From: Escherichia phage vB_EcoM-UFV10
Sequence record: OP555981.1
Direction: 5' to 3' (one strand)
Length of the DNA stretch: 64,000 bases
A program made the translations under genes and the position numbers. The notes below the pieces were generated by a model that searched no databases, was not told where the DNA came from, and saw only the letters and a program-made list of their open reading frames with translations. Within the stretch, counting starts at the first letter, position 1, and the number at the start of each line of letters is the position of its first letter. Below, one piece after another: positions 1 through 64,000 of the stretch.

Positions 1-2178
1 TTAGGCCGCAAGGGCCTTCATAGTTTTAGCGATTTGGGAAACTTCATCATCACTTAAAGAGTTGCGATAACCGATGAAGTCGGAAACAATACGGAATTTC
101 TTGGTAAACTCAGCAACCATTTTATCACTATTTTTTGAAGCATTACGTGATAATTCATCAAAGAGATTAGTTACTGTCCAGATATCATGACCGATGGTAT
201 CTTTTCCACCGTTGAAGTATACACCCTGTAATGAACTAACCATATTAGCGAGTCGTGTATATTCTTCAGAAACTTCATCTACACTGAAGTACTTCATCAT
301 AAAATCTAATTCAGGATACTTGATAATTTTATCAATATATCGTTTAGCTGAACTTGAATAACCTACATACTTATCATAATCTACATCATCAAAAGCATCT
401 ACATATAAATCACGCAAAGCTTCAAAAATACATTGGCACTGACCGAGTTCTTTTACCTTTTTCTGTAAAAGCGGACGAATAACATAAAATTCATTAATGC
501 CAATAAGATTAGCCATACGAATCAAAATATTCATAGATGGATGACAAAGCGATGTAGTACCATCCATAGAGAAAATATCAGAACGATGCATATACGCTAC
601 ATAACCAGTAATTTCATCTGCTTCTGATGTGAGCGTAAATAGTTCCTCTTTTTCCCAGCGCCCGTCTTTAATTTCAAACTTAAATGCTGTAGCAGCTTTA
701 GGACGAGGAGCTTTACTTTTAACTACCTTTGGAATATAGCTTTTAACTAAAGCTTCAATTTCTGACAAATAATGAATGTTAACTTCATCACTTTCAAACA
801 TTGCCATAATATCAGGTAGTAAATCAATCTGCGATTCTACTTCCGGATTAATAAACAGAAGGCGTTCGTTATGATGAATATTCAAAGTGTTATTAAATTC
901 ACTATCATCTAACGCTCGTGCTAATCCACGAACAATATTAACACGATTTTTAATATTATCAATAACGATATTAATTTTTGTTGTATTAATACCAAACAGA
1001 CGATAACTTGATGCAACGGCTGAAGTTTCATGACTTTGCTTAATGCGCTTCAGTCGAGGGTCAAGATTTACTTCATACACAACTCCTGCATTGCATAACT
1101 TACTGTCAGGTTCAAACATGCTCTGCATCTTCTTATATGACAGATTTTTAGTCGTGAATTTGACTGAATTACTAATCATATAATCTCGAGCAGAATACCC
1201 CATCTTCATCAATTCACGGTATGTGTGACGAGGAGATGTAGATTCTTTAAATCGTTTTACATCTTCATTAAATGCTTTCTCACTAAGCTCTTTAACTCGT
1301 TCAATAATATTTTTACGAGTGCGATCATCTAATGAAAGAGCTTCGCGTGATGGAGCAATATCCAGTGAACCCATTGGAAATTTAATGTAATTCACTTCAT
1401 TGCGAATGCTTAACCAGTTACGGTCTCTAATAACACCATCGATAGGATAAACAATACCGCCATAGATAGCGTACAATCCACCACGATCAGGCCAGTATCT
1501 TTCTGGATTTACACCGTAATAGTCATCAAAATCCGGAAAATAATCAATTTCGCGGTCAAGACCATTAATGATAGCCAAATCTTTGAATGGTCGCATGATA
1601 TAAGAAACTTCATAAGCAAAGTTTCTAAAGTCTTTTTCTTCAACTGGAACTACGATTTCAATACCAGTTTTATCATTTGGACCCATTTCTTTTACGAATG
1701 TAGGTTTAATTTGTGGACCATCGCCATCCATGTAAGCTACATAACCACGAATTTCACCTTTATGATATGAAGTAATACTAAATGTATCAGTATAACTAAA
1801 CGGAGATTTAGAACCTAAACCAAATCCACCAATGAAATCATTAGATTCAGCCTTAGATGAACTAAAGTATGAATTATACAACCCAGGAGAATTATCATCA
1901 CCCTGAATATCAAAATCACTCATACCCGGACCAAAATCTCGACAAACAAATCGTGGATCTAAACGTCCAGGAACTTGAATGATAAATTTTTCAGGATTTC
2001 CATTGAGAGCATGGGCATCAATCATGTTAGTAATCAATTCACGGACTACTGCGCGAATCTTGTTTGTATACAAATCAGATGACAGAATTTTAAATACTTT
2101 AGGAGATGCTGTGATGCTAAATGCTTTTGATTTAGAACCATTACCAAGAATTGTTTCTTTTTCAGTGGTGATAATCAT
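1..2178 (-). CDS. rIIA: rIIA protein (GHKL-like ATPase fold at N-terminus)
   Basis: 725-aa ORF; N-terminus [16 protein letters not shown] and [16 protein letters not shown] Bergerat-type motif; length and position before gene 39 match T4 rIIA; ATG start, stop at 1-3. Confidence 0.9.
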
Positions 2179-2188
2179 AATTTCCTCA

Positions 2189-2392
2189 TTAATTCATATT
2201 ACGCTTAATAACTTCGGCAACTTCTAGTAGTTCATCTTTAGTTGCGGTGTCGGATTGAATTTTATCTCTAATATCCTTAAAGCGGTTTTTAAATTCTTCG
2301 GCTTCTCCCATATCGAAAAAGCGTTGAATGATTCTATATTCTCGATGAACTGCTTTATCAAAAAGTTCTAAATTTACTTTATATGATTTCAT
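2189..2392 (-). CDS. small protein downstream of rIIA (rIIA.1-like)
   Basis: 67-aa ORF with ATG start, directly downstream of an early promoter; synteny. Confidence 0.55.
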
Positions 2393-2417
2393 TTCAATAT
2401 CCTCATTTGCCCAATTA

Positions 2418-2447
2418 ATTATACCACATCCTTGTGGTAAAGTAAAC
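2418..2447 (-). promoter_or_regulatory. early promoter (sigma70-like -35 GTTTAC / -10 TATAAT) for rIIA.1
   Basis: minus strand GTTTAC-17bp-TATAAT; spacer holds palindrome CCACAAGGATGTGG; approximate coordinates. Confidence 0.55.
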
Positions 2448-4264
2448 TACTGGCTCATCCATTCTTTACGAAGGTCAGCATTATCTCCCATGAGCATTTC
2501 AAAAAGCTCTTTCCAATTCTCAGGAAGTTTAACAACATCATATACTGGGTTTTGAATCATCTCACGATATTCAGATTTTTCCAAAGAGCCAAGTCCTTTA
2601 ATATAACGGATGCTATGTTTAGGTAGAGCATCTTTGGCACTCTCATATTCAGCGACTGTATAAAACCATTCTTGTTTTTTACCGACCTGAGCGATGATTA
2701 CAGGAGTTTTGACAAAGCGAATTCGTCCTTGCTCAAACAATTCTGGCCAATTACTAAAAAATCCGAGCAGAGAAGGATAAATGCTTCCTAAACCATCATG
2801 GTCAGCATCGGTCATAATAGCAATATTATGATAATTCAAGTTTTCAGCTTTTTCACCAAGAACTAATCCAGTGATTGCGCAAATATCAAACAGTTCTTTG
2901 TTTTTAAGCATATCAGCATATGACATACCCCAGCTATTAAGAACTTTACCACGCAATGGATAACCACCGTGAAGTTCTTTATCACGAACATCAATAAGAT
3001 ATCCGATAGCAGAATCACCCTCAGTCAAGAAAAGAGTAGTGTCAGCATCTTTACCACAAAGATTCGCTTTGATATGTTTATGAACCTTAGCTTTAGAAGC
3101 CTTTTTAGCTGCTTTAGTTTCTGCTGCTTTTTCTGCCGCCAATTTACGAGCAAGGGCAGCTTCAATGATTGGCATTAAAATTGCTTCATTATTTAGAATA
3201 GCGCGTGAAATCTTTTTAGCATCAAGTTGAATATGACTACGAATTTCGCCAAATGGAGAAGTCAAACGCTCTTTAGTTTGAGAATCAAATCGCATGTTTT
3301 TCATATCACGGACAAACATAACGATAGTCAAACATTCTTTGACACGTGCTTTAGTCACATCAATTTTGAACTTACGTTTGATTTGTGGAATAAGGTCTTC
3401 ACAAATATCATCCATAACACAGTCAATGTGATGGCCACCATTCTTAGTGTGAATGTTATTCACATAAGTTAATTGACGAAATCCATCCGGTGAACGACCA
3501 ACAGCAATAGAACAATTTTCTTGTTCTTGAACAATAGCATGTTCATCATACTGTCGTGCATATTTCTTAAAATTGCCCTGAACCTTTTTACCATTAAAGG
3601 TAAATTGAATATCAGGATAAACAACAGCAAGTGTCTGGAGACGATCTAGTGTAATGTCAAGATAAACTTGGGACAGCTCATTAGTTTCAAATGACATAAA
3701 ATCTGGAATGAAAGTAACACGAGTTCCTTTCCATTTTCCAGGAATAGTTTCCCAGGATTTATTTTCCATGCCATTTGAACAACGAACTACAATATTATTT
3801 TGACCATCGCCAGTTTCACCGACAAACATCACAGAAAAAATGTTAGTTAAACTAGAACCAACACCATTCATACCACCGGTGACGCGTTCTTTATCATCAC
3901 CAAAGTTACCACCCGCTTTTGGAATAGTCCATGCAGCAACAGGACCAGGAATTTCTTCACCGGTAGGTGTTTTAACCATCGCTTGCGGAATACCGCGACC
4001 GTTATCTTCAACTGTCACCTGATTATTTTTAATGGTAACATTAATTTTATTCGCGAATTTAAACTTAGTACGAATACCTTCATCGACTGAGTTATCGATA
4101 ATTTCATCAATAAGCTTAACAAGACCAGGTACATACTGAACACTTTCCCATTTACCAAACAGAAAGCGCTCATGCATTTCATTAGCAGAAGAGCCAATGT
4201 ACATGCCACTACGCTTTTTGATATGTTCAATATCGCTCAGAATTTTAATTTCATTCTTAATCAT
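2447..4264 (-). CDS. 39: DNA topoisomerase II large subunit, GyrB-like ATPase, single fused 39+60 ORF
   Basis: 605 aa from ATG (track ORF begins one codon earlier at GTG); MIKNEIKILSDIEHIKKRSGMYIGS, GHKL and toprim-like regions; continuous ORF with no gene 60 or mobA. Confidence 0.9.
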   Translation of the reverse strand: MIKNEIKILSDIEHIKKRSGMYIGSSANEMHERFLFGKWESVQYVPGLVKLIDEIIDNSVDEGIRTKFKFANKINVTIKNNQVTVEDNGRGIPQAMVKTPTGEEIPGPVAAWTIPKAGGNFGDDKERVTGGMNGVGSSLTNIFSVMFVGETGDGQNNIVVRCSNGMENKSWETIPGKWKGTRVTFIPDFMSFETNELSQVYLDITLDRLQTLAVVYPDIQFTFNGKKVQGNFKKYARQYDEHAIVQEQENCSIAVGRSPDGFRQLTYVNNIHTKNGGHHIDCVMDDICEDLIPQIKRKFKIDVTKARVKECLTIVMFVRDMKNMRFDSQTKERLTSPFGEIRSHIQLDAKKISRAILNNEAILMPIIEAALARKLAAEKAAETKAAKKASKAKVHKHIKANLCGKDADTTLFLTEGDSAIGYLIDVRDKELHGGYPLRGKVLNSWGMSYADMLKNKELFDICAITGLVLGEKAENLNYHNIAIMTDADHDGLGSIYPSLLGFFSNWPELFEQGRIRFVKTPVIIAQVGKKQEWFYTVAEYESAKDALPKHSIRYIKGLGSLEKSEYREMIQNPVYDVVKLPENWKELFEMLMGDNADLRKEWMSQ

Positions 4265-4292
4265 CACTTATCCTCGTTTGGTTTCGGGAATA

Positions 4293-4316
4293 TTATACTC
4301 CGGCAATCATAAAGCT
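4293..4316 (-). promoter_or_regulatory. putative MotA-box middle promoter for gene 39
   Basis: minus strand AGCTTTA then about 12 nt then TATAAT, followed by GAGGA and start; approximate. Confidence 0.4.
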
Positions 4317-4334
4317 AAAGGCCCGAAGGCCTTT
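4317..4334 (-). terminator. UUCG-tetraloop hairpin
   Basis: AAAGGCC-cgaa-GGCCTTT; loop is UUCG on the minus transcript; directly 3' of the lipoprotein gene. Confidence 0.6.
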
Positions 4335-4603
4335 TATTTAAAACGAATAGTTGAATCCTTAAAGAACAGCCCAGAACATACTGTTCCTTCTACTTTCTGC
4401 CCGGTAGGTCCAATAGCACGAAATCCAGTATGCTGGAAATCATTTTCAGAGCAACCGAACCAATTGTATCCAGTGATTTCAATATTCGTAAAACCACTTG
4501 ATGATAAAATTTTAGTTGCATTATCAGCATCAGTACATCCTACTAAAGATACTGCTAATACTAATGCTGCGATAGAACGATTAACATATTTCATAATTTT
4601 CAC
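4334..4603 (-). CDS. small lipoprotein
   Basis: 89-aa ORF with lipoprotein signal LAVSLVGC-T; GTG start at 4603 or ATG three codons in; followed by UUCG hairpin. Confidence 0.5.
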   Translation of the reverse strand: MKIMKYVNRSIAALVLAVSLVGCTDADNATKILSSSGFTNIEITGYNWFGCSENDFQHTGFRAIGPTGQKVEGTVCSGLFFKDSTIRFK

Positions 4604-4974
4604 TTAAATTTAATGGCTTGAAGGAGACTAATAATTCTCAAACGGCTTCTTTCATCTTTAACTGTAAAAGAAAGAGGGTCGCCAGATTTCATGGTAATAG
4701 TGCATTCAAAATCAAAATCTTCAGTGACTTCTTCGAAGAAGTCAAATTCTTCATCATAAATTAGAACACTACTTTGCAGACTGTGAAGAGTTTTTCCAGC
4801 ATTTCTGCTAACTGCTGTACTAATCATTGTAACATTATGACCTTTCATATCTTCAACGATAAATTCACTAGTCAATATTACAGCATTAATAGAACTATTC
4901 CTATTACTAACAGAAAGTAGAAATTTCTGTTCTTCACCTTCACGAATACGATATTTCTTACCAATTTTAAACAT
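4600..4974 (-). CDS. hypothetical protein
   Basis: 124-aa ORF, ATG start, stop overlaps next start. Confidence 0.45.
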   Translation of the reverse strand: MFKIGKKYRIREGEEQKFLLSVSNRNSSINAVILTSEFIVEDMKGHNVTMISTAVSRNAGKTLHSLQSSVLIYDEEFDFFEEVTEDFDFECTITMKSGDPLSFTVKDERSRLRIISLLQAIKFK

Positions 4975-4976
4975 AA

Positions 4977-5153
4977 TTACCCTTTAAGTAAATCGTAAAA
5001 TCCACCATTCACATGCTTAGGAGCAGAAGGCCGACGAGTAGACAAACGATGACATTTAGGACAAACATCATTTTCTCGTTCAGAAATCTTTTTAATTTTT
5101 TCATATTCATGCCCGCAATCTTCGGATTGGCATTTATAATCATACATTGGCAT
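4977..5153 (-). CDS. small zinc-ribbon protein (CxxC...CxxC)
   Basis: 58-aa ORF below the track cutoff, read by hand: MPMYDYKCQSEDCGHEYEKIKKISERENDVCPKCHRL...; fits exactly between neighbouring genes. Confidence 0.5.
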   Translation of the reverse strand: MPMYDYKCQSEDCGHEYEKIKKISERENDVCPKCHRLSTRRPSAPKHVNGGFYDLLKG

Positions 5154-5155
5154 AA

Positions 5156-5581
5156 TTATTCCTTAAAATGGGCTTTCAGCATCTGATACAAAGACCACGC
5201 CTGTTCATTATTTTCAATAGTAACTTTCATGACCGGGAATTCTGTGAAATCTTCTATCTGTTCTTGCTCTTTCTCTTCCTGCTCTTGCTCTTCGGCTGCC
5301 TGGTATGGATTTTCCACTTCATCAAAGAACACAGCTTCGCTCGTTGAAAGCCAGATAAAATCTTCATCCAAAATATCTTTACCAGAAGATAACGCCAATT
5401 TTCCACTAGATGTCACAAGTTTAGTAGGACGACCAAGATAGTCAATATCTGTAACTCTAAAAGGTTCCATACCAAGACGACGTGCATAAATTCCGTTTTC
5501 AGTATGGTCCTTGATAAAATCTTCTTGAGCTTGTTTATTTTTAAATTGATACCATTTATTAACTTCAAATTTAATAGCCAT
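5156..5581 (-). CDS. acidic hypothetical protein (possibly goF-like by size and position)
   Basis: 141-aa ORF with acidic [12 protein letters not shown] stretch; T4 goF is also 141 aa at this position but identity not verified. Confidence 0.45.
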
Positions 5582-5796
5582 TAATAAGTTTCCTTCCAGT
5601 AAGTTGTGCCATCTTCAGTAATTTCACGAAACACACCATAAATTGGTTGTTTATCACCAACTTTTTCGTACACATAAACCGAAGTCAAGTGAGTAAACTT
5701 AACGGTATGTTCCTTTTGAACCACTACCAAATCTGGATCAAATAATACATCTTCAAATTCGTCATTAGTGCAATTCTGAACAATTTTACGTTTCAT
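5581..5796 (-). CDS. hypothetical protein
   Basis: 71-aa ORF, ATG start, TAATG overlap with upstream gene. Confidence 0.4.
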
Positions 5797-5809
5797 TACA
5801 ATTTCCTCA

Positions 5810-6079
5810 TTAATTGAACAGTGGAGCGATGCGTTTCAGAAGAGTAGCAGCACCTTTAGCGAATTTTACATCATGAAAAACAGTTTCTTCTTCCGTTACA
5901 ACACGAGCTTTAATGTTTTCACAATCCCAATTTTTGCGAACAATCTTCAAAAGCTGCAGTAAATCTTTACATTCAACAATATCGATAACACATCCACGAG
6001 AATCTTCCATTATCGCACGATAACCGTAAGCCATACCATAATCGTTGAAAGATTGCTCGATGATAATTAAGTTTTCCAT
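5810..6079 (-). CDS. hypothetical protein
   Basis: 89 aa from internal ATG (track start is TTG inside the conserved leader); preceded by GGAGAATAAAATG leader and early promoter. Confidence 0.5.
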   Translation of the reverse strand: MENLIIIEQSFNDYGMAYGYRAIMEDSRGCVIDIVECKDLLQLLKIVRKNWDCENIKARVVTEEETVFHDVKFAKGAATLLKRIAPLFN

Positions 6080-6122
6080 TTTATTCTCCAAGTTATTTTC
6101 TGTATCAGTAGTTGATATTGAT

Positions 6123-6151
6123 ATAGTACCATAATCAACTACTGATGTATA
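6123..6151 (-). promoter_or_regulatory. early promoter with flanking 11-bp inverted repeat
   Basis: minus strand TATACA-17bp-TACTAT; inverted repeat CAGTAGTTGAT / ATCAACTACTG (about 6106-6116 and 6134-6144) brackets the -10. Confidence 0.45.
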
Positions 6152-6176
6152 TAGTTTTATGAAAAAATTTTAAACT

Positions 6177-6668
6177 TTATGCATAGCGAGCTTTGCTATA
6201 GTGTTTAATCCAACTTTCAGGAATGACTTTGTATGTTCCTAAATATACCGCGTTGTACAGCTTAACACCGTCTTCTACCCACTGATCAGTAATGTATGCA
6301 CACATAGCGCGAGTACGGTTAACAACACCTTCCTCACCTTCAGTAAATTCGAATTCATAAGGAGCAACGAACTTGATAGCTTGACCGAGTTTCCACTTAA
6401 AGTCTACACCTACATGTGAAGTATCAATCGTTTCAATTCCTTTAGCAGGAACAGCTTTCAAAAACGCAGACTCAAGAAATTTCGCACGAACATAGCCAAA
6501 CTGAGGTTTAGACTTTCCATCTTTAGGAATGATACGCACTTTTACTTCAGAATCTTCATCTTTAACACCATGTTTAAGCTGAATGCTTACAATTTCGACC
6601 AATTTTCCTGCTGCTTTAGAGCGGGATTTATCAGATACACGAGCTAATTCACCAATATTAATAATCAT
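6177..6668 (-). CDS. MotB-like protein (by size and synteny)
   Basis: 163-aa ORF at the motB position; C-terminal ITDQWVEDGVKLYNAVYLGTYKVIPESW motif shared with the next ORF. Confidence 0.45.
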   Translation of the reverse strand: MIINIGELARVSDKSRSKAAGKLVEIVSIQLKHGVKDEDSEVKVRIIPKDGKSKPQFGYVRAKFLESAFLKAVPAKGIETIDTSHVGVDFKWKLGQAIKFVAPYEFEFTEGEEGVVNRTRAMCAYITDQWVEDGVKLYNAVYLGTYKVIPESWIKHYSKARYA

Positions 6669-6706
6669 AGTTATCTCTCACTTGTTAAAAAGATTTTATA
6701 CTCCAC

Positions 6707-6742
6707 GGGACCATTATACTCTGGTCCCAAGAGTTTGTAAAC
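6707..6742 (-). promoter_or_regulatory. early promoter with -10 inside a hairpin-forming palindrome
   Basis: minus strand GTTTAC-17bp-TATAAT; GGGACC...GGTCCC arms enclose the TATAAT. Confidence 0.5.
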
Positions 6743-7176
6743 TAGCTTACACGAACATTAATCACTGCGCTACGAGGAACTACAGAGTATTCTCCAGCAT
6801 GAACTACGTTCAGAAGTTCAACGCCATCTTCAATCCACTGGTCAGTTACCCAACCGCCGACCGGATTCGCGAATGGACGACGAATGTAAACCGCCTTACA
6901 CAACAAATCAGTCGGATCTTCAGGTTTTTCAATTTCTGTCAATAGATTAAAATCTTCTTCATAGATGATGAATGATGATACCCTTCCATAATAGTTTCTA
7001 ATTTCCATGTACACTGTACCAATGAGAATTCCGCTATTAACCCTAATAACAGTAAAAGGATATCCGCCAGTTGTACCAAGAAGTTCCCAAAACTTGCTAT
7101 CAGTCGTATTCGACATTGTCTGGAAATCAATTTCAGATGGTTTTTTCATTTGATACGCAGTATTAATTTTAATCAT
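6742..7176 (-). CDS. hypothetical protein, paralog of 6177-6668
   Basis: 144-aa ORF; C-terminal VTDQWIEDGVELLNVVHAGEYSVVPRS resembles neighbour. Confidence 0.45.
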   Translation of the reverse strand: MIKINTAYQMKKPSEIDFQTMSNTTDSKFWELLGTTGGYPFTVIRVNSGILIGTVYMEIRNYYGRVSSFIIYEEDFNLLTEIEKPEDPTDLLCKAVYIRRPFANPVGGWVTDQWIEDGVELLNVVHAGEYSVVPRSAVINVRVS

Positions 7177-7185
7177 AATTTTCCT

Positions 7186-7698
7186 TTAATCTAAGGTAAT
7201 AAAGCCTTTTAATTCGGCATGCGATTTGCGGAACATTACTTGGTGACCGCCAATGATAACTTGGTCATCAGGAACTTCATAAATCGCAATGTACATTCCA
7301 CGATCTTTTAAGTCTTCACGCTCTTCTCGAGTAAACCATCTCATTATATCATATTCACTAGCGAAAGCAAAATGATATAATGCAATAAACCACAATGGAA
7401 TATAATTTTCAATTCGTGAATAATCTTTATTCCATTTAGTTTTAATAGCATCATTAGCATTTTCAACTAATAACTTATCATCGTGTGGAATAGGAATACT
7501 TTCATGACTTTCATAATCATTGCTATGATGATGAAATGACGATGAATTAATACCGCAAAATTTTAGCCAAGTTCGAGTTTTCATAGAATCAAATCCACGA
7601 TAAGGAGTTGATTGAACGCATAACTCTTGCCTAATTTTCACTATACCACTATCATCATTTAATGCGCTAAACGATGATTCAACACGATAAATTTTCAT
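7186..7698 (-). CDS. hypothetical protein
   Basis: 170-aa ORF, ATG start, early promoter upstream. Confidence 0.45.
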   Translation of the reverse strand: MKIYRVESSFSALNDDSGIVKIRQELCVQSTPYRGFDSMKTRTWLKFCGINSSSFHHHSNDYESHESIPIPHDDKLLVENANDAIKTKWNKDYSRIENYIPLWFIALYHFAFASEYDIMRWFTREEREDLKDRGMYIAIYEVPDDQVIIGGHQVMFRKSHAELKGFITLD

Positions 7699-7761
7699 TT
7701 TATTATCCTCAGTAGCTATGGTGTTATAATACCATAACTAACCGAGGAAGTAAACAACTTT

Positions 7762-8445
7762 TTATCGTTTTGTTGGAAGAGATAGAGGATCACACTCTTC
7801 CTCTGATGGAGCGTCTTCAAGACCCATAGCATAGCGCAAAGCATACTTCATCATCAGGATGTCTTTCGCACAGTCATGAATAGAATCATGCGCAACGAAT
7901 CCATCTAAAGTTCCTTTTGGAAGAGGACACGTGGTCATATCACGAACAAGGAGAAGTGCTTCAATTCTGGTACGAATATCACGCTGATTCCAAAATTTAC
8001 AAGGTTCTAACTTAAATGTATCAAGCTCATTCTCGGAAACGCCGTTAAAACGTTGAATATCGCGAATGAGATCGACTAAAATTGGAAAATCAAACGACAT
8101 TCCACGGCACCAGCCTTGAGATTTCCAAGGATCGATATTATGCGCATTGATGTAATCATTAAATTTTGCAATACCATCGATAGTGCTTACATCTTCATCT
8201 GATGGCGCAATATTTTTTCGAGCTTCAGGAGATTGATTCTTCCACCATTCAATAGTGCTTTTAGTAAAAAGACGGTGTCCTTTTTGACTTTTTAAGTCAA
8301 ATTTAATTTTAATGCCACGTGAAACTAGTTCATCGAATGTTTCAACAACTTCTGGGTTAGGGTCAAAAGCAATTACAGCCAAATCAATAACAGCTGCTTT
8401 TTCACCACTTCCCATCGTTTCAAAATCTATAATAAAATCAAACAT
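7762..8445 (-). CDS. dexA: exonuclease A (DEDD-type 3'-5' exonuclease)
   Basis: 227-aa ORF, N-terminal IIDFETMG exonuclease motif, length and position match T4 dexA. Confidence 0.8.
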   Translation of the reverse strand: MFDFIIDFETMGSGEKAAVIDLAVIAFDPNPEVVETFDELVSRGIKIKFDLKSQKGHRLFTKSTIEWWKNQSPEARKNIAPSDEDVSTIDGIAKFNDYINAHNIDPWKSQGWCRGMSFDFPILVDLIRDIQRFNGVSENELDTFKLEPCKFWNQRDIRTRIEALLLVRDMTTCPLPKGTLDGFVAHDSIHDCAKDILMMKYALRYAMGLEDAPSEEECDPLSLPTKR

Positions 8446-8687
8446 TAAACTTTCCTCGCTAAATCGCGAATTTGACCTACAGTATAATCTTGGATATAAA
8501 CTTTATTAATAGGCTCATCAATAAATTTTGCCATAGATTCAATATCTTTTTGCATCTCTTCAAGACTGTATACTATCTTTGAAGCTTTTTCACGAATAGT
8601 TGCATTTTCAGGTCCTGGATTTTCTTCAATGACAGCTTTAACATTTGCCATAAGAGATTTAAACTGATACCAACTTAATTCAATCAT
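8445..8687 (-). CDS. hypothetical protein
   Basis: 80 aa from internal ATG MIELSWYQ; track N-terminal extension overlaps upstream gene. Confidence 0.4.
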   Translation of the reverse strand: MIELSWYQFKSLMANVKAVIEENPGPENATIREKASKIVYSLEEMQKDIESMAKFIDEPINKVYIQDYTVGQIRDLARKV

Positions 8688-8925
8688 TAATAACCGCCTT
8701 ATAAAGATGGTTAATTTCACCCAAAACATAATCACTGATTGTGACAGTTTTCACTTCGCCGCAAAAGAATTCTAACGCAATTAAATCTCGTTCAATTTCT
8801 TCTAATTGAAGCATTAACTTGCCAGATTCAATTTTTACATTTCTACGATTTTTACTATAAGCTATTTCATAAATTTCGCTCACTTTATCTTGAAGCAGAT
8901 AAAACTGGTCTTTAGTTATTTCCAC
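8680..8925 (-). CDS. hypothetical protein
   Basis: about 81 aa from GTG behind GAGGAA; track start is TTG; start uncertain. Confidence 0.35.
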   Translation of the reverse strand: MEITKDQFYLLQDKVSEIYEIAYSKNRRNVKIESGKLMLQLEEIERDLIALEFFCGEVKTVTISDYVLGEINHLYKAVIND

Positions 8926-9172
8926 GAATAGCTTCCTCAAATTTAATTAGTAATTTACAGACACTTTCATCTAGTGTAATTACCGTATCTGTATTACTGT
9001 GATATGATTGTTTTTCAATTCGTTTAATTGCTAATATAGTATCACTTATAAGATAAAGCTTATGAAGGAGCTCAGCTCCTGTTACCATAACATCGAGATT
9101 ATCTTGCTTATTAGTATGCTTCCTTATACCATCTATTAGACGATTTAAATATTTTGAATTGATGTTAATCAT
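8912..9172 (-). CDS. hypothetical protein
   Basis: 86-aa ORF, ATG start. Confidence 0.4.
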   Translation of the reverse strand: MININSKYLNRLIDGIRKHTNKQDNLDVMVTGAELLHKLYLISDTILAIKRIEKQSYHSNTDTVITLDESVCKLLIKFEEAIRGNN

Positions 9173-9178
9173 ATATCC

Positions 9179-10498
9179 TCACACATAAAATACGTCATAA
9201 CGACCACGGGTAACACCAACATAAAGAAGTTGTTGAGCCAATTCAGCATCTGCATAATGAATACAAGGCGTATAAATGAAAGCACGGTCTACAGACATAC
9301 CCTGAGCTTTATGGAATGTTGATGCAGGAAGTGCTTTCACTTTACTAAACTGTGATTTAGCATCCCAAAAATCACTCCATGGAGCTTTTCCGCCTTTGTT
9401 CAAATTTTTATAAGTTTCTGCCGTTTTACCTAAAAATAAGTTAAACTTATACAGCTCTTCATCAGATGAAATTATTTTAATCTTTTCACGATAATATTCA
9501 TCATCGCCGTAAGTTTCTACTGTTAAATCCCAATGACGAATTAGATATTCTCCAGGAACACCACGAGCTTTAACAAATGTTGATGTATATTCTGCTTCTA
9601 TAATACGAACTAATTGTCCGTTATTAAAAATAATTTCTGACACAGGCTTTCCATCAATTTTATATGTTTTAATTAATGGTTCCTGCATTACAATAATTTC
9701 ACCGACAATAAAATCTTTATCAGTTTCAAAAATCTTTTTACGAATAATGCTATTTAACTTGTCAACAGATTTATTCGTAAATGCCATTACGCGATTTTCA
9801 AACAAATCATCTAGTGATTTGACGATTGAAAAATAATTTACCATAAAATCGCGTAAAGCGGTATCACCAGTAAATCCACGTACTCCATGCCCGTCAACAA
9901 CTTTATCATAAATCCACTTACCGTTGCGAACATCAGTAGCTACATCAATAATAGGAGCATTACTGCGTTTAACTTCAGTGAGTTCACACTGATAAAAATC
10001 TTTGTGTGTAAAAAATGGACTGATATAAGCAGTGTTTTCTCCTGGGTCAACAGGTCTAATTTGCTTATTATCACCTATTCCAATTATAGTACACCACGGC
10101 GGGATAGTTGAAAGCAGAATTTTAAATAGCTTTCTATCATACATTGACACTTCGTCGCAGATTAATACCCTGCATTTAGCTAAATCTGGTACTTCCTTCT
10201 GTTCAAAAAGAACGTTTTCTTCATATGTTACGGGGTTAATTTTAAGAATACTGTGAATAGTACTCGCTTCTTTCCCCGACAGTTTTGAAAGAATCTTTTT
10301 AGCTGCATGTGTAGGAGCTGCCAAAATGATACCAGTTTCGCCCGTAGATATTAAAGCTTCAATGATGAACTTAGTAAGAGTAGTCTTACCAGTACCAGCA
10401 GGTCCATTAATAGTTACATGATGTTTCTTTTCTTTAATAGCCCTCATAACGATGTTAAAGGCATTTTTCTGACCTTCGGTCAAATCATCAAATGTCAT
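9179..10498 (-). CDS. dda: Dda DNA helicase (SF1B)
   Basis: 439-aa ORF, Walker A GPAGTGKTT, length and position match T4 Dda. Confidence 0.9.
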   Translation of the reverse strand: MTFDDLTEGQKNAFNIVMRAIKEKKHHVTINGPAGTGKTTLTKFIIEALISTGETGIILAAPTHAAKKILSKLSGKEASTIHSILKINPVTYEENVLFEQKEVPDLAKCRVLICDEVSMYDRKLFKILLSTIPPWCTIIGIGDNKQIRPVDPGENTAYISPFFTHKDFYQCELTEVKRSNAPIIDVATDVRNGKWIYDKVVDGHGVRGFTGDTALRDFMVNYFSIVKSLDDLFENRVMAFTNKSVDKLNSIIRKKIFETDKDFIVGEIIVMQEPLIKTYKIDGKPVSEIIFNNGQLVRIIEAEYTSTFVKARGVPGEYLIRHWDLTVETYGDDEYYREKIKIISSDEELYKFNLFLGKTAETYKNLNKGGKAPWSDFWDAKSQFSKVKALPASTFHKAQGMSVDRAFIYTPCIHYADAELAQQLLYVGVTRGRYDVFYV

Positions 10499-10806
10499 CG
10501 TAAATTCCCTGCAATTGGTATACTAACAATACGCCCAGTATCTAAAATTCGCCGATATAATCTTTGTGTGTCTACATCAGGCTTAACGTGTTTAACTTCT
10601 ATTTTATTAAACCAAAACTTGCGTGGAGTCTCAACTAGTCTTGGAATTCCCATACCTAAAGCTAGTTTATATTGGTCTTTGAGAGTAGTAAAAACTCTAT
10701 CAGCAATCTCTCTTTCAAAAAACACAGCAGGACGATGTTCATCAAGAGGAACTGGCGCAGTAAATCCATCTTTGTCTCGGTAAACTATCGCATATACATA
10801 AACCAT
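10495..10806 (-). CDS. hypothetical protein (dda.1 position)
   Basis: 103-aa ORF, ATG start, ATGA overlap with dda. Confidence 0.45.
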   Translation of the reverse strand: MVYVYAIVYRDKDGFTAPVPLDEHRPAVFFEREIADRVFTTLKDQYKLALGMGIPRLVETPRKFWFNKIEVKHVKPDVDTQRLYRRILDTGRIVSIPIAGNLR

Positions 10807-10807
10807 A

Positions 10808-11563
10808 TTATCCTCGGATAAGTTTAAAAATTGAACAATTTAGCGGGTATCCTCTTTTCAGTTTAAGTTTATCAATAAAAGACAAGTTTTGATACCGCTC
10901 TACACCTTGAATAATTTTATCACACATATCATATTGCATTTCTGCTTCTGACAACTTTTTCACAATTTTCCAATCCGAGCCTTTAAGAAGAACGTTCAGT
11001 TTAACAACTTCAGCGCCTTCTGCTATGCGAGAACCATCAATACGAGCTTTAAGTGCTATAATCCTTAGCTTAATGTCAGAGGTCTGTTTTGATTTAGAAA
11101 GCTGAGAAATGTGTTCAATTCGATTTTCACGCTTTTTCTGTATAGCTTTAATTTGATTATAAGTCTTTTTGATTTTAGCCCATTTCTTTTCATCTAAATT
11201 TAGTTTATGAACTTTTTTCGCAGATGAACGACCAATTCGCAAAGCAAATAAATCACGCTTTTCAATCAACTCTTCTAAAGTATAATCAGAACGAAATGTA
11301 TTATACTTTTTCTTTACTGCAATAACGTTCCCTTTAATGTATCCAACGTTATTATCAAAACGTTCTAATGATAATTTCTCTCCTTCAATACGATTATCAA
11401 AAGGTTCTCCTGAATAGGCACAAACTTTTTGATCTAAAATGTTCTTAATGTAATTGAAGTCTAAGTTAAAATCTTTAGAACGTCTTTTTGCAGATGCCTG
11501 AGTGTGCTCTAAACGACGTTTAATTTTACGAATTTGATTATTAGACATATTATGCAGTTTCAT
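10808..11563 (-). CDS. basic hypothetical protein (srd position by synteny)
   Basis: 251-aa ORF, Lys/Arg-rich, ATG start; identity not verifiable from sequence alone. Confidence 0.4.
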   Translation of the reverse strand: MKLHNMSNNQIRKIKRRLEHTQASAKRRSKDFNLDFNYIKNILDQKVCAYSGEPFDNRIEGEKLSLERFDNNVGYIKGNVIAVKKKYNTFRSDYTLEELIEKRDLFALRIGRSSAKKVHKLNLDEKKWAKIKKTYNQIKAIQKKRENRIEHISQLSKSKQTSDIKLRIIALKARIDGSRIAEGAEVVKLNVLLKGSDWKIVKKLSEAEMQYDMCDKIIQGVERYQNLSFIDKLKLKRGYPLNCSIFKLIRG

Positions 11564-11685
11564 ATTTTTCTCACATCTTACGGACGGTTGACTACTATAC
11601 TATAACATTTTTACCTTAGCTTGTAAACAACTTTATGCAAAAATGCTTTAAAAATTTCATGGTATAATGAATCTAAGTCCTTCCA

Positions 11686-12387
11686 TTATAGATTAAATCC
11701 TTCAAAATCAAGAGTATAGATAGTGTATGTTGAATACTTTTTATACTCATATCTATCTGCAATTCTAAATACACTTCCAGCTGGTATCATTACTTCTTGT
11801 TCATCTGAAACTAATTCCATATTACGATAACGATGGCTATCCGGAAACTTAAAGTTTGGATTGTATTCTTTACAGCGTAGAGCTTTTATAGCTTCTTGTT
11901 CATCTGAAACTAATTCCATATTACGATAACGATGGCTATCCGGAAACTTAAAGTTTGGATTGTATTCTTTACAGCGTAGAGCTTTTATAGCATACTCCTG
12001 GAAATTGAATACCATAGGAGCTTTGAATTCAAAAATAACCTGTGTGTTATACTCTAAACCAGAAGCAAAATGTAGAGCTATATTTTTATCATATGAAGCT
12101 GATACGACTTTATCAAATGTAATAATATCAATTCCTTGATTTAACACCTGCTTAGTCTCAGCTGGAACACCTCTCCAAAGAGGTTTATCGTTTGGAACCA
12201 AACGAGATTTGATTATTTCATTTAACCAAGTATGGTCATCTGGTTTGTTGGTAATACAATGAATTAAAAGTTCAATTTCAGATAAATTAAACCCTTCAGA
12301 AAGTAATTCTTCACGAATAGAAGCACGCACCGATGCATCCATTGATTTTATTTTAAAATCTTTTAGTTGCATTACTGAGTATTTCAT
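11686..12387 (-). CDS. modA: ADP-ribosyltransferase ModA-like carrying an internal 33-aa tandem duplication
   Basis: 233 aa (T4 ModA is 200 aa; 200+33); ART motifs R (LWRG), S-x-S (SAS), E-x-E (EQE); duplicated block AIKALRCKEYNPNFKFPDSHRYRNMELVSDEQE. Confidence 0.7.
   Translation of the reverse strand: MKYSVMQLKDFKIKSMDASVRASIREELLSEGFNLSEIELLIHCITNKPDDHTWLNEIIKSRLVPNDKPLWRGVPAETKQVLNQGIDIITFDKVVSASYDKNIALHFASGLEYNTQVIFEFKAPMVFNFQEYAIKALRCKEYNPNFKFPDSHRYRNMELVSDEQEAIKALRCKEYNPNFKFPDSHRYRNMELVSDEQEVMIPAGSVFRIADRYEYKKYSTYTIYTLDFEGFNL
11793..11990. repeat. perfect 99-bp tandem direct duplication (2 copies) inside modA
   Basis: 11793-11891 and 11892-11990 identical base for base; in frame. Confidence 0.9.
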
Positions 12388-13007
12388 TCAACTACCTCAA
12401 TATCATAAACTTTAAATGTTCCAAATGAATCGTGTAATTTTTCTTTTGAAATAGAAGTTATTCTATACTTTCCAATTGGAATCATCCATTCTTGTTCACG
12501 CACAATCATCATTAAGTTATCAGTACGCTCTGAATCTAACCCATCAGTATCTTCATATGTATACTTAAACTCAGTATTAGGAGAAGAAAGTATAATATCG
12601 CTGATATGGTCAGAGTAATTAAAAGCTTTATCAGTTTTTAAGCGAAGTATTGTTTCAGTGAAATATTCAGCATAAGAAAAAGAACACGCTGTATGCAAAC
12701 TAGTAGTAAATGAATCTACCCTGTTCGTTGAAAACACTTCTCCAACTTGTAAATCTTTAATGAGTTCTTTTGTCGATTTTGATATACCACGATATAATTG
12801 ATAAGGCGATTTAGTTAAATGCTTTTTAATGATTTTATTCAACTGTCTGTGAAGAGCTTCATTCTTTTTGGCTTCCATACATTGCCAAAGAATTGACTGT
12901 TCAAAGTCAGTAAATTTTTCACAGACCTTTTTATACATATCATATTGAAAATCAACGCTTTCGGCTTTTATAGATAACTGTTCAACATCTGCAAGATTAA
13001 TAATCAT
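12384..13007 (-). CDS. modB: ADP-ribosyltransferase ModB-like
   Basis: 207 aa as T4 ModB; ART motifs LYRG, STN, EQEWMIP; ATGA overlap with modA. Confidence 0.7.
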   Translation of the reverse strand: MIINLADVEQLSIKAESVDFQYDMYKKVCEKFTDFEQSILWQCMEAKKNEALHRQLNKIIKKHLTKSPYQLYRGISKSTKELIKDLQVGEVFSTNRVDSFTTSLHTACSFSYAEYFTETILRLKTDKAFNYSDHISDIILSSPNTEFKYTYEDTDGLDSERTDNLMMIVREQEWMIPIGKYRITSISKEKLHDSFGTFKVYDIEVVE

Positions 13008-13074
13008 GATAGCCTCCGTATACTTCAGAAGCTATCATATCATCGTTAGAAAGGAAAGTAAACAACTTTTTGAA

Positions 13075-13257
13075 TTATTTTGCCCAGGGAGCCCAAGGCG
13101 GAGGGTCAAGATGGTATGAAGCTAGTTCTTCTAGAAGAGCATCTGGGGCTTCAATTCCATAATTCTGTAATACTATACGGTACTCTTTCTTATAATCACT
13201 AGAATCATTCTGGATATTCGTAGAATGATTATCTTCTAACATCTCAAATAAATCCAT
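13075..13257 (-). CDS. hypothetical protein
   Basis: 60-aa ORF, ATG start. Confidence 0.35.
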   Translation of the reverse strand: MDLFEMLEDNHSTNIQNDSSDYKKEYRIVLQNYGIEAPDALLEELASYHLDPPPWAPWAK

Positions 13258-13265
13258 ACTAATTC

Positions 13266-13736
13266 CTAGCGATAAAAACCAAATTGACGATTAGCTTCAA
13301 TAATCTTTCTTTCTTCTTCGGACATTCTCCAGCGTAGTCCAACATCAAAATGAGCCCAGACCATCTTAACAAATGCATTTATATCTTTAATATCTTCAAT
13401 AATGAATGTTTTACTTTTAGAAGGTTGACTCGCTAATTTAACTTTATCGTCTTCAAACAGGTCAAAAAGACTATATTCATGAGCTCTTTTATAGCCTTTA
13501 ATAGTTAAAGCTTCGGAAGAAGAAAACGGCGAATCAGTATTCTGCAAAATATCTTCAGTATGCTTTATAATTAGAATAACATTTTCTGGATATTTTCTTT
13601 CTTTTATATCTTTAATTAAAATATCCGGATTTTCTGCTAAAGGAATAATTAATGAGCACTTTTTATCAAGTGTATTTACTGATTTACCTTCTTTAGACAT
13701 AAATTCTATTGAATAATGTTTTGCTACTTCAATCAT
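13266..13736 (-). CDS. hypothetical protein
   Basis: 156-aa ORF, ATG start. Confidence 0.45.
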
Positions 13737-13889
13737 GTGATTTCCTTTTGCCTACTAATGGACCGTCAGGAATTTTATTTTCCTGAATGTATTTCTCATT
13801 TTCTTCCATCATTTTACTGCCAATTTTAAGAAGCAAATCCATTGCTTCATTTGCTTTAGCCTTGGCCTCTTCCAGCGTCATATCTTTGT

Positions 13890-14093
13890 TCATGATTTAT
13901 CACCATAGATGTCTCTCATCAATTTAAGCGCTGAGCGTTCTAATTTCTTTTCTTTCTCAGCACTAATCATTGATTTCATCCATTCTTCTGATTCGTTCTG
14001 CATTTCTTTATTTGCTTGTTCAACCCAACCATCATCAATATACATTGAGTTTGGTCTATTAAACCATTCAAGAATCTTCTTGAGAGCTTTCAT
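13890..14093 (-). CDS. hypothetical protein
   Basis: 67-aa ORF, ATG start; a further ORF of about 52 aa lies at 13740-13893. Confidence 0.4.
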
Positions 14094-14553
14094 TTATTTT
14101 ACCTAAAACAATAGTATGGACACCGTCAAATTTATGAATTTTTAGCAAATTAGGATTTAAATTATTCCATAAAGAGGTAATAAAATATGATAGCGCACTT
14201 TCGTCCGTAATTATAAATTTATTTCCCTTATCAATTTTCCAGTCATATATTGAATCATATGAATAGAAGGATAACGGTTTATTGTTATAGTATGCTTTAG
14301 CAACATCAATATAGTTAGATTTAGTAAATGCTTGAATTGCCATAAATGGAGAATTTTGTACAGTTTCAATAATTCCGATCTTTTTAAGTTTTATTTCAAC
14401 ATCTTCTGGAACTGGCATTGAAATAAAATCTTCTACTAGATACATGTTATTGTCATATCTTTTATCAATCATTACTGCTACGGTAATTGGAACATCCTTG
14501 ACAAACGCCATACTAATACTATTGATAGACATTTCAAACAAAATCGCTTCCAT
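14068..14553 (-). CDS. hypothetical protein
   Basis: 161 aa from internal ATG behind GAGGAA; track start is TTG. Confidence 0.45.
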
Positions 14554-14561
14554 AATTTTCC

Positions 14562-14903
14562 TCAATCGCAAGATGTAGATGAACAACTAGAATCACAAGA
14601 ACTTCCACATGAATCGCCCGTCCATACATGAACAGGAACATTAGTATCATATGAATCAGAACTAGACTGTGTATTCTGTGCATTAGATGATGTAGTAGGT
14701 GTTGACCAGCGCCAAGGATTTTTATAATATTCTTGGGCTTCTTCATAAGTCATAGTAACTGCTTCTACTGTTCCATCTCCCATATAAACATATTCAACTA
14801 CAGTTAAAGGAAGATAGTCATTTGAAATAGGAACTACACCTTCTCCGGGAGTTGTAGAGAAAAAATCTGTAAAGAAATTTTTAAACCAATTAAAGATAAA
14901 CAT
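14562..14903 (-). CDS. hypothetical protein with Cys/Ser-rich C-terminal tail
   Basis: 113-aa ORF ending [18 protein letters not shown]; ATG start. Confidence 0.45.
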
Positions 14904-15109
14904 TACAAAAAGCCTCTTTTGAATTCGACTTGTTTATCGCCATAATCATATCGAATCTCTGCGTTAAATTCAACAGAACCATCTGCGTACATCATAAATG
15001 AATGCACAACAACTTCTGTAGACCATGGTTGCAATTCATATTTCTTCATTACATGCCGTGAAATGATAATATCTAAATCTTCATTTGGTTTAATCCAACG
15101 ATTTAACAT
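14903..15109 (-). CDS. hypothetical protein
   Basis: 68-aa ORF downstream of an early promoter. Confidence 0.45.
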   Translation of the reverse strand: MLNRWIKPNEDLDIIISRHVMKKYELQPWSTEVVVHSFMMYADGSVEFNAEIRYDYGDKQVEFKRGFL

Positions 15110-15135
15110 AGTGCTCTCCTCTATAAGATAATTCT

Positions 15136-15165
15136 ATTATACCATACTCATTTTGGAAAGTAAAC
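15136..15165 (-). promoter_or_regulatory. early promoter downstream of the soc terminator
   Basis: minus strand GTTTAC-spacer-TATAAT with extended TGG; approximate. Confidence 0.5.
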
Positions 15166-15180
15166 CGGTAAAATGAAAAA

Positions 15181-15200
15181 AGGACTCCCGAAGGAGTCCT
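15181..15200 (-). terminator. UUCG-tetraloop hairpin after soc
   Basis: AGGACTCC-cgaa-GGAGTCCT, 8-bp stem, followed on minus strand by a T-run. Confidence 0.65.
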
Positions 15201-15207
15201 TGAATTA

Positions 15208-15444
15208 TTAACCACCTATTTCTGTGGGTGTAAACATTGCAGCATTCTTAGTTTTCCAGTCAGCTGCATCAGAAACTACAGTAGAATATGCCGCCTTTTC
15301 AGAAGGAAAGGTCTGATAATGAGAATCTGCAATACGATGCTCGTTAGAATAAATTTCAAACGGAACAGAAACTTCCATACCTTTAACTTCTTTGCCTTCA
15401 CCTGTTGGATGAGTAAAGGTCTTGATGTTAACGAAACCACCCAT
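15208..15444 (-). CDS. soc: small outer capsid protein
   Basis: 78 aa; VNIKTF...HYQTFPSEKAAYSTV matches T4 Soc; TATAAATA late promoter upstream, UUCG hairpin downstream. Confidence 0.85.
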   Translation of the reverse strand: MGGFVNIKTFTHPTGEGKEVKGMEVSVPFEIYSNEHRIADSHYQTFPSEKAAYSTVVSDAADWKTKNAAMFTPTEIGG

Positions 15445-15475
15445 AATAAACTCCTTTATTGTTTAATTACAGGTG

Positions 15476-15483
15476 TATTTATA
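15476..15483 (-). promoter_or_regulatory. late promoter (TATAAATA) for soc
   Basis: forward TATTTATA = minus TATAAATA about 30 nt upstream of the soc ATG. Confidence 0.6.
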
Positions 15484-15625
15484 ACTTACAATTTAGCGGC
15501 TTTCCAGAGTTGTTCAATAATCTCTTGGTCTATTTCTTTAGTTATTTCATTACGTAATAAAGCAGTAAGGGCTTTCGCCCTTTTCTTATTCAACTTTTTG
15601 AGTTGGCGTTTATTTAAACGGGACA

Positions 15626-16144
15626 TTAATAACCTCGGTCTTGACGTGCGAAATTTTCAGCATTTTTCAGATAATAAAGTTTAAAGATTTCTTCTGCTGT
15701 AAGACCAAGACCCTGGAACATATTCAGAACGAAATGAAGAATATCAATCATTTCAAATTTAATTTCTAACTGGTCTTGTGGAGACAAATCAGTAATCAGA
15801 GTTTCACGACGTTCACCATGCTGCGACTTCCAAGGTTTCCATACAGCAGATGCGTCTTTTTCACCATTACTCATACCACCAAGAGAAGTCAGAAGTTCAC
15901 GGAATTCATCGTCAATATAATCTTTCTGATTACGCAACCAATCAACAACTTCACCGGCAGTAGCTAAGTCATCAGGATGACGATTATATTCAGGTTTATC
16001 TTTAGCTAAACGAACCTGCAAAGATTTCTGCATATCAAGCATTACCTGCAGCGGGTCTTTTTCATCGCCGAGAATATCCCAATATTCATTTTGAGCTTTA
16101 TCAGCGCCTTCAATCAGTTGTGAACATTCGTTAAAGTAAGCCAT
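15626..16144 (-). CDS. 56: dCTPase/dUTPase (MazG-like dCTP pyrophosphatase)
   Basis: 172 aa from ATG MAYFNECSQ (track adds 31 codons of leader); size and position match T4 gp56. Confidence 0.8.
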   Translation of the reverse strand: MAYFNECSQLIEGADKAQNEYWDILGDEKDPLQVMLDMQKSLQVRLAKDKPEYNRHPDDLATAGEVVDWLRNQKDYIDDEFRELLTSLGGMSNGEKDASAVWKPWKSQHGERRETLITDLSPQDQLEIKFEMIDILHFVLNMFQGLGLTAEEIFKLYYLKNAENFARQDRGY

Positions 16145-16178
16145 TATTTTTCCTTTCAATTCATGGGTTAGTAGATTA

Positions 16179-16203
16179 ATTATACAATAAATATATAAAG
16201 CAA
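16179..16203 (-). promoter_or_regulatory. MotA-dependent middle promoter for gene 56
   Basis: minus strand TTGCTTTA then 11 nt then TATAAT, about 35 nt upstream of the gene 56 ATG. Confidence 0.55.
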
Positions 16204-16215
16204 TAAGGAGGACAT

Positions 16216-16416
16216 ATGGTACAAAAATTAATGGCACTTGTTAATGCCATCAAAGGTAATAAGAAACGTATAGCTTTTACTATTTCTGCTATGGTAGGAA
16301 TTTTACTCTGGAACTTTATTTTATCACCAATTGCAATTGCGCATGGTGTTAATATTCCAGTAGTTACTCTTGATACATTCGTAGATCTAGCATTTGCTTT
16401 AGTTGGGTTGATTTAA
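16216..16416 (+). CDS. putative small membrane protein on the opposite strand
   Basis: 66-aa ORF, AAGGAGG 4 nt before ATG, two hydrophobic segments; sits in the 56-61 intergenic region. Confidence 0.35.
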   Translation: MVQKLMALVNAIKGNKKRIAFTISAMVGILLWNFILSPIAIAHGVNIPVVTLDTFVDLAFALVGLI

Positions 16417-17441
16417 ATCTTAGCATATTTAGATAGCCGCATTTTAGCCATCAACCCCTGGGCAATATTATTTTTCATATATTCCATAATTTGTTCAGGG
16501 GTTGCACCTTCCTTTCTAATCATATCATTAACATCTTTAGATTTCCAGGGAGATTTATCCCAAAACATAACCCTTTCTCCTGCATCAACTAATTTAGTCA
16601 TTCGTTTGATAGTGTCAGGGTGACGAGGTTCATTATCTAAAACCCACACTCGTCTATCTTTAAATGGAACAATTTCTAGGTCTAATTGACCACCCGTAAT
16701 AGCTATACCATTTTCAATAAAAAGTGAATCTATAGGTCCTTCTAGAACATATACATCGCCATCTTTAACTCGTTCGACTCCATAGATTTTTGTTGCCTCA
16801 GGATAAGCTTTAATGGTGATATATTTTTGAGGAGCATTTTTCTTTAATGCACGCCCTTGAAACGACTCGGCTTTTCCGTTAGCATTATAAATTGGAATAA
16901 CAAGACGAGGCTCAGGTATTTCCTTTTTATATGTTCCCGGTGCTATGCTATTAACCAATTTAGGCCATTCGGTTGTAAACCAAAGATATTTCCATTTATC
17001 CTTTGGAATACAACGAGCTTTTACGTATTTTATAATTGGATGGTCTTCCGCCAGTTTATCTAATCTAACACATGACGGAAGAGATTTAATTATTTTCTTC
17101 TCAGGTTGTTTAGGAAGTTCTTTAGGTTTTTCTACTGGACGACTTTTACCTTTTTCTTTTCTTATTTCAAAGATATACTCACGATATAAATCAGGTTCAA
17201 ACTCCTTTAAATATATTCCGATTGGTGCGTGATAGTTACAGTTATAACAATGAATATTTCCTTCATTATTATCACCATAATACCATCCACGAGCTTTATT
17301 CTGGTCGGTTTTTGAATCTCCACAAACGGGGCATCTAAACCGCAATTTAAAAGTTGAACTATTATTTACTTGTGTGAATTTAGGTAAATGAGCCAATGCA
17401 CGATACGCAAACTCATTATCAATCCAAGGTATTGATGACAT
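16413..17441 (-). CDS. 61: DNA primase
   Basis: 342 aa, zinc-binding CPVCGDSKTDQNKARGWYY..., toprim region; matches T4 gp61 length and position. Confidence 0.9.
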   Translation of the reverse strand: MSSIPWIDNEFAYRALAHLPKFTQVNNSSTFKLRFRCPVCGDSKTDQNKARGWYYGDNNEGNIHCYNCNYHAPIGIYLKEFEPDLYREYIFEIRKEKGKSRPVEKPKELPKQPEKKIIKSLPSCVRLDKLAEDHPIIKYVKARCIPKDKWKYLWFTTEWPKLVNSIAPGTYKKEIPEPRLVIPIYNANGKAESFQGRALKKNAPQKYITIKAYPEATKIYGVERVKDGDVYVLEGPIDSLFIENGIAITGGQLDLEIVPFKDRRVWVLDNEPRHPDTIKRMTKLVDAGERVMFWDKSPWKSKDVNDMIRKEGATPEQIMEYMKNNIAQGLMAKMRLSKYAKI

Positions 17442-17443
17442 TT

Positions 17444-17608
17444 TTACTCTTCTTTTTCTTTAGATTCCTCTTTTTTCTTTTTAGGAATCTGTTCAGGACC
17501 TTTATTTACTACAGCACCTGATGTTGTTCCAGTAGAGATATTTTCAGGATTACCACCTGAATCTCCAGCAACCATATCTTCTTTAATAAATTCTTTATAT
17601 GTTTTCAT
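17444..17608 (-). CDS. small protein with capsid-targeting-sequence-like N-terminus
   Basis: 54-aa ORF read by hand: MKTYKEFIKEDMVAGDSGGNPENISTGTTSGAVVNKGPEQIPKKKKEESKEKEE; GAGGT SD; same MKTYKEFI start as 62759-63232 and 63249-63566. Confidence 0.5.
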   Translation of the reverse strand: MKTYKEFIKEDMVAGDSGGNPENISTGTTSGAVVNKGPEQIPKKKKEESKEKEE

Positions 17609-17652
17609 ATTAACCTCTATTCATAAAAGCATTAAAAATTTGGTCATCAATC
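17606..17652. repeat. 47-bp junction repeat, copy A
   Basis: CATATTAACCT(C/T)TATTCATAAAAGCATTAAAAATTTG...; 3 mismatches to copy B at 17964-18010. Confidence 0.8.
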
Positions 17653-17966
17653 GATGGAATAGCAACTTTTTCTGCATCATTTAGCAAATCATTAATTTCA
17701 TCAGATAGCATAACACATGTACCTTTATTTCCTGTAATTGTTACTGCACAATTACGAACGTTTTCTTTATTAAATTTTAGGTTAATATTTTCGTAATGAA
17801 AATCCTTTAATGCTGAATATATTTTTAAAATAAAATTGTCTTTTACTACAATAAACCCAACCTCACTATTAAAACGTGGTTCATGGAAACTGTAATAAAC
17901 CTTTTCATCTATAAAATCGTATGAAATTTTTTCCATTTTTAAATATGAAAATTCAGAACTATACAT
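17610..17966 (-). CDS. hypothetical protein
   Basis: 118-aa ORF; C-terminus SIDDQIFNAFMNRG shared with upstream ORF. Confidence 0.45.
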   Translation of the reverse strand: MYSSEFSYLKMEKISYDFIDEKVYYSFHEPRFNSEVGFIVVKDNFILKIYSALKDFHYENINLKFNKENVRNCAVTITGNKGTCVMLSDEINDLLNDAEKVAIPSIDDQIFNAFMNRG

Positions 17967-18010
17967 ATTAACCTTTATTCATAAAAGCATTAAAAATTTG
18001 ATCGTCAATA
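17964..18010. repeat. 47-bp junction repeat, copy B
   Basis: near-identical to 17606-17652; covers C-terminal codons, stop, SD and next start. Confidence 0.8.
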
Positions 18011-18600
18011 GAAACTTTTACTTTAGGATGTTCTTCAAACGGTAATTCATATCCACATATTACAATTTTGTGATCGATACCAAAATACACAGAAGCAATA
18101 TGATTAATATTATTTTCAGTGAAATCTAAATCAACATCAATATCTTTTTGACTAACGCTCAAAGGATAATTAATACGAATAATTCGATTATCTTTAACAA
18201 AGATTCCACCGACATACTCTGTGTTGCGTTTAAAGTTTACACGTTTCCTAAATGAAAAATATTCAGGTTCTTTATGAGCCCGACTCATAGGACACAATGA
18301 GTAGCTAGAATAAGAGATGTCAAATCCTACACCTTCAATATGAGCCAACGTGTCATGATTAAACCAATTATAATCATACGCCAAATCCATTATATTGTAA
18401 TATGTGAAAGGCACCGGATTAACATCATATATTGTACCTTTAAAATCTGCCCAGGCAACGATTTCATTATCTTTAACAATTACAAAAATTGTGCCAATAA
18501 GATATCCACGGTTATTTTCATCAGGCGTTATATTATAACATTGTGCATCAGGAAATTTACCGTATTTAAACGGTGGATTTTTGTGCATATAATAAATCAT
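17968..18600 (-). CDS. hypothetical protein
   Basis: 210 aa from ATG (track start is GTG); C-terminus SIDDQIFNAFMNKG. Confidence 0.45.
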   Translation of the reverse strand: MIYYMHKNPPFKYGKFPDAQCYNITPDENNRGYLIGTIFVIVKDNEIVAWADFKGTIYDVNPVPFTYYNIMDLAYDYNWFNHDTLAHIEGVGFDISYSSYSLCPMSRAHKEPEYFSFRKRVNFKRNTEYVGGIFVKDNRIIRINYPLSVSQKDIDVDLDFTENNINHIASVYFGIDHKIVICGYELPFEEHPKVKVSIDDQIFNAFMNKG

Positions 18601-18601
18601 A

Positions 18602-18895
18602 TTATTCACCTGTGATTTCGGTTACGATATCTTTGTTATCAAAATTAGGGTCACAATACAAAACATAGTTATACTGCATCACACCACCTGATTTAAGCTG
18701 TTTTTGTACTTCAACTTTCATATTGGGACGATCACGCTCAACGATATTCATAATATCCGCTTCAATTTGAGTTTCAACTTCAGTCTGATCTGCAGTCATA
18801 GACCATTCACACAAATCTTTATCATAACCTGCCATAGCAGGCTGAGCAGCACAAGAAGCTAAAGCAAAAATTGCAGCAAAGATAAATTTTTTCAT
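18602..18895 (-). CDS. sp: periplasmic spackle-like protein
   Basis: 97 aa with signal peptide MKKFIFAAIFALASCAAQPAMA; size and position match T4 Sp. Confidence 0.65.
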   Translation of the reverse strand: MKKFIFAAIFALASCAAQPAMAGYDKDLCEWSMTADQTEVETQIEADIMNIVERDRPNMKVEVQKQLKSGGVMQYNYVLYCDPNFDNKDIVTEITGE

Positions 18896-18923
18896 GATAA
18901 TCTCCTCAGTAGTTTATGTTTAT

Positions 18924-18953
18924 ATAGTATCTCAATTTCCAACAAAAGTAAAC
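18924..18953 (-). promoter_or_regulatory. early promoter for sp
   Basis: minus strand GTTTAC-18bp-TACTAT; approximate. Confidence 0.45.
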
Positions 18954-18955
18954 AG

Positions 18956-19213
18956 CTATTTTAAAACTTCTGCATAATCACATGTTACAAACTGTTTCTC
19001 TAACTTGACGATTTTACGAAAATACCTTTTACACTGACGAATCTGTCGCTTCGTAGGACGTACAGCAAACTTAATAAATTCCACTCGACCAAATGGAGGA
19101 CTTTCTTCTGCTGGAATATCTAGCACCAATTCCCACGTATCTGCAATAAGTGCTTTGAATTGCGTATTTTTCCTGACGTTATACGGAGTAGGTTTAAATA
19201 AAACAATATGCAT
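18956..19213 (-). CDS. hypothetical protein
   Basis: 85 aa from ATG behind GAGGATAAT; track start is TTG. Confidence 0.4.
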   Translation of the reverse strand: MHIVLFKPTPYNVRKNTQFKALIADTWELVLDIPAEESPPFGRVEFIKFAVRPTKRQIRQCKRYFRKIVKLEKQFVTCDYAEVLK

Positions 19214-19214
19214 A

Positions 19215-19397
19215 TTATCCTCGGCAATCCACTTCGCACACTTTCTTGTCATCAATGAAAGCTTCAACTAATGCTTTATTAACTTCAGCATATTGAGTAG
19301 TAGCCCATTGAACGTCATCTTTCATCATTGTGGTTTCTTTAGTAAACATGCTTTCATTCTTAAACCACCCCATAAAAACTACCTTTACCAATTCCAT
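19215..19397 (-). CDS. dmd: Dmd, antitoxin against host RnlA/LsoA endoribonucleases
   Basis: 60 aa, MELVKVVFMGWFKNESMFTKE...DDKKVCEVDCRG matches T4 Dmd as remembered. Confidence 0.85.
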   Translation of the reverse strand: MELVKVVFMGWFKNESMFTKETTMMKDDVQWATTQYAEVNKALVEAFIDDKKVCEVDCRG

Positions 19398-19426
19398 AAC
19401 AATCTCCTCATTTAACCAACAAAACT

Positions 19427-19456
19427 ACTATACCATAGTCTTGTCAGCTTGTAAAC
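19427..19456 (-). promoter_or_regulatory. early promoter for dmd
   Basis: minus strand GTTTAC-18bp-TATAGT with extended TGG; -35 overlaps the gene 41 stop. Confidence 0.45.
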
Positions 19457-20883
19457 TAAAATTTTAATTCATTTGCCAAAGCATCTAACTGAGCTCGAGC
19501 TGATTCGTTTCTTTGATAGCGATTCTGTTCAGCCTGAATCTGCTGTGAACCTGCTACTTCACTCACTTCGGTTGGAGTAGAATCTTGTTCAATTTCTACC
19601 CATTTTTGATTTCCTTTTTGAACACCCATCAAAAACTTATTCCACTTATTCTTATCACCATATCGTGATTTGATTTGCTTAATGAGTTGTTGTTCAGCAG
19701 CTGCTAGCTCCTCGGTTTCAATGACCGCAAGCATAAAATCAGCTGTTGCTGGAAGACCAGCAGATTCTGCAATATCGCTCATGTTAACATCGGAAGAGTC
19801 CCAAGCTTGTTTACCGACCTGTGCTGCAGTCCAAAGAACAGTTTCTGTTTCAACAGCCAGAGCACGTAATTCCTCTGCAATAGCTTTAACAGTGGTGTAA
19901 CTATTTTCTGAATAAACTCTAATGCGGCAAGATTTACAAATACCTAGATAGTCGACAATAATGATTGTTGGAACAAAATTCTTTTTGAGCTTCAATTCAT
20001 TCAAGAGAGACCTGAATGTGTTAGCGTCTGCTCCACCAGTAGGATATTGCTTAACGATTAAACGACCGAGAGTAGATTTCTCACGCCATTTTTCCATTTT
20101 TCCTTTATACTCGGCATAAGAAATATGTCCATCATCAATATCGTCAAGAGAAACATCGAGCATGTTAGCATCAATACGTTTAGCACAGACTTCTTCTGCC
20201 ATTTCCATGGAGATATAAAGAACGTTATGACCAAGCTGCAAATAATCTGCTGCTAATGAACAAAGTCCTAATGATTTACCAACGTTAACGCCAGCCATTA
20301 AAACGTTCAGTGTTCCAGTCTCAGCTCCGCCTTTAGTAATTTTGTTTAGAATTCTGAGTTTAAATGGAACCTTACGAGCTTTATTCATATAAGATAGCCA
20401 ACGCGCTTCATAGTCATCCATCCAATCATGACCAACGTAGCTATCAAATGAAATTGATAATGCTTGGCGCATGATGTCAGGAATAGCACCTACATCTGGC
20501 ATTTTCTTATTTCGTTTTTCCGGAGGAAGCTCAGCATTAGTTTGAATTTCAATTATTTTAGATGTGGCGTTAAACATCGCCCTTTGCTGAACATATTTTT
20601 CTGTTTCTTTTACTAACCAGCTATGGTCTTCCGGAGAATCGGCCAGTTTTGAAATAAGTGTTTTTACACCAGAATATTCTGTTTCAGTAAATGAACTATT
20701 TTCTAATGCAACATTTAACGCATTAATAGATGGAACGTTATGGTATTCATTAACATGAGATTTAATTAATTTGAATGTATTTTTAGCTGGACCACTTTCA
20801 AAATATTCTGAATCCATATATGGCCAAACTTTTGAAAAATAAGCTTGATCAAATATGAGATGAGAAAGAATAATTTCTACCAC
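19456..20883 (-). CDS. 41: replicative DNA helicase (DnaB-like)
   Basis: 475 aa, MVEIILSHLIFDQAYF..., Walker A GVNVGKS; first codon reads GTG behind AAGGAG. Confidence 0.9.
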   Translation of the reverse strand: MVEIILSHLIFDQAYFSKVWPYMDSEYFESGPAKNTFKLIKSHVNEYHNVPSINALNVALENSSFTETEYSGVKTLISKLADSPEDHSWLVKETEKYVQQRAMFNATSKIIEIQTNAELPPEKRNKKMPDVGAIPDIMRQALSISFDSYVGHDWMDDYEARWLSYMNKARKVPFKLRILNKITKGGAETGTLNVLMAGVNVGKSLGLCSLAADYLQLGHNVLYISMEMAEEVCAKRIDANMLDVSLDDIDDGHISYAEYKGKMEKWREKSTLGRLIVKQYPTGGADANTFRSLLNELKLKKNFVPTIIIVDYLGICKSCRIRVYSENSYTTVKAIAEELRALAVETETVLWTAAQVGKQAWDSSDVNMSDIAESAGLPATADFMLAVIETEELAAAEQQLIKQIKSRYGDKNKWNKFLMGVQKGNQKWVEIEQDSTPTEVSEVAGSQQIQAEQNRYQRNESARAQLDALANELKF

Positions 20884-20892
20884 ACTTACTCC

Positions 20893-21237
20893 TTAAAAGA
20901 ATTTAAATTTTTTCTTTGACCTTTTATTAAATGCATCTTGTAGTTGCATTGTAATACATTTTTCTACATGAGGAGCTAACTCAGCTTTTCTTTCTTGGTC
21001 AAGAACAGCAAAGTCCATTACGACTTTTCCATCAACCCAATCTAATTTTGTCACATACACAATGTGTGTAGAACCGTCTTCTAGTTTAATGACAATCTCC
21101 TGGATAACATTTTCCATGGCAGATTTAATTATCTTAAGAGATTCATTAAAAAGACGTTCTTTTCTTTCTTCTTCCCCCTCCGAAGAGGGGGATTCATCGA
21201 TAATTTTTAGATCTAAATCTAAATCATCTTTATTCAT
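20893..21237 (-). CDS. 40: gene 40-position protein (head vertex assembly chaperone in T4)
   Basis: 114 aa from internal ATG; between 41 and uvsX as in T4; acidic N-terminus. Confidence 0.5.
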   Translation of the reverse strand: MNKDDLDLDLKIIDESPSSEGEEERKERLFNESLKIIKSAMENVIQEIVIKLEDGSTHIVYVTKLDWVDGKVVMDFAVLDQERKAELAPHVEKCITMQLQDAFNKRSKKKFKFF

Positions 21238-22411
21238 TAAATTCTTCCATATCACTTAACTGATCTAGGTCAGTTTCTAAATCAGCTGCTGATTTACTTT
21301 TACTTTCTGGAGATTTAAATTTTTCAACCTTTGAGTTAATCAATTCATCAACTTCAGCTTCAACAATTTCATTACTATCAATAGCACCTAACTGATAAGC
21401 ACGTTTAATAGCATCTCGGAACGGTTGATGCTTAAATAAAGGACCCCAGAATGTAGTGCAATTGGTATCTTTTGCACGCCAAGATTTTTCTTCGCGAATC
21501 ATCTCGCCGGTTTCTTCGTCAAGAAATTCACGAGCATACCAGCCATTTTTAGGTTTTACCACAAATCCTAATTCTAAAGCCATATCTAACAATCCAGAAT
21601 AAGGATCGATGCCACCGTCAAATTTAACATCAATAAAGAATTTACTTTTTTCTTTGACGGTACGAGATTTTTCTACATTTAGAACAAATTGATACCCCTG
21701 AAGATCAGAACCATCTTTAATCTGGCGCTTACCGATAATGAATACGGTATCAGCCGAATACATTACACCTGTACCACCTGTCATCACGGTTTTACTAAAC
21801 ATTTCAATTGTTTCAATTGTGTGGTTAACCGCAACACATGGAATATTTTTAATACTAAAATAAGGAGTAACAATACGGAATAATGACTTCAGTGATTTAG
21901 CACGAGTCATATCTGCCACAGATTTTTCATTCAAGGCATCTTCCGTTTCTTTCTTAGAAGCCATATTACCGATTGAGTCGATGAATACAATAACTTTTTC
22001 ACCACGCTCAATAGCTTCAAGCTGATTCACCATATCAATTTTCAGCTGTTCAACTGACTGAATTGGTGTATGAATTACTCGTTCCGGATCAACTCCCATG
22101 GATCGCAAATAAGCTGGAGTAATACCAAATTCGCTATCATAGAATAGACACACCGCGTCAGGATATTTGTTCAAATACGCCGCAACCATAGTCAAAGACA
22201 TATTTGATTTAAAGTGTTTAGAAGGACCTGCAAAAATGGTTAAACCAGACTGCATACCACCATCAATCGCACCTGAAATAGCGATATTAAGCATTGGGAT
22301 TTTTGTACGGATTACATCCTTTTCATTAAAGAATTTAGATGTAGTCAGTTCAGCAGTCATTTTAGAAGTGGAAGCTTTAATCAAACGGGATTTTAAATCT
22401 GCAATAGACAT
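21230..22411 (-). CDS. uvsX: UvsX recombinase (RecA-like)
   Basis: 393 aa, near-identical to remembered T4 UvsX across N- and C-termini; Walker A GPSKHFKS. Confidence 0.9.
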   Translation of the reverse strand: MSIADLKSRLIKASTSKMTAELTTSKFFNEKDVIRTKIPMLNIAISGAIDGGMQSGLTIFAGPSKHFKSNMSLTMVAAYLNKYPDAVCLFYDSEFGITPAYLRSMGVDPERVIHTPIQSVEQLKIDMVNQLEAIERGEKVIVFIDSIGNMASKKETEDALNEKSVADMTRAKSLKSLFRIVTPYFSIKNIPCVAVNHTIETIEMFSKTVMTGGTGVMYSADTVFIIGKRQIKDGSDLQGYQFVLNVEKSRTVKEKSKFFIDVKFDGGIDPYSGLLDMALELGFVVKPKNGWYAREFLDEETGEMIREEKSWRAKDTNCTTFWGPLFKHQPFRDAIKRAYQLGAIDSNEIVEAEVDELINSKVEKFKSPESKSKSAADLETDLDQLSDMEEFNE

Positions 22412-22488
22412 TCATTTTTTCCATAGGCATCATTATATTTTCCTCACTGGTTAAAGATAAAGTAATTATAACACAATAAATTTAGGCA

Positions 22489-23331
22489 TTAATCAACTGC
22501 TATTGGATGAATAGCATTAAACTTATGAAACGCTTCTGATTTTTCTTTGCGCGAAACACACATGCGAAGAACCTTTAATGGCTCGTCTTCTTCACCCAAC
22601 GATTTTCTCTTTTCAATATTAGAAGTTTTCCAACGAGCTTGCTCTGGAAACTCTCTATTGATTTGCTCAAGAGCTCTATTATGTTTTGAATTACTACGAA
22701 TTGAACTACATCCGCCTGGAGCTTGTGCTTTTCCAGATACAACCAGATATTTGAACAAGGCCAAATGCGGATAACCTTGATTAATTAAATTGAGAAATGC
22801 ATACATATCTTCGCATAAATCAATTTTTCCATACCCAATTTGTTCTGTTGTAAGTTTCCCGAGGTCATACCAAGTATTCGTGAATCCATATGAATTTTCA
22901 CGATAATTACCCCAAGATGAAGTAATTTTAAAAATTGGTAAACGAGCATGGCCATGATAATACCCGCAATCCATGGCATCTTCAACGTATTGAATCAATT
23001 CATAGAACTGTTCACGAGTTAACTGATTAATTTTATCTACGCAGCGACGGTCATCTTTCTTTCGCATTGAACTCATACGAATAGTAGTATCATCGTCAAT
23101 CATCCAAATTCGTTGACCTGCATACATATCAGTAATTGCTTTACGAGTACCAGCAATTCCGTTAACATCATCAGGAATAGTTATAATTTTAGCTCTAGAC
23201 CCGTAAGCGTCATAATAAGCTTTTTCTTCGTGTTCACGTACTACAATATGTGGTTCATAATCAGTCGGAAACATATCAAGGGCAGAAACTGCCCCTACGC
23301 GTTGATAGCTTGGAATTACGAATTGAATCAT
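22489..23331 (-). CDS. GT-A family glycosyltransferase at the beta-gt locus (possibly beta-glucosyl-HMC alpha-glucosyltransferase)
   Basis: 280 aa from ATG; DxD-type motif IWMIDDDTT; not T4 beta-gt (351 aa, different sequence); ATGA overlap with gene 42. Confidence 0.55.
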   Translation of the reverse strand: MIQFVIPSYQRVGAVSALDMFPTDYEPHIVVREHEEKAYYDAYGSRAKIITIPDDVNGIAGTRKAITDMYAGQRIWMIDDDTTIRMSSMRKKDDRRCVDKINQLTREQFYELIQYVEDAMDCGYYHGHARLPIFKITSSWGNYRENSYGFTNTWYDLGKLTTEQIGYGKIDLCEDMYAFLNLINQGYPHLALFKYLVVSGKAQAPGGCSSIRSNSKHNRALEQINREFPEQARWKTSNIEKRKSLGEEDEPLKVLRMCVSRKEKSEAFHKFNAIHPIAVD

Positions 23332-24068
23332 TTCCACTCACCGTTATAATCTTTTTTCGCAATATGAGTTTCGCCAGTTTTCCACCAATGGTCAACCAAA
23401 TAAAAATGACGGGAATACACATGAAGGCTCCCGACATTCCATATAATGGAACCTGCTTTATACTGACGGGTTGAATCACCTGCATTCAAATCAGATACTA
23501 ATTTATCTAGTACGTATTTTTGCCATGCATAATCATTACGGAATCCGAAGACCACGTCATTTGAACGCATGCTTACTACTGCATTGACTTTCTTATCACG
23601 AATCAGGTACTGTACTGTATTCGTACACATGAAATCTGACATACCATCTTTATTGTAGTCAAACTGCATGGATGGACGAGTATAAATCATGATACCACGC
23701 CGAGAATCAGGATTTTGACCAAGTTCAGCTAAACACATATCATACTGAGCATAGTTATCTTCTGACCAAATAGCCCAACCATAATTCGAGTTAATTTCGC
23801 CTTTAGAAGATGCTACCTGTTGCCAAATCTTCGGTGTTTCACCTGGAATATCTTTAACAAACAGGCTTTGAGACTTATACCATTCAAGTTCACGCTGAAT
23901 GTATTCATCATTAAGAGCGCCAAAAATAAAAGGTTCATCTGCTACAAATGATGCACCAATAATTTCAATAGTTTTAACACCAGTTTTATCAATTACGAAA
24001 TCTTTTTCCTTTAATGCAAGACCCAAATCAAGACGGATTTCTTCAACTGTCATATAATCGTTAATCAT
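23328..24068 (-). CDS. 42: dCMP hydroxymethylase (thymidylate-synthase fold)
   Basis: 246 aa, position between the glycosyltransferase and imm; length matches T4 gp42. Confidence 0.8.
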   Translation of the reverse strand: MINDYMTVEEIRLDLGLALKEKDFVIDKTGVKTIEIIGASFVADEPFIFGALNDEYIQRELEWYKSQSLFVKDIPGETPKIWQQVASSKGEINSNYGWAIWSEDNYAQYDMCLAELGQNPDSRRGIMIYTRPSMQFDYNKDGMSDFMCTNTVQYLIRDKKVNAVVSMRSNDVVFGFRNDYAWQKYVLDKLVSDLNAGDSTRQYKAGSIIWNVGSLHVYSRHFYLVDHWWKTGETHIAKKDYNGEWK

Positions 24069-24075
24069 TTAAACC

Positions 24076-24225
24076 TCAATTGATGCATTCATATTTAATT
24101 TGTAACAGTAATAAACCCCAACCTATAATAAGTGTCGGAATCATACAAGGAACCGTTACGCTATAGTATATACTTATTATAATCATCAAGATTAAAAGCA
24201 ATACTGCTAAAATTTTGCTTTTCAT
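24076..24225 (-). CDS. small membrane peptide (imm.1-like)
   Basis: 49-aa hydrophobic ORF read by hand (MKSKILAVLLLILMIIISIYY...); ATGA overlap with imm stop. Confidence 0.35.
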   Translation of the reverse strand: MKSKILAVLLLILMIIISIYYSVTVPCMIPTLIIGWGLLLLQIKYECIN

Positions 24226-24473
24226 TCCTTCTCTCTGATGATAATTACTTGATTTGGTTGTACAGATTTTTTAGTTTCACCTGCAATTGACCAAATAAAT
24301 GTAATAAACCAACCAATGATTGACCAGTTAAACAGTAAAGATGTGAAAAAGATTCCTACTGTCGATTTTGACCCACGCATCAAGGCGATGAACCATGGAA
24401 GCATGTATATAATAATAGCCAACACGCCTGAAACTAAAACCATAAAAATTGAACCTGCTACTAAAGTTTCCAT
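24222..24473 (-). CDS. imm: immunity to superinfection membrane protein
   Basis: 83 aa, two transmembrane segments, size and position match T4 Imm. Confidence 0.65.
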   Translation of the reverse strand: METLVAGSIFMVLVSGVLAIIIYMLPWFIALMRGSKSTVGIFFTSLLFNWSIIGWFITFIWSIAGETKKSVQPNQVIIIREKE

Positions 24474-24480
24474 ATTTTCC

Positions 24481-24861
24481 TCACTTAGTCAAATTTTTTA
24501 CGCATGAATTATAAGAATTCACTACATACTCCATCGGAGCATTTTTACCTGTACGCCATTGGTAATTATTAGCCCAATTAGCCCAAAGCTCAGCGCAGTA
24601 GTTTTCAATTTTTTCTTCGCGTGTAATTACATCTGAATTACGATATGCTTGAGCAGATTCATCTGGGCGAATAGCTTCGTCAAAATTCGCCTGCATCTGT
24701 TCTACTGTCTGTTTTGGAGCTTCTTTATAACACTTAACATTAGGATTATAAAATTTGCTTGAACAGTTTACAATTTTTCCTACATCAGATTGATTTACTA
24801 CCGGTCCTTGAGCTACACAGCCAGTAAGACCTAATGCAATAACCAAAATAGCGATTTTCAT
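24481..24861 (-). CDS. lipoprotein
   Basis: 126 aa with lipobox LTGC-V. Confidence 0.5.
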   Translation of the reverse strand: MKIAILVIALGLTGCVAQGPVVNQSDVGKIVNCSSKFYNPNVKCYKEAPKQTVEQMQANFDEAIRPDESAQAYRNSDVITREEKIENYCAELWANWANNYQWRTGKNAPMEYVVNSYNSCVKNLTK

Positions 24862-24871
24862 AATAATTTCC

Positions 24872-25108
24872 TCAAATACAAGTAGTAATTACTCCAGTAG
24901 TGCTTACACAGGTATTACCTAATTGAACACCCAACGTTCCATTAGTATTCATATGAAGATTATCATCAATTTTTGTTGATACTTTACCATTCATGTGAAT
25001 AATAGTATTAGATTCAATCACATTCTGAGTGTCATTTTCAATATCAATAAATGGAACAGTTGCTAATGCAACTAAACACACTGCTAAACAACCATAAACA
25101 ATTTTCAT
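24872..25108 (-). CDS. small secreted protein
   Basis: 78 aa from ATG MKIVYGCLAVCLVALA; track extension is translated promoter/leader. Confidence 0.5.
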   Translation of the reverse strand: MKIVYGCLAVCLVALATVPFIDIENDTQNVIESNTIIHMNGKVSTKIDDNLHMNTNGTLGVQLGNTCVSTTGVITTCI

Positions 25109-25143
25109 TTTATTCTCCAAATCCGTATCAGTTGATAGTTGTA

Positions 25144-25172
25144 TAGTACCATGGAAGAACGGGGATGTAAAT
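25144..25172 (-). promoter_or_regulatory. early promoter plus conserved leader (TTTACA / TACTAT / ...GGAGAATAAAATG)
   Basis: same promoter-leader module as at about 6100, 51350, 52800, 56380. Confidence 0.5.
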
Positions 25173-25260
25173 AGTTTTGTGAAAAAATTTTTAATGAATT
25201 TACAGGACCTAGAATCATCTATTTTTCCTAAGTATAGATTTATATTACTTGTATGAAAAA

Positions 25261-25276
25261 GGGACCCGGAGGTCCC
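25261..25276 (-). terminator. hairpin terminator after gene 43
   Basis: GGGACC-cgga-GGTCCC followed on minus strand by CTTTTTC. Confidence 0.6.
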
Positions 25277-25289
25277 TAGATTTATTCTA

Positions 25290-27986
25290 TCAGCCAAACA
25301 GGAAGTCTAACGAAGCTTTTTCCTCATAGTCCATACCTGCCGATTCACACATGCCCGCAAGCGGTTTAACAAACGATTTTTGGAACAAAGTTGAGTAGTC
25401 AATCCAAGATAGTACGTCAGAACGAATTTCTTTTGGAAGTTCCGTACCCGATGGCCAAGCAATGCACTTGTCACCAAATGGATTTCCCTCACGTAACGGA
25501 AGAACCATTACCTTATTTCCATCCAAAATTGGAGCTACACCTAAACCGCTAACAGCTCGACGATAAGTTAGCACCCCACGAATATGGAACGGGCATTTAA
25601 ACCCTGGCCAACCTTTATCGTCATATTTCGCTATATCGTTCGCGGTTTTTACTTCAGCAATAACTTTATAGTCAAGTTGACGGTATTCTTTCTCAAAGTT
25701 CTTATAGTATTCTTGGACAGACTCTTCGCCTTCCTGAAGAATACGACGAATACTTTCTTCGAGAGCTTCTTGCACTGCTTTTGGTGTTGAACTCTGCTGA
25801 GTTTCCATACCCATGATTTTTAGATGTGGTTCAGCGAATCGCTTATCTTCCATATCATAAACGTTCAGAGCATAACGCTTTTTCGCTTTCCAAAATCCAC
25901 CAACGCCCTTTGAACCAAGTGGAGGGCAAGAAATAGCTTCACGGTCCATATGCATCAGATGCTCGCGGTTATTCATATAATCACATAACTCACGATATGC
26001 AACATCAATCATAGGTTCCATCTTTTTCTTACCGAACTGATTCATGAATTCAACTAAATCGTTCTGCTCTTTGAATCGGTCAAGACCAACTTTTTCAATA
26101 ACTTTATCTACACAAACATATACCGAATCAGTATCACCTGCTGCAATGAAATCTTCGCCATTAGTTCCGCACACTTTATTCAGATACTCATTAATTTTAC
26201 GAGCAATCCACTGAATACCAACTTGGCCGAAAATTGTGATAGCAGTAGCATTTCGCAAATCATAGTAACGGAAATGAATATTACCAAGAGCACCATAAAG
26301 ACTGTTAATAAGAATTTTACGGTTCAGCTGATTTGTGTTAGCAAGTGTAGCTGCTTTTTCACATTCTTCAATCAAACTATTGAGAACAGATTCAGTGTAA
26401 TTCGATAATTCATTTAAGAAATCATCGCTGAACTTAACATATCGTTCAACTTCTGGTTTAGTTGAACAAGACCCTGCACCTTTCATAATAATCTTTTTAA
26501 TAGCTTCGGCATTCATTTCTTCAGCGAACATTTTCTTTTTCCAATCTTTACGCTGGAAAAATACTTTAGCGATTTCCTTTGGAATGATACCTTCTTGATG
26601 CTTATCATACATCCATCCATTCGGAGAACAAGAATATTCATCACTTGGCTTAGGAGCTGTTCCTGCGATATATTCATGAATTGGATGAACTTTAAACTGA
26701 CCACGAATAGTTTCAGGACTAATGTTAACCTGGCGAATAATGCTCGGATACAGAGACGTCAAGTCAAAACTCATAATATATCGACGAGCAATTGGTTTAG
26801 GTTCAAACACAAATGCACCCGGAAAACTCTGTTTAACGTGTGAACCTTGTTGAGGAATAACCTTATGTTCACCTTTCAATGAGTTAAAAATAATAGCATC
26901 CCAAGTTTTAATAGGACTCATTACACCAGAAAAAGGCATTTTAGCGTAATAAGACATACTTAAAACTAGATCAATAAACCCACGAATTTTATCAATTGCT
27001 TGAACTGATTCTACGTCAATGATGTTATAACTAATGTATCGTTGATGATTAGTCTCACGAAGTTTATTAATAGGACCGTCGTATGGTAATTTACCTTTTT
27101 TGGTTTCATGCTGAGCAACTGATTCCAAAGAGAATGACGGCAAATTAGTAAATGCGAATTTCTTATACAAATCTAAATAATCAAGAATAGATACGCCATC
27201 AATAGAATAAATTTCTTTGCTACCGTACATATTTTGGATAAGTTTAGATTTTACTCGACCGATTGGAGAGAAGCGTTTCATACTGCGTTCACCAAGAACC
27301 ATTTTAACGCGATTCATGATATACGGAACGTCAAATCCCTCAATATTCCAACCAGTAAAAATAGCAGGTCGTTTCTGTTCCCAGAGATTGATATATTCCA
27401 TGAGCATATCACGCTCATTATCGAATGGCATATAAATTACTCGGTCAAGAATTTCTTGAGGAACTTCATCACCACCTTCACAGTCAAGCTTAGCAGCTAA
27501 CTTTGCATCCCATTTTGATACTGAACCGTACATTGAATTCAAAAGGTCGAAAACATAAAAACGATCATCAATTGAATCATAATGAGTGATAGCATCAATT
27601 TCATATTCTGCTTTCATTGGGTCAGGAAATTTATCACCAGTAACCTCAATGTCACAGTTAGCTACACGAACAAATTTTCGGTCATAAACAATTTCTGAAC
27701 CGTATGTATCACTGATATAAGCGAGTTTAAAATCGTTCATACCGAGAGCTTCGAGACCGATGTCTTCCATTCGCTTCATCCAATCTCGAGCATCTTTCAT
27801 TGATGGAAATTTTTGAGGAGCGCAATTTTTACCATAGATGTCTTTGTATTTTGACTCTTCCTTACAATGCCTAAACATAGTTGGAAGATATTCTACTTCA
27901 CGAGTACGTTCCTTTCCGTTTTCATCAATATAACGTTCAACAATGTTATTTCCGACTGTTTCAATAGAGATATAAAATTCTTTCAT
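25290..27986 (-). CDS. 43: DNA polymerase (family B)
   Basis: 898 aa exactly as T4 gp43; exonuclease and polymerase motifs; hairpin terminator downstream. Confidence 0.95.
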   Translation of the reverse strand: MKEFYISIETVGNNIVERYIDENGKERTREVEYLPTMFRHCKEESKYKDIYGKNCAPQKFPSMKDARDWMKRMEDIGLEALGMNDFKLAYISDTYGSEIVYDRKFVRVANCDIEVTGDKFPDPMKAEYEIDAITHYDSIDDRFYVFDLLNSMYGSVSKWDAKLAAKLDCEGGDEVPQEILDRVIYMPFDNERDMLMEYINLWEQKRPAIFTGWNIEGFDVPYIMNRVKMVLGERSMKRFSPIGRVKSKLIQNMYGSKEIYSIDGVSILDYLDLYKKFAFTNLPSFSLESVAQHETKKGKLPYDGPINKLRETNHQRYISYNIIDVESVQAIDKIRGFIDLVLSMSYYAKMPFSGVMSPIKTWDAIIFNSLKGEHKVIPQQGSHVKQSFPGAFVFEPKPIARRYIMSFDLTSLYPSIIRQVNISPETIRGQFKVHPIHEYIAGTAPKPSDEYSCSPNGWMYDKHQEGIIPKEIAKVFFQRKDWKKKMFAEEMNAEAIKKIIMKGAGSCSTKPEVERYVKFSDDFLNELSNYTESVLNSLIEECEKAATLANTNQLNRKILINSLYGALGNIHFRYYDLRNATAITIFGQVGIQWIARKINEYLNKVCGTNGEDFIAAGDTDSVYVCVDKVIEKVGLDRFKEQNDLVEFMNQFGKKKMEPMIDVAYRELCDYMNNREHLMHMDREAISCPPLGSKGVGGFWKAKKRYALNVYDMEDKRFAEPHLKIMGMETQQSSTPKAVQEALEESIRRILQEGEESVQEYYKNFEKEYRQLDYKVIAEVKTANDIAKYDDKGWPGFKCPFHIRGVLTYRRAVSGLGVAPILDGNKVMVLPLREGNPFGDKCIAWPSGTELPKEIRSDVLSWIDYSTLFQKSFVKPLAGMCESAGMDYEEKASLDFLFG

Positions 27987-28046
27987 AGATATTCCTTAGT
28001 TTATAGCCCGAGTTATTAGGCTCTTGATATATTATACTCCAAATAA

Positions 28047-28060
28047 GGGGCCGAAGCCCC
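28047..28060 (-). terminator. UUCG-tetraloop hairpin
   Basis: GGGGC-cgaa-GCCCC immediately 3' of the small ORF and upstream of the gene 43 promoter. Confidence 0.5.
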
Positions 28061-28067
28061 TTTGCTT

Positions 28068-28304
28068 TTAAATTTCTATTGTATGACGCGATATAACGGA
28101 CTTGCCATCTTTATTTGTGGTTTTGATAATCGCATGAAATACGCGTTGGCGTGGGTAAACTAATCGTTGGAATTCTTTTTGGAATTCTATTTGTTTATCT
28201 TCTGGGAGGTCAAAAACCAGTTGGGTAGAAGACAGACCATATGTTTGTTTTAGATTTTCGAATATTAGAAAAGCTTCGGTAAACTGAATCTTTGATTGTG
28301 TCAT
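28068..28304 (-). CDS. small hypothetical protein between regA and 43
   Basis: 78 aa from ATG behind AAGG; stop abuts UUCG hairpin; track version begins inside regA. Confidence 0.4.
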   Translation of the reverse strand: MTQSKIQFTEAFLIFENLKQTYGLSSTQLVFDLPEDKQIEFQKEFQRLVYPRQRVFHAIIKTTNKDGKSVISRHTIEI

Positions 28305-28314
28305 ATAATTTACC

Positions 28315-28683
28315 TTAATTACCAATCGTATATTTAGGAACGAGTTTCCATTCATGTTTTTGTTTAAAAGAAATAACTCGGAAGTTATTAGTTAAATCTT
28401 TCATAAAAGTTCTTTGACCAGGAACGATTTCAATCAGTCCCCAATCTTCTAACAGCCATGCAATCGAATCACGACGAACTTCATCTTCTTCTGTCATTTC
28501 AACTTGACGGCCATCCATACGAAGCATTTCTTTAAAATGAACGATATAGTATAGTCCTTTTTTCTGGAGAATGTGGCAGGACTGATACAGAACTTTATCT
28601 TTATTATTAGCAATTCCCATACGAGTCAAAGTTTCTTTTACTTTCAGAAAATCTTCAGGTTTTTTAAGAGTAATTTCAATCAT
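28315..28683 (-). CDS. regA: translational repressor RegA
   Basis: 122 aa; MIEITLKKPEDFLKVKETLTRMGIANNKDKVLYQSCHILQKKGLYYIVHFKEM matches T4 RegA as remembered. Confidence 0.85.
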   Translation of the reverse strand: MIEITLKKPEDFLKVKETLTRMGIANNKDKVLYQSCHILQKKGLYYIVHFKEMLRMDGRQVEMTEEDEVRRDSIAWLLEDWGLIEIVPGQRTFMKDLTNNFRVISFKQKHEWKLVPKYTIGN

Positions 28684-28684
28684 T

Positions 28685-29248
28685 TTACCATTCCAATGCT
28701 AGTTTTTTGAGTTGTTTCTGTTCTTTTACATTCTTAGTCACTTCTTTTAAAAAATCATCCGTGACTAAACCTTTTAGTTCTTTTAATACTAAAGGAAGTT
28801 TTCCATTTTTAGTAAGAATTGATTTATAGTTAATTGCATCATTTGTATTAACTTGATACCGCTTAGCAAGTAACTTAATAATCAATACTTCAGTAGAATC
28901 TTCGACCAGTTTTGCCCATTTACCATATCTTTTACCCCGAGGAACAGCAGCCATCAGGTAATTAAAATGGGCTTCATCGCTTAAACCTGATCCAATTAAA
29001 TTCATAGCATATACAGCTGGCATGCATTCAGGAAATTGTGATAATGCATTCTCAACCATGTATTTTGAATAATCTTTTTGAGCAATAGAGCATTTAGTTT
29101 TATTATTAATAGCTCCAATTATTTCAAAAAACTCATTTTCAGCTTTTTCTTTAAAAGAATCAGCAGCAGATTGGACAGCTGTCCAATCTTTTGAATACCA
29201 AGCAACTTGATGCTCGTTTAATTGAATATCATCTTCAAATAAGCTCAT
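28685..29248 (-). CDS. 62: clamp loader small subunit
   Basis: 187 aa from internal ATG (track start is GTG); size and position as T4 gp62. Confidence 0.8.
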
Positions 29249-29249
29249 A

Positions 29250-30209
29250 TCACTTCCACTGCATTTCACATGCTAACTGAATGAAAAGATAAACTAGATG
29301 CAATTCAGTATTAGCTGCAATACCATGATACTGATTATTTTCGCCGACAATTTCGTACATACGAATAATACTCTGTGGAGTTACACGTGAATAGATTTCT
29401 TCGGCAAGTTTACCCACGAACCACGAATAATCGGCTGCATATTTTGGCGCTAAAGCTCTGAGTTGTTTAACATCTTTATTTTTGAGAGACTCAAGAACAT
29501 CATCAATAGCACCACGATCGTTAGTAACCAGTGATAAAATACCAGCATCCAAAACACCTTTAGATGAATAACTATCGAGCTCGCCAATAGTTTTACGAAA
29601 ATCAGGAAAATTCTTTTTAACCAAAGCTGCTACAACTTTCATATCAGCTATAGCAATTCCTTCATGCTTACAGATTTCAGTCAACCGACGAATCATCTGC
29701 TTCATCATTTCAATTTTATCTTCATCGGTCGGTTGACCGAATGTGATAACTCGGCAGCGTGACTGAAGCGGTTTAATAATACCATCAATATTGTTAGCAG
29801 TAATAATAATACTACAGTTTGAGCTGTAAGCTTCCATAAAGGAACGAAGATGTCGCTGAGACTCTGCTAATCCTGAACGGTCAAATTCATCAATAACGAT
29901 TACTTTTTGACGACCGTCAAATGAAGCTGCGCTAGCAAAATTAGTCAAAGGACCACGAACGAAATCAATTTTACAATCTGATCCATTCACAAACATCATA
30001 TCAGCATTTACATCATGGCACAATGCTTTTGCTACAGTTGTTTTACCTGTTCCTGGAGAAGGAGAATGAAGAATAATATGTGGAATCTTACCTTTACTTG
30101 TAATAGATTTAAAGGTTTCTTTATCAAAGGCGGGAAGAATACATTCATCGATAGTAGATGGACGATATTTCTGTTCAAGAATGTGTTCTTTTTCATTTAC
30201 GGTAATCAT
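29250..30209 (-). CDS. 44: clamp loader AAA+ ATPase subunit
   Basis: 319 aa from ATG (track start is TTG); Walker [11 protein letters not shown], Walker B VIVIDEFD. Confidence 0.9.
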
Positions 30210-30241
30210 AATTTCCTCATTCAAGTTTTAGTGTAAATTAT

Positions 30242-30255
30242 AAAGGGCCGAAGCC
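30242..30255 (-). terminator. UUCG-tetraloop hairpin after gene 45
   Basis: AGGGC-cgaa-GCCCT. Confidence 0.5.
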
Positions 30256-30260
30256 CTCTA

Positions 30261-30947
30261 TTAAAAATCGTGGGTAGAATCAGCTTCAAGAGCTACTACA
30301 TAATTCGCGTGTTCACCTTCAAATTTAGCAGCACCTTGTTTACCTTTTGCCCAGAGCAGAAGTTTATAATTTCCTGGTTGCATTTTCATATTTGCCATAT
30401 TGATAATGAAATTAAATGTATTTTCACCATCATAATCACCAAGAGTCAAAGAATATTTAACACGGGTCAGAGCAGAATCTTCTACTTTATTAAAACCGTT
30501 AATTACGATTTTACCTTCTTTTACCGTGATAGCAATTGTATCAATCTGCAGACCACGAGATACACGCAACAGTTGTTGAAGGTCTTCAGCTTTAATTTCA
30601 GTAACAACAGATGCTACCGGGAATGGAATTGGTTTATTAGGAGCAACTACTGTACTCGGATCGGCTGCTGGCCAAAAAATTGTTGAACGGGCATCAGCAA
30701 TTTTAATATTTCCATCTTCTGACTGGGAAATTTCTGCATCATCATTAACTAGAGACAGAATACCGAGAAAACCGTTCAAATCGTAAATTGCTACATCAAA
30801 ATCAATAACGTCAGAAATATTTGCTTCCGCATAAGTTGTACCATTAACTGCGCGAGTCATAATAAATTGACCGGATTTAAGCATAATACCAGAGTTAATA
30901 GTAGCGAAATTTTTAAGCAGAGCAGTAGTATCTTTAGACAGTTTCAT
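30261..30947 (-). CDS. 45: sliding clamp
   Basis: 228 aa as T4 gp45; position after 44/62; hairpin downstream. Confidence 0.85.
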   Translation of the reverse strand: MKLSKDTTALLKNFATINSGIMLKSGQFIMTRAVNGTTYAEANISDVIDFDVAIYDLNGFLGILSLVNDDAEISQSEDGNIKIADARSTIFWPAADPSTVVAPNKPIPFPVASVVTEIKAEDLQQLLRVSRGLQIDTIAITVKEGKIVINGFNKVEDSALTRVKYSLTLGDYDGENTFNFIINMANMKMQPGNYKLLLWAKGKQGAAKFEGEHANYVVALEADSTHDF

Positions 30948-31002
30948 GTAATTTCCTTCAATTCAAATGAGATTTAATTTTATAACTAATTTAATAAAGC
31001 AA

Positions 31003-31392
31003 TTAACGATTAAAATCAGCCGCAATTGTTTCCACAACAATTTGAGCAGCAACAATTAGACGTTCATCTGCATTACCACAATAATCATCTTCAAGGCGTT
31101 CACCGCATGAAGTCATAATAAATTTAGCACCGGCGTTTAGGGATTCTGTAGTATGTTTGCGCATTAGTTCAATCCATTTATTACTTACTTCACGATCGAT
31201 AGCTTCATAATACGCATGACGAGCAGGTGCAGATTTAATTTTGTTCTGAATAACTTCCATTGCGTTATCAGAAAGAGACAAAACCCATGCTCGACGAATT
31301 TTATTTTGGTTTTGTGGATTTGATTCAGAACGCACGTGTTTTGGCTGAATATCTTTTACGTCAACAGTATAATTCACAGTAATTTTAGTCAT
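31003..31392 (-). CDS. rpbA: RNA polymerase-binding protein A (by size and synteny)
   Basis: 129 aa, immediately downstream of gene 45 as in T4. Confidence 0.55.
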
Positions 31393-31401
31393 AATACACC
31401 T

Positions 31402-31593
31402 TTAGTCATAATAATCAGTAACAGTCCAAGCTTCATTTCTATTGGACATTATTTTTGTATATTCTGCTTTAAATGCATTCCTAAGCATAGATTCAGTAAC
31501 TATATGCTCTTCATTAGAAAAATTATTTCTCAGAATATATCGTTTTATTTCAGGAATAGTTAATAGATGCTGTCCAGTTGAATATTCTGCCAC
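31402..31593 (-). CDS. hypothetical protein
   Basis: 63-aa ORF with apparent GTG start behind GGAGG; overlaps the late promoter on the opposite strand. Confidence 0.35.
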   Translation of the reverse strand: MAEYSTGQHLLTIPEIKRYILRNNFSNEEHIVTESMLRNAFKAEYTKIMSNRNEAWTVTDYYD

Positions 31594-31603
31594 AGTTCCT
31601 CCG

Positions 31604-31611
31604 TATAAATA
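31604..31611 (+). promoter_or_regulatory. late promoter (TATAAATA) for the plus-strand HNH endonuclease
   Basis: exact TATAAATA on forward strand about 33 nt upstream of the ATG at 31645; AAAAGGA SD. Confidence 0.55.
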
Positions 31612-31644
31612 TGTTTATCACTCGCTGTATCAAAAGGATATGTT

Positions 31645-32361
31645 ATGAATTATAAACTAATTTATGAAAAGTTAATCTCTAATGCTAAATCTCGAAAACT
31701 TGATTGCTATACTGAATCTCATCACATTATACCGCGCTGTTTAAATGGAAGTGATGATGCTTCAAACTTAGTAGATTTAACACCAGAAGAGCACTATGTA
31801 GCTCATCAACTTTTAGTAAAAATTTATCCTTCTGAACCAAAATTAGTCTATGCTGCTAACATGATGACAGTTTCTACGAAATACGCTAAACGCAACAATA
31901 AAACTTTCGGTTGGATTCGTCGTAAACTCTGGGAAATAGAAAAGAACAAAGAATTCTCCCAGGAGACACGAAAGAAAATGTCTGATGCAGTAGCTAATAA
32001 AGCAAGATTAACTTGTCCTCATTGCGGTAAGTCTGGATTAAGCGGAAATATGAATCGTTGGCATTTTGATAACTGCCCAAATCACCCTAATCCTAAAATT
32101 AGACCACCAATGTCTAAAGAACACAGAAATAATATCTCAAACGGGCTTAAAGCAATCGTTCTTGAAGAAACATCCTGCGAATTCTGCGGAATGATAGGCA
32201 AGAAATGCGTTATCGCAGCGCATAGAAATTTCTGCAAGAAAAATCCAAATGGACGCAAGAAAACTGAAAAGACTGGTACTTGCGTCCATTGTGGTAAAGT
32301 TACCACTTTCGGAAATTTATCAAGATGGCATAATGATAACTGTAAATATAAACTTAGCTAA
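31645..32361 (+). CDS. HNH homing endonuclease with three C-terminal zinc-finger repeats
   Basis: 238 aa; HNH core ESHHIIPRCLNGSDDASNLVDLTPEEHYVAHQLL; three CxxCG...RWHxDNC repeats; plus strand with TATAAATA upstream. Confidence 0.8.
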   Translation: MNYKLIYEKLISNAKSRKLDCYTESHHIIPRCLNGSDDASNLVDLTPEEHYVAHQLLVKIYPSEPKLVYAANMMTVSTKYAKRNNKTFGWIRRKLWEIEKNKEFSQETRKKMSDAVANKARLTCPHCGKSGLSGNMNRWHFDNCPNHPNPKIRPPMSKEHRNNISNGLKAIVLEETSCEFCGMIGKKCVIAAHRNFCKKNPNGRKKTEKTGTCVHCGKVTTFGNLSRWHNDNCKYKLS

Positions 32362-34042
32362 TCTTAGCTAAACTAAATCTACCAACTTTTTCCATCTGAA
32401 TATGCTGACCATATTCTTGTGGGTCATGGTCTTTATGTGAAATTATGAAGAAGTTGGTATCCTTCAAACCATCTAAAATTTTAGCTACATTTTTAATACC
32501 TTCAGCATCAAATGCACCGTCATACACTTCATCAAGAAATAAACAACTTATTTTAACACCTGAAACTTTTTCAGCAATATCACGCCAAGTAAATAAAAGA
32601 GCAATATCAATTCGCGCTTTTTCACCTTGACTGAATGAAGCATAACTAAAATCTTCACGACCACGGGATTTAATTGTCTCATTAAATTCTTCATCTAATG
32701 TAAACACATAATCCGCTTCCATTATTTTAAGATAATGGTTAATCTGCTTATTAAATAATGGAATGTACTTTTTAATAATAGCACCTTTAATACCAGAATC
32801 TTTGAGCATATCAGTCAAAATTCCTCGGTGGTATTTTTCCATTACTAAATTAGTTTTTGTCTTAACAATTTTATCAAGTTCTTCTTGAAGCAGTGCTATT
32901 TCATCAGCATGGTCAATAAACTCAGAAGATGCTTTTTCTATAGCCGCTTTAACCTTTTTAGCTTTATCTACTGCTGCGATCAGAGATTGCTTTTTATTGC
33001 GAATATCATTTGCCAACGACTGCTGGGTTTTAATATTATCTCGGTATTCATCAACAAGAACTTTTAAATTATCACGATGTGTTGAAAGATGTTCAAACGA
33101 ATGCGTGCATTCAGAAACTTTATCTTTAATTTTAGAAACAACTTTATCACCGGAACTTAATTGTGACAAACAGGTTGGACATAATCCACCTTCGTGATAC
33201 ATATTAATGACTTTATTATACGAGTCAATTTTTGATTTAATTAAAACTGCTTCTTGACCGATTTTATTAAATGCATCAGTCGGGTCTTCATCTAAAACAA
33301 TATTAACTAATCTTTCATTAGCTTCTTCTATTTCCGATTTTAGCGTTCTAGCTTCTTTTGCCAAATCATCATACATATTTTGAAGACGAGTAAGGTTGTC
33401 ACCCGTTAATTTTTTCTGGCGTTCAACGTTATCATTATATATTTTAATTTGTTGGATAATACTATCTTTTTTAACATCAAGCACTTGGTTTTGTGAATTT
33501 AATTCACGTATTAGTGCTTTATTAAGCTTATCCATTTCAGCTAATGTTCCTACCTCGAGCAGGTCTTCCACAAGCTTTCTTCGCGCAGGGGTCGACAAAC
33601 CCATGAAAGGGGTATACCCTGCTGTACCAAGGACAACAATCTGCTTGAAACTGGCATATGACATTCCGATAAGCTGTTCAAATTCTGCTTGGAAATCTTT
33701 ACTGCTGGCAGATTCATTAAGACGTGTACCGTTAACGGTGATTTCGAAAACGTTTGGTTTTTGTCCTCTTTTGATATAATACTTTTTCTCATCATATTCC
33801 ATCCACAGTTCAACTAAAAGTTCTTTCTTATTTGTGCTGTTTATTAATTGACCTTTCTTTACATCACGAAATGGCTTGCCAAAAAGCCCAAATGTGATGG
33901 CTTCTAACATAGTAGACTTACCACCGCCATTTCGTCCAGTAATAAGAGTTTTTTGAACCTTATCTAATTGAATGTCAATAGGATTTCCACCTACTGACAT
34001 TATATTTTGATACCTAACTCGGTTTAGTTTAAAATTCTTCAC
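32354..34042 (-). CDS. 46: recombination endonuclease subunit (Rad50/SbcC-like ATPase)
   Basis: 562 aa; Walker A GRNGGGKST, central coiled coil, C-terminal signature/Walker B; first codon reads GTG. Confidence 0.9.
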   Translation of the reverse strand: MKNFKLNRVRYQNIMSVGGNPIDIQLDKVQKTLITGRNGGGKSTMLEAITFGLFGKPFRDVKKGQLINSTNKKELLVELWMEYDEKKYYIKRGQKPNVFEITVNGTRLNESASSKDFQAEFEQLIGMSYASFKQIVVLGTAGYTPFMGLSTPARRKLVEDLLEVGTLAEMDKLNKALIRELNSQNQVLDVKKDSIIQQIKIYNDNVERQKKLTGDNLTRLQNMYDDLAKEARTLKSEIEEANERLVNIVLDEDPTDAFNKIGQEAVLIKSKIDSYNKVINMYHEGGLCPTCLSQLSSGDKVVSKIKDKVSECTHSFEHLSTHRDNLKVLVDEYRDNIKTQQSLANDIRNKKQSLIAAVDKAKKVKAAIEKASSEFIDHADEIALLQEELDKIVKTKTNLVMEKYHRGILTDMLKDSGIKGAIIKKYIPLFNKQINHYLKIMEADYVFTLDEEFNETIKSRGREDFSYASFSQGEKARIDIALLFTWRDIAEKVSGVKISCLFLDEVYDGAFDAEGIKNVAKILDGLKDTNFFIISHKDHDPQEYGQHIQMEKVGRFSLAKIS

Positions 34043-34302
34043 AAAAGATTCCTTTTAATGTATCTTTTAGACCATTCTATCATATCATCATAATCTAAAA
34101 AGTATTCATCAAATTCAGCCATGCAAACAACACCTTGTGCTGCTTTTGATGTGATATAAATTATTCCAACATATCTAGAATCTTCTTCGGTATAATCAAT
34201 ATTTGCTATGAATTCATCATTAATGTCAAATGTCGAAAACTTCACAGTATGCATCCTTAATACAAGATACAGCCATATCTTGTAATGATTTAGGTGTATC
34301 AT
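34039..34302 (-). CDS. hypothetical protein
   Basis: 87-aa ORF, ATG start. Confidence 0.4.
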   Translation of the reverse strand: MIHLNHYKIWLYLVLRMHTVKFSTFDINDEFIANIDYTEEDSRYVGIIYITSKAAQGVVCMAEFDEYFLDYDDMIEWSKRYIKRNLL

Positions 34303-34489
34303 TATCTAAAATGTTGAAGTTAAAAGATACAGCCCAATCTGTACAGACCGTAACCTTTTTAATACAATTATCTTCAACCTCTAACGGTTCAAACCAATAT
34401 TCAATAATTTCTTTATGCCCAATATCATCTTTTACTTCGCATTCAAAATGCTGACTCATCATAACATTTTTAAATTCATCAAAAGTCAT
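34226..34489 (-). CDS. hypothetical protein
   Basis: 87-aa ORF, ATG start. Confidence 0.4.
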   Translation of the reverse strand: MTFDEFKNVMMSQHFECEVKDDIGHKEIIEYWFEPLEVEDNCIKKVTVCTDWAVSFNFNILDNDTPKSLQDMAVSCIKDAYCEVFDI

Positions 34490-35505
34490 TGTGTTGCCTC
34501 TACATATAGCTGGTTTGCATATTGAATAAGTGCTTCACGATCAGAATCAGTGATGTCTGGAATTGCATTAATGTATTCTTCCATCAACGTCTGAAGAGAT
34601 TGAACTTCAACTTCTTCACTGTCATCTGACTCGACAGAGTTATCAATTTTTGACACAACTCGTAATGAATGCACAACTTTTTCTAGTTCAGATTCGAACT
34701 TCGTCAGATTTTTGTCTACTTCAGTTACTATAACACGTACTGATAGATTTGTAAAATCTTTATAGTCAATTTTTCCTTTAAATGGATAATGAATTCTACG
34801 ATGCCAGGTAGTATTGTTTGGAATAAATTCCATTCGTTCTGTTTCTGTATCAAACATCCAGAACCCACGAGGGTCATTCTCGTCACCTGCAGTTAGTGTC
34901 CATGGTGTCCCAATATATCTGACGTTAGCAGCCTCAGAGATAGTATGGAAGTGACCAGACCACACTTCTTTATAAGTCTTAAGGAAATCAGGTTCAAGAC
35001 CATGAGATTTCATTCCTTTATAAAAATAAAATCCGTTCAGTTCCCAGTGACCGACGCAAAAAGAAGCAGATGAAGTTTTGATGTGCTCAAGAATTTCACC
35101 AGTATTTTCTTCACACATCCAAGGAATTAAATCAATTAAACATCCGTCAAAATCTACTGTAGTAGGCTTATCATATACTTTAACATTAGGATATTTAGCC
35201 AAAAGCTCAGTAGAAGCATTTGGATGCATTACATTTTTATAGTGGAGATCGTGATTTCCTACAATAGTATGTAGGGTAATACCAGCATCATCAAGCATTT
35301 GAACTATTTCACGGGCAAACTCCATAGTTTTATGCGTGATCGCTTTTCGCACATCAAAAATATCACCGTATTGAATCCAAGTAGTAATTCCATTTTTCTT
35401 AGAATATTCTATCGCTTGCTTAATTCCATCAATTTGAATACCGCGAATCCACTCATCATCGGCTTTAACGCCTAAATGCCAATCACCTAAATTTAAAATT
35501 TTCAT
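34486..35505 (-). CDS. 47: recombination endonuclease subunit (Mre11/SbcD-like)
   Basis: 339 aa; calcineurin-like phosphoesterase motifs (GDWHLG, GNHD, GHWE). Confidence 0.9.
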   Translation of the reverse strand: MKILNLGDWHLGVKADDEWIRGIQIDGIKQAIEYSKKNGITTWIQYGDIFDVRKAITHKTMEFAREIVQMLDDAGITLHTIVGNHDLHYKNVMHPNASTELLAKYPNVKVYDKPTTVDFDGCLIDLIPWMCEENTGEILEHIKTSSASFCVGHWELNGFYFYKGMKSHGLEPDFLKTYKEVWSGHFHTISEAANVRYIGTPWTLTAGDENDPRGFWMFDTETERMEFIPNNTTWHRRIHYPFKGKIDYKDFTNLSVRVIVTEVDKNLTKFESELEKVVHSLRVVSKIDNSVESDDSEEVEVQSLQTLMEEYINAIPDITDSDREALIQYANQLYVEATQ

Positions 35506-35665
35506 ATATCAAGAACCGTCATTGAAATGCAAAATAAAATTATTGAAATAAAACCATCTGGAGTACTAAAGAATCCAACCCAACACGCTCTAGTGAAAAG
35601 ATAAAACGCGAGAAAAAGTATCACATATCCAAGAAATATCATTATATCAAACTCCATATAAAGCT

Positions 35666-35683
35666 AAAGGGCCGAAGCCCTTT
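35666..35683 (-). terminator. UUCG-tetraloop hairpin after a-gt
   Basis: AAAGGGC-cgaa-GCCCTTT. Confidence 0.55.
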
Positions 35684-36884
35684 ATTTTGTAATAATGTCA
35701 AACTGCTCTTTAAAGCAGAAGCTTGAATCTTGGTGCTGATACAAAAATTCATAAGCTTTTTCGCGTTCACGGTCATAAAGAGTTCGGTCAGATGACAGTT
35801 CTTTAATACGTTCAAATGTTGATTCCATGTCATTTTCATCAAACCAAATGATACCGCTATCATGCGAGGTCAAAGGAGTATTATCAACACGGAATTTTAA
35901 ATTTTCGCCTGTAGATTTCCAAAATACCGGAATTGTTCCACATGCACCAAGCTCGAGATGAGTATATTCTAAAGAACGTTGTAGATATTTTTTGTCCAAC
36001 TTACTCAGCTGATAACCAAATCCGGATTTACTCATGCGTTCAAGCATTTCGCTATTTACATAACGGTCAAGAATTTGCGTTGGCAAATTAGGAGCAATTT
36101 TAATTTGGTCTACTTGATGAAGACGATAATACTCGTATGGAATTCCTTTTTCTTTAATAGGAATGAACGCTGGAGAACGTTCCAGACCTTCCATAATAGT
36201 ACTTAGTCCTGCAGGTTTAAGATGTTTTTCATGAAAATCAAACATCTGATAAAAACCTTTCCACGTAGTAGTACGACCAATCCAACGATTGATATTCATG
36301 TTAATTTCAGAAACATCTTTCCAGTAGGTTGATCGAACCTTTGCAATATCCATCGGAGGCTGAAAGTTATATACTGTCGGTGCTTCTTCAATATCATCAA
36401 ACAGAGAAACTGTTTCAGGATACCATTCTTTCATCAGAACTTTATTAAAATCGCCATTATCAGAATGGCTAAAAATAACATCAGCTCGACGAACAGTTTC
36501 TTCTAATCCCAAATTTCGACGCAAAGAAAGAGAAGAATGGTCATGTTGATAAACTACAACACGAACAGAAGGTTTAATGTTATCAATAATTTTTTTATAG
36601 TTATTAATAGTGTCTTCTTCAACTGAAGTAGCAGGAACTGAATTGATAATTAGAATATCACAATCATTTACCAGCTTAAGTGTTTTATCGTATTCTTTTG
36701 CCAATAAAACCGGAATTGAAAATGATTTATAATCATGCGCGCAATTACGAGTAAATGATTTATCTTTAGCATAAACCAAAGTTACTTCATGACCATTTTT
36801 AATAAACCAATCACGTTGCTCAAGAGAAAATTTAGTTACACCACAACCTTCAAGACCTCGAGCCATAAAAATACATACTTTCAT
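35682..36884 (-). CDS. a-gt: DNA alpha-glucosyltransferase
   Basis: 400 aa as T4 AGT; N-terminus M-VCIFMARGLEGCGVTKF close to remembered T4 AGT; MotA-box promoter upstream. Confidence 0.8.
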   Translation of the reverse strand: MKVCIFMARGLEGCGVTKFSLEQRDWFIKNGHEVTLVYAKDKSFTRNCAHDYKSFSIPVLLAKEYDKTLKLVNDCDILIINSVPATSVEEDTINNYKKIIDNIKPSVRVVVYQHDHSSLSLRRNLGLEETVRRADVIFSHSDNGDFNKVLMKEWYPETVSLFDDIEEAPTVYNFQPPMDIAKVRSTYWKDVSEINMNINRWIGRTTTWKGFYQMFDFHEKHLKPAGLSTIMEGLERSPAFIPIKEKGIPYEYYRLHQVDQIKIAPNLPTQILDRYVNSEMLERMSKSGFGYQLSKLDKKYLQRSLEYTHLELGACGTIPVFWKSTGENLKFRVDNTPLTSHDSGIIWFDENDMESTFERIKELSSDRTLYDREREKAYEFLYQHQDSSFCFKEQFDIITK

Positions 36885-36904
36885 TTAATATCCTCTTTGT
36901 TTTG

Positions 36905-36932
36905 GTTTATTTTACCAAAAATTTATAAAGCA
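36905..36932 (-). promoter_or_regulatory. putative MotA-box middle promoter for a-gt
   Basis: minus strand TTGCTTTATA then about 12 nt then TAAAAT; approximate. Confidence 0.4.
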
Positions 36933-36934
36933 AT

Positions 36935-36954
36935 ATAGGAGCCGAAGCTCCTAT
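36935..36954 (-). terminator. UUCG-tetraloop hairpin
   Basis: ATAGGAGC-cgaa-GCTCCTAT. Confidence 0.5.
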
Positions 36955-37124
36955 CCGCATAATACACCATACAAAGGCTCATTAGAGCTTCTAAATTTTA
37001 TGCGCTTATATGTTATAGTTCCTTCTGCTTTAGCTTTATCATGAGACTCTTTAAAGCGTCTCATCATTTCCTTTTTAGAGGAACGAATTTTATAATCTAT
37101 TTCAGAAGTCTGGGTGTTCATCTT

Positions 37125-37328
37125 TCATAACTGCCACCATTTTTTGACTTGATAAGAATCAACCCACACTTTCATATTAGGGTCTGCTCTTACAATAGGA
37201 GGATTAACTTCTTTAATTGAACTATCATGGTATTCTTTTTCAGAAATTTTCACACAAAGATGACCATTCAAAGATTCAGTAAATCCTGCATTAATTTTAA
37301 GACGCTTGAATTTTACGTGTGTAAGCAT
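37125..37328 (-). CDS. hypothetical protein
   Basis: 67 aa from ATG (track start is TTG). Confidence 0.4.
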   Translation of the reverse strand: MLTHVKFKRLKINAGFTESLNGHLCVKISEKEYHDSSIKEVNPPIVRADPNMKVWVDSYQVKKWWQL

Positions 37329-37614
37329 CAATCATATCCTCAATCTGCGATCTAGTAGTCTTCCAAAGAATACTAATGAGTTCATCGTTATATGGCTGTT
37401 TTAGAATATCCCGACTTTTCTTGATAGCATATTCGTATTGAGCAAAATTATTATTTTCAGCTGCAATCTGAGCGTGCTTATAAAGACGATTCAGTTCGCG
37501 TTTGTTTTTAGACAATAACTTATTTGCTTTTCTTTCTGCTTCAAGACGGTTCTTTTCTTCAATAGAAGAAATAAGCTTTTCCACTTCATCATTAATTTCG
37601 GGTTTATCAGTCAT
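37297..37614 (-). CDS. hypothetical protein
   Basis: 105-aa ORF, ATG start. Confidence 0.4.
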   Translation of the reverse strand: MTDKPEINDEVEKLISSIEEKNRLEAERKANKLLSKNKRELNRLYKHAQIAAENNNFAQYEYAIKKSRDILKQPYNDELISILWKTTRSQIEDMIDAYTRKIQAS

Positions 37615-37615
37615 A

Positions 37616-37834
37616 TTATTTCTCTAATATAAAATAAAAATCATCATCTGTTAAATGATACCGATAGTTTAATTCTACACCATTAGATTTAAAAGCGGTA
37701 TCATACGGATTTTCTGGATCAATATCAATGTCAAGAGCTAAAACTTCCCTGAGATACATTTTAAGTAAATAGGGAATAGCTTCAACTTCAGGTATTTCTT
37801 CCAAGAATCCGGAGAGGTTAATCGTTAGCCTCAT
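37616..37834 (-). CDS. hypothetical protein
   Basis: 72-aa ORF, ATG start. Confidence 0.4.
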
Positions 37835-38375
37835 ATAAAAAATCCAAACTAGGAGAATCGTCTACAACACTTTTCTTTTCAGCCCCCGGTGTTCTATAGG
37901 TTGATTCTTCGTAATGCGTCATTTTATCGTAGATGTCTTGAATAAAAGTTTCATCTACTAACGCAACCATATCGTCGTCACGGCTGTCATAGACATTGTG
38001 AACGAAGTAACTATATTTCTTTGCAACTTCCTTACGTTCTTTTTTAATACGTTGGACGAATGCATTAAAACAAGCTTGAGTTATATACGCATGTGGGTTT
38101 TTATATTTCGTTTCATCAAAATTATGAAGCCCCTTAATAGAAGCTTCTATACCATCTGCAATCATTTCTTGTTTCCAAGATTGGGTGTATCCTGAAAAGT
38201 TGAAACGTTTAGATAAGCCTTCTGCAATAAGCATAATGGCTAATCCGATAGTATCATTCTGACGAACTACTTTATTTGGGTCTTTATTATTTGCTAATTC
38301 TGTTTTCCAATCAATAATAGCTTGTAAAAGCTCTTTATTGTTTACGTAATTATATTTAGGCTTAGTTTCTGACAT
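37818..38375 (-). CDS. 55: late-transcription sigma factor gp55
   Basis: 185 aa from [26 protein letters not shown]; size and position match T4 gp55. Confidence 0.85.
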
Positions 38376-38453
38376 TTTCACCTCTTAGCTCAATTCATAG
38401 ATCTATTATATCATAATATTTGAAGATCTATCTTAAAGCATAGAGGATATCAG

Positions 38454-38723
38454 TTATCTAAGTAAACAGTATGCTTGGAACACTTTCTCCATCATCTTTT
38501 TAAATTCATGAATATCTATATAATGACTAGTTAGATCAGCATGATATAAAAAGTCTAAAAACTTTTCATGTGTACTAACATATTCGCTTTCATTTAATTC
38601 AGAAACATGGCTTTCCCAATATCCAACACCAGTCTTATTTGGGAAAAATGAAATTTTCATGTATTGGTCAACATAGAAAATGCCATAATTTTCAATAGTA
38701 ATAGAAATATTAATAAATTTCAT
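38454..38723 (-). CDS. hypothetical protein
   Basis: 89-aa ORF, ATG start. Confidence 0.4.
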   Translation of the reverse strand: MKFINISITIENYGIFYVDQYMKISFFPNKTGVGYWESHVSELNESEYVSTHEKFLDFLYHADLTSHYIDIHEFKKMMEKVFQAYCLLR

Positions 38724-38935
38724 ACATTCATCAACTTAGCCGCTTCAAGAGCTGCATCTAGTGAATCAAATTGGTCAACATATTCAATCAATTCGCCGTA
38801 ATTAGCGTATAACCACCATTGACTGAATTCATATTCAAGGATAAATCCATTTCCCTCAATTTGAGTTAAACCATTGCCGTTTGTATTTACTTCATATCCG
38901 GCAAGACGCAAATCGTTAATAAGAGCTTCGTTCAT
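38720..38935 (-). CDS. hypothetical protein
   Basis: 71-aa ORF, ATGA coupling. Confidence 0.4.
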   Translation of the reverse strand: MNEALINDLRLAGYEVNTNGNGLTQIEGNGFILEYEFSQWWLYANYGELIEYVDQFDSLDAALEAAKLMNV

Positions 38936-38937
38936 AA

Positions 38938-39264
38938 TTATACCTTAGTAATTTTCAGGTCTGCAAATTTTTTCTTGCGTTGATTTTTCATGCGACGAAT
39001 AGTTTTATCGGAAATTTCATGCTTTTGATAAGCTTTAGATTCTACACCGAAAGCTTTAACATCAAATTCTGACAAGATATATTGAACCAACAATTCGCGG
39101 ATAGTGTTGCGTCCAATCTTCTGATCATTCTGTTTCATCGTCTGATGAAGCTCTTTTTCCCATTTATCCAAAATTTGAGGAGTTACAATATCGCCTTTTT
39201 CTAACAAAGAAACTACTTTATCATATGCGTAAGAATTGATGGCGTTTTTAATTTGAATAGTCAT
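38938..39264 (-). CDS. hypothetical protein
   Basis: 108-aa ORF, basic C-terminus. Confidence 0.4.
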   Translation of the reverse strand: MTIQIKNAINSYAYDKVVSLLEKGDIVTPQILDKWEKELHQTMKQNDQKIGRNTIRELLVQYILSEFDVKAFGVESKAYQKHEISDKTIRRMKNQRKKKFADLKITKV

Positions 39265-39303
39265 ACATTATCCTCAATTGCATTAAAATTTTATTATCCA
39301 AAA

Positions 39304-39319
39304 AAGGGCCGAAGCCCTT
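39304..39319 (-). terminator. UUCG-tetraloop hairpin
   Basis: AAGGGC-cgaa-GCCCTT. Confidence 0.5.
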
Positions 39320-39518
39320 AGCTAAACTTTTTGGCACCCTTCCAGCCTTCGTACATCATTGCGGCTGATATTAATATTGCTCCTGAGCAACTTGAATATT
39401 TGTGATTCCAAAACCAGTTTAGAAAAACTTCGTCATCAATACCTTGGGCTATCATATTTTCAAAGAACTGACGACGAGATTCGGCAATTCGTTGCGATAA
39501 TTTAGATTCAGGATTCAT
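39318..39518 (-). CDS. hypothetical protein
   Basis: 66-aa ORF; hairpin downstream. Confidence 0.4.
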   Translation of the reverse strand: MNPESKLSQRIAESRRQFFENMIAQGIDDEVFLNWFWNHKYSSCSGAILISAAMMYEGWKGAKKFS

Positions 39519-39650
39519 TTAAATTTTCCAGTTACCATTTTCATCAATAAATTTAATCCAGTCATTTACTGACCACTTAGTTGTATCACCTTTTGGAGTA
39601 ACATTTAAAGTATATAACCCCTGCTTAAAAAGCATTCGTTTGATATTCAT
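39519..39650 (-). CDS. hypothetical small protein
   Basis: 43 aa from internal ATG behind GAGGAA; track N-terminus overlaps upstream gene. Confidence 0.35.
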   Translation of the reverse strand: MNIKRMLFKQGLYTLNVTPKGDTTKWSVNDWIKFIDENGNWKI

Positions 39651-39657
39651 ATTTTCC

Positions 39658-39951
39658 TCAGCTGTAACGATAACACTCGTTTGATTTACGTTTAGCAACT
39701 CGTTGAGAAGTATTATAATCAAAATCATCGTCAATGTAAACTGATTTTTTCAACTTTCTTACTTCACCACGCAGTTGACGATTTAACTCATCTTTAACTT
39801 CTGAATCAATACCTTTCATTCTACGCCATTTATCTGAGCGAAAAATGTTTTCAACCATATCTTTATGACTTACACCATCAGGAGCTTTACGCTTTCCGAA
39901 ATAGTCATAATCACGTACTTTTAAATCTCTACGACGATACGTTTTACCCAT
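39658..39951 (-). CDS. basic hypothetical protein
   Basis: 97 aa from internal ATG MGKTYRRRD; Arg/Lys-rich. Confidence 0.4.
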   Translation of the reverse strand: MGKTYRRRDLKVRDYDYFGKRKAPDGVSHKDMVENIFRSDKWRRMKGIDSEVKDELNRQLRGEVRKLKKSVYIDDDFDYNTSQRVAKRKSNECYRYS

Positions 39952-40260
39952 GGAGTTTAATTTCCTTAGCAACTGAACTAAATACAGCACGGTCACAAAT
40001 CATACGTTTGTTCCATTTAATCACGGTATAATGAACATCTAAATCATCGACTGCTGTGACAATAACGATATGTCCGTTAACACGATAGTACTGGTCAATT
40101 TTAATCTCTTTATCAACCATATCAATTCCTCAAAGGTAATTCATATGTTAATAATACCACGGTTTGAACTTGTTGTAAACAACTTTGTGAAAAATATTTT
40201 ATGGAATGATAAGAAAGGAACGATAGCTTACAATGGTAATATACAGAATGTGAGAAAGAA

Positions 40261-40275
40261 GGGCCCAGAGGGCCC
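40261..40275 (-). terminator. hairpin (GGGCCC palindromic arms)
   Basis: GGGCCC-aga-GGGCCC immediately 3' of the glutaredoxin-like gene. Confidence 0.45.
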
Positions 40276-40278
40276 GTC

Positions 40279-40602
40279 TTAGTCTTCTATGATATCTCTA
40301 TCATATCCAAGTGAAATGAGAGTTTCTTTGAAGTGTTTAATGTTCTTTTGTCTAGAATCATTAATGAAAATGACAGGATACCGAATATTAAGAGATGTGA
40401 ATCCGGCGCGTTTGGCAAGAGATACAATCAGTGGACGATCATACTCAATCTTACCATTATTAGTAAGAACTTTATAGAAAGTAAAAGGAGCATTGAGCTC
40501 CTTTAGAAGTTTTGTAACTGATTGACATCCAGGACAACGACCTACTTCATCTGGAATTCCATAGACTTCAATCTTATTCTTTAAGTTCGAGTTTTGTTCC
40601 AC
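40279..40602 (-). CDS. glutaredoxin/NrdH-like redoxin (CPGC active site)
   Basis: Redoxin-like region KIEVYGIPDEVGRCPGCQSV...; no in-frame ATG nearby, probable GTG behind AAGGAA; track adds a hydrophobic extension overlapping the upstream gene. Confidence 0.45.
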   Translation of the reverse strand: MEQNSNLKNKIEVYGIPDEVGRCPGCQSVTKLLKELNAPFTFYKVLTNNGKIEYDRPLIVSLAKRAGFTSLNIRYPVIFINDSRQKNIKHFKETLISLGYDRDIIED

Positions 40603-40885
40603 GAGAAATAATTCCTTGGTAAGCCCAATAAGGAGGATTAACAGAATCCTCACCAGAGTTTTCTTCAGGAAAATAAACCTGGATAACGAAGCCGGATTCA
40701 TCAAAGGTGAAATAAGTAGTAGGCAGTTCACCTAACAAATCGGCACGAGCATTAATTTCTTCGAGGTCTTGTTCACGTCCAACCCAGAAGCTTGGGTTCA
40801 GACTACATTCATAGAAATAATAGTCATTACCGAACATATCAAAACCATTCCAACTCTCTACTACATACCGCTCAAAACTAATCAT
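40574..40885 (-). CDS. hypothetical protein
   Basis: 103-aa ORF, ATG start. Confidence 0.4.
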   Translation of the reverse strand: MISFERYVVESWNGFDMFGNDYYFYECSLNPSFWVGREQDLEEINARADLLGELPTTYFTFDESGFVIQVYFPEENSGEDSVNPPYWAYQGIISRGTKLELKE

Positions 40886-40887
40886 AA

Positions 40888-41103
40888 TTAAGCCTTTTTA
40901 TCAAGAACAGCATTCAGCTTGTTAGTAATTTTATCCAGACGCTCATTGAACTCACTAGAAGATAAGCCCTTTTCTGGAGAAATTAAACTAATAACGAAAA
41001 ATACAACAATAAAAGGAATAAGGAAAATAGCTCCAACTGCCATAAACAGAAAGAATGTTACAGTTGTAAGAAAATCAGCTAAACCTTTACGAAATTTATA
41101 CAT
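40888..41103 (-). CDS. small membrane protein
   Basis: 71 aa with one long hydrophobic segment. Confidence 0.4.
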   Translation of the reverse strand: MYKFRKGLADFLTTVTFFLFMAVGAIFLIPFIVVFFVISLISPEKGLSSSEFNERLDKITNKLNAVLDKKA

Positions 41104-41218
41104 ATTTTACCCTTAATTGATTAACCAAGCATTGATAAACACTAAACTATATTGGGAATAAAATTCTGGACCAAAATGAAAAATCATATCATTTATAGTA
41201 TCCATAATGTAATTCAAT

Positions 41219-41689
41219 TTAATCATGTTTCCACACCCCATCGGTATTTGACCAAAGTCGCTGATTATCTGATCCTCGCCACAGCTTTTTAGTCGGAAGA
41301 TTTTTCTCATACTTCCCATCAATAATAACATCAACATATTTAAGCATTTCTAGTTGTTTAATATCTTCAAACTTATATCCTGTCCACAACCAAATGCTTT
41401 TATTAGGATAAAGATTTTTAATAGTTTGAACCACAGAGTGAATCACGTCTCTGTTATCAGGATAGAGAGGGTCACCTCCAGTTATAGTTAATCCTTCTAT
41501 ATAATCATTATTCAAACATTCAATTAATTGTTCTAGTGTTTCACCAGTGAATGGAACGCCATTTCTAGCATTCCATGTTGATTTATTATAACACCCTTCA
41601 CATTTATGCAAACAACCTGTAACGAAAAGAACGACCCTGCATCCAGGGCCATTCACAAAATCACAGGGATAAAATCTATCGTAATTCAT
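41219..41689 (-). CDS. nrdG: anaerobic ribonucleotide reductase activating protein (radical SAM)
   Basis: 156 aa as T4 NrdG; CxxxCxxC cluster GCLHKCEGC; overlaps nrdD stop. Confidence 0.85.
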   Translation of the reverse strand: MNYDRFYPCDFVNGPGCRVVLFVTGCLHKCEGCYNKSTWNARNGVPFTGETLEQLIECLNNDYIEGLTITGGDPLYPDNRDVIHSVVQTIKNLYPNKSIWLWTGYKFEDIKQLEMLKYVDVIIDGKYEKNLPTKKLWRGSDNQRLWSNTDGVWKHD

Positions 41690-43503
41690 TGGTGTTTAAC
41701 CCTATGCATGATTTCTTTATTTTTGCCGAGATTAAATCCGCGTTCGTTCGGATTTCCCAAATAACCACATGTTCTTCTTATTGTGTTCATCTTTTTAGGA
41801 TCAGTTTCTCCACAAATAGAACAAACAAATCCGTTTTCAGTAGGAGTCATTTCATGGGTACTTCCACATGTAAAACATTTATCTACTGGCATATTAACAC
41901 CAAAATAATCTAAATGTTGTGCAGCATAATCCCATACGGCCTCAAGACCCTTTAAGTTATTTTTCATATCAGGAAGTTCAACATAAGAAATGTGGCCGCC
42001 TGTCGCAATGAAATGATATGGTGCTTCGCGAGAAATCTTTTCAAACGGAGTAATATTTTCTTCTACTGAAACATGGAAACTGTTAGTGTACCAACCTTTA
42101 TCGGTAACATCCTTTACACTTCCATATTTTTCGGTATCAAGTTTACAGAAGCGATAACAAAGGTTTTCAGCAGGAGTAGAATACAAACTAAAAGCAAACC
42201 CAGTTCTTTCAGTCCACTGTTTAAGACGAGCATTCATTTTAGTTAAAATTTCCTGTCCAATATCACGACCGACAAGAATATTCAATTCGTGAATACCAAT
42301 GTATCCTAGAGACACTGAACTTCTGCCATTTTTAAATAACTCAATTATATCGTCATCAGGTTTAAGACGAACCCCGAATGCACCTTCTTGATAAAGAATA
42401 GGAGCAACAGTCGCTTTAACTCCTTTTAAGGAACTAATTCTACACATCAAAGCTTCAAAACATAAATCCATTCGTTCATTGAATAATTCAACAAATTTCT
42501 GTTCATTGAACTGTGTTCCAATATAAGAATCTAATGCGATACGAGGAAGATTCAGTGTTACAACACCGAGATTATTACGTCCATCAAGAATTTCATTGCC
42601 AGTCGAATCTTTCCATACGCTCAAGAAACTACGACAACCCATTGGAGAAACAGGAATAGATGAGCCGGTGATAGCTTTATTGTTCTTAGCCGAAATAATA
42701 TCAGGATACATTCTTTTGCTTGCGCACTCTAGAGCAAGCTGTTTAATATCATAGTTCGGATCGTCTTTATAAAGATTAACACCTTCTTCAACGAACATAA
42801 CAAGCTTAGGGAAAATAGGAGTTATCCCATCACGACCAAGACCTTTAATACGATTTTTCAGAATTGCTTTCTGAATCATTCGTTCAGTCCAGTCAGTTCC
42901 TGTACCAAATGTAATTGTTACAAAAGGTGTTTGTCCGTTTGAGCTAAAGAGAGTATTTACTTCATATTCATAAGCTTGGAATGCATCGTATACATCTTTT
43001 TCTGTTTTAGATTGAGCATAATTCAACGCATCAGCGATTTGCCATTTTTCTGCATCCTCAATATGTTTTGCATAGGTGCGTTTAACATAAGGAGAAAGTA
43101 CTTTATCTACATTAGCAAAAGTCGTTCCGCCGTATTGATGGGAAGCAACCTGTGCAGTAATTTGTGCCATAATTGCAGTAGCAACACCGATTGATTTAGG
43201 AGTTTCAATCTGTGCATTACCAAGCTTAAATCCGTTCTCAAGCATTCCTTTTAAATCTACTAAACAACAATTAGTAAATGGAAGAGCAGGGGAATAATCA
43301 ATATCGTGGAAATGAATAATTCCGCTTTCATGCGCTTTCATAATAAAAGACGGGACCATATTTTTGGCAATGTGTTTAGACACAATACCAGCCATAAGGT
43401 CCCGTTGAGTTGGAAAAACACGAGAATCTTTATTAGCATTCTCGTTTAAAAGGTCTTTATTAGTTTTATGAATCAATCCTTCAATTTCTTTTTCAATTGT
43501 CAT
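41686..43503 (-). CDS. nrdD: anaerobic ribonucleoside-triphosphate reductase (glycyl radical enzyme), uninterrupted
   Basis: 605 aa continuous ORF; C-terminal glycyl-radical motif RRTCGYLG and Zn-ribbon CxxC...CxxC. Confidence 0.9.
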   Translation of the reverse strand: MTIEKEIEGLIHKTNKDLLNENANKDSRVFPTQRDLMAGIVSKHIAKNMVPSFIMKAHESGIIHFHDIDYSPALPFTNCCLVDLKGMLENGFKLGNAQIETPKSIGVATAIMAQITAQVASHQYGGTTFANVDKVLSPYVKRTYAKHIEDAEKWQIADALNYAQSKTEKDVYDAFQAYEYEVNTLFSSNGQTPFVTITFGTGTDWTERMIQKAILKNRIKGLGRDGITPIFPKLVMFVEEGVNLYKDDPNYDIKQLALECASKRMYPDIISAKNNKAITGSSIPVSPMGCRSFLSVWKDSTGNEILDGRNNLGVVTLNLPRIALDSYIGTQFNEQKFVELFNERMDLCFEALMCRISSLKGVKATVAPILYQEGAFGVRLKPDDDIIELFKNGRSSVSLGYIGIHELNILVGRDIGQEILTKMNARLKQWTERTGFAFSLYSTPAENLCYRFCKLDTEKYGSVKDVTDKGWYTNSFHVSVEENITPFEKISREAPYHFIATGGHISYVELPDMKNNLKGLEAVWDYAAQHLDYFGVNMPVDKCFTCGSTHEMTPTENGFVCSICGETDPKKMNTIRRTCGYLGNPNERGFNLGKNKEIMHRVKHQ

Positions 43504-43973
43504 TTTAAACTCTTTCTAAGCTGCTTCTTAAATGAAGCTATTAATTGTGTTTTAGTGTCAGATTCATTATATTCAAATCCTCTTTGAAGCATCTCGGCCA
43601 TCATTTCCTCTTTTCCCAAACGAGAAAATTCCTTTGATTTATCTCCAACAAAGTTAGGGTGAATATTATTTTGGGTGTAATCGGATTTTAAATAAGTAAG
43701 TAAATTTTCTAACCATTCAAGATAATCAACACCTTGTCCCTTTAAGCCAGAACGATTAAATTTATGCTTCATTTGACCTTCTGCGGCATTACAGAGATTA
43801 CAAAGCAATCCACGCACCTTTCCTGCTTTCGGTCCATTTAATTCATGGTCATGGTCGAGGTGATTAGCTTGAACATCAGGATTTAGTTCTCGTTGGCAAA
43901 TTAAACATTTACCATTTTGTGCATCATAAAATTTCTGTTTTTCTTCTTTGTATAATTTGCCAGTCAATAACAT
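43500..43973 (-). CDS. 49: endonuclease VII (Holliday junction resolvase)
   Basis: 157 aa as T4 EndoVII; zinc motif CLICQRE...HLDHDHE...CNLCN. Confidence 0.85.
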   Translation of the reverse strand: MLLTGKLYKEEKQKFYDAQNGKCLICQRELNPDVQANHLDHDHELNGPKAGKVRGLLCNLCNAAEGQMKHKFNRSGLKGQGVDYLEWLENLLTYLKSDYTQNNIHPNFVGDKSKEFSRLGKEEMMAEMLQRGFEYNESDTKTQLIASFKKQLRKSLK

Positions 43974-44190
43974 AATAAACCCTTACCTTAAATAGATAAG
44001 GGTATTTATTATTTTCAAGTATTGTAAAAGGCTCGATGCAATCGCTTATACTGCCGAATCATCTTTTTAGTAGGACGAGAATAAGTTCCTACACAAGTGG
44101 TCATATTAGGGTCGGTAGGACTTCCTTTAATAAAAAGTTTCCAAACCTTACCACCATTTAACTTTTCAGTATAAATCAATTCAGTTTTCA

Positions 44191-44637
44191 TTAAAACGCT
44201 CGGTCAGAAAAAGATTTTTGGGTTTCAAGCCATTCAATATATTCTGCCGCAGCTTGCATCAAATTTCCTTCATAGCCATCGTTATTTTCTTGTGCAGCTA
44301 ATTTAGCCAATGCGTATGAAATACGTTCACCTTGAAAATCAGCTTTAGGCTTCTGGACAACTTGATTAGTTCGCTCTACAACTTCTTCAATTTCGCCATT
44401 TTCGACTGATTCAGTATTCCACAAGCACCAATACGTAATTGGCTTATCGTAGATGTTAATAATCTTTCCATCAGAAAGTTCAATTTCAATAATTCCAGTG
44501 TCAGGCTCTATATCATCTTCACATTCTTTTGCAAGTTCACGAACTTTAAAGACAGTACCTGCACTAAGTTCCGGCCAGTAATTACATAGCCCTGTATCAG
44601 CACGATTAATTCTAAACCACTTATCTACTGTAATCAT
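44191..44637 (-). CDS. hypothetical protein
   Basis: 148 aa from ATG behind GGAG; track start is TTG; a further ~58-aa ORF lies between this and gene 49. Confidence 0.4.
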   Translation of the reverse strand: MITVDKWFRINRADTGLCNYWPELSAGTVFKVRELAKECEDDIEPDTGIIEIELSDGKIINIYDKPITYWCLWNTESVENGEIEEVVERTNQVVQKPKADFQGERISYALAKLAAQENNDGYEGNLMQAAAEYIEWLETQKSFSDRAF

Positions 44638-44760
44638 GTCCCATCTCCATATCAATTAAGTCATTTATCGTTGGTTCATTATATACTGTTTCTTCATCAG
44701 TGTAAACCGGTTCTTCCGGCTCTGGCTCTACAGTTTCCCATCTAGCCGCCCACCAAGGTT

Positions 44761-45081
44761 TTATAGCGTAATCCATTCTCGTACTATCTGAGTTACTACA
44801 CGTTCACGGGGCTCGACTAGTTCAACAGTCGGAACTGCATAATACCAGTCAGAATGATAGGAACCTGACCGAGATTCATTTACAGCCACATGTACATTAT
44901 GTTTTGGACTAAAGTAAACACACTGACGATATTGGCATTTACCATCTTGCACCCAGTCTTCTATTTCGATAGGTTTAAGATAATCGGAAAAATCGAAATC
45001 ATAGTTTTCCGAAAATGCATCATGGTCTTCAATGATTTCGCTCAGAACTGCATCAACATCTAATTTATTTTCAATAGTCAT
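44761..45081 (-). CDS. hypothetical protein
   Basis: 106-aa ORF. Confidence 0.4.
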   Translation of the reverse strand: MTIENKLDVDAVLSEIIEDHDAFSENYDFDFSDYLKPIEIEDWVQDGKCQYRQCVYFSPKHNVHVAVNESRSGSYHSDWYYAVPTVELVEPRERVVTQIVREWITL

Positions 45082-45264
45082 TTTTCACCAATTAATTTCG
45101 CAATTTATTAAGTTCTTCATCATCAATCCAGGATTCTAATCCTGATGGCAGGGCACATTCAATTTCCCAAAGAAGTTCTTCAATTTTCTGAAGACGATCT
45201 AGTTCTTCGGCTGGAATAGTAACCATTGACGGAGCTCGTGATACATTAATATCGTAAATCATAT

Positions 45265-45480
45265 TTACCCCAATTTAACCATACAATCGCCGTATTTCCA
45301 CTTAGAAATAGACTTTTCACCATTAGAATAATAAACTTCGAGTTTAGCACGATTATTTTTAATTTGAATAACCTTTGCTGTCATCAAAGTTCCATACCCA
45401 TAATAAACTGCAACTTCATCACCTACATATACCGCGCTTCCGCGGTAATCATGGATATAATCAGTTCCTTCGAGAATCAT
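45265..45480 (-). CDS. hypothetical protein
   Basis: 71-aa ORF, ATGA coupling to nrdC. Confidence 0.4.
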   Translation of the reverse strand: MILEGTDYIHDYRGSAVYVGDEVAVYYGYGTLMTAKVIQIKNNRAKLEVYYSNGEKSISKWKYGDCMVKLG

Positions 45481-45740
45481 TTAAAGTATTCTCGCAGTTG
45501 GTCAAATCCACCAATATGACTTCCATCAGGAGCAAATACCTGAGGCATTGTCAAGCCGATTTGAGTATCACGACTTAGTTTAGTCAGAAGCTCAGCGATT
45601 TTCTCATCATCAAAAACACCTTTTTCCGGCATAATGTTGATAAATTCAAACGGCTGTTTCTTCACGGTCAAAAGACGTTTTGCATTATCACAATACACAC
45701 ATTTATGGATGTTGCTATCATAACCATATAATTTAAACAT
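45477..45740 (-). CDS. nrdC: phage thioredoxin/glutaredoxin
   Basis: 87 aa; CVYC active site; sequence close to remembered T4 NrdC. Confidence 0.8.
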   Translation of the reverse strand: MFKLYGYDSNIHKCVYCDNAKRLLTVKKQPFEFINIMPEKGVFDDEKIAELLTKLSRDTQIGLTMPQVFAPDGSHIGGFDQLREYFK

Positions 45741-45741
45741 A

Positions 45742-45984
45742 TTATTCCTTAATTCCTAGTACTTGTTTAAAAGTCTCGTCGTAATCAAGACTTTGGCCCG
45801 TTTGTTCTTTATGTTTGTATATAATATCACTTACTTCTGATAGCATATTTTTATATGAACGAGTTAAAGCAGATTTAAGCACGCTGTATCTATCAGGAAA
45901 TTTACCGTGTTCATTATAATAAGCTATTGCTAATTCACGGACTGCCTTTTCAGCAGCCTCCATATATTCTTTACGCTTGGTCAT
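45742..45984 (-). CDS. hypothetical protein
   Basis: 80 aa from internal ATG MTKRKEY (track start is GTG). Confidence 0.4.
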
Positions 45985-45985
45985 T

Positions 45986-46375
45986 TTAATCCAAAATATT
46001 ATTAGGCATTGGTTGAACACTCACAAGTTCTTTAAAGAACTCAGTAGAGTCAGGCAATTTAACCATTTCCGGAGCATGCTTACTGAATTTATGTTTACAT
46101 TGACGGCATTTATATTCAAGCTCTGGTTTACGCCAGTTAATCAATTGAACTTGTTCAGTACCGCATTCAGGGCAATTAGGAACGTTTTTAGAAGCTCTTT
46201 CACGTCGTTCAACCATAGCCATAATAGCATCCCATGCTGGAGGTTTAAAATCTAAATCGTCGCAGCCGTGAATCTTTCCACGCATTTCCATATCATCTTC
46301 CTCACCAGCCATAATAATTTTAATTAGACTAGAATTACTTGAAGCTGCAATGTCTTCTAATAAACGCTTTTTCAT
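45986..46375 (-). CDS. zinc-ribbon protein
   Basis: 129 aa; CPECGTEQ...CRQCKHKF. Confidence 0.45.
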
Positions 46376-47298
46376 TTCAATACCTCAATAGCATTACGTA
46401 AACCATTTGCTTTTGCGTTAAGAGATTTTAACAATTTGGTGTGTTCTGCAATTTGGGCTTCAACTTCAATCAAACGGGCATTGAGATATTCGCGTTCTTC
46501 TTTCATAGTATCATTCCCATGATTGGGTTTTGGTGCAGATTTAAATTCACTAGGGTCCTTTAACTTAATAACAAATTTAGTTTCAAACAGTGAAAGACCA
46601 TAATTCGTATTATCATCAAAGGATTTAACTACATCCATATTAGATAATAACTCATGCAAATTATAAGACAAAGAACTAATAGTTTCATTGTGTTTATTAG
46701 CTTCGCGTGGTTTCATATACGGAAGATTTTTATATATCTCATGCGGAGCACAAATGATAATTGACAATTCAAATTGTCCATTCTGGGACGATGGAGTGAA
46801 TTTAGCCGTAACCCAGTCTTTTACATTCACATTAATAGTACGGTTATCACCATGACAAAACAATCTACGAGAATGCTTAAAAAGCATATTCACGTTATTA
46901 TTGAATTCGTGTGAAAATTCACTGGCAAATTTTTCTTTACTATCTTTAGAAAACCATTCTTCTAAATAAGTTCTTTTCACGTCGTTAATAATATTAAATG
47001 TAACAACATTAGCATTTGATACATTAGTCTCAATGTAGCTTGGATACATAAATTTTTTAACATTATTAACAGCTATCACAGAAGATAGTAATCGGGAACG
47101 TTTGAACCACTCGAGCAAAGAACCAAGAGAATGTGAATACGCGTTTTGCGTATCTTTACAAATATGGTTTTCCCATCCAATATAGTCTAAAAAATCACGA
47201 AGAATATTATTGATTACTGCTCTGTGTCCTATCTGATAATTACGATGTTTAGTAATAAGACTGTCAAAATAATCAATATAATGTTTACGAGTTTTCAT
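46372..47298 (-). CDS. paralog family member 1 (C-terminal coiled coil)
   Basis: 308 aa; C-terminal heptad-like [42 protein letters not shown]. Confidence 0.5.
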   Translation of the reverse strand: MKTRKHYIDYFDSLITKHRNYQIGHRAVINNILRDFLDYIGWENHICKDTQNAYSHSLGSLLEWFKRSRLLSSVIAVNNVKKFMYPSYIETNVSNANVVTFNIINDVKRTYLEEWFSKDSKEKFASEFSHEFNNNVNMLFKHSRRLFCHGDNRTINVNVKDWVTAKFTPSSQNGQFELSIIICAPHEIYKNLPYMKPREANKHNETISSLSYNLHELLSNMDVVKSFDDNTNYGLSLFETKFVIKLKDPSEFKSAPKPNHGNDTMKEEREYLNARLIEVEAQIAEHTKLLKSLNAKANGLRNAIEVLK

Positions 47299-47352
47299 GT
47301 TCTTCTCACTTGGTTAATGATTTATACTCCGAGCCATCCTTGGCTTTAAATT

Positions 47353-48354
47353 TTACTTAATTAACTGTAAAGCTTGTTCAAGACGATCAAGACGATTAAC
47401 GGATTCTTCCCAAATCTTTTTAGCCTTCTCATATTCTTTCTGTGCTTTATTAGAAATTTCTAGAGCTCCTTTATAAGCTTTTTCTAATGCAATAATTTCT
47501 GGACGAATTTCTACCGGTTCAGGCGAATCATCAAGATTATCCATTAGTTCCTCAAGGGTAGTTTCTTCTTTAGGGGTATTCACAATTTCTTCGCATTTTT
47601 GTTGGTAAATTTCTTTATCAGTCGGTGAATACGCACATTTCACTTCACGAAGACTAACTACAATTTTGTATCCTTCCCAACCACACATATTCTTAAAAGG
47701 ATATGTATGAATATTTTCTACTGTTTCCATACAAAGTAATGCAGTCTCTAACTGACGAGTTATAGTGCTAGCAATTGAGAAAAATTTATTAATATTCTTT
47801 TGGTTAGCGTTTGGTGTAAAAAATCCATAATTCACAAAAATAGCTACTTTATTTTCGTCAAGCTCATATTCTTTTACGATAATCATATCAGAAGCCAAAG
47901 GATGAATTTGACGATAATCGCCATAACATAATTTAGAAGCTGATTTTAGAATTTGTCCTTTGAAAAGTCTGAAATTACTAATCCAACGACGAGTAAAAAT
48001 ATTCTCAGGGTCTTCTTTATTATTAAGATGATAAGAATTAACATCACCGAACCAATTGTATCCTACTACATTTTTAGTTCGTTTAATTTCTTTCCCAAAT
48101 TTACCAAGAATATCTCTGTTAACTAAATATGAAAGAAGACGAGACCCTTTAAAGGTTTCCTTAATATCATCTTTATCTGCACGACTAGAAATTTTATGAA
48201 CTTCATGAATAAATTTGCTGGAAGAAACAATGCTTGCATCAGTATTATTGAGCCATTGATTGATAATAGAAATAACACTATTCTGACTAGACATAGGTTT
48301 AACTTTATCATCAATAACGCTATTGAATGATTTGATATATTCGTTGCGAGTCAT
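47353..48354 (-). CDS. paralog family member 2 (C-terminal coiled coil)
   Basis: 333 aa from ATG MTRNEY behind GAGGAG; the track ATG is the G of the promoter -10; shares SRLLS motif with member 1. Confidence 0.5.
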   Translation of the reverse strand: MTRNEYIKSFNSVIDDKVKPMSSQNSVISIINQWLNNTDASIVSSSKFIHEVHKISSRADKDDIKETFKGSRLLSYLVNRDILGKFGKEIKRTKNVVGYNWFGDVNSYHLNNKEDPENIFTRRWISNFRLFKGQILKSASKLCYGDYRQIHPLASDMIIVKEYELDENKVAIFVNYGFFTPNANQKNINKFFSIASTITRQLETALLCMETVENIHTYPFKNMCGWEGYKIVVSLREVKCAYSPTDKEIYQQKCEEIVNTPKEETTLEELMDNLDDSPEPVEIRPEIIALEKAYKGALEISNKAQKEYEKAKKIWEESVNRLDRLEQALQLIK

Positions 48355-48383
48355 ATTAATCTCCTCAGTAGAAAGTAAGAACA

Positions 48384-48412
48384 TTATACCACATCCTTGT
48401 GGCGAAGTAAAC
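48384..48412 (-). promoter_or_regulatory. early promoter, near-duplicate of the one at 2418-2447
   Basis: minus strand GTTTAC-spacer with CCACAAGGATGTGG-TATAAT; 20-bp core identical to the rIIA.1 promoter. Confidence 0.55.
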
Positions 48413-49431
48413 TAGTTTAGTGCATTTAGTGCATTGTTCAATTTAGAACGTTGCTTTGTCAGATTTTGAACCCTTGACTGAGCTTGTTCTAACACCTTTT
48501 CAGCTTCTAGCACTTCATTGGTCGCTTTAATGAGTTCAGCATCTACTGCCTTAAGAGACTTCTCAATCGCGTCAGCGTGCCATTTTTCTACAGGTTTAAA
48601 ATTTGAATTTTCAGTAGGAAGAAAATTCACTTTATTAAATTTCCATGCATCTTTATTACCTGAGCTATACATCCAAAATTTAGGATCGTTTGATGAGCAA
48701 TTAGATAAATTTAAGTTATCTTGTACTTCCTGCTTTTTCTCTTGCGGGACTTCATCCTTTCTCAAAAAATCGTATTTAAATGAAACGATCATATCAAGTT
48801 CATACGTTGTTGTATGTTCCCAATTTCGCTCAAAATGAGGTAAAATCTTAGACTGAACAGCGGCAACAACATCCATATACTTAAATGCTTCTGTCAACTG
48901 TGATTTAAGGCATTCACAAATTGAAAGAGAATTTTTTGTATTAGGCTTAAAGCTAATTCGTGCAGTTCTATTATTTTCTTTTAACGGTCTTACTTCCATC
49001 TGAAGAGTATAACCATCAAATTTCAGGTTCTTTAAGTTAATGTCAGAACCTTTTAATCGACTAGCAGTAGACAAAATTTGCTTTAATTGTTTACGGAATA
49101 AAGCAATAAATCTCCATTCAAGACGATAATGATTTGGATTAAAAAATCCTGTTGATAAATCAACCTTACTCTGACCAACGCCTTGAACAAATAGAGGATT
49201 TTTATAATCAATAGTTTTACAGAAATCGGTGAGCTGCTCACGAGCAGTCATTTGTGTAATATATCCCGCTTTACTAAAATGACGTAACCATTCACTGCTA
49301 TTCATATACTTAAAGTGAATGGAACTATTAACTCTATCAGGGTCTAAATTATTTTGGCACAAAAATGTCATAACATTACGGGTATAGCTAGCATTACGAA
49401 CCATATCTTCAATTTGAGAACGAGTTTTCAT
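48412..49431 (-). CDS. paralog family member 3 (C-terminal coiled coil)
   Basis: 339 aa; N-terminus MKTRSQIEDM resembles member 1 MKTRKHYIDY; C-terminal coiled coil. Confidence 0.5.
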   Translation of the reverse strand: MKTRSQIEDMVRNASYTRNVMTFLCQNNLDPDRVNSSIHFKYMNSSEWLRHFSKAGYITQMTAREQLTDFCKTIDYKNPLFVQGVGQSKVDLSTGFFNPNHYRLEWRFIALFRKQLKQILSTASRLKGSDINLKNLKFDGYTLQMEVRPLKENNRTARISFKPNTKNSLSICECLKSQLTEAFKYMDVVAAVQSKILPHFERNWEHTTTYELDMIVSFKYDFLRKDEVPQEKKQEVQDNLNLSNCSSNDPKFWMYSSGNKDAWKFNKVNFLPTENSNFKPVEKWHADAIEKSLKAVDAELIKATNEVLEAEKVLEQAQSRVQNLTKQRSKLNNALNALN

Positions 49432-49439
49432 AGTGTTCC

Positions 49440-50327
49440 TTAAGATTTAAGTAAATCAACAATTTTAATTAATTTTTCACGCTCAGATTTAGCTTTACTA
49501 CTCAATCCAGATAGTCTGAAAATTTCATCGTCATACTGTTGAATAGAAATATTTAGCTCTTCAATTTGCTTATTAAAATAATCAATTTGCTCAGAATGTT
49601 TTTCATTACTGCGAACTGGTATAGGGTTTGTAGGCAATTTAGTTGAACTAGATTCATCCGGGCGATAAATTAAAATACAACTTGAACCAATTGGACATTT
49701 TGCACCAGATGAATATTCTAATGTTCCGGCTTCTTTTAAAACTTCAAAAGCTAAACAGAGATGATGCCCCATATTAACATAATCTGTAGAGCGAGCTCTG
49801 ATGTAATAATCATCTCCGCGAATACTAAATTTAAAGCATTTAAGGTCTTCTGTATTATTGGTCTTAAAAATCATTTGTTTATCTAGACCTTTAGCTAATC
49901 GAGCGCCTAATGCTAATAATCGTCGTTGATTTTCCCACAAATCTGCGATCATTTGGTCAAATGATAATTTCGGCATTAGTCGACCATAAAGGTCATATCC
50001 TTTATTATAATTACGAAGGATTTCACTCGCGTTAATACGAGACAATGCTCCAATTTTATTAAGGGCTTTCATAATGCGATTAGATAAACCCATTCCAGAC
50101 CCGTTTGTTCGCTGCAAATGTTTTTCTAATCCAAATCCAATATCAACTTTAAACTTATCTAAAATTTCTGCATGAACATCTCTGTCAATAACATTCAAAT
50201 CCAAAGTTGGGTTAAATCTATGAAAAAATTTATCTGGCTCTCCACGACGAAGTACAGTCCATTCATTCATTTTTTTATTAACTAAAGATTTAATTACTGT
50301 ATTGACATTATTAATTACTACTGACAT
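49440..50327 (-). CDS. paralog family member 4 (C-terminal coiled coil)
   Basis: 295 aa from ATG behind GAGGAA (track start is TTG); C-terminal coiled coil. Confidence 0.45.
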   Translation of the reverse strand: MSVVINNVNTVIKSLVNKKMNEWTVLRRGEPDKFFHRFNPTLDLNVIDRDVHAEILDKFKVDIGFGLEKHLQRTNGSGMGLSNRIMKALNKIGALSRINASEILRNYNKGYDLYGRLMPKLSFDQMIADLWENQRRLLALGARLAKGLDKQMIFKTNNTEDLKCFKFSIRGDDYYIRARSTDYVNMGHHLCLAFEVLKEAGTLEYSSGAKCPIGSSCILIYRPDESSSTKLPTNPIPVRSNEKHSEQIDYFNKQIEELNISIQQYDDEIFRLSGLSSKAKSEREKLIKIVDLLKS

Positions 50328-50334
50328 ATTTTCC

Positions 50335-50742
50335 TCACTCAATTTCAATTTTACTAAATATACAGAATATGATGGAAAAGACTATATAAGCACCACAAAC
50401 AGATTGAACTAATACCATTCCAAAGAACCAAACAATATTATCAAACCATGTCTGTTTTACGTCGAAAGGACGTAAACTTACAGTAATATTATCACCTTTT
50501 TCTATTGAAGAATACATCTCTGGGGAAATATATTCACTAAATCTATAACCGTCTTTGAGTTCATATACAGCAATAAACGATAAACTAGACCCCTTTCCTT
50601 GTGTTCCTGTAATAGTATTAACTACAGTAACATCATAATCTTTATAATGCATATAATCATTAATTGCGTAATAACCATATGCAACTACTACACATAAACA
50701 ACATATCAATAAATTCAATCTTTTAATTATCAACTGTTTCAT
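50335..50742 (-). CDS. membrane protein (two TM segments flanking a soluble domain)
   Basis: 135 aa; hydrophobic N- and C-terminal segments; MotA-box promoter upstream. Confidence 0.45.
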   Translation of the reverse strand: MKQLIIKRLNLLICCLCVVVAYGYYAINDYMHYKDYDVTVVNTITGTQGKGSSLSFIAVYELKDGYRFSEYISPEMYSSIEKGDNITVSLRPFDVKQTWFDNIVWFFGMVLVQSVCGAYIVFSIIFCIFSKIEIE

Positions 50743-50797
50743 AATAATCTCAATTAAAAGGGCTTAGAACCATTATACCATCCTTGGTATAAAGCGG

Positions 50798-51325
50798 TTA
50801 TGCGAGTACCGTCTTTAACCGTTCTTCAAACTTCCGAAGAGTATTCTGGCGTTCAGCTCTTTGCTTTTTGTAAGTTTCAATACGCTCTGAAATGAGAGTG
50901 TATCGTTCATTTACTGATTCTTTCATAAAATCAGGAATTTCACGAGAAGCTTTAATCTCGTCAAATTTATCAATAACAGCTTGCTCTTCAGCAATTAAGT
51001 TATCATACATCAAAATATCTTTCTTGATGAACTCAATATCTTCTTGAGTTACACGAGATAATTTAAATGCTTTATCCTTTTTGTACTGTTCGTTAGTATC
51101 ACGAGACCAGTGTAATGTACGATTTTTATTCGTATTCTTATAAATTTCTACAATACCAATATCATCAATAATAACGATCCAATTCCAACGGGATTTGTAA
51201 ATTTGTCCTCCATCAACTGTGATTTCACCTCCGATTGAGATGTCATTAAAGAACTTGCTTTGTGCTTCTGATTTAAATTTACCATCGTTGTAATTTACCA
51301 AGTTGAAAATATCTTTAGCGTTCAT
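50798..51325 (-). CDS. hypothetical protein
   Basis: 175 aa from ATG MNAKDIF; track extension is translated leader. Confidence 0.45.
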   Translation of the reverse strand: MNAKDIFNLVNYNDGKFKSEAQSKFFNDISIGGEITVDGGQIYKSRWNWIVIIDDIGIVEIYKNTNKNRTLHWSRDTNEQYKKDKAFKLSRVTQEDIEFIKKDILMYDNLIAEEQAVIDKFDEIKASREIPDFMKESVNERYTLISERIETYKKQRAERQNTLRKFEERLKTVLA

Positions 51326-51353
51326 TTTCTGTTCCTCCGTAGTTGATAGTTGT

Positions 51354-51383
51354 ATAGTACCACAGAGGAACAGTCTTGTAAAC
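51354..51383 (-). promoter_or_regulatory. early promoter
   Basis: minus strand GTTTAC-18bp-TACTAT then conserved leader; approximate. Confidence 0.45.
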
Positions 51384-51385
51384 AA

Positions 51386-51700
51386 CTAAAAGAAACTTCT
51401 TTCACAATTTTTTCCACTGAACCACGCGCTCACTGCTTTCTTAGTCTCAGGAGCAGTGTTATCCATAAACCATTCAAAGGCAGCCTTTTTATGATTCTGG
51501 AGGGCTTCTCGGGCTTTAATCTGCTCACGGTCTATTAACACTAACATATGAGCCTTTCTTGTCACCATGGGCTTCTTATGATTTTTTGAATATTCCCAAT
51601 CATTTGTCCATCGCATCGTTGTTGCGAATTGAAGTACAGCTTCTTTAATTTTAGTTTCGTAAATTTCACGAGCCTTTGAGTATAACATTACTACCTCCAT
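51386..51700 (-). CDS. hypothetical protein
   Basis: 104-aa ORF. Confidence 0.4.
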   Translation of the reverse strand: MEVVMLYSKAREIYETKIKEAVLQFATTMRWTNDWEYSKNHKKPMVTRKAHMLVLIDREQIKAREALQNHKKAAFEWFMDNTAPETKKAVSAWFSGKNCERSFF

Positions 51701-51789
51701 TTACCAGTTTAATTCTAGTCATCTTTTTGATGGCAGTCCATATAATCTATTTCTGAACTGCCTTTTTATCTTAGAAGGCCTCTTATGAA

Positions 51790-52758
51790 TTATTTCAGAA
51801 GAGTAACCTCAGCGATTTCTTCCCAACCGTTTTTGTCGGTCATAATAAAGTCAGCAAGATAAAGAGCAGTACGCAGTGAAACATTGCGTAAACGATTAAC
51901 ATTGACTTTCATCCATGATAATGCTTTATAAGTTTCTTCATCAGAAAGACCGCGCTTTTGCATCATGTCAGTTGAAAGAATAACATCTTCAACCCTGACC
52001 ATAATTTCTTCATTAGTGTGAACACCCAAATCCAAATAAACTGAGCGGGACACTAATGCTTGTAAATGTGGAGCAAGTTTAGTACCACGGTCTAATTCGC
52101 GGTCAATGTCAACGTTTGTGATAAAAACAATCGTTCCTTTAAATTCAAACTCACGCTCAATGCCTTTTTCTTCTAAGTAAGAAGATGCAGTGCTCCAGCA
52201 GACTTTACGGGTCTCTCCAGTGTCCAGAGCAGCTTTCAGAAGATTAAGAATGTCCATATCAGAGAAAACATCCACATCATCAATCAAAAGGACAGAATTC
52301 TCTTCACGATTATTCCAAAGCTGCTCATAAAGACCAATACCAGAGATTTTACCATTAATGCTTTTATATTCAATGTATCCAATATCATTTGCTTTATTTA
52401 AAGCTTTATCTAAAGAATACGTTTTACCAATACCCGCCGCACCAGAGATAATTAATGAACGAATGTTTCCGTTAATAATACCATTCGTCATCATTCCCAT
52501 AACATTAAATCTTTTATTAATGCGGGTTTTCATATCTTCATATGATTCTTTAACTTCTTCAACTTTTACACCATCATATGAAATGTCTGATTTGTAAACC
52601 CAAACACCGCGACGTTTACCGTCAATTTCAACAAAAACTTTACCATCTCCTTGTGCATCTACTGGGGCATTATCAGGGAACCACTCACCTAAGAGTTCAA
52701 AAGTTCCAGAGATTTCTTTGCCAAAGTAGATACCCTTATTGATAGTTACAGTTTTCAT
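51790..52758 (-). CDS. P-loop/AAA+-like ATPase
   Basis: 322 aa from ATG MKTVTINKG; Walker A GAAGIGKT, Walker B VLLIDDVD, sensor-like FITN; early promoter and conserved leader upstream. Confidence 0.55.
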   Translation of the reverse strand: MKTVTINKGIYFGKEISGTFELLGEWFPDNAPVDAQGDGKVFVEIDGKRRGVWVYKSDISYDGVKVEEVKESYEDMKTRINKRFNVMGMMTNGIINGNIRSLIISGAAGIGKTYSLDKALNKANDIGYIEYKSINGKISGIGLYEQLWNNREENSVLLIDDVDVFSDMDILNLLKAALDTGETRKVCWSTASSYLEEKGIEREFEFKGTIVFITNVDIDRELDRGTKLAPHLQALVSRSVYLDLGVHTNEEIMVRVEDVILSTDMMQKRGLSDEETYKALSWMKVNVNRLRNVSLRTALYLADFIMTDKNGWEEIAEVTLLK

Positions 52759-52792
52759 TTTATTCTCCAAATCCGTATCAGTTGATAGTTGT

Positions 52793-52822
52793 ATAGTACC
52801 ATAAAGCTTTATGCTTGTAAAC
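52793..52822 (-). promoter_or_regulatory. early promoter for the ATPase gene
   Basis: minus strand GTTTAC-18bp-TACTAT then leader ...GGAGAATAAAATG; follows the hairpin at 52854-52871. Confidence 0.5.
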
Positions 52823-52853
52823 TGTTTTGTGAAAAAATTTTTGAAATAAAAAA

Positions 52854-52871
52854 GGGAGCCCGAAGGCTCCC
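52854..52871 (-). terminator. UUCG-tetraloop hairpin after the nucleotidyltransferase gene
   Basis: GGGAGCC-cgaa-GGCTCCC. Confidence 0.55.
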
Positions 52872-52873
52872 TA

Positions 52874-53887
52874 TCATTTATAATAACTTCGGTGGTTTTC
52901 AAGATAGACCTTCTCAAGGAAGTCATCCCAGAAACCCATGTCTACTTTTTGCTGCATACCGTTCTTAGAAGCTTCAGTAGATGCTGCTTCTACTTGATCG
53001 ACCACATCTTCCAAAAACTCTTGAACTGTTTTAAATGGATGTTTACCCAACTTCACGTCGAGAATAAATGGAGCGTCTTGAAGTGGATAAACTAAGTCAC
53101 CAGTTTTGTAAATTTCCAATAGTTGAAGTCCACCACGACAGGCATGGCTCAGAGCTTTCCAGTCAATACCTTCATTGGCTTCGGCCTTACGAGCACGTTC
53201 ACCATATTCAGCATCTAATTTGTTCAGTGACTGCTTAAGCTCAATAAGAGAAAGCGTTGTCTGATATTTACGACCCAACACAGTGTAGAACGTTTGTGGG
53301 CCTGTTTTCTCATGATTATGGAACACCCATTCACAGAATTCGTTTTCTGGAAGACGATGCTTAATATCTTCAATTTTAGTGCGACGTTGTCCTTGTGTTC
53401 CATCTTCTCGGTAGACATTCCGTTGATCAGGAATTTGATTAACTACTTTCAACACATCACGTAATGCAGCCAAACGAGAACCCTTGACACCGTATTTAGA
53501 AGCTTGCTTGCGAACATATCCTAAATAGGATTTCATGTTAGTCGTATAAAAACGAGAACGATTGTCTTGAATAAACTTCCACACATCAGGCAAATCAGAT
53601 TTAACCACTAGTTCAGGTGGAGTGTGAAGCATATCCAATGCTACAGTTTCACCATCTGCTGCTAATTTAAAGAAATACTTAAGACTATACAATTCGTGGT
53701 CAATATCATCTTTAGTGTTTTTAGATGATGTGTTGTTAGTGTTTTTACTCATGTGCTCTTTGACATTTCCAATAAGAATATCGCGAGCAGGAGGAACAAA
53801 GATTTCTTTAAAATCTACATCAGATTCTGGAGTAGAAGTTCCATAAAGATGACTACCAAAATAGCTTTTCATTACTGTTTTCATCAT
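52874..53887 (-). CDS. Pol-beta-superfamily nucleotidyltransferase
   Basis: 337 aa; N-terminal GS-x10-DVD motif (YFGSHLYGTSTPESDVDF); hairpin downstream. Confidence 0.55.
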   Translation of the reverse strand: MMKTVMKSYFGSHLYGTSTPESDVDFKEIFVPPARDILIGNVKEHMSKNTNNTSSKNTKDDIDHELYSLKYFFKLAADGETVALDMLHTPPELVVKSDLPDVWKFIQDNRSRFYTTNMKSYLGYVRKQASKYGVKGSRLAALRDVLKVVNQIPDQRNVYREDGTQGQRRTKIEDIKHRLPENEFCEWVFHNHEKTGPQTFYTVLGRKYQTTLSLIELKQSLNKLDAEYGERARKAEANEGIDWKALSHACRGGLQLLEIYKTGDLVYPLQDAPFILDVKLGKHPFKTVQEFLEDVVDQVEAASTEASKNGMQQKVDMGFWDDFLEKVYLENHRSYYK

Positions 53888-54345
53888 TCAGCCTTATATT
53901 CAATAACAGGACATACTTTAGCTTTACGGGCTTTTAAAAATTCGACGATAATAGATTTCTTGGGTTGAATAGGAGGTAAACCTTTATACGCCCTATCAAT
54001 ATTTTCTACATGTAAAGCATAATCCTTTTTCCATTTATAATCTTTATATTTTTCATGCAGTTGTGCAGGAATAACAAATGAACCAATAATAAGTAAAACA
54101 AGCAAAATGGCAAGTATAAATGCCGATGGAATAAGAGTCCATAAACTACCAAAAATAAGCCATTTCTGTATGATTTCTGCGCAGATAATAGTTAGACCTG
54201 CGAGTATAGTACATCCGAAAAAAGAAACGAAAAATGTAGGGATAACAATAGACCAAAAGTATGCACACAGTGTCTTAGGTCGTTTCCATTCGTCGTTAAA
54301 CAGTTTGAATAATTTATAGTGCCAAGAGTTTTCATTAATAATCAT
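53884..54345 (-). CDS. integral membrane protein
   Basis: 153 aa with 3 predicted TM segments; ATGA-coupled to the nucleotidyltransferase. Confidence 0.45.
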   Translation of the reverse strand: MIINENSWHYKLFKLFNDEWKRPKTLCAYFWSIVIPTFFVSFFGCTILAGLTIICAEIIQKWLIFGSLWTLIPSAFILAILLVLLIIGSFVIPAQLHEKYKDYKWKKDYALHVENIDRAYKGLPPIQPKKSIIVEFLKARKAKVCPVIEYKAE

Positions 54346-54347
54346 AA

Positions 54348-54869
54348 TTATCCTTTCATTGAAGGTGTAACAGTTGTTAAATACTTAATCATAGCTTCAG
54401 CTTCTGATTTTGATAATGAAATTTCTCCATTGTTTTGACGAATAGAAATAAAATCCGGATGACGGTCACCACCAGCTTTTAAAACACACATATAAGTATC
54501 AGTTTCATCTTCAATATCTGAAATGATTGAAGCAGTTCCGCATGAATGTGGTTTTTGATAAATCAATACAGCTTTTCTTCCACCATTTGACTGTTCATAG
54601 GCTTTTAATACATCAAACAAATCAGTTCTTTTATCAATAGCTAAAATGTTATTTTCATCTTCAATGTTAAATCCTTCGGATACTTCATAAAGTGTTACCC
54701 ATAAATCACCGATGTCAATAACAGCATTTCCTTTTCCACGACTTTCAAGAATATGACAAATTTTCTTTATTTCGTCATAACTCATTTTAATAATATCATC
54801 TCCTTGAATAAGGAAGATGTCATTTTTAAATTTAACGCGAATTAAACCGCTTTCACTAGAAATAAACAT
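54348..54869 (-). CDS. hypothetical protein, paralog of 54876-55433
   Basis: 173 aa; C-terminus ...ISIRQNNGEISLSKSEAEAMIKYLTTVTPSM resembles neighbour. Confidence 0.45.
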   Translation of the reverse strand: MFISSESGLIRVKFKNDIFLIQGDDIIKMSYDEIKKICHILESRGKGNAVIDIGDLWVTLYEVSEGFNIEDENNILAIDKRTDLFDVLKAYEQSNGGRKAVLIYQKPHSCGTASIISDIEDETDTYMCVLKAGGDRHPDFISIRQNNGEISLSKSEAEAMIKYLTTVTPSMKG

Positions 54870-54875
54870 ATTTCC

Positions 54876-55433
54876 TCACTTTGAAATCATAGTTGGAATA
54901 ACAGAATCAAGATAAGTTTTTAGTGCAATAGCTTCGTCTTTGTTTAATGTAATGATATGTGATCGAAAATCGTCAATTTGACGAATAGATACTACATCTC
55001 CCTCTTCATAGCATTTTGAAACATTTAAAATAGTTTCATCATTCTGATTACAGGAGTTAGTAATAATAGCATTACATTTTTTAAACCATTTTAAATTATG
55101 TTTTCTTTTAGTAGAATCATAAAAATATTTAATGTTAGTTATAAAATTATCCCAATTATTAATTGATAAGCACATTGACTCGCTTTTAATATTAAATCCT
55201 GGGCATGAAGAATAAAAATGAATTTTATGCTCATCATTAATGCTTACAATTTTATCAGTGTAAGCATATTCAATTTGGGTTAAACGAACAATTTCACTAG
55301 GCGTAAAATATAACATGTCGTCTTCTTGCGTCAAACGATACATGTTATTTACTTTTTCGATCGCTAATTCACCAAAAAGCACACTATCTTCTAATACTAA
55401 TCGTTTCATATTGATTCTCTTCGACTCACTCAC
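54876..55433 (-). CDS. hypothetical protein, paralog of 54348-54869
   Basis: 185-aa track ORF (first codon appears GTG; alternative ATG 8 codons in); C-terminus ...VSIRQIDDFRSHIITLNKDEAIALKTYLDSVIPTM. Confidence 0.45.
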   Translation of the reverse strand: MSESKRINMKRLVLEDSVLFGELAIEKVNNMYRLTQEDDMLYFTPSEIVRLTQIEYAYTDKIVSINDEHKIHFYSSCPGFNIKSESMCLSINNWDNFITNIKYFYDSTKRKHNLKWFKKCNAIITNSCNQNDETILNVSKCYEEGDVVSIRQIDDFRSHIITLNKDEAIALKTYLDSVIPTMISK

Positions 55434-55763
55434 AATTACATACTCCTCTGAATCATATCAATAATGTTGTTCACCAGATTATAAGTAAACATTGGGTAAT
55501 TATATTGAATCATCACATACACAACAAACAAAACTTTCATTCTCTTCTCCTTGGCAGTTGACAAGATTACTATACCATAACCTTGCCAACTTGTAAACCA
55601 TTAAATGACGTTTTCAATAAAATTCTGAAGCTTTGTGTGAGCATCAACCATGATTTTCATTTCTTCTTTGGCGAAAGCTGTACCTCTTTCCCGAGAAGAA
55701 CACTCATAGTCAGAAACTGCATTAGCATATTCTTCAATTAGTTTCATTAAAAACATCTGCTTT

Positions 55764-55958
55764 TCAGTTTTCATTATTCCACCTAATCATTTCAAGATAT
55801 TGAACTAACTTAGCTTTAGATTTATCCAAATCCTTTTTAGCTGCTTCTATACCGTCGTATGAATATCCTTCACAATGCTCAACTGCTAATTGATATGAAT
55901 CTATTTCAACATCACGTGCTAATTTAATGATTTTTTCAAACTGTTCGTGTGTCAGCAT
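55764..55958 (-). CDS. hypothetical protein
   Basis: 64-aa ORF. Confidence 0.4.
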   Translation of the reverse strand: MLTHEQFEKIIKLARDVEIDSYQLAVEHCEGYSYDGIEAAKKDLDKSKAKLVQYLEMIRWNNEN

Positions 55959-55960
55959 AC

Positions 55961-56164
55961 TTAAACTCTCGTATTGTGATCGATAATTTCATCAAGAAAC
56001 ATATCTAAAGCTTCCACAGCATTATCAACTTTAGCTTCAAGTTCATCAATACCTTTATTTGCAATGCCTGACGAAAACCAAGCAAAGTCGCTAAGTTCCT
56101 CATCTGCTTTACGAATTAAAGCTACCAATTCCTTAATTTTATCCGCTTGTTCGATACTAATCAT
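55961..56164 (-). CDS. hypothetical protein
   Basis: 67 aa from internal [12 protein letters not shown]. Confidence 0.4.
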   Translation of the reverse strand: MISIEQADKIKELVALIRKADEELSDFAWFSSGIANKGIDELEAKVDNAVEALDMFLDEIIDHNTRV

Positions 56165-56352
56165 TATTCCACCACATATGAAAGAGAGAATATTGCACAT
56201 GCCATGTGAGTTGCAACTTCATCACACATATTATAACGTTTCTTAAGAAGTTCTACAAGTTTTTCACTAGTAACTTCATCCATGTTGACGAAAAAATCAC
56301 CATTAATGATGACGTAGATATTTCCTTCTTGATTGAGTGCTTCAATTTTCAT
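56164..56352 (-). CDS. hypothetical protein
   Basis: 62 aa from [11 protein letters not shown] (track start is TTG inside the leader). Confidence 0.4.
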
Positions 56353-56380
56353 GATGTTCTCCTCTTTATCCGATAGTTGT

Positions 56381-56410
56381 ATAGTATAACAGCTCAAACG
56401 GAAAGTAAAC
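56381..56410 (-). promoter_or_regulatory. early promoter
   Basis: minus strand GTTTAC-18bp-TACTAT; part of a terminator-promoter cassette also seen at about 15150-15200. Confidence 0.5.
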
Positions 56411-56425
56411 CGGTAAAATGAAAAA

Positions 56426-56443
56426 AGTCTCCCGAAGGAGACT
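56426..56443 (-). terminator. UUCG-tetraloop hairpin
   Basis: AGTCTCC-cgaa-GGAGACT; flank identical to the soc terminator cassette, stem differs by compensatory changes. Confidence 0.55.
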
Positions 56444-56447
56444 AATG

Positions 56448-56834
56448 TTATTCGAGGGAAAGAAGATACTTACTCTGGTAAAACATCCCAGTAATATCAT
56501 CTATCGTGCTTTGGATGGCTGGAGGCATTTCTTTATAAATGCTGTTAGATTGGTCTAGTATGCGATCAATCATTTTAATTGTGTCGGTAGGAAGTTTACT
56601 GGCATCTGGAATTGAAGGCGTGTATTTTCTACCAGAATACCCCAAATATTGCTCACCAAATTTATCAATCAAATCTGGCAACTCGGAAAAAATAAAATCG
56701 TATGCTTTGTGTCTAGCATAACTTTTAGTTTCAAAATGTGCAGAATGAAAATAAGCTTGTGCAGCCATTAATAAACCTAAGTATTCATCTGCCTTTGAAG
56801 GTTTTCCACTTTGTGAAAAGTCGCTGAATTTCAT
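56448..56834 (-). CDS. hypothetical protein (rI.-1 position)
   Basis: 128-aa ORF upstream-adjacent to rI; hairpin downstream. Confidence 0.45.
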
Positions 56835-57124
56835 TCAGTCTCCAATTTAATGTTCATAATTCTAGCGTATGATTGTGCCATCTCCGCGCCTCGTTCTATA
56901 CATTCAAAATCAGAAGAGCACGGGTCATTTTTATAGGTCGTTCTCATAAAACTATAGAATTGTTCAGACGATTCTACGCTTTTATTTTCAAAAAGTGTAT
57001 AAACGTGCCTAATACCAGATTCCATAAATTTATCAAAATGAGGATCGACATTCGCTTCAATTGATGGAGATAAAACAAATGACAATCCTAGCATGGCAAA
57101 AAGTGCCGTTGCTTTTAAGGCCAT
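56831..57124 (-). CDS. rI: lysis inhibition regulator rI (periplasmic, signal-anchored)
   Basis: 97 aa; MALKATALFAMLGLSFVLSPSIEANVDPHFDKFMESGIRH... matches T4 rI as remembered. Confidence 0.8.
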   Translation of the reverse strand: MALKATALFAMLGLSFVLSPSIEANVDPHFDKFMESGIRHVYTLFENKSVESSEQFYSFMRTTYKNDPCSSDFECIERGAEMAQSYARIMNIKLETE

Positions 57125-57136
57125 AAAGGCCTCCTA

Positions 57137-57349
57137 TCATTTTTGTCCTGTATTTACTTTATGCCGATGCACGGCCTTAACTTTATCAAGGTATTTTTCA
57201 AAATTTCGCAATCTAGTATAGTCTGCCGGAGATTGGTTGAGTGATACTTCTCGACGCAAAGCTGAAATGATATTTCCAACTTCCCTACGAATTTCATCTA
57301 ATTGAAGCACAGTAAGATTGCGAAGTTGCTTTTCAGTTAATTGTAGCAT
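57137..57349 (-). CDS. hypothetical protein (rI.1 position)
   Basis: 70-aa ORF; coordinates taken from the ORF track. Confidence 0.4.
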
Positions 57350-57391
57350 ATATACCCCTTTAGTTAGATAAACCTATTTATAACTTTTGCA

Positions 57392-57973
57392 CTAACCGAG
57401 CTTTTTAGTTAATTCATTCCAATGTTTTCTACACAAAGAAACATAAATTTCATCACCAATACAGATTTGATTACCTTCTTTAACTGGTGTTCCATCTTCC
57501 ATTAATCGAGCTGTCATAATCGCTTTTTTACCGCAATGACAAACTGCCTTTAGTTCAATAAGTTTATCTGCAATCGCTAAAAGTTCTTTAGAACCTTCAA
57601 ACAATTTTCCAGCGAAATCAGTCCTTAATCCATAAGCCATAACAGGAACATTATATGTATCAACAATTCGACTTAATTGATGCACCTGTTCAGTTTTTAA
57701 AAACTGAGCTTCATCTACAAATACGCAATGAATATCTTTTTGTGCTTCAGCCCATTTATAGAACTCGAAAATATCCATATCATCTGTAATAATATTCGCT
57801 TCCTGTTTAATTCCAATGCGAGAAACAACTTCACAGACAGAATCGCGAGTATCAATAGCAGGCTTAAGAACTAATACACTCATTCCACGTTCTTTATAAT
57901 TATGTGCAGCAGTCAAAAGAGAAGCAGATTTTCCAGCATTCATTGCTGCATAAGTAAAAATTAAACTCGCCAT
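57392..57973 (-). CDS. tk: thymidine kinase
   Basis: 193 aa as T4 Tk; P-loop AAMNAGKSASLL; C-terminal zinc ligands. Confidence 0.85.
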   Translation of the reverse strand: MASLIFTYAAMNAGKSASLLTAAHNYKERGMSVLVLKPAIDTRDSVCEVVSRIGIKQEANIITDDMDIFEFYKWAEAQKDIHCVFVDEAQFLKTEQVHQLSRIVDTYNVPVMAYGLRTDFAGKLFEGSKELLAIADKLIELKAVCHCGKKAIMTARLMEDGTPVKEGNQICIGDEIYVSLCRKHWNELTKKLG

Positions 57974-57982
57974 ATCACCTTC

Positions 57983-58168
57983 TTAAAGCGTATTCACATA
58001 AGCTATTAATTCATTTTCTTTCTTATCAAACCGATCAGCAAATTCTTCCTGCTGCTCGGGAGATAGCGGGCCGTATTCATCATAAAAGGTGTTTGCTTCT
58101 ATATGCTCATCTAGAAGTTCATGGATAAGCTCAAACAATTTATCTTTTTGTTCTTTGCTTAGACTCAT
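57983..58168 (-). CDS. hypothetical protein
   Basis: 61-aa acidic ORF. Confidence 0.4.
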   Translation of the reverse strand: MSLSKEQKDKLFELIHELLDEHIEANTFYDEYGPLSPEQQEEFADRFDKKENELIAYVNTL

Positions 58169-58334
58169 ATATTAATTTCCAGGAGTTTTAAAATAATTCG
58201 CTTTTGCTTAAATATTTCCATAGTTAAATGACCAGTATCTTTTTGACCGATTCCAATGGCAAAACCTTTATTAACAGCGAGTTCAATTAAATTATCAAGC
58301 TCACGTAACACTTCGTATTGTAACTCAAAACTAT

Positions 58335-58541
58335 TCATTTTGGTTTACCTTCTTTAACGAAATCAGGATAAGGGTAAAATCCTGAATAAAATCCTTCACC
58401 TTTATGATTGATGCATCCTTTATTAGAACAATAGCACCAATAATCGAAATCACAAGCCATTTCATCGTTGCATAAAGCAAAAACAACCGGCCACTTACAC
58501 TTTTCACAGTGGGCATTTTTAAGAATACTAGTTTGGCTCAT
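58335..58541 (-). CDS. Cys-rich putative zinc-binding protein
   Basis: 68 aa from ATG overlapping upstream stop (ATGA); CEKCKW...CNDEMACDFDYWCYCSNKGC. Confidence 0.4.
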   Translation of the reverse strand: MSQTSILKNAHCEKCKWPVVFALCNDEMACDFDYWCYCSNKGCINHKGEGFYSGFYPYPDFVKEGKPK

Positions 58542-58750
58542 AACCATGTAACCTTTAAGCAATATTCTTCTACATGTTGTTTACGACCTTTCTTATCAAT
58601 AAAGGTATATTCAACGAATGTTCCAATGTAGTCTTTATCTACATCATGTGGACTATTAATTGGACATTTAGTACGGCAAATGCGTTCCCATTGACGAATA
58701 ATTTCCACTTTGTTTTTAGGATCAAACGGATGTGGGTAATGTACTTTCAT
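58538..58750 (-). CDS. hypothetical protein
   Basis: 70-aa ORF. Confidence 0.4.
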   Translation of the reverse strand: MKVHYPHPFDPKNKVEIIRQWERICRTKCPINSPHDVDKDYIGTFVEYTFIDKKGRKQHVEEYCLKVTWL

Positions 58751-59201
58751 AATCCACCACTATTAAATCAATATCAGGAGTAAACATGTCGATTAATTTA
58801 GAAACCTTATCCCAATCGCCGCCAGCAATACCACAACCTATGCGTGGAATGTAAATTACTGGTTTAAACAAAAGGGTTTCTGCCTGTAGATTTAATTCTA
58901 TCATGCAGTTTACTAAAGCACCATAATCAAGATTAGGACCTGGTTCGTATTGCGTATACAAGTTATAACATATGCCAAAACCATTAGGTTTATGTTTAAA
59001 AACAATAGACATATCGCCTAATTTATCACGAGAACCGTACTCGGTAGTGGTTTTATCTATTTCTAAAATTTTGGGATAGGCTCTTGCTAATTGACCAGCT
59101 ACACCACTGCCCATTGTATGAAAACAATTGCACCCGTGCGCAATAATATTACCTTCAAGAAAGAGGGCGACAATATCGCCCTTGATATATTTTACAATCA
59201 T
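58722..59201 (-). CDS. macro-domain protein (ADP-ribose binding/hydrolase fold)
   Basis: 159 aa; IIAHGCNCFHTMGSGVAGQLARAYP and IPRIGCGIAGGDW resemble macro-domain glycine-rich loops. Confidence 0.5.
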   Translation of the reverse strand: MIVKYIKGDIVALFLEGNIIAHGCNCFHTMGSGVAGQLARAYPKILEIDKTTTEYGSRDKLGDMSIVFKHKPNGFGICYNLYTQYEPGPNLDYGALVNCMIELNLQAETLLFKPVIYIPRIGCGIAGGDWDKVSKLIDMFTPDIDLIVVDYESTLPTSV

Positions 59202-59545
59202 CTAGTACTCAATCCTCGATTATAAGAATCTACCAAACGGTCAACCATTGAATGACAAGCGGCTTTATCTTTCTCCTCCGCAACTGAACATTCTAAGGTA
59301 TTCCACTTTTTAGCATATCGTTTTAATAATGTATCGTTTTTGTATCTGCTTGATTTATCTCTTTCTCCGTCTTTATATGCATATATTAATTTCTGCGCAA
59401 ATTCAGCTTGGCATGCTTTATTTTTCCCACAATAATCTGCCGCAGTGCGGTTCACATACTCCCTAATTTCAGTATATGATGTATCTGCTGACGCATAAGC
59501 AGAAAATGAAATTAATCCTATACATAAAACCAAAATTTTAGTCAT
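59198..59545 (-). CDS. secreted protein (signal peptide)
   Basis: 115 aa; signal peptide MTKILVLCIGLISFSAYASA; Cys-containing mature part. Confidence 0.45.
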   Translation of the reverse strand: MTKILVLCIGLISFSAYASADTSYTEIREYVNRTAADYCGKNKACQAEFAQKLIYAYKDGERDKSSRYKNDTLLKRYAKKWNTLECSVAEEKDKAACHSMVDRLVDSYNRGLSTR

Positions 59546-60083
59546 TTACTATTTCCAAAAGTTTATTATTTTTAAGGTAGTTAGCCTTTTCTAGGACTTC
59601 AGAAGCATATTTAGAACCTGCTTTAACATTCCATCCCGAATTATAAGAGGATATTGCTTTTCTTATATCGCCCTTATGTATATTTAACCAATAAGAAAGT
59701 TCAATGTACGCCCAGGAAGCTGAATTGGATCGTTTATTCAACATTCTTTTTATTTCAGCATCGGTCATATTATAACCAAGTTCCTTAACTCTTGCTCGCA
59801 TAGTAGGCAAATAATTTTGGAACATTCCATAAGCGTGATGCTTTGGTTTAGATTTTAAATTAACTCCGCCAGAGCTTTCTTGCCATAAAATAGCAGCCAT
59901 TATATGACCTAATCCGCTCTTGTGGATATTTTTATGTGTTTTATATTTTCCATCCTTAGAAAACTGTTCCCCGAATTGATACGCGTAACGCATGTTATCG
60001 AGTTGGACATTACTGAAAGTATGCTCGGAGCTATGTGCCATCATTGAAATGGCCAATAGACCAGCGAGTAGTGCTTTTCTCAT
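59538..60083 (-). CDS. lytic transglycosylase-like protein (SLT domain) with signal peptide
   Basis: 181 aa; signal peptide; SLT motifs WQESSGG and AYGMFQ. Confidence 0.55.
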   Translation of the reverse strand: MRKALLAGLLAISMMAHSSEHTFSNVQLDNMRYAYQFGEQFSKDGKYKTHKNIHKSGLGHIMAAILWQESSGGVNLKSKPKHHAYGMFQNYLPTMRARVKELGYNMTDAEIKRMLNKRSNSASWAYIELSYWLNIHKGDIRKAISSYNSGWNVKAGSKYASEVLEKANYLKNNKLLEIVND

Positions 60084-60090
60084 GCTTACC

Positions 60091-60552
60091 TCATTGAGTT
60101 TTAATTACTGCTTTAGAAGCCTTTCCTGGTAAACGACGACTGTTAATAATTGCCATCCTGCATTGAAGCGACGGGTCTTTGAACTTCGCATTAGGTTTAC
60201 AAACTGTAAATCCAAGCCAAAGATTTCCATCTGTGATTTCTAAACGTCCAGGACGATATTCAACCCCATCAATAAAATCCTCGTCAATGTCAGGACGCGG
60301 AGGCATACTCAGGAATTCATTAACTTCTAAAACATGGTCTTTTATTTTATGGAATAATTCAAAAACGTATGTCTCATCAATCTCCCGTTGAATTGCGCGA
60401 TCAAGAAGATGTTGAGAATATTTTAGATGAAACGATGAGACCCCTGCTGCTTTTGATGCCTCACGAATCTCATTGTTAATTTGACGAAACTCCGACTCAA
60501 AGTGACGACGAAGCTTATTTCGACGGATAAAAACTTCTGTGTTGATAGTCAT
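60091..60552 (-). CDS. regB: RegB endoribonuclease
   Basis: 153 aa as T4 RegB; position between the vs-region and tk-proximal genes. Confidence 0.7.
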   Translation of the reverse strand: MTINTEVFIRRNKLRRHFESEFRQINNEIREASKAAGVSSFHLKYSQHLLDRAIQREIDETYVFELFHKIKDHVLEVNEFLSMPPRPDIDEDFIDGVEYRPGRLEITDGNLWLGFTVCKPNAKFKDPSLQCRMAIINSRRLPGKASKAVIKTQ

Positions 60553-60611
60553 GTTATTCTCCTCTTAACTGATAGAAAAATTATACCACAGTCAAGAGGA
60601 AAAGTAAACAG

Positions 60612-60890
60612 TTATTCTTTAAATCTAATCAATTTATTCATAGACTTTGAAACTTCTGTACGAACCTCATGTAGATTTTTGAGTTGTTCAAGACGCTGCG
60701 TATAGTAAGCAATTTCATCTTCTTCGAGACAGTCCTGTGAATCTTCTTTAAGATAGCGTGCATAGTCCTGGAAAGCGTTACGGATTACTTCCTGGAAATC
60801 ATCAAGACTTTGAATTTTCTTAGGAGCAGCAGATACACGACGAGGGGCAGTATAATACTCATAACCAAACCCTGCGCTTAATTGAGCCAT
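60612..60890 (-). CDS. hypothetical protein
   Basis: 92 aa from internal ATG behind AGAGG (track start is GTG). Confidence 0.4.
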
Positions 60891-61156
60891 TAGTATTTTT
60901 CCTCTGGTTGGAACACAGCACGACAAGCCCACATACTGGCTTCTTTGAGTTTCGTTTTAGCAATAGTTAACTGATCGAGGCTTTCGGCGTAATTCTTCGC
61001 GAGTTCATCATCTTCACAGCTATCAAATGCTTCCCAAAATTCATCGTATAAAGCATCAAAGATAAGTCCTAAACGAACTTCAGCGTCTTTAATAGCATTT
61101 ACTTTACCGATTTTTTCGTCGGTATGTGGCTTATAACCTTTAATATCTTCAATCAT
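60890..61156 (-). CDS. hypothetical protein
   Basis: 88 aa from internal ATG behind GAGGAA (track start is TTG). Confidence 0.4.
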
Positions 61157-61370
61157 ATTTGACTTCCTCACCAGTACATAAATCGTATTCAACTAAACGA
61201 ATAGGTTCATGAATGCCATATCCCTGAACAGAAATTTCTGTCGTAGGATAAATTCCATCAATATCACCCATATTCCAGGCTTCGTTAAATTGCTGTTCGC
61301 CTGAATTACTAAACCACTCGGCGAAAGCATTTAGCACATCTTTAGAACCTTCAATAATTATCTTTGCCAT
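61149..61370 (-). CDS. hypothetical protein
   Basis: 73-aa ORF. Confidence 0.4.
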   Translation of the reverse strand: MAKIIIEGSKDVLNAFAEWFSNSGEQQFNEAWNMGDIDGIYPTTEISVQGYGIHEPIRLVEYDLCTGEEVKYD

Positions 61371-61732
61371 TACAAACTCTCGGTAAAGGTACGAGCGATA
61401 ACGTCGCGCTGCTGTTCCGGAGTCAGAGAGTTAAAGCGAACTGCATAACCGGATACACGGATGGTCAGCTGCGGATATTTTTCCGGATGCTTAACTGCAT
61501 CTTCCAGAGTTTCACGACGCAGAACGTTAACGTTCAGGTGTTGACCACCTTCAATTTTAACTGTAGGCTGTTGCTCAATTTCAATTTCACGGGCATGCAA
61601 ACCGTAGAAAATTTCTGGGTCTACAAAAGAGTCCTCTTTAAAAGTTTTAGAGACAATAATTCGTGCTTGAATACCATCTTCAAAATAAATAGTACCTTTA
61701 TGCGTGCCTTCAAGAATTTGATATGCTTTCAT
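61370..61732 (-). CDS. autonomous glycyl radical cofactor (GrcA/YfiD-like spare-part protein)
   Basis: 120 aa; C-terminal [59 protein letters not shown] resembles E. coli GrcA; 3' half GC-rich. Confidence 0.75.
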
Positions 61733-61739
61733 ATAAACC

Positions 61740-62069
61740 TCAATTAGAAAATAAATTTATCCAAGATTGTTCTTTAATTAAAAATGGCTCAGAATCATAT
61801 GCCATTAAACTCTGCGTGATTAGTCCTTTAAAAGGTCCATCAATAAATTCCATGGTAAAATATGGAATTTTATTCATTAGCCGTGCGTTAGGAGCAGTAC
61901 ATAAAACTCTGCATCCTTTGAATACGCCTTTTTGTAATTTGTATTGCTTAGGATAAAATTCGCTCAAGACGTTGTTATTTGCCAAAATTTCAAAATGATT
62001 CACCAATTTATTTTTAATAGTTTTTGGCGAAAAATAAAGATATTCGAAAAGTTGCGTGTCTGTCATCAT
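61740..62069 (-). CDS. hypothetical protein coupled to upstream P-loop gene
   Basis: 109 aa from ATG overlapping upstream stop (ATGATGA). Confidence 0.4.
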
Positions 62070-62605
62070 TGCATTCCGATTATGAAAAACTGTGGACGAG
62101 TAATACCACCAATGCAACATTTAATATTACAGCAGCAGTGTACAGTTTCAATATGGACACTATAAATCTTATCCATATCAGGAGATTTGACAGGTTCATC
62201 AATTATATACAAAATTCGCGAAAGCGATAAACCTCTGAACTTGCTTCCTTTATTACCAATAAAACTGCGCACAGAATCAGCAAATAAACGAAAACGTATA
62301 TCATCATTAGAATAACGCGAAAATTCCTTTTTAATGTTATTTGAAGAAATTTTAGCGTAAGCTGAAGTATTAGAAAGAACAATAACTGTTCCGCCATCAT
62401 ACAACCAATTAGCGGCAAAATTAGTTACTGCAGTTGATTTACCGGATTGACGTCCACCATCTAGTCGAAGTGTGCAATACTGCTTAAGTAAGTCTTCAAA
62501 TGGTGGGATATAATCGTTTTTACAAATTTCTTCTACTCTAGCGTCAGAATGGTGTGTAAAAGCATTCATCAGGGATAGATAAGGACCAGTTAAAAATGTT
62601 CTCAT
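62066..62605 (-). CDS. small P-loop NTPase with Cys-rich C-terminus
   Basis: 179 aa from ATG MRTFLTG behind GAGAGAATAAA; Walker A GGRQSGKST, Walker B ILYIIDEP; tail HCCCNIKCC. Confidence 0.45.
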   Translation of the reverse strand: MRTFLTGPYLSLMNAFTHHSDARVEEICKNDYIPPFEDLLKQYCTLRLDGGRQSGKSTAVTNFAANWLYDGGTVIVLSNTSAYAKISSNNIKKEFSRYSNDDIRFRLFADSVRSFIGNKGSKFRGLSLSRILYIIDEPVKSPDMDKIYSVHIETVHCCCNIKCCIGGITRPQFFIIGMQ

Positions 62606-62758
62606 TTTATTCTCTCTAAATTTGGGCCATTCCATGGCGCATGAATTGTCCATTTCTGTATTTACCCATTACCGCACTTGGGCTCGACCTTATTACAGGT
62701 TGGCGGGAATCCCTCACAGAATCATGAGGTCCAGCTTGTTCCCATATTTCTTATTTGC

Positions 62759-63232
62759 TTATTTGAATGATTTAACGTACTGAATAGAACCTTTACTATT
62801 CACAAAGGCAATTTTACCATTTTTGTTATACATAGTAGCAGTACGTTGATAGCCATAAGTTTGTTTACCAGATTGATAACCAACTAATGCGAAATTATCT
62901 TCACCCATTTTATTCTGTTTAGCGCGAATGCGTTCATGACCATGTGCCATAAGAACCTTAGCATCACCAGTTGCAATGGACCGACGAGTTTTTTCATCTT
63001 CAACTGTATTAACAAAGTCGTCAAATGAATCAAATTTAGCATGAGATTTATTATACAGTTTTCCATCTACTGCATAATTATATCCTTGTACATCCATCTC
63101 AACTTCTGTACCATCATCTAATACCGCAGTAATTTTCTGTCCTTTTTTAAATTTCAAAAGATCAGTAAAAGATTCAGCAATAATTTGAGAATTAATAGCT
63201 GCTTCAGTAATAAATTCTTTATACGTTTTCAT
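62759..63232 (-). CDS. internal head protein with capsid targeting sequence
   Basis: 157 aa; N-terminus MKTYKEFITEA like the T4 IPII/IPIII CTS; adjacent to e. Confidence 0.65.
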   Translation of the reverse strand: MKTYKEFITEAAINSQIIAESFTDLLKFKKGQKITAVLDDGTEVEMDVQGYNYAVDGKLYNKSHAKFDSFDDFVNTVEDEKTRRSIATGDAKVLMAHGHERIRAKQNKMGEDNFALVGYQSGKQTYGYQRTATMYNKNGKIAFVNSKGSIQYVKSFK

Positions 63233-63248
63233 GTGTATCCTTTAATTT

Positions 63249-63566
63249 TTATTCTTTAGGGAAGTTTTTAGAATATGCATCATAAAGCTTATTTCCAATA
63301 CGGCGGAAAACTCTAGCCGCAAAACGATTTTCTGGGTTTTTAATCATGATTTGCATCATATAAGTACCCGCGTCAGAAAGAGCTTCTTCATAGTACCCGT
63401 TAATTTCTTTAAGAGTCCTACGTTTACCACCAGGACCATCAACAGTGATTTTCCATTTACCTGTAGAAGTGCGACTTGGCGGTTCAACTTGTTCAATCCA
63501 GATATAACCGCCTTCTACACGCTGTCCTGCAACAGATTCTGCAATAAATTCTTTATACGTTTTCAT
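63249..63566 (-). CDS. internal head protein with capsid targeting sequence
   Basis: 105 aa; N-terminus MKTYKEFIAES; basic; directly downstream of e. Confidence 0.65.
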   Translation of the reverse strand: MKTYKEFIAESVAGQRVEGGYIWIEQVEPPSRTSTGKWKITVDGPGGKRRTLKEINGYYEEALSDAGTYMMQIMIKNPENRFAARVFRRIGNKLYDAYSKNFPKE

Positions 63567-63603
63567 GTGTTTCCTTTAAATATTTTAATTAGTAACTGTG
63601 AAT

Positions 63604-63633
63604 ATACTATCACAGTTTTAGGAGAAAGTAAAC
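63604..63633 (-). promoter_or_regulatory. promoter for the internal protein gene
   Basis: minus strand GTTTAC-18bp-TAGTAT upstream of the 63566 start; approximate. Confidence 0.4.
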
Positions 63634-63637
63634 AACT

Positions 63638-64000
<363 letters not shown>

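Follow-up and report, generated by a model that had tools for sequence, protein, structure and literature searches.

What occupies the short stretch between an internal head protein gene and the vs.8 gene of a T4-like phage, where the G+C content rises well above that of the surrounding DNA? We addressed this question in Escherichia phage vB_EcoM-UFV10 (OP555981.1), using a stretch of 64,000 nucleotides (the window) that derives from a T4-like phage and shows 100% identity to Escherichia phage vB_EcoM-UFV09. Between 62654 and 62758, the G+C content is 45.7%, compared with 34.5% for the window, and exceeds that of 98.4% of all 105-nt segments. This agrees with the original prediction, which had noted the unusual composition and a CCTCA...TGAGG hairpin, found at 62712-62729. 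The same prediction had placed the locus roughly where T4 carries denV and considered a replacement cassette, a remnant, or an embedded regulatory or RNA element.

The vs.8-vs.7 gene pair and the denV position

Homology searches matched the two proteins encoded downstream of the segment to vs.8 and vs.7, already catalogued as conserved ORFs of T4 without an assigned function. The 179-aa vs.8 homologue (62066..62605, minus strand; phrog_1488, E = 7.3e-79, residues 3-179) carries the predicted Walker A (GGRQSGKST) and Walker B (ILYIIDEP) motifs. Its TGA stop codon (62066-62068) overlaps, within ATGATGA, the ATG of the 109-aa vs.7 homologue (61740..62069, minus strand), as had been proposed. Both genes are 96-98% identical at the DNA level to their counterparts in PP01, AR1 and T4-type phages, annotated there as vs.8 and vs.7 (~96% for vs.8 of PP01; the 109-aa homologue is named vs.7 in the PP01 and AR1 annotations). 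Vs.7 exhibits full-length similarity and 98% identity to T4 Vs.7 and falls in PHROG 2049 (E = 2.8e-54), whose function is unknown; no family of known function was matched in PHROGs, NCBIfam, Pfam or PADLOC.

Vs.8 is a small RecA-like P-loop NTPase of the ASCE type, and vs.7 encodes its translationally coupled partner. The AF2 model of Vs.8 (pLDDT 79) is a single alpha/beta domain whose closest structural counterparts in the PDB are the ATPase domains of helicases, RecD and terminases. Vs.8 resembles the ATPase domains of terminases and SF1/SF2 helicases in its RecA-like ASCE fold, its terminase-like Walker A (RQxGK[ST]) and its Walker B (hhhhDE), but it consists of a single 179-aa domain without a nuclease or second RecA domain, the TM is only ~0.45 and the Pfam scores for these families (14-17 bits) are below thresholds. 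Identity with a terminase large subunit was rejected: Terminase_6N reached 14.3 bits, below the Pfam cutoff of 22. The C-terminal RNase H-like nuclease domain of terminases is absent from Vs.8, and a weak match to the terminase-large-subunit P-loop of phrog_2 covers residues 45-142 only (E = 1.8e-6). Searches against Pfam, NCBIfam, PADLOC and PDB sequences gave sub-threshold P-loop matches only. The Walker A and B motifs, R113 and R124 are invariant in the alignment of Vs.8 homologues, whereas the cysteine-rich tail that had been singled out (HCCCNIKCC) is present here but not conserved among them.

The gene order denV/internal-protein, vs.8, vs.7-vs.6 on the minus strand is the same in T4, PP01 and UFV09; the minus strand of the window corresponds to the strand of T4 early transcription. 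The upstream neighbour of the segment is an ipIV-type internal head protein gene (62759..63232, minus strand; Pfam DUF7412, E = 1.7e-95; PP01 annotation), at the position of denV on the T4 map. The reported absence of denV from the window was confirmed by tblastn, with a best E of 3.8. Nevertheless, the idea of a cassette replacing denV has to be abandoned: both proteins are conserved ORFs of the T4 vs region, an outcome that the original prediction had itself named as refuting, and T4 carries denV beside both vs.8 and vs.7, and therefore nothing was swapped in; this phage is simply without denV. Nor can the GC-rich segment be a scar of denV loss, since comparison with the denV region of T4 revealed it there, nearly identical, immediately after the denV stop codon and ahead of vs.8.

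A pseudoknotted RNA fold supported by covariation

Covariation shows that 62626..62743 (minus strand, like all parts described below) is no spacer: its predicted product is an RNA, 118 nt long in its T4-like form, in which the loop of helix P1 forms a pseudoknot with a downstream strand, while a three-way junction of P3, P2 and P4 lies between the two pseudoknot strands. The 5' strand of P1 (GGGAA, 62739..62743) pairs with UUCCC (62705-62709), a helix that shows covariation, and the pseudoknot strand CUG in the P1 loop (62732..62734) pairs with CAG (62656-62658). The P1a hairpin CCUCA-UGAUUCUG-UGAGG (62712..62729) varies in, or is missing from, the other phage groups. The motif core (62659..62709), described by covariance model R1, comprises P3 (62701-62704 with 62664-62667), the P2 hairpin ACCU-GUAAUA-AGGU (62687-62700), the P4 mini-hairpin GCC-CAA-G(U)GC (62674-62683) and the invariant junction GGUAA+U (62668-62673). 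A 3' hairpin, GCC-AUGGAAU-GGC (62626..62638), is found in T4-like phages only; its GGA (62631-62633) stands 18 nt after another GGA (62649-62651). The core measures ~50 nt and the full element 110-150 nt, and divergent T4-like phages share the element as a series of conserved blocks separated by indels.

Several phage lineages contributed to the core alignment (A3), which holds 51 distinct sequences. In this alignment 85.9% of cells were paired, compared with 24-42% when the partners were slid. Its covariation score of 0.275, against 0.093 in shuffles, was reached by 0 of 500 shuffles, and the same was true of the score of the full structure, including the pseudoknot and P1, in a type-B T4-like alignment (92.3% of cells paired), although these shuffle statistics overstate significance because the sequences share ancestry. 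A large number of independent pair types speak against this kinship objection. In P3, pairs 7-45 and 8-44 are maintained in 50/51 and 51/51 sequences, respectively, with 3-5 pair types; the closing pair of P2 is AU in 48 sequences, GC in 2 and CG in 1, and the middle pair of P4 is CG in 42 and UA in 9, never being unpaired. These covarying positions were N in the retrieval patterns, and pairing there was therefore not forced by the search. The invariance of 20 of the 51 core columns is partly imposed, and divergent members were missed, because retrieval used sequence patterns. The unpaired bases invariant across phage families are GGUAA, C-A and the GURNNA loop of P2.

Compensatory changes back every variable helix, which implies selection on structure. 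Among relatives, P1 appears as GGGAG/CUCCC, AAAGG/CCUUU, AAAGC/GCUUU or AAAGA/UCUUU, and in the type-B alignment its pair 10-57 is GC in nine sequences, CG in two and AU in one. In the same T4-likes the pseudoknot pairs 16-111 (CG 8, AU 3, GC 1) and 17-110 (GC 8, CG 4) are never unpaired. By eye, equivalent pseudoknot strands could be recognized in other phage groups as CCUGG/UCAGG, CUCGA/UCGAG, CCAG/CUGG, GUGAGGG/CCCUUAC, CGGA/UCCG, GGGUA/UACCC and GGGAG/CUCCC. Even P1a shows a compensatory CCUUA/UAAGG in one locus (L052), its loop being shortened in two others (L021, L055). The G-U pairs of P3 (UG 16, GU 14) fit only the transcribed strand.

RNAalifold recovered P2 from the core and proposed a GYC-GGU pairing in place of P4. 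We kept P4 because columns 28 (C/U) and 35 (G/A) change together in 9/9 cases, and these changes occur in lineages whose close relatives have C-G. The single-sequence folding energy of the segment was no better than that of shuffles (z ~0); the evidence for structure is thus comparative, not thermodynamic.

Coding potential of the segment

The original prediction had described the segment as free of ORFs. It does contain a 33-aa ORF with a GTG start (62616-62717), as well as an ATG at 62653 that would extend vs.8 in frame by 16 aa; both are non-conserved ORFs called on the RNA (62606..62717, minus strand). In the T4 record, the segment is annotated as a 40-aa N-terminal extension of vs.8, giving a 219-aa protein. 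Gene callers also yield 195-aa versions (P0001, 1051 member sequences), some called Vs.8 proteins being 194-196 aa long, and the UFV09 annotation has a 33-aa CDS at the segment. The segment might therefore be read as an N-terminal part of vs.8, as in the T4 annotation, or as encoding a small upstream peptide, a reading that we regard as very improbable. The T4 frame is solely the product of an 8-bp duplication that fuses a 33-aa-type ORF to vs.8. The 179-aa protein aligns with residues 41-219 of T4 Vs.8, and all full-length homologues start at, or carry a Met at, the column of MRTFLT/MK-FLT; a single one has an N-terminal extension, which is unrelated to that of T4. Moreover, the block GCCAnGGAAyGGCCC, invariant among T4-like relatives, is not conserved as codons, since all three phases are represented in the distance from the conserved blocks to the vs.8 ATG (phase 0, 1 and 2 in 16, 11 and 13 sequences, respectively). 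Nearly every relative has stop codons in all three frames, with frames and stops that differ from one relative to another, and substitutions compensate in helices, not at third codon positions. A Shine-Dalgarno-like GAGAG, read from the sequence (62612..62616, minus strand), is located 6 nt upstream of the vs.8 ATG, and relatives have an analogous AGGA or GAGA ahead of the vs.8 start. Judging from the frames, stops and substitutions, the segment is most probably not coding, and the T4 vs.8 gene model should be 179 aa, not 219 aa.

Distribution and genomic context

Model R1 has a sole match in the window (69 bits, E = 4.5e-20), and all tested phage pattern matches score 44-70 bits with it. Carriers of the core also include rV5-like, jumbo, Klebsiella and Pseudomonas phages. 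Phage groups whose flanking DNA has no detected similarity share an identical 18-nt stretch as well as the fold. The embedded RNA element that the original prediction had offered as one option is thus supported more strongly than proposed, as a covarying, pseudoknotted fold common to unrelated phage families.

The distance from the end of the element to the vs.8 start is 29-41 nt in about 40 distinct T4-like sequences; in L017, the next gene encodes an internal protein. Elsewhere, the motif mostly adjoins tRNA genes on the same strand, as in rV5-like, KpCHEMY26-like, Pseudomonas, jumbo and several uncultured phages. These genes do not overlap the motif and lie within 17-600 nt of it in most non-T4 groups (17-43 nt in L065, L067, L069 and L081). 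In one further locus (L082), the motif is flanked by a promoter-like site on one side and a 13-bp terminator on the other, and tandem double copies occur in three (L035, L037 and L062). All-against-all BLASTP of the ORFs around the motif revealed no protein family common to different phage groups. R1 had no match in the T4 tRNA region.

The motif is essentially absent from bacterial genomes. Exact 20-mers had no match in 185,579 of them, and the element had none in the E. coli genome. A degenerate scan of the same 185,579 genomes returned 41 matches, mostly at chance level; only one exceeded 40 bits, and the one real match belongs to a Pseudomonas megaplasmid.

Comparison with known RNAs

The element matches no described RNA family in Rfam 15: none of its 4227 models gave a match in the element at E <= 10 when the window was searched at two stringencies, and none was found at the motif in ten related loci (FV3, PsgM04F and eight others). 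ARAGORN detected no tRNA or tmRNA gene in 61000-64000. An ordinary promoter or terminator does not account for the segment either: no terminator-like site was detected on either strand of 62600-62760, which holds no G+C-rich hairpin with a U-run, and promoter-like sites were not above chance. A type III antitoxin-like RNA (ToxI, abiF motif), which would occur as homologous repeats beside a toxin gene in bacteria, is not supported: exact 20-mers were missing from the 185,579 bacterial genomes, and the degenerate scan gave only the one true match on the megaplasmid. Likenesses to the 23S rRNA GUAAUA loop, the 16S 530-loop GCGGUAAU, twister, the TPP aptamer and T-arm complementarity were dropped as too short or inconsistent. 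Nothing relevant turned up in our search of the literature on vs.8, tRNA-cluster RNAs, T4 small RNAs and the core sequence strings, the last of which do not occur in 8 million papers. The motif could be listed unnamed in one of the existing bulk collections of phage RNA predictions (PMC10690425).

The closest parallels are of a general kind. ROOL and GOLLD are structured, pseudoknotted RNAs of phages and prophages, typically located beside tRNA genes and of unknown function, which form multimeric cages; many GOLLD RNAs exceed 800 nt (PMC12286853). The element is likewise phage-borne, highly structured with a pseudoknot and near tRNA genes, but it is far smaller, the ROOL and GOLLD Rfam models do not match it, and its carriers are virulent phages of Gram-negative hosts, with almost no trace in bacterial genomes. 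It also recalls rnaC and rnaD, the species 1 and 2 stable RNAs of the T4 tRNA cluster, which are small, located beside tRNA genes and of unknown function. However, we saw no similarity to them by eye, and in T4 the element is 6 kb away from them.

Possible functions

We favour the view that the element is a non-coding RNA that is stable, folds on its own and binds a conserved partner, and give it a probability of roughly 0.55. The RNA would be transcribed within the transcript that carries its neighbours, mostly same-strand tRNA genes in other phage groups and, in one case, as a unit of its own, and would fold independently of its flanks. Beside tRNAs, it would be set free as a stable small RNA by the ordinary processing of tRNA and mRNA. 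Its invariant junction surface would bind a protein of the host or the phage, or else a small molecule. We infer this trans-acting role from context only. T4-like phages may simply have inherited the element at the boundary between denV/ip and vs.8, where it may additionally influence vs.8 expression.

Its almost constant position directly 5' of vs.8 in T4-likes would also fit a cis-acting leader of the vs.8-vs.7-vs.6 operon, either riboswitch-like or a protein-binding 5' UTR, controlling vs.8 translation or read-through. Such a leader is a possible, if unlikely, explanation. The multi-helix junction, pseudoknot, covarying stems and near-invariant unpaired bases are indeed aptamer-like, the tandem copies are reminiscent of some riboswitches, and two GGA-loop hairpins precede the Shine-Dalgarno sequence at a distance of 18 nt from each other. 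Nonetheless, no riboswitch family is matched, no expression platform was identified and a consensus scan of the element revealed nothing terminator-like. In the pairing covered by the model, the vs.8 Shine-Dalgarno sequence lies in an A-rich stretch outside all helices. What follows the element is not constant: vs.8 in almost all T4-likes, an internal-protein gene in L017, and tRNAs, a promoter, an RNA-like unit or a terminator elsewhere, never a shared gene family. A self-cleaving ribozyme, or a dedicated processing element that cuts polycistronic early or tRNA transcripts, seems to us improbable. Hammerhead and HDV-like ribozymes do occur beside phage tRNAs, to which the element directly adjoins in several phages, and its compact pseudoknotted fold has few invariant unpaired bases. 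The strand order P1-PK-hairpin-P1'-domain-PK' is that of HDV-like ribozymes and also that of any H-type pseudoknot with an insertion. The conserved HDV-like catalytic C and short P3/L3 are not matched: the linker before the last pseudoknot strand, which would hold this C, varies in length and sequence (AAAUA, UUUACAU, CU or U), and the hairpin equivalent to P3 is variable, being missing in the KpCHEMY26-like group. In addition, no Rfam ribozyme family was matched, and no conserved candidate cleavage site was identified.

That the segment is instead a neutral leftover, be it a scar of denV loss, a mobile-element fragment or an ordinary promoter or terminator, is hardly credible. In favour of this reading, the locus adjoins the hyperplastic internal-protein/denV region, the window has no denV, and type-B relatives carry an early-promoter-like GTTTAC-N17-AATTAT. 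Against this stand the coexistence of denV and the segment in T4, the lack of any tblastn similarity to denV in the window, the scans for terminator-like and promoter-like sites, the 18-nt identity and common fold of phage groups that share no flanking similarity, and the compensatory changes.

Going beyond the favoured reading of a partner-binding RNA, it is tempting to speculate that the element represents a new class of phage small RNA acting as a decoy, or sponge, for a host factor that threatens phage translation, or alternatively a new class of self-cleaving ribozyme; we hold this bolder proposal to be rather doubtful. Expressed with early genes or tRNAs, the decoy would capture through its invariant junction a factor of a kind such as a nuclease that targets tRNAs, a toxin or an immune signal in nucleotide form, whereas the new ribozyme class would process phage transcripts.

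Implications

Few viruses have been studied as intensively as T4. If the decoy or ribozyme proposal is true, T4 carries an unrecognised functional RNA under a mis-annotated coding sequence. In the public records, the T4 vs.8 model and the spurious small CDSs of many deposited genomes need revision. With an RNA common to T4, rV5-like, jumbo, Klebsiella and Pseudomonas phages, these genomes would gain a gene class, and the tRNA islands of virulent phages would carry a recurrent RNA beside their tRNAs, in parallel with ROOL and GOLLD. T4 genetics would make the function of this RNA testable, which could bear on why large phages have tRNA islands.

The locus and its proteins

Over the 2 kb around the finding, sequence identity is 100% to vB_EcoM-UFV09, another Escherichia phage, and to three of its sister isolates, and ~96% to PP01, AR1 and many further Tequatrovirus genomes. 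All genes of the locus lie on the minus strand, in the order lysozyme gene e (from 63638 onward), an internal-protein gene of the ip10 type (63249-63566), one of the ipIV type (62759-63232), the GC-rich segment, a 179-aa ORF, a 109-aa ORF and vs.6 (61370-61732). The larger ORF product carries the predicted GGRQSGKST, ILYIIDEP and HCCCNIKCC stretches, and within the ATGATGA coupling, its stop codon and the start codon of the 109-aa ORF overlap. Both are known T4 ORFs, annotated in PP01 and AR1 as vs.8 and vs.7. T4 Vs.7 is 98% identical to the 109-aa protein, and T4 Vs.8 is nearly identical to the 179-aa protein from residue 41 on.

The original prediction correctly reported the lack of denV from the window and suggested a possible replacement cassette or remnant. 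However, T4 carries the vs.8-vs.7 pair between denV and vs.6, so no replacement has taken place; in UFV10, denV is simply missing from the border of the variable internal-protein region. The stretch 62759-63566 (minus strand) encodes internal head proteins of the ip10 and ipIV types, as against ipII and ipIII in T4, and this content without denV is the known hyperplastic ip region. The vs.6 gene, directly downstream of vs.7 on the same strand with a gap of 8 nt, encodes a GrcA/YfiD-like autonomous glycyl-radical cofactor (Pfam Gly_radical, E = 2.5e-18).

The vs.8 and vs.7 products belong to PHROG 1488 and PHROG 2049, both families of unknown function, and in a search of 5.8 billion proteins all homologues from named sources came from T4-like phages. 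Vs.8 is modelled as a single RecA-like/ASCE domain (AF2, pLDDT 79), the closest solved folds being helicase, RecD and terminase ATPase domains (TM ~0.45); sequence matches to AAA and terminase families were all below threshold. Among Vs.8 homologues, there is no variation in Walker A, Walker B and two arginines, and no conservation of the cysteine-rich tail. On the protein side, the finding is ordinary and had been catalogued before.

A conserved segment misread as coding

The segment at 62654-62758 is indeed GC-rich (45.7% G+C vs 34.5% for the genome, in the top 1.6% of 105-nt windows), and the CCTCA...TGAGG hairpin is located at 62712-62729. Alignment of the window, T4 and PP01 revealed that ~135 nt of this 'intergenic' DNA are almost identical in T4, beginning immediately 3' of the denV stop. 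In the T4 record, the segment is read as 40 additional N-terminal residues of vs.8, which brings the protein to 219 aa (complement of NC_000866 64253-64912, or 3254-3913 of the T4 comparison locus L002), an annotation that traces to the 1986 entry X04567. This frame is open solely through an 8-bp tandem duplication (CTTATAGAG twice) found neither in the window nor in PP01. Full-length vs.8 homologues all start, or have Met, at the position aligned with MRTFLT/MK-FLT; a single aligned sequence has an N-terminal extension, unrelated to that of T4. Among 40 distinct T4-like sequences, the conserved block GCCAnGGAAyGGCCC is in phase 0 relative to the vs.8 ATG in 16 cases, in phase 1 in 11 and in phase 2 in 13, and stops occur in all three frames of nearly every one. 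These comparisons indicate that the segment is conserved in T4 and non-coding. The conserved Vs.8 protein has 179 aa, and the first 40 codons of T4 vs.8 overlie an RNA element. Two annotations placed on this element in the UFV09 record, a 33-aa 'hypothetical protein' (L003 3084-3185) and an over-long vs.8 start (L003 3166-3735), are probably spurious.

A three-way junction with a pseudoknot

The suggestion of an embedded RNA element was borne out by a covariation-supported fold of the transcribed strand, with a three-way junction as its shared core. In helix P3, 3-5 nt directly 5' of ACCU pair with nt +2 to +6 after GGUAA, the invariant joining strand. The P2 hairpin (NCCU-GURNNA-AGGN) is followed by a C(N)A linker and by the P4 mini-hairpin (G-Y-C, a triloop and G-(bulge)-R-C). 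In an unambiguous MAFFT alignment of 51 distinct core sequences, 85.9% of cells are paired, as compared with 24-42% after a shift of the partners by 1-3 columns, and the covariation score is 0.275 vs 0.093 for shuffled alignments (reached by 0/500 shuffles). The P3 pair 7-45 is formed in 50/51 sequences, with three pair types, and the P3 pair 8-44 in 51/51, with five; the closing pair of P2 is AU in 48, GC in 2 and CG in 1, and the middle pair of P4 is CG in 42, UA in 9 and never unpaired. Since the covarying positions were N in our search patterns, covariation was not imposed by retrieval. The G-U pairs of P3 are compatible with the gene strand only.

In every group, a hairpin (P1) lies 5' of the core, its loop containing a C-A-A-G-like stretch and then a strand complementary to a stretch 3' of P3, which creates a pseudoknot. 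Among 12 aligned type-B sequences, a subgroup of the T4-like relatives, the pseudoknot pairs are compensatory in register (CG 8/AU 3/GC 1 and GC 8/CG 4, none unpaired), covariation extends to P1 and to the base of the hairpin inside it, 92.3% of cells of the whole structure are paired and 0/500 shuffles reach the covariation score. By eye, pseudoknot strands read CUG/CAG (window), CCUGG/UCAGG, CUCGA/UCGAG, CCAG/CUGG, GUGAGGG/CCCUUAC, CGGA/UCCG, GGGUA/UACCC and GGGAG/CUCCC; their position is constant across groups but the complementary sequences are quite different.

The T4-like elements are extended on the 3' side by a part with two hairpins that have GGA in the loop. In the window (62626-62651, minus strand), the two GGA triplets are spaced by exactly 18 nt, just 5' of the vs.8 Shine-Dalgarno, and the first site reads AUACAUGGAUGA in type-B relatives; we take these sites to resemble the CsrA-binding consensus. 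Several type-B sequences, including L007, L010 and L017, carry GTTTAC-N17-AATTAT in this 3' part, just 3' of the core, presumably similar to a T4 early promoter; the window counterpart (GTAAAT...) does not match.

None of the 4227 models of Rfam 15 matches the motif in ten related loci or in the window, for which a 181-nt query was scanned with a threshold as loose as E <= 10. ARAGORN finds no tRNA at the motif, and the segment contains no terminator-like site. The motif is nowhere described in the full-text literature searched, core sequence strings included, but might be present unnamed in a bulk catalogue of >10,000 predicted phage RNAs (PMC10690425).

Distribution

The covariance model of the core, R1, finds exactly one copy in the window (62659-62709, minus strand, 69 bits, E = 4.5e-20). 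Sensitive BLAST with the 181-nt segment matched 1034 phage records. Beyond the T4-like phages, the ~45-nt core is found at 89-95% identity in the rV5-like phages FV3, Murica, naswa and slur16 and in Pseudomonas phage PsgM04F, always in unannotated DNA; in FV3 and PsgM04F it adjoins or falls within a tRNA gene cluster, on the tRNA strand. Further instances came from pattern scans over viral contigs and metagenomes. A degenerate pattern with stems left free widened retrieval to a 360-kb jumbo phage contig, several uncultured groups and the group of Klebsiella phage KpCHEMY26, Escherichia phage phiWec188 and Shigella phage SF1-1. With R1, every tested pattern match from phages and metagenomes scores 44-70 bits. 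Some T4-like phages and one uncultured group have two tandem copies spaced by 30-60 nt (L035 5091-5252, L037 9019-9181, L062, L075 828-963), the second copies holding compensatory variants (GCCU/AGGC in P2, GUC/GAC in P4).

In 185,579 bacterial and archaeal genomes, an exact 20-mer was absent and the degenerate pattern gave 41 matches, about the number that we estimate for chance. A single one exceeds 40 bits with R1 (43.8 bits; L100 1312-1362, minus strand), on the 1.06-Mb 'plasmid unnamed1' of Pseudomonas serbica IT-P366; this one convincing bacterial instance comes with a P1 (CAGC/GCUG) and a pseudoknot (CCGAA/UUCGG) of its own, and its 8-kb locus contains no tRNA. E. coli genomes showed no similarity to the segment. 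As judged from these searches, the RNA family is thus essentially phage-specific.

Genomic context and possible action

Outside T4-like phages, the motif mostly adjoins same-strand tRNA genes, at 17-43 nt in L065, L067, L069 and L081. A promoter-like site, the motif and a 13-bp intrinsic terminator follow one another in L082, and terminators can be read shortly 3' of the motif in L081 and L057. No common protein family emerged from the motif neighbourhoods compared. The tRNA adjacency, the nearby promoter-like site and terminators and the lack of a shared protein family fit a self-contained RNA gene better than the leader of a particular gene. Within T4-like phages, the element is nearly always 5' of vs.8, so it could also act in cis on this gene. 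A role as a ribozyme or as a decoy would likewise be compatible with the data. The comparisons establish the fold of the RNA, its conservation and its distribution; as to action, we infer that a self-contained RNA would be transcribed along with its neighbours and released by the enzymes that process them, and that the invariant junction surface may act on a conserved partner. By context, the closest analogues are ROOL and GOLLD, phage RNAs of unknown function encoded close to tRNA islands (PMC12286853), but these show no sequence relationship to the motif and are much larger.

In the tRNA island of an uncultured phage (L071), an abiF RNA motif (Rfam RF03085; 3624-3655, minus strand; 45.4 bits vs a gathering score of 37) is located ~470 nt upstream of the new motif; such islands may thus also carry antitoxin-like RNAs. 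In the KpCHEMY26/phiWec188-like group (L036 about 2000-2330, L032, L054, L044), a long outer stem encloses the motif (GUGCUCUUAUCGUUGUGAC ... GUCACAAC..GGUAAGAGCAU), and the 5' strand of this stem is similar to a boxA antitermination sequence. Another unit, ~100 nt downstream, starts with the same stem sequence, so that cassette-like RNAs may be arranged in arrays.

The GC-rich segment is a real structured RNA for which we found no description. It is present in T4 itself and is widely common to large virulent phages.
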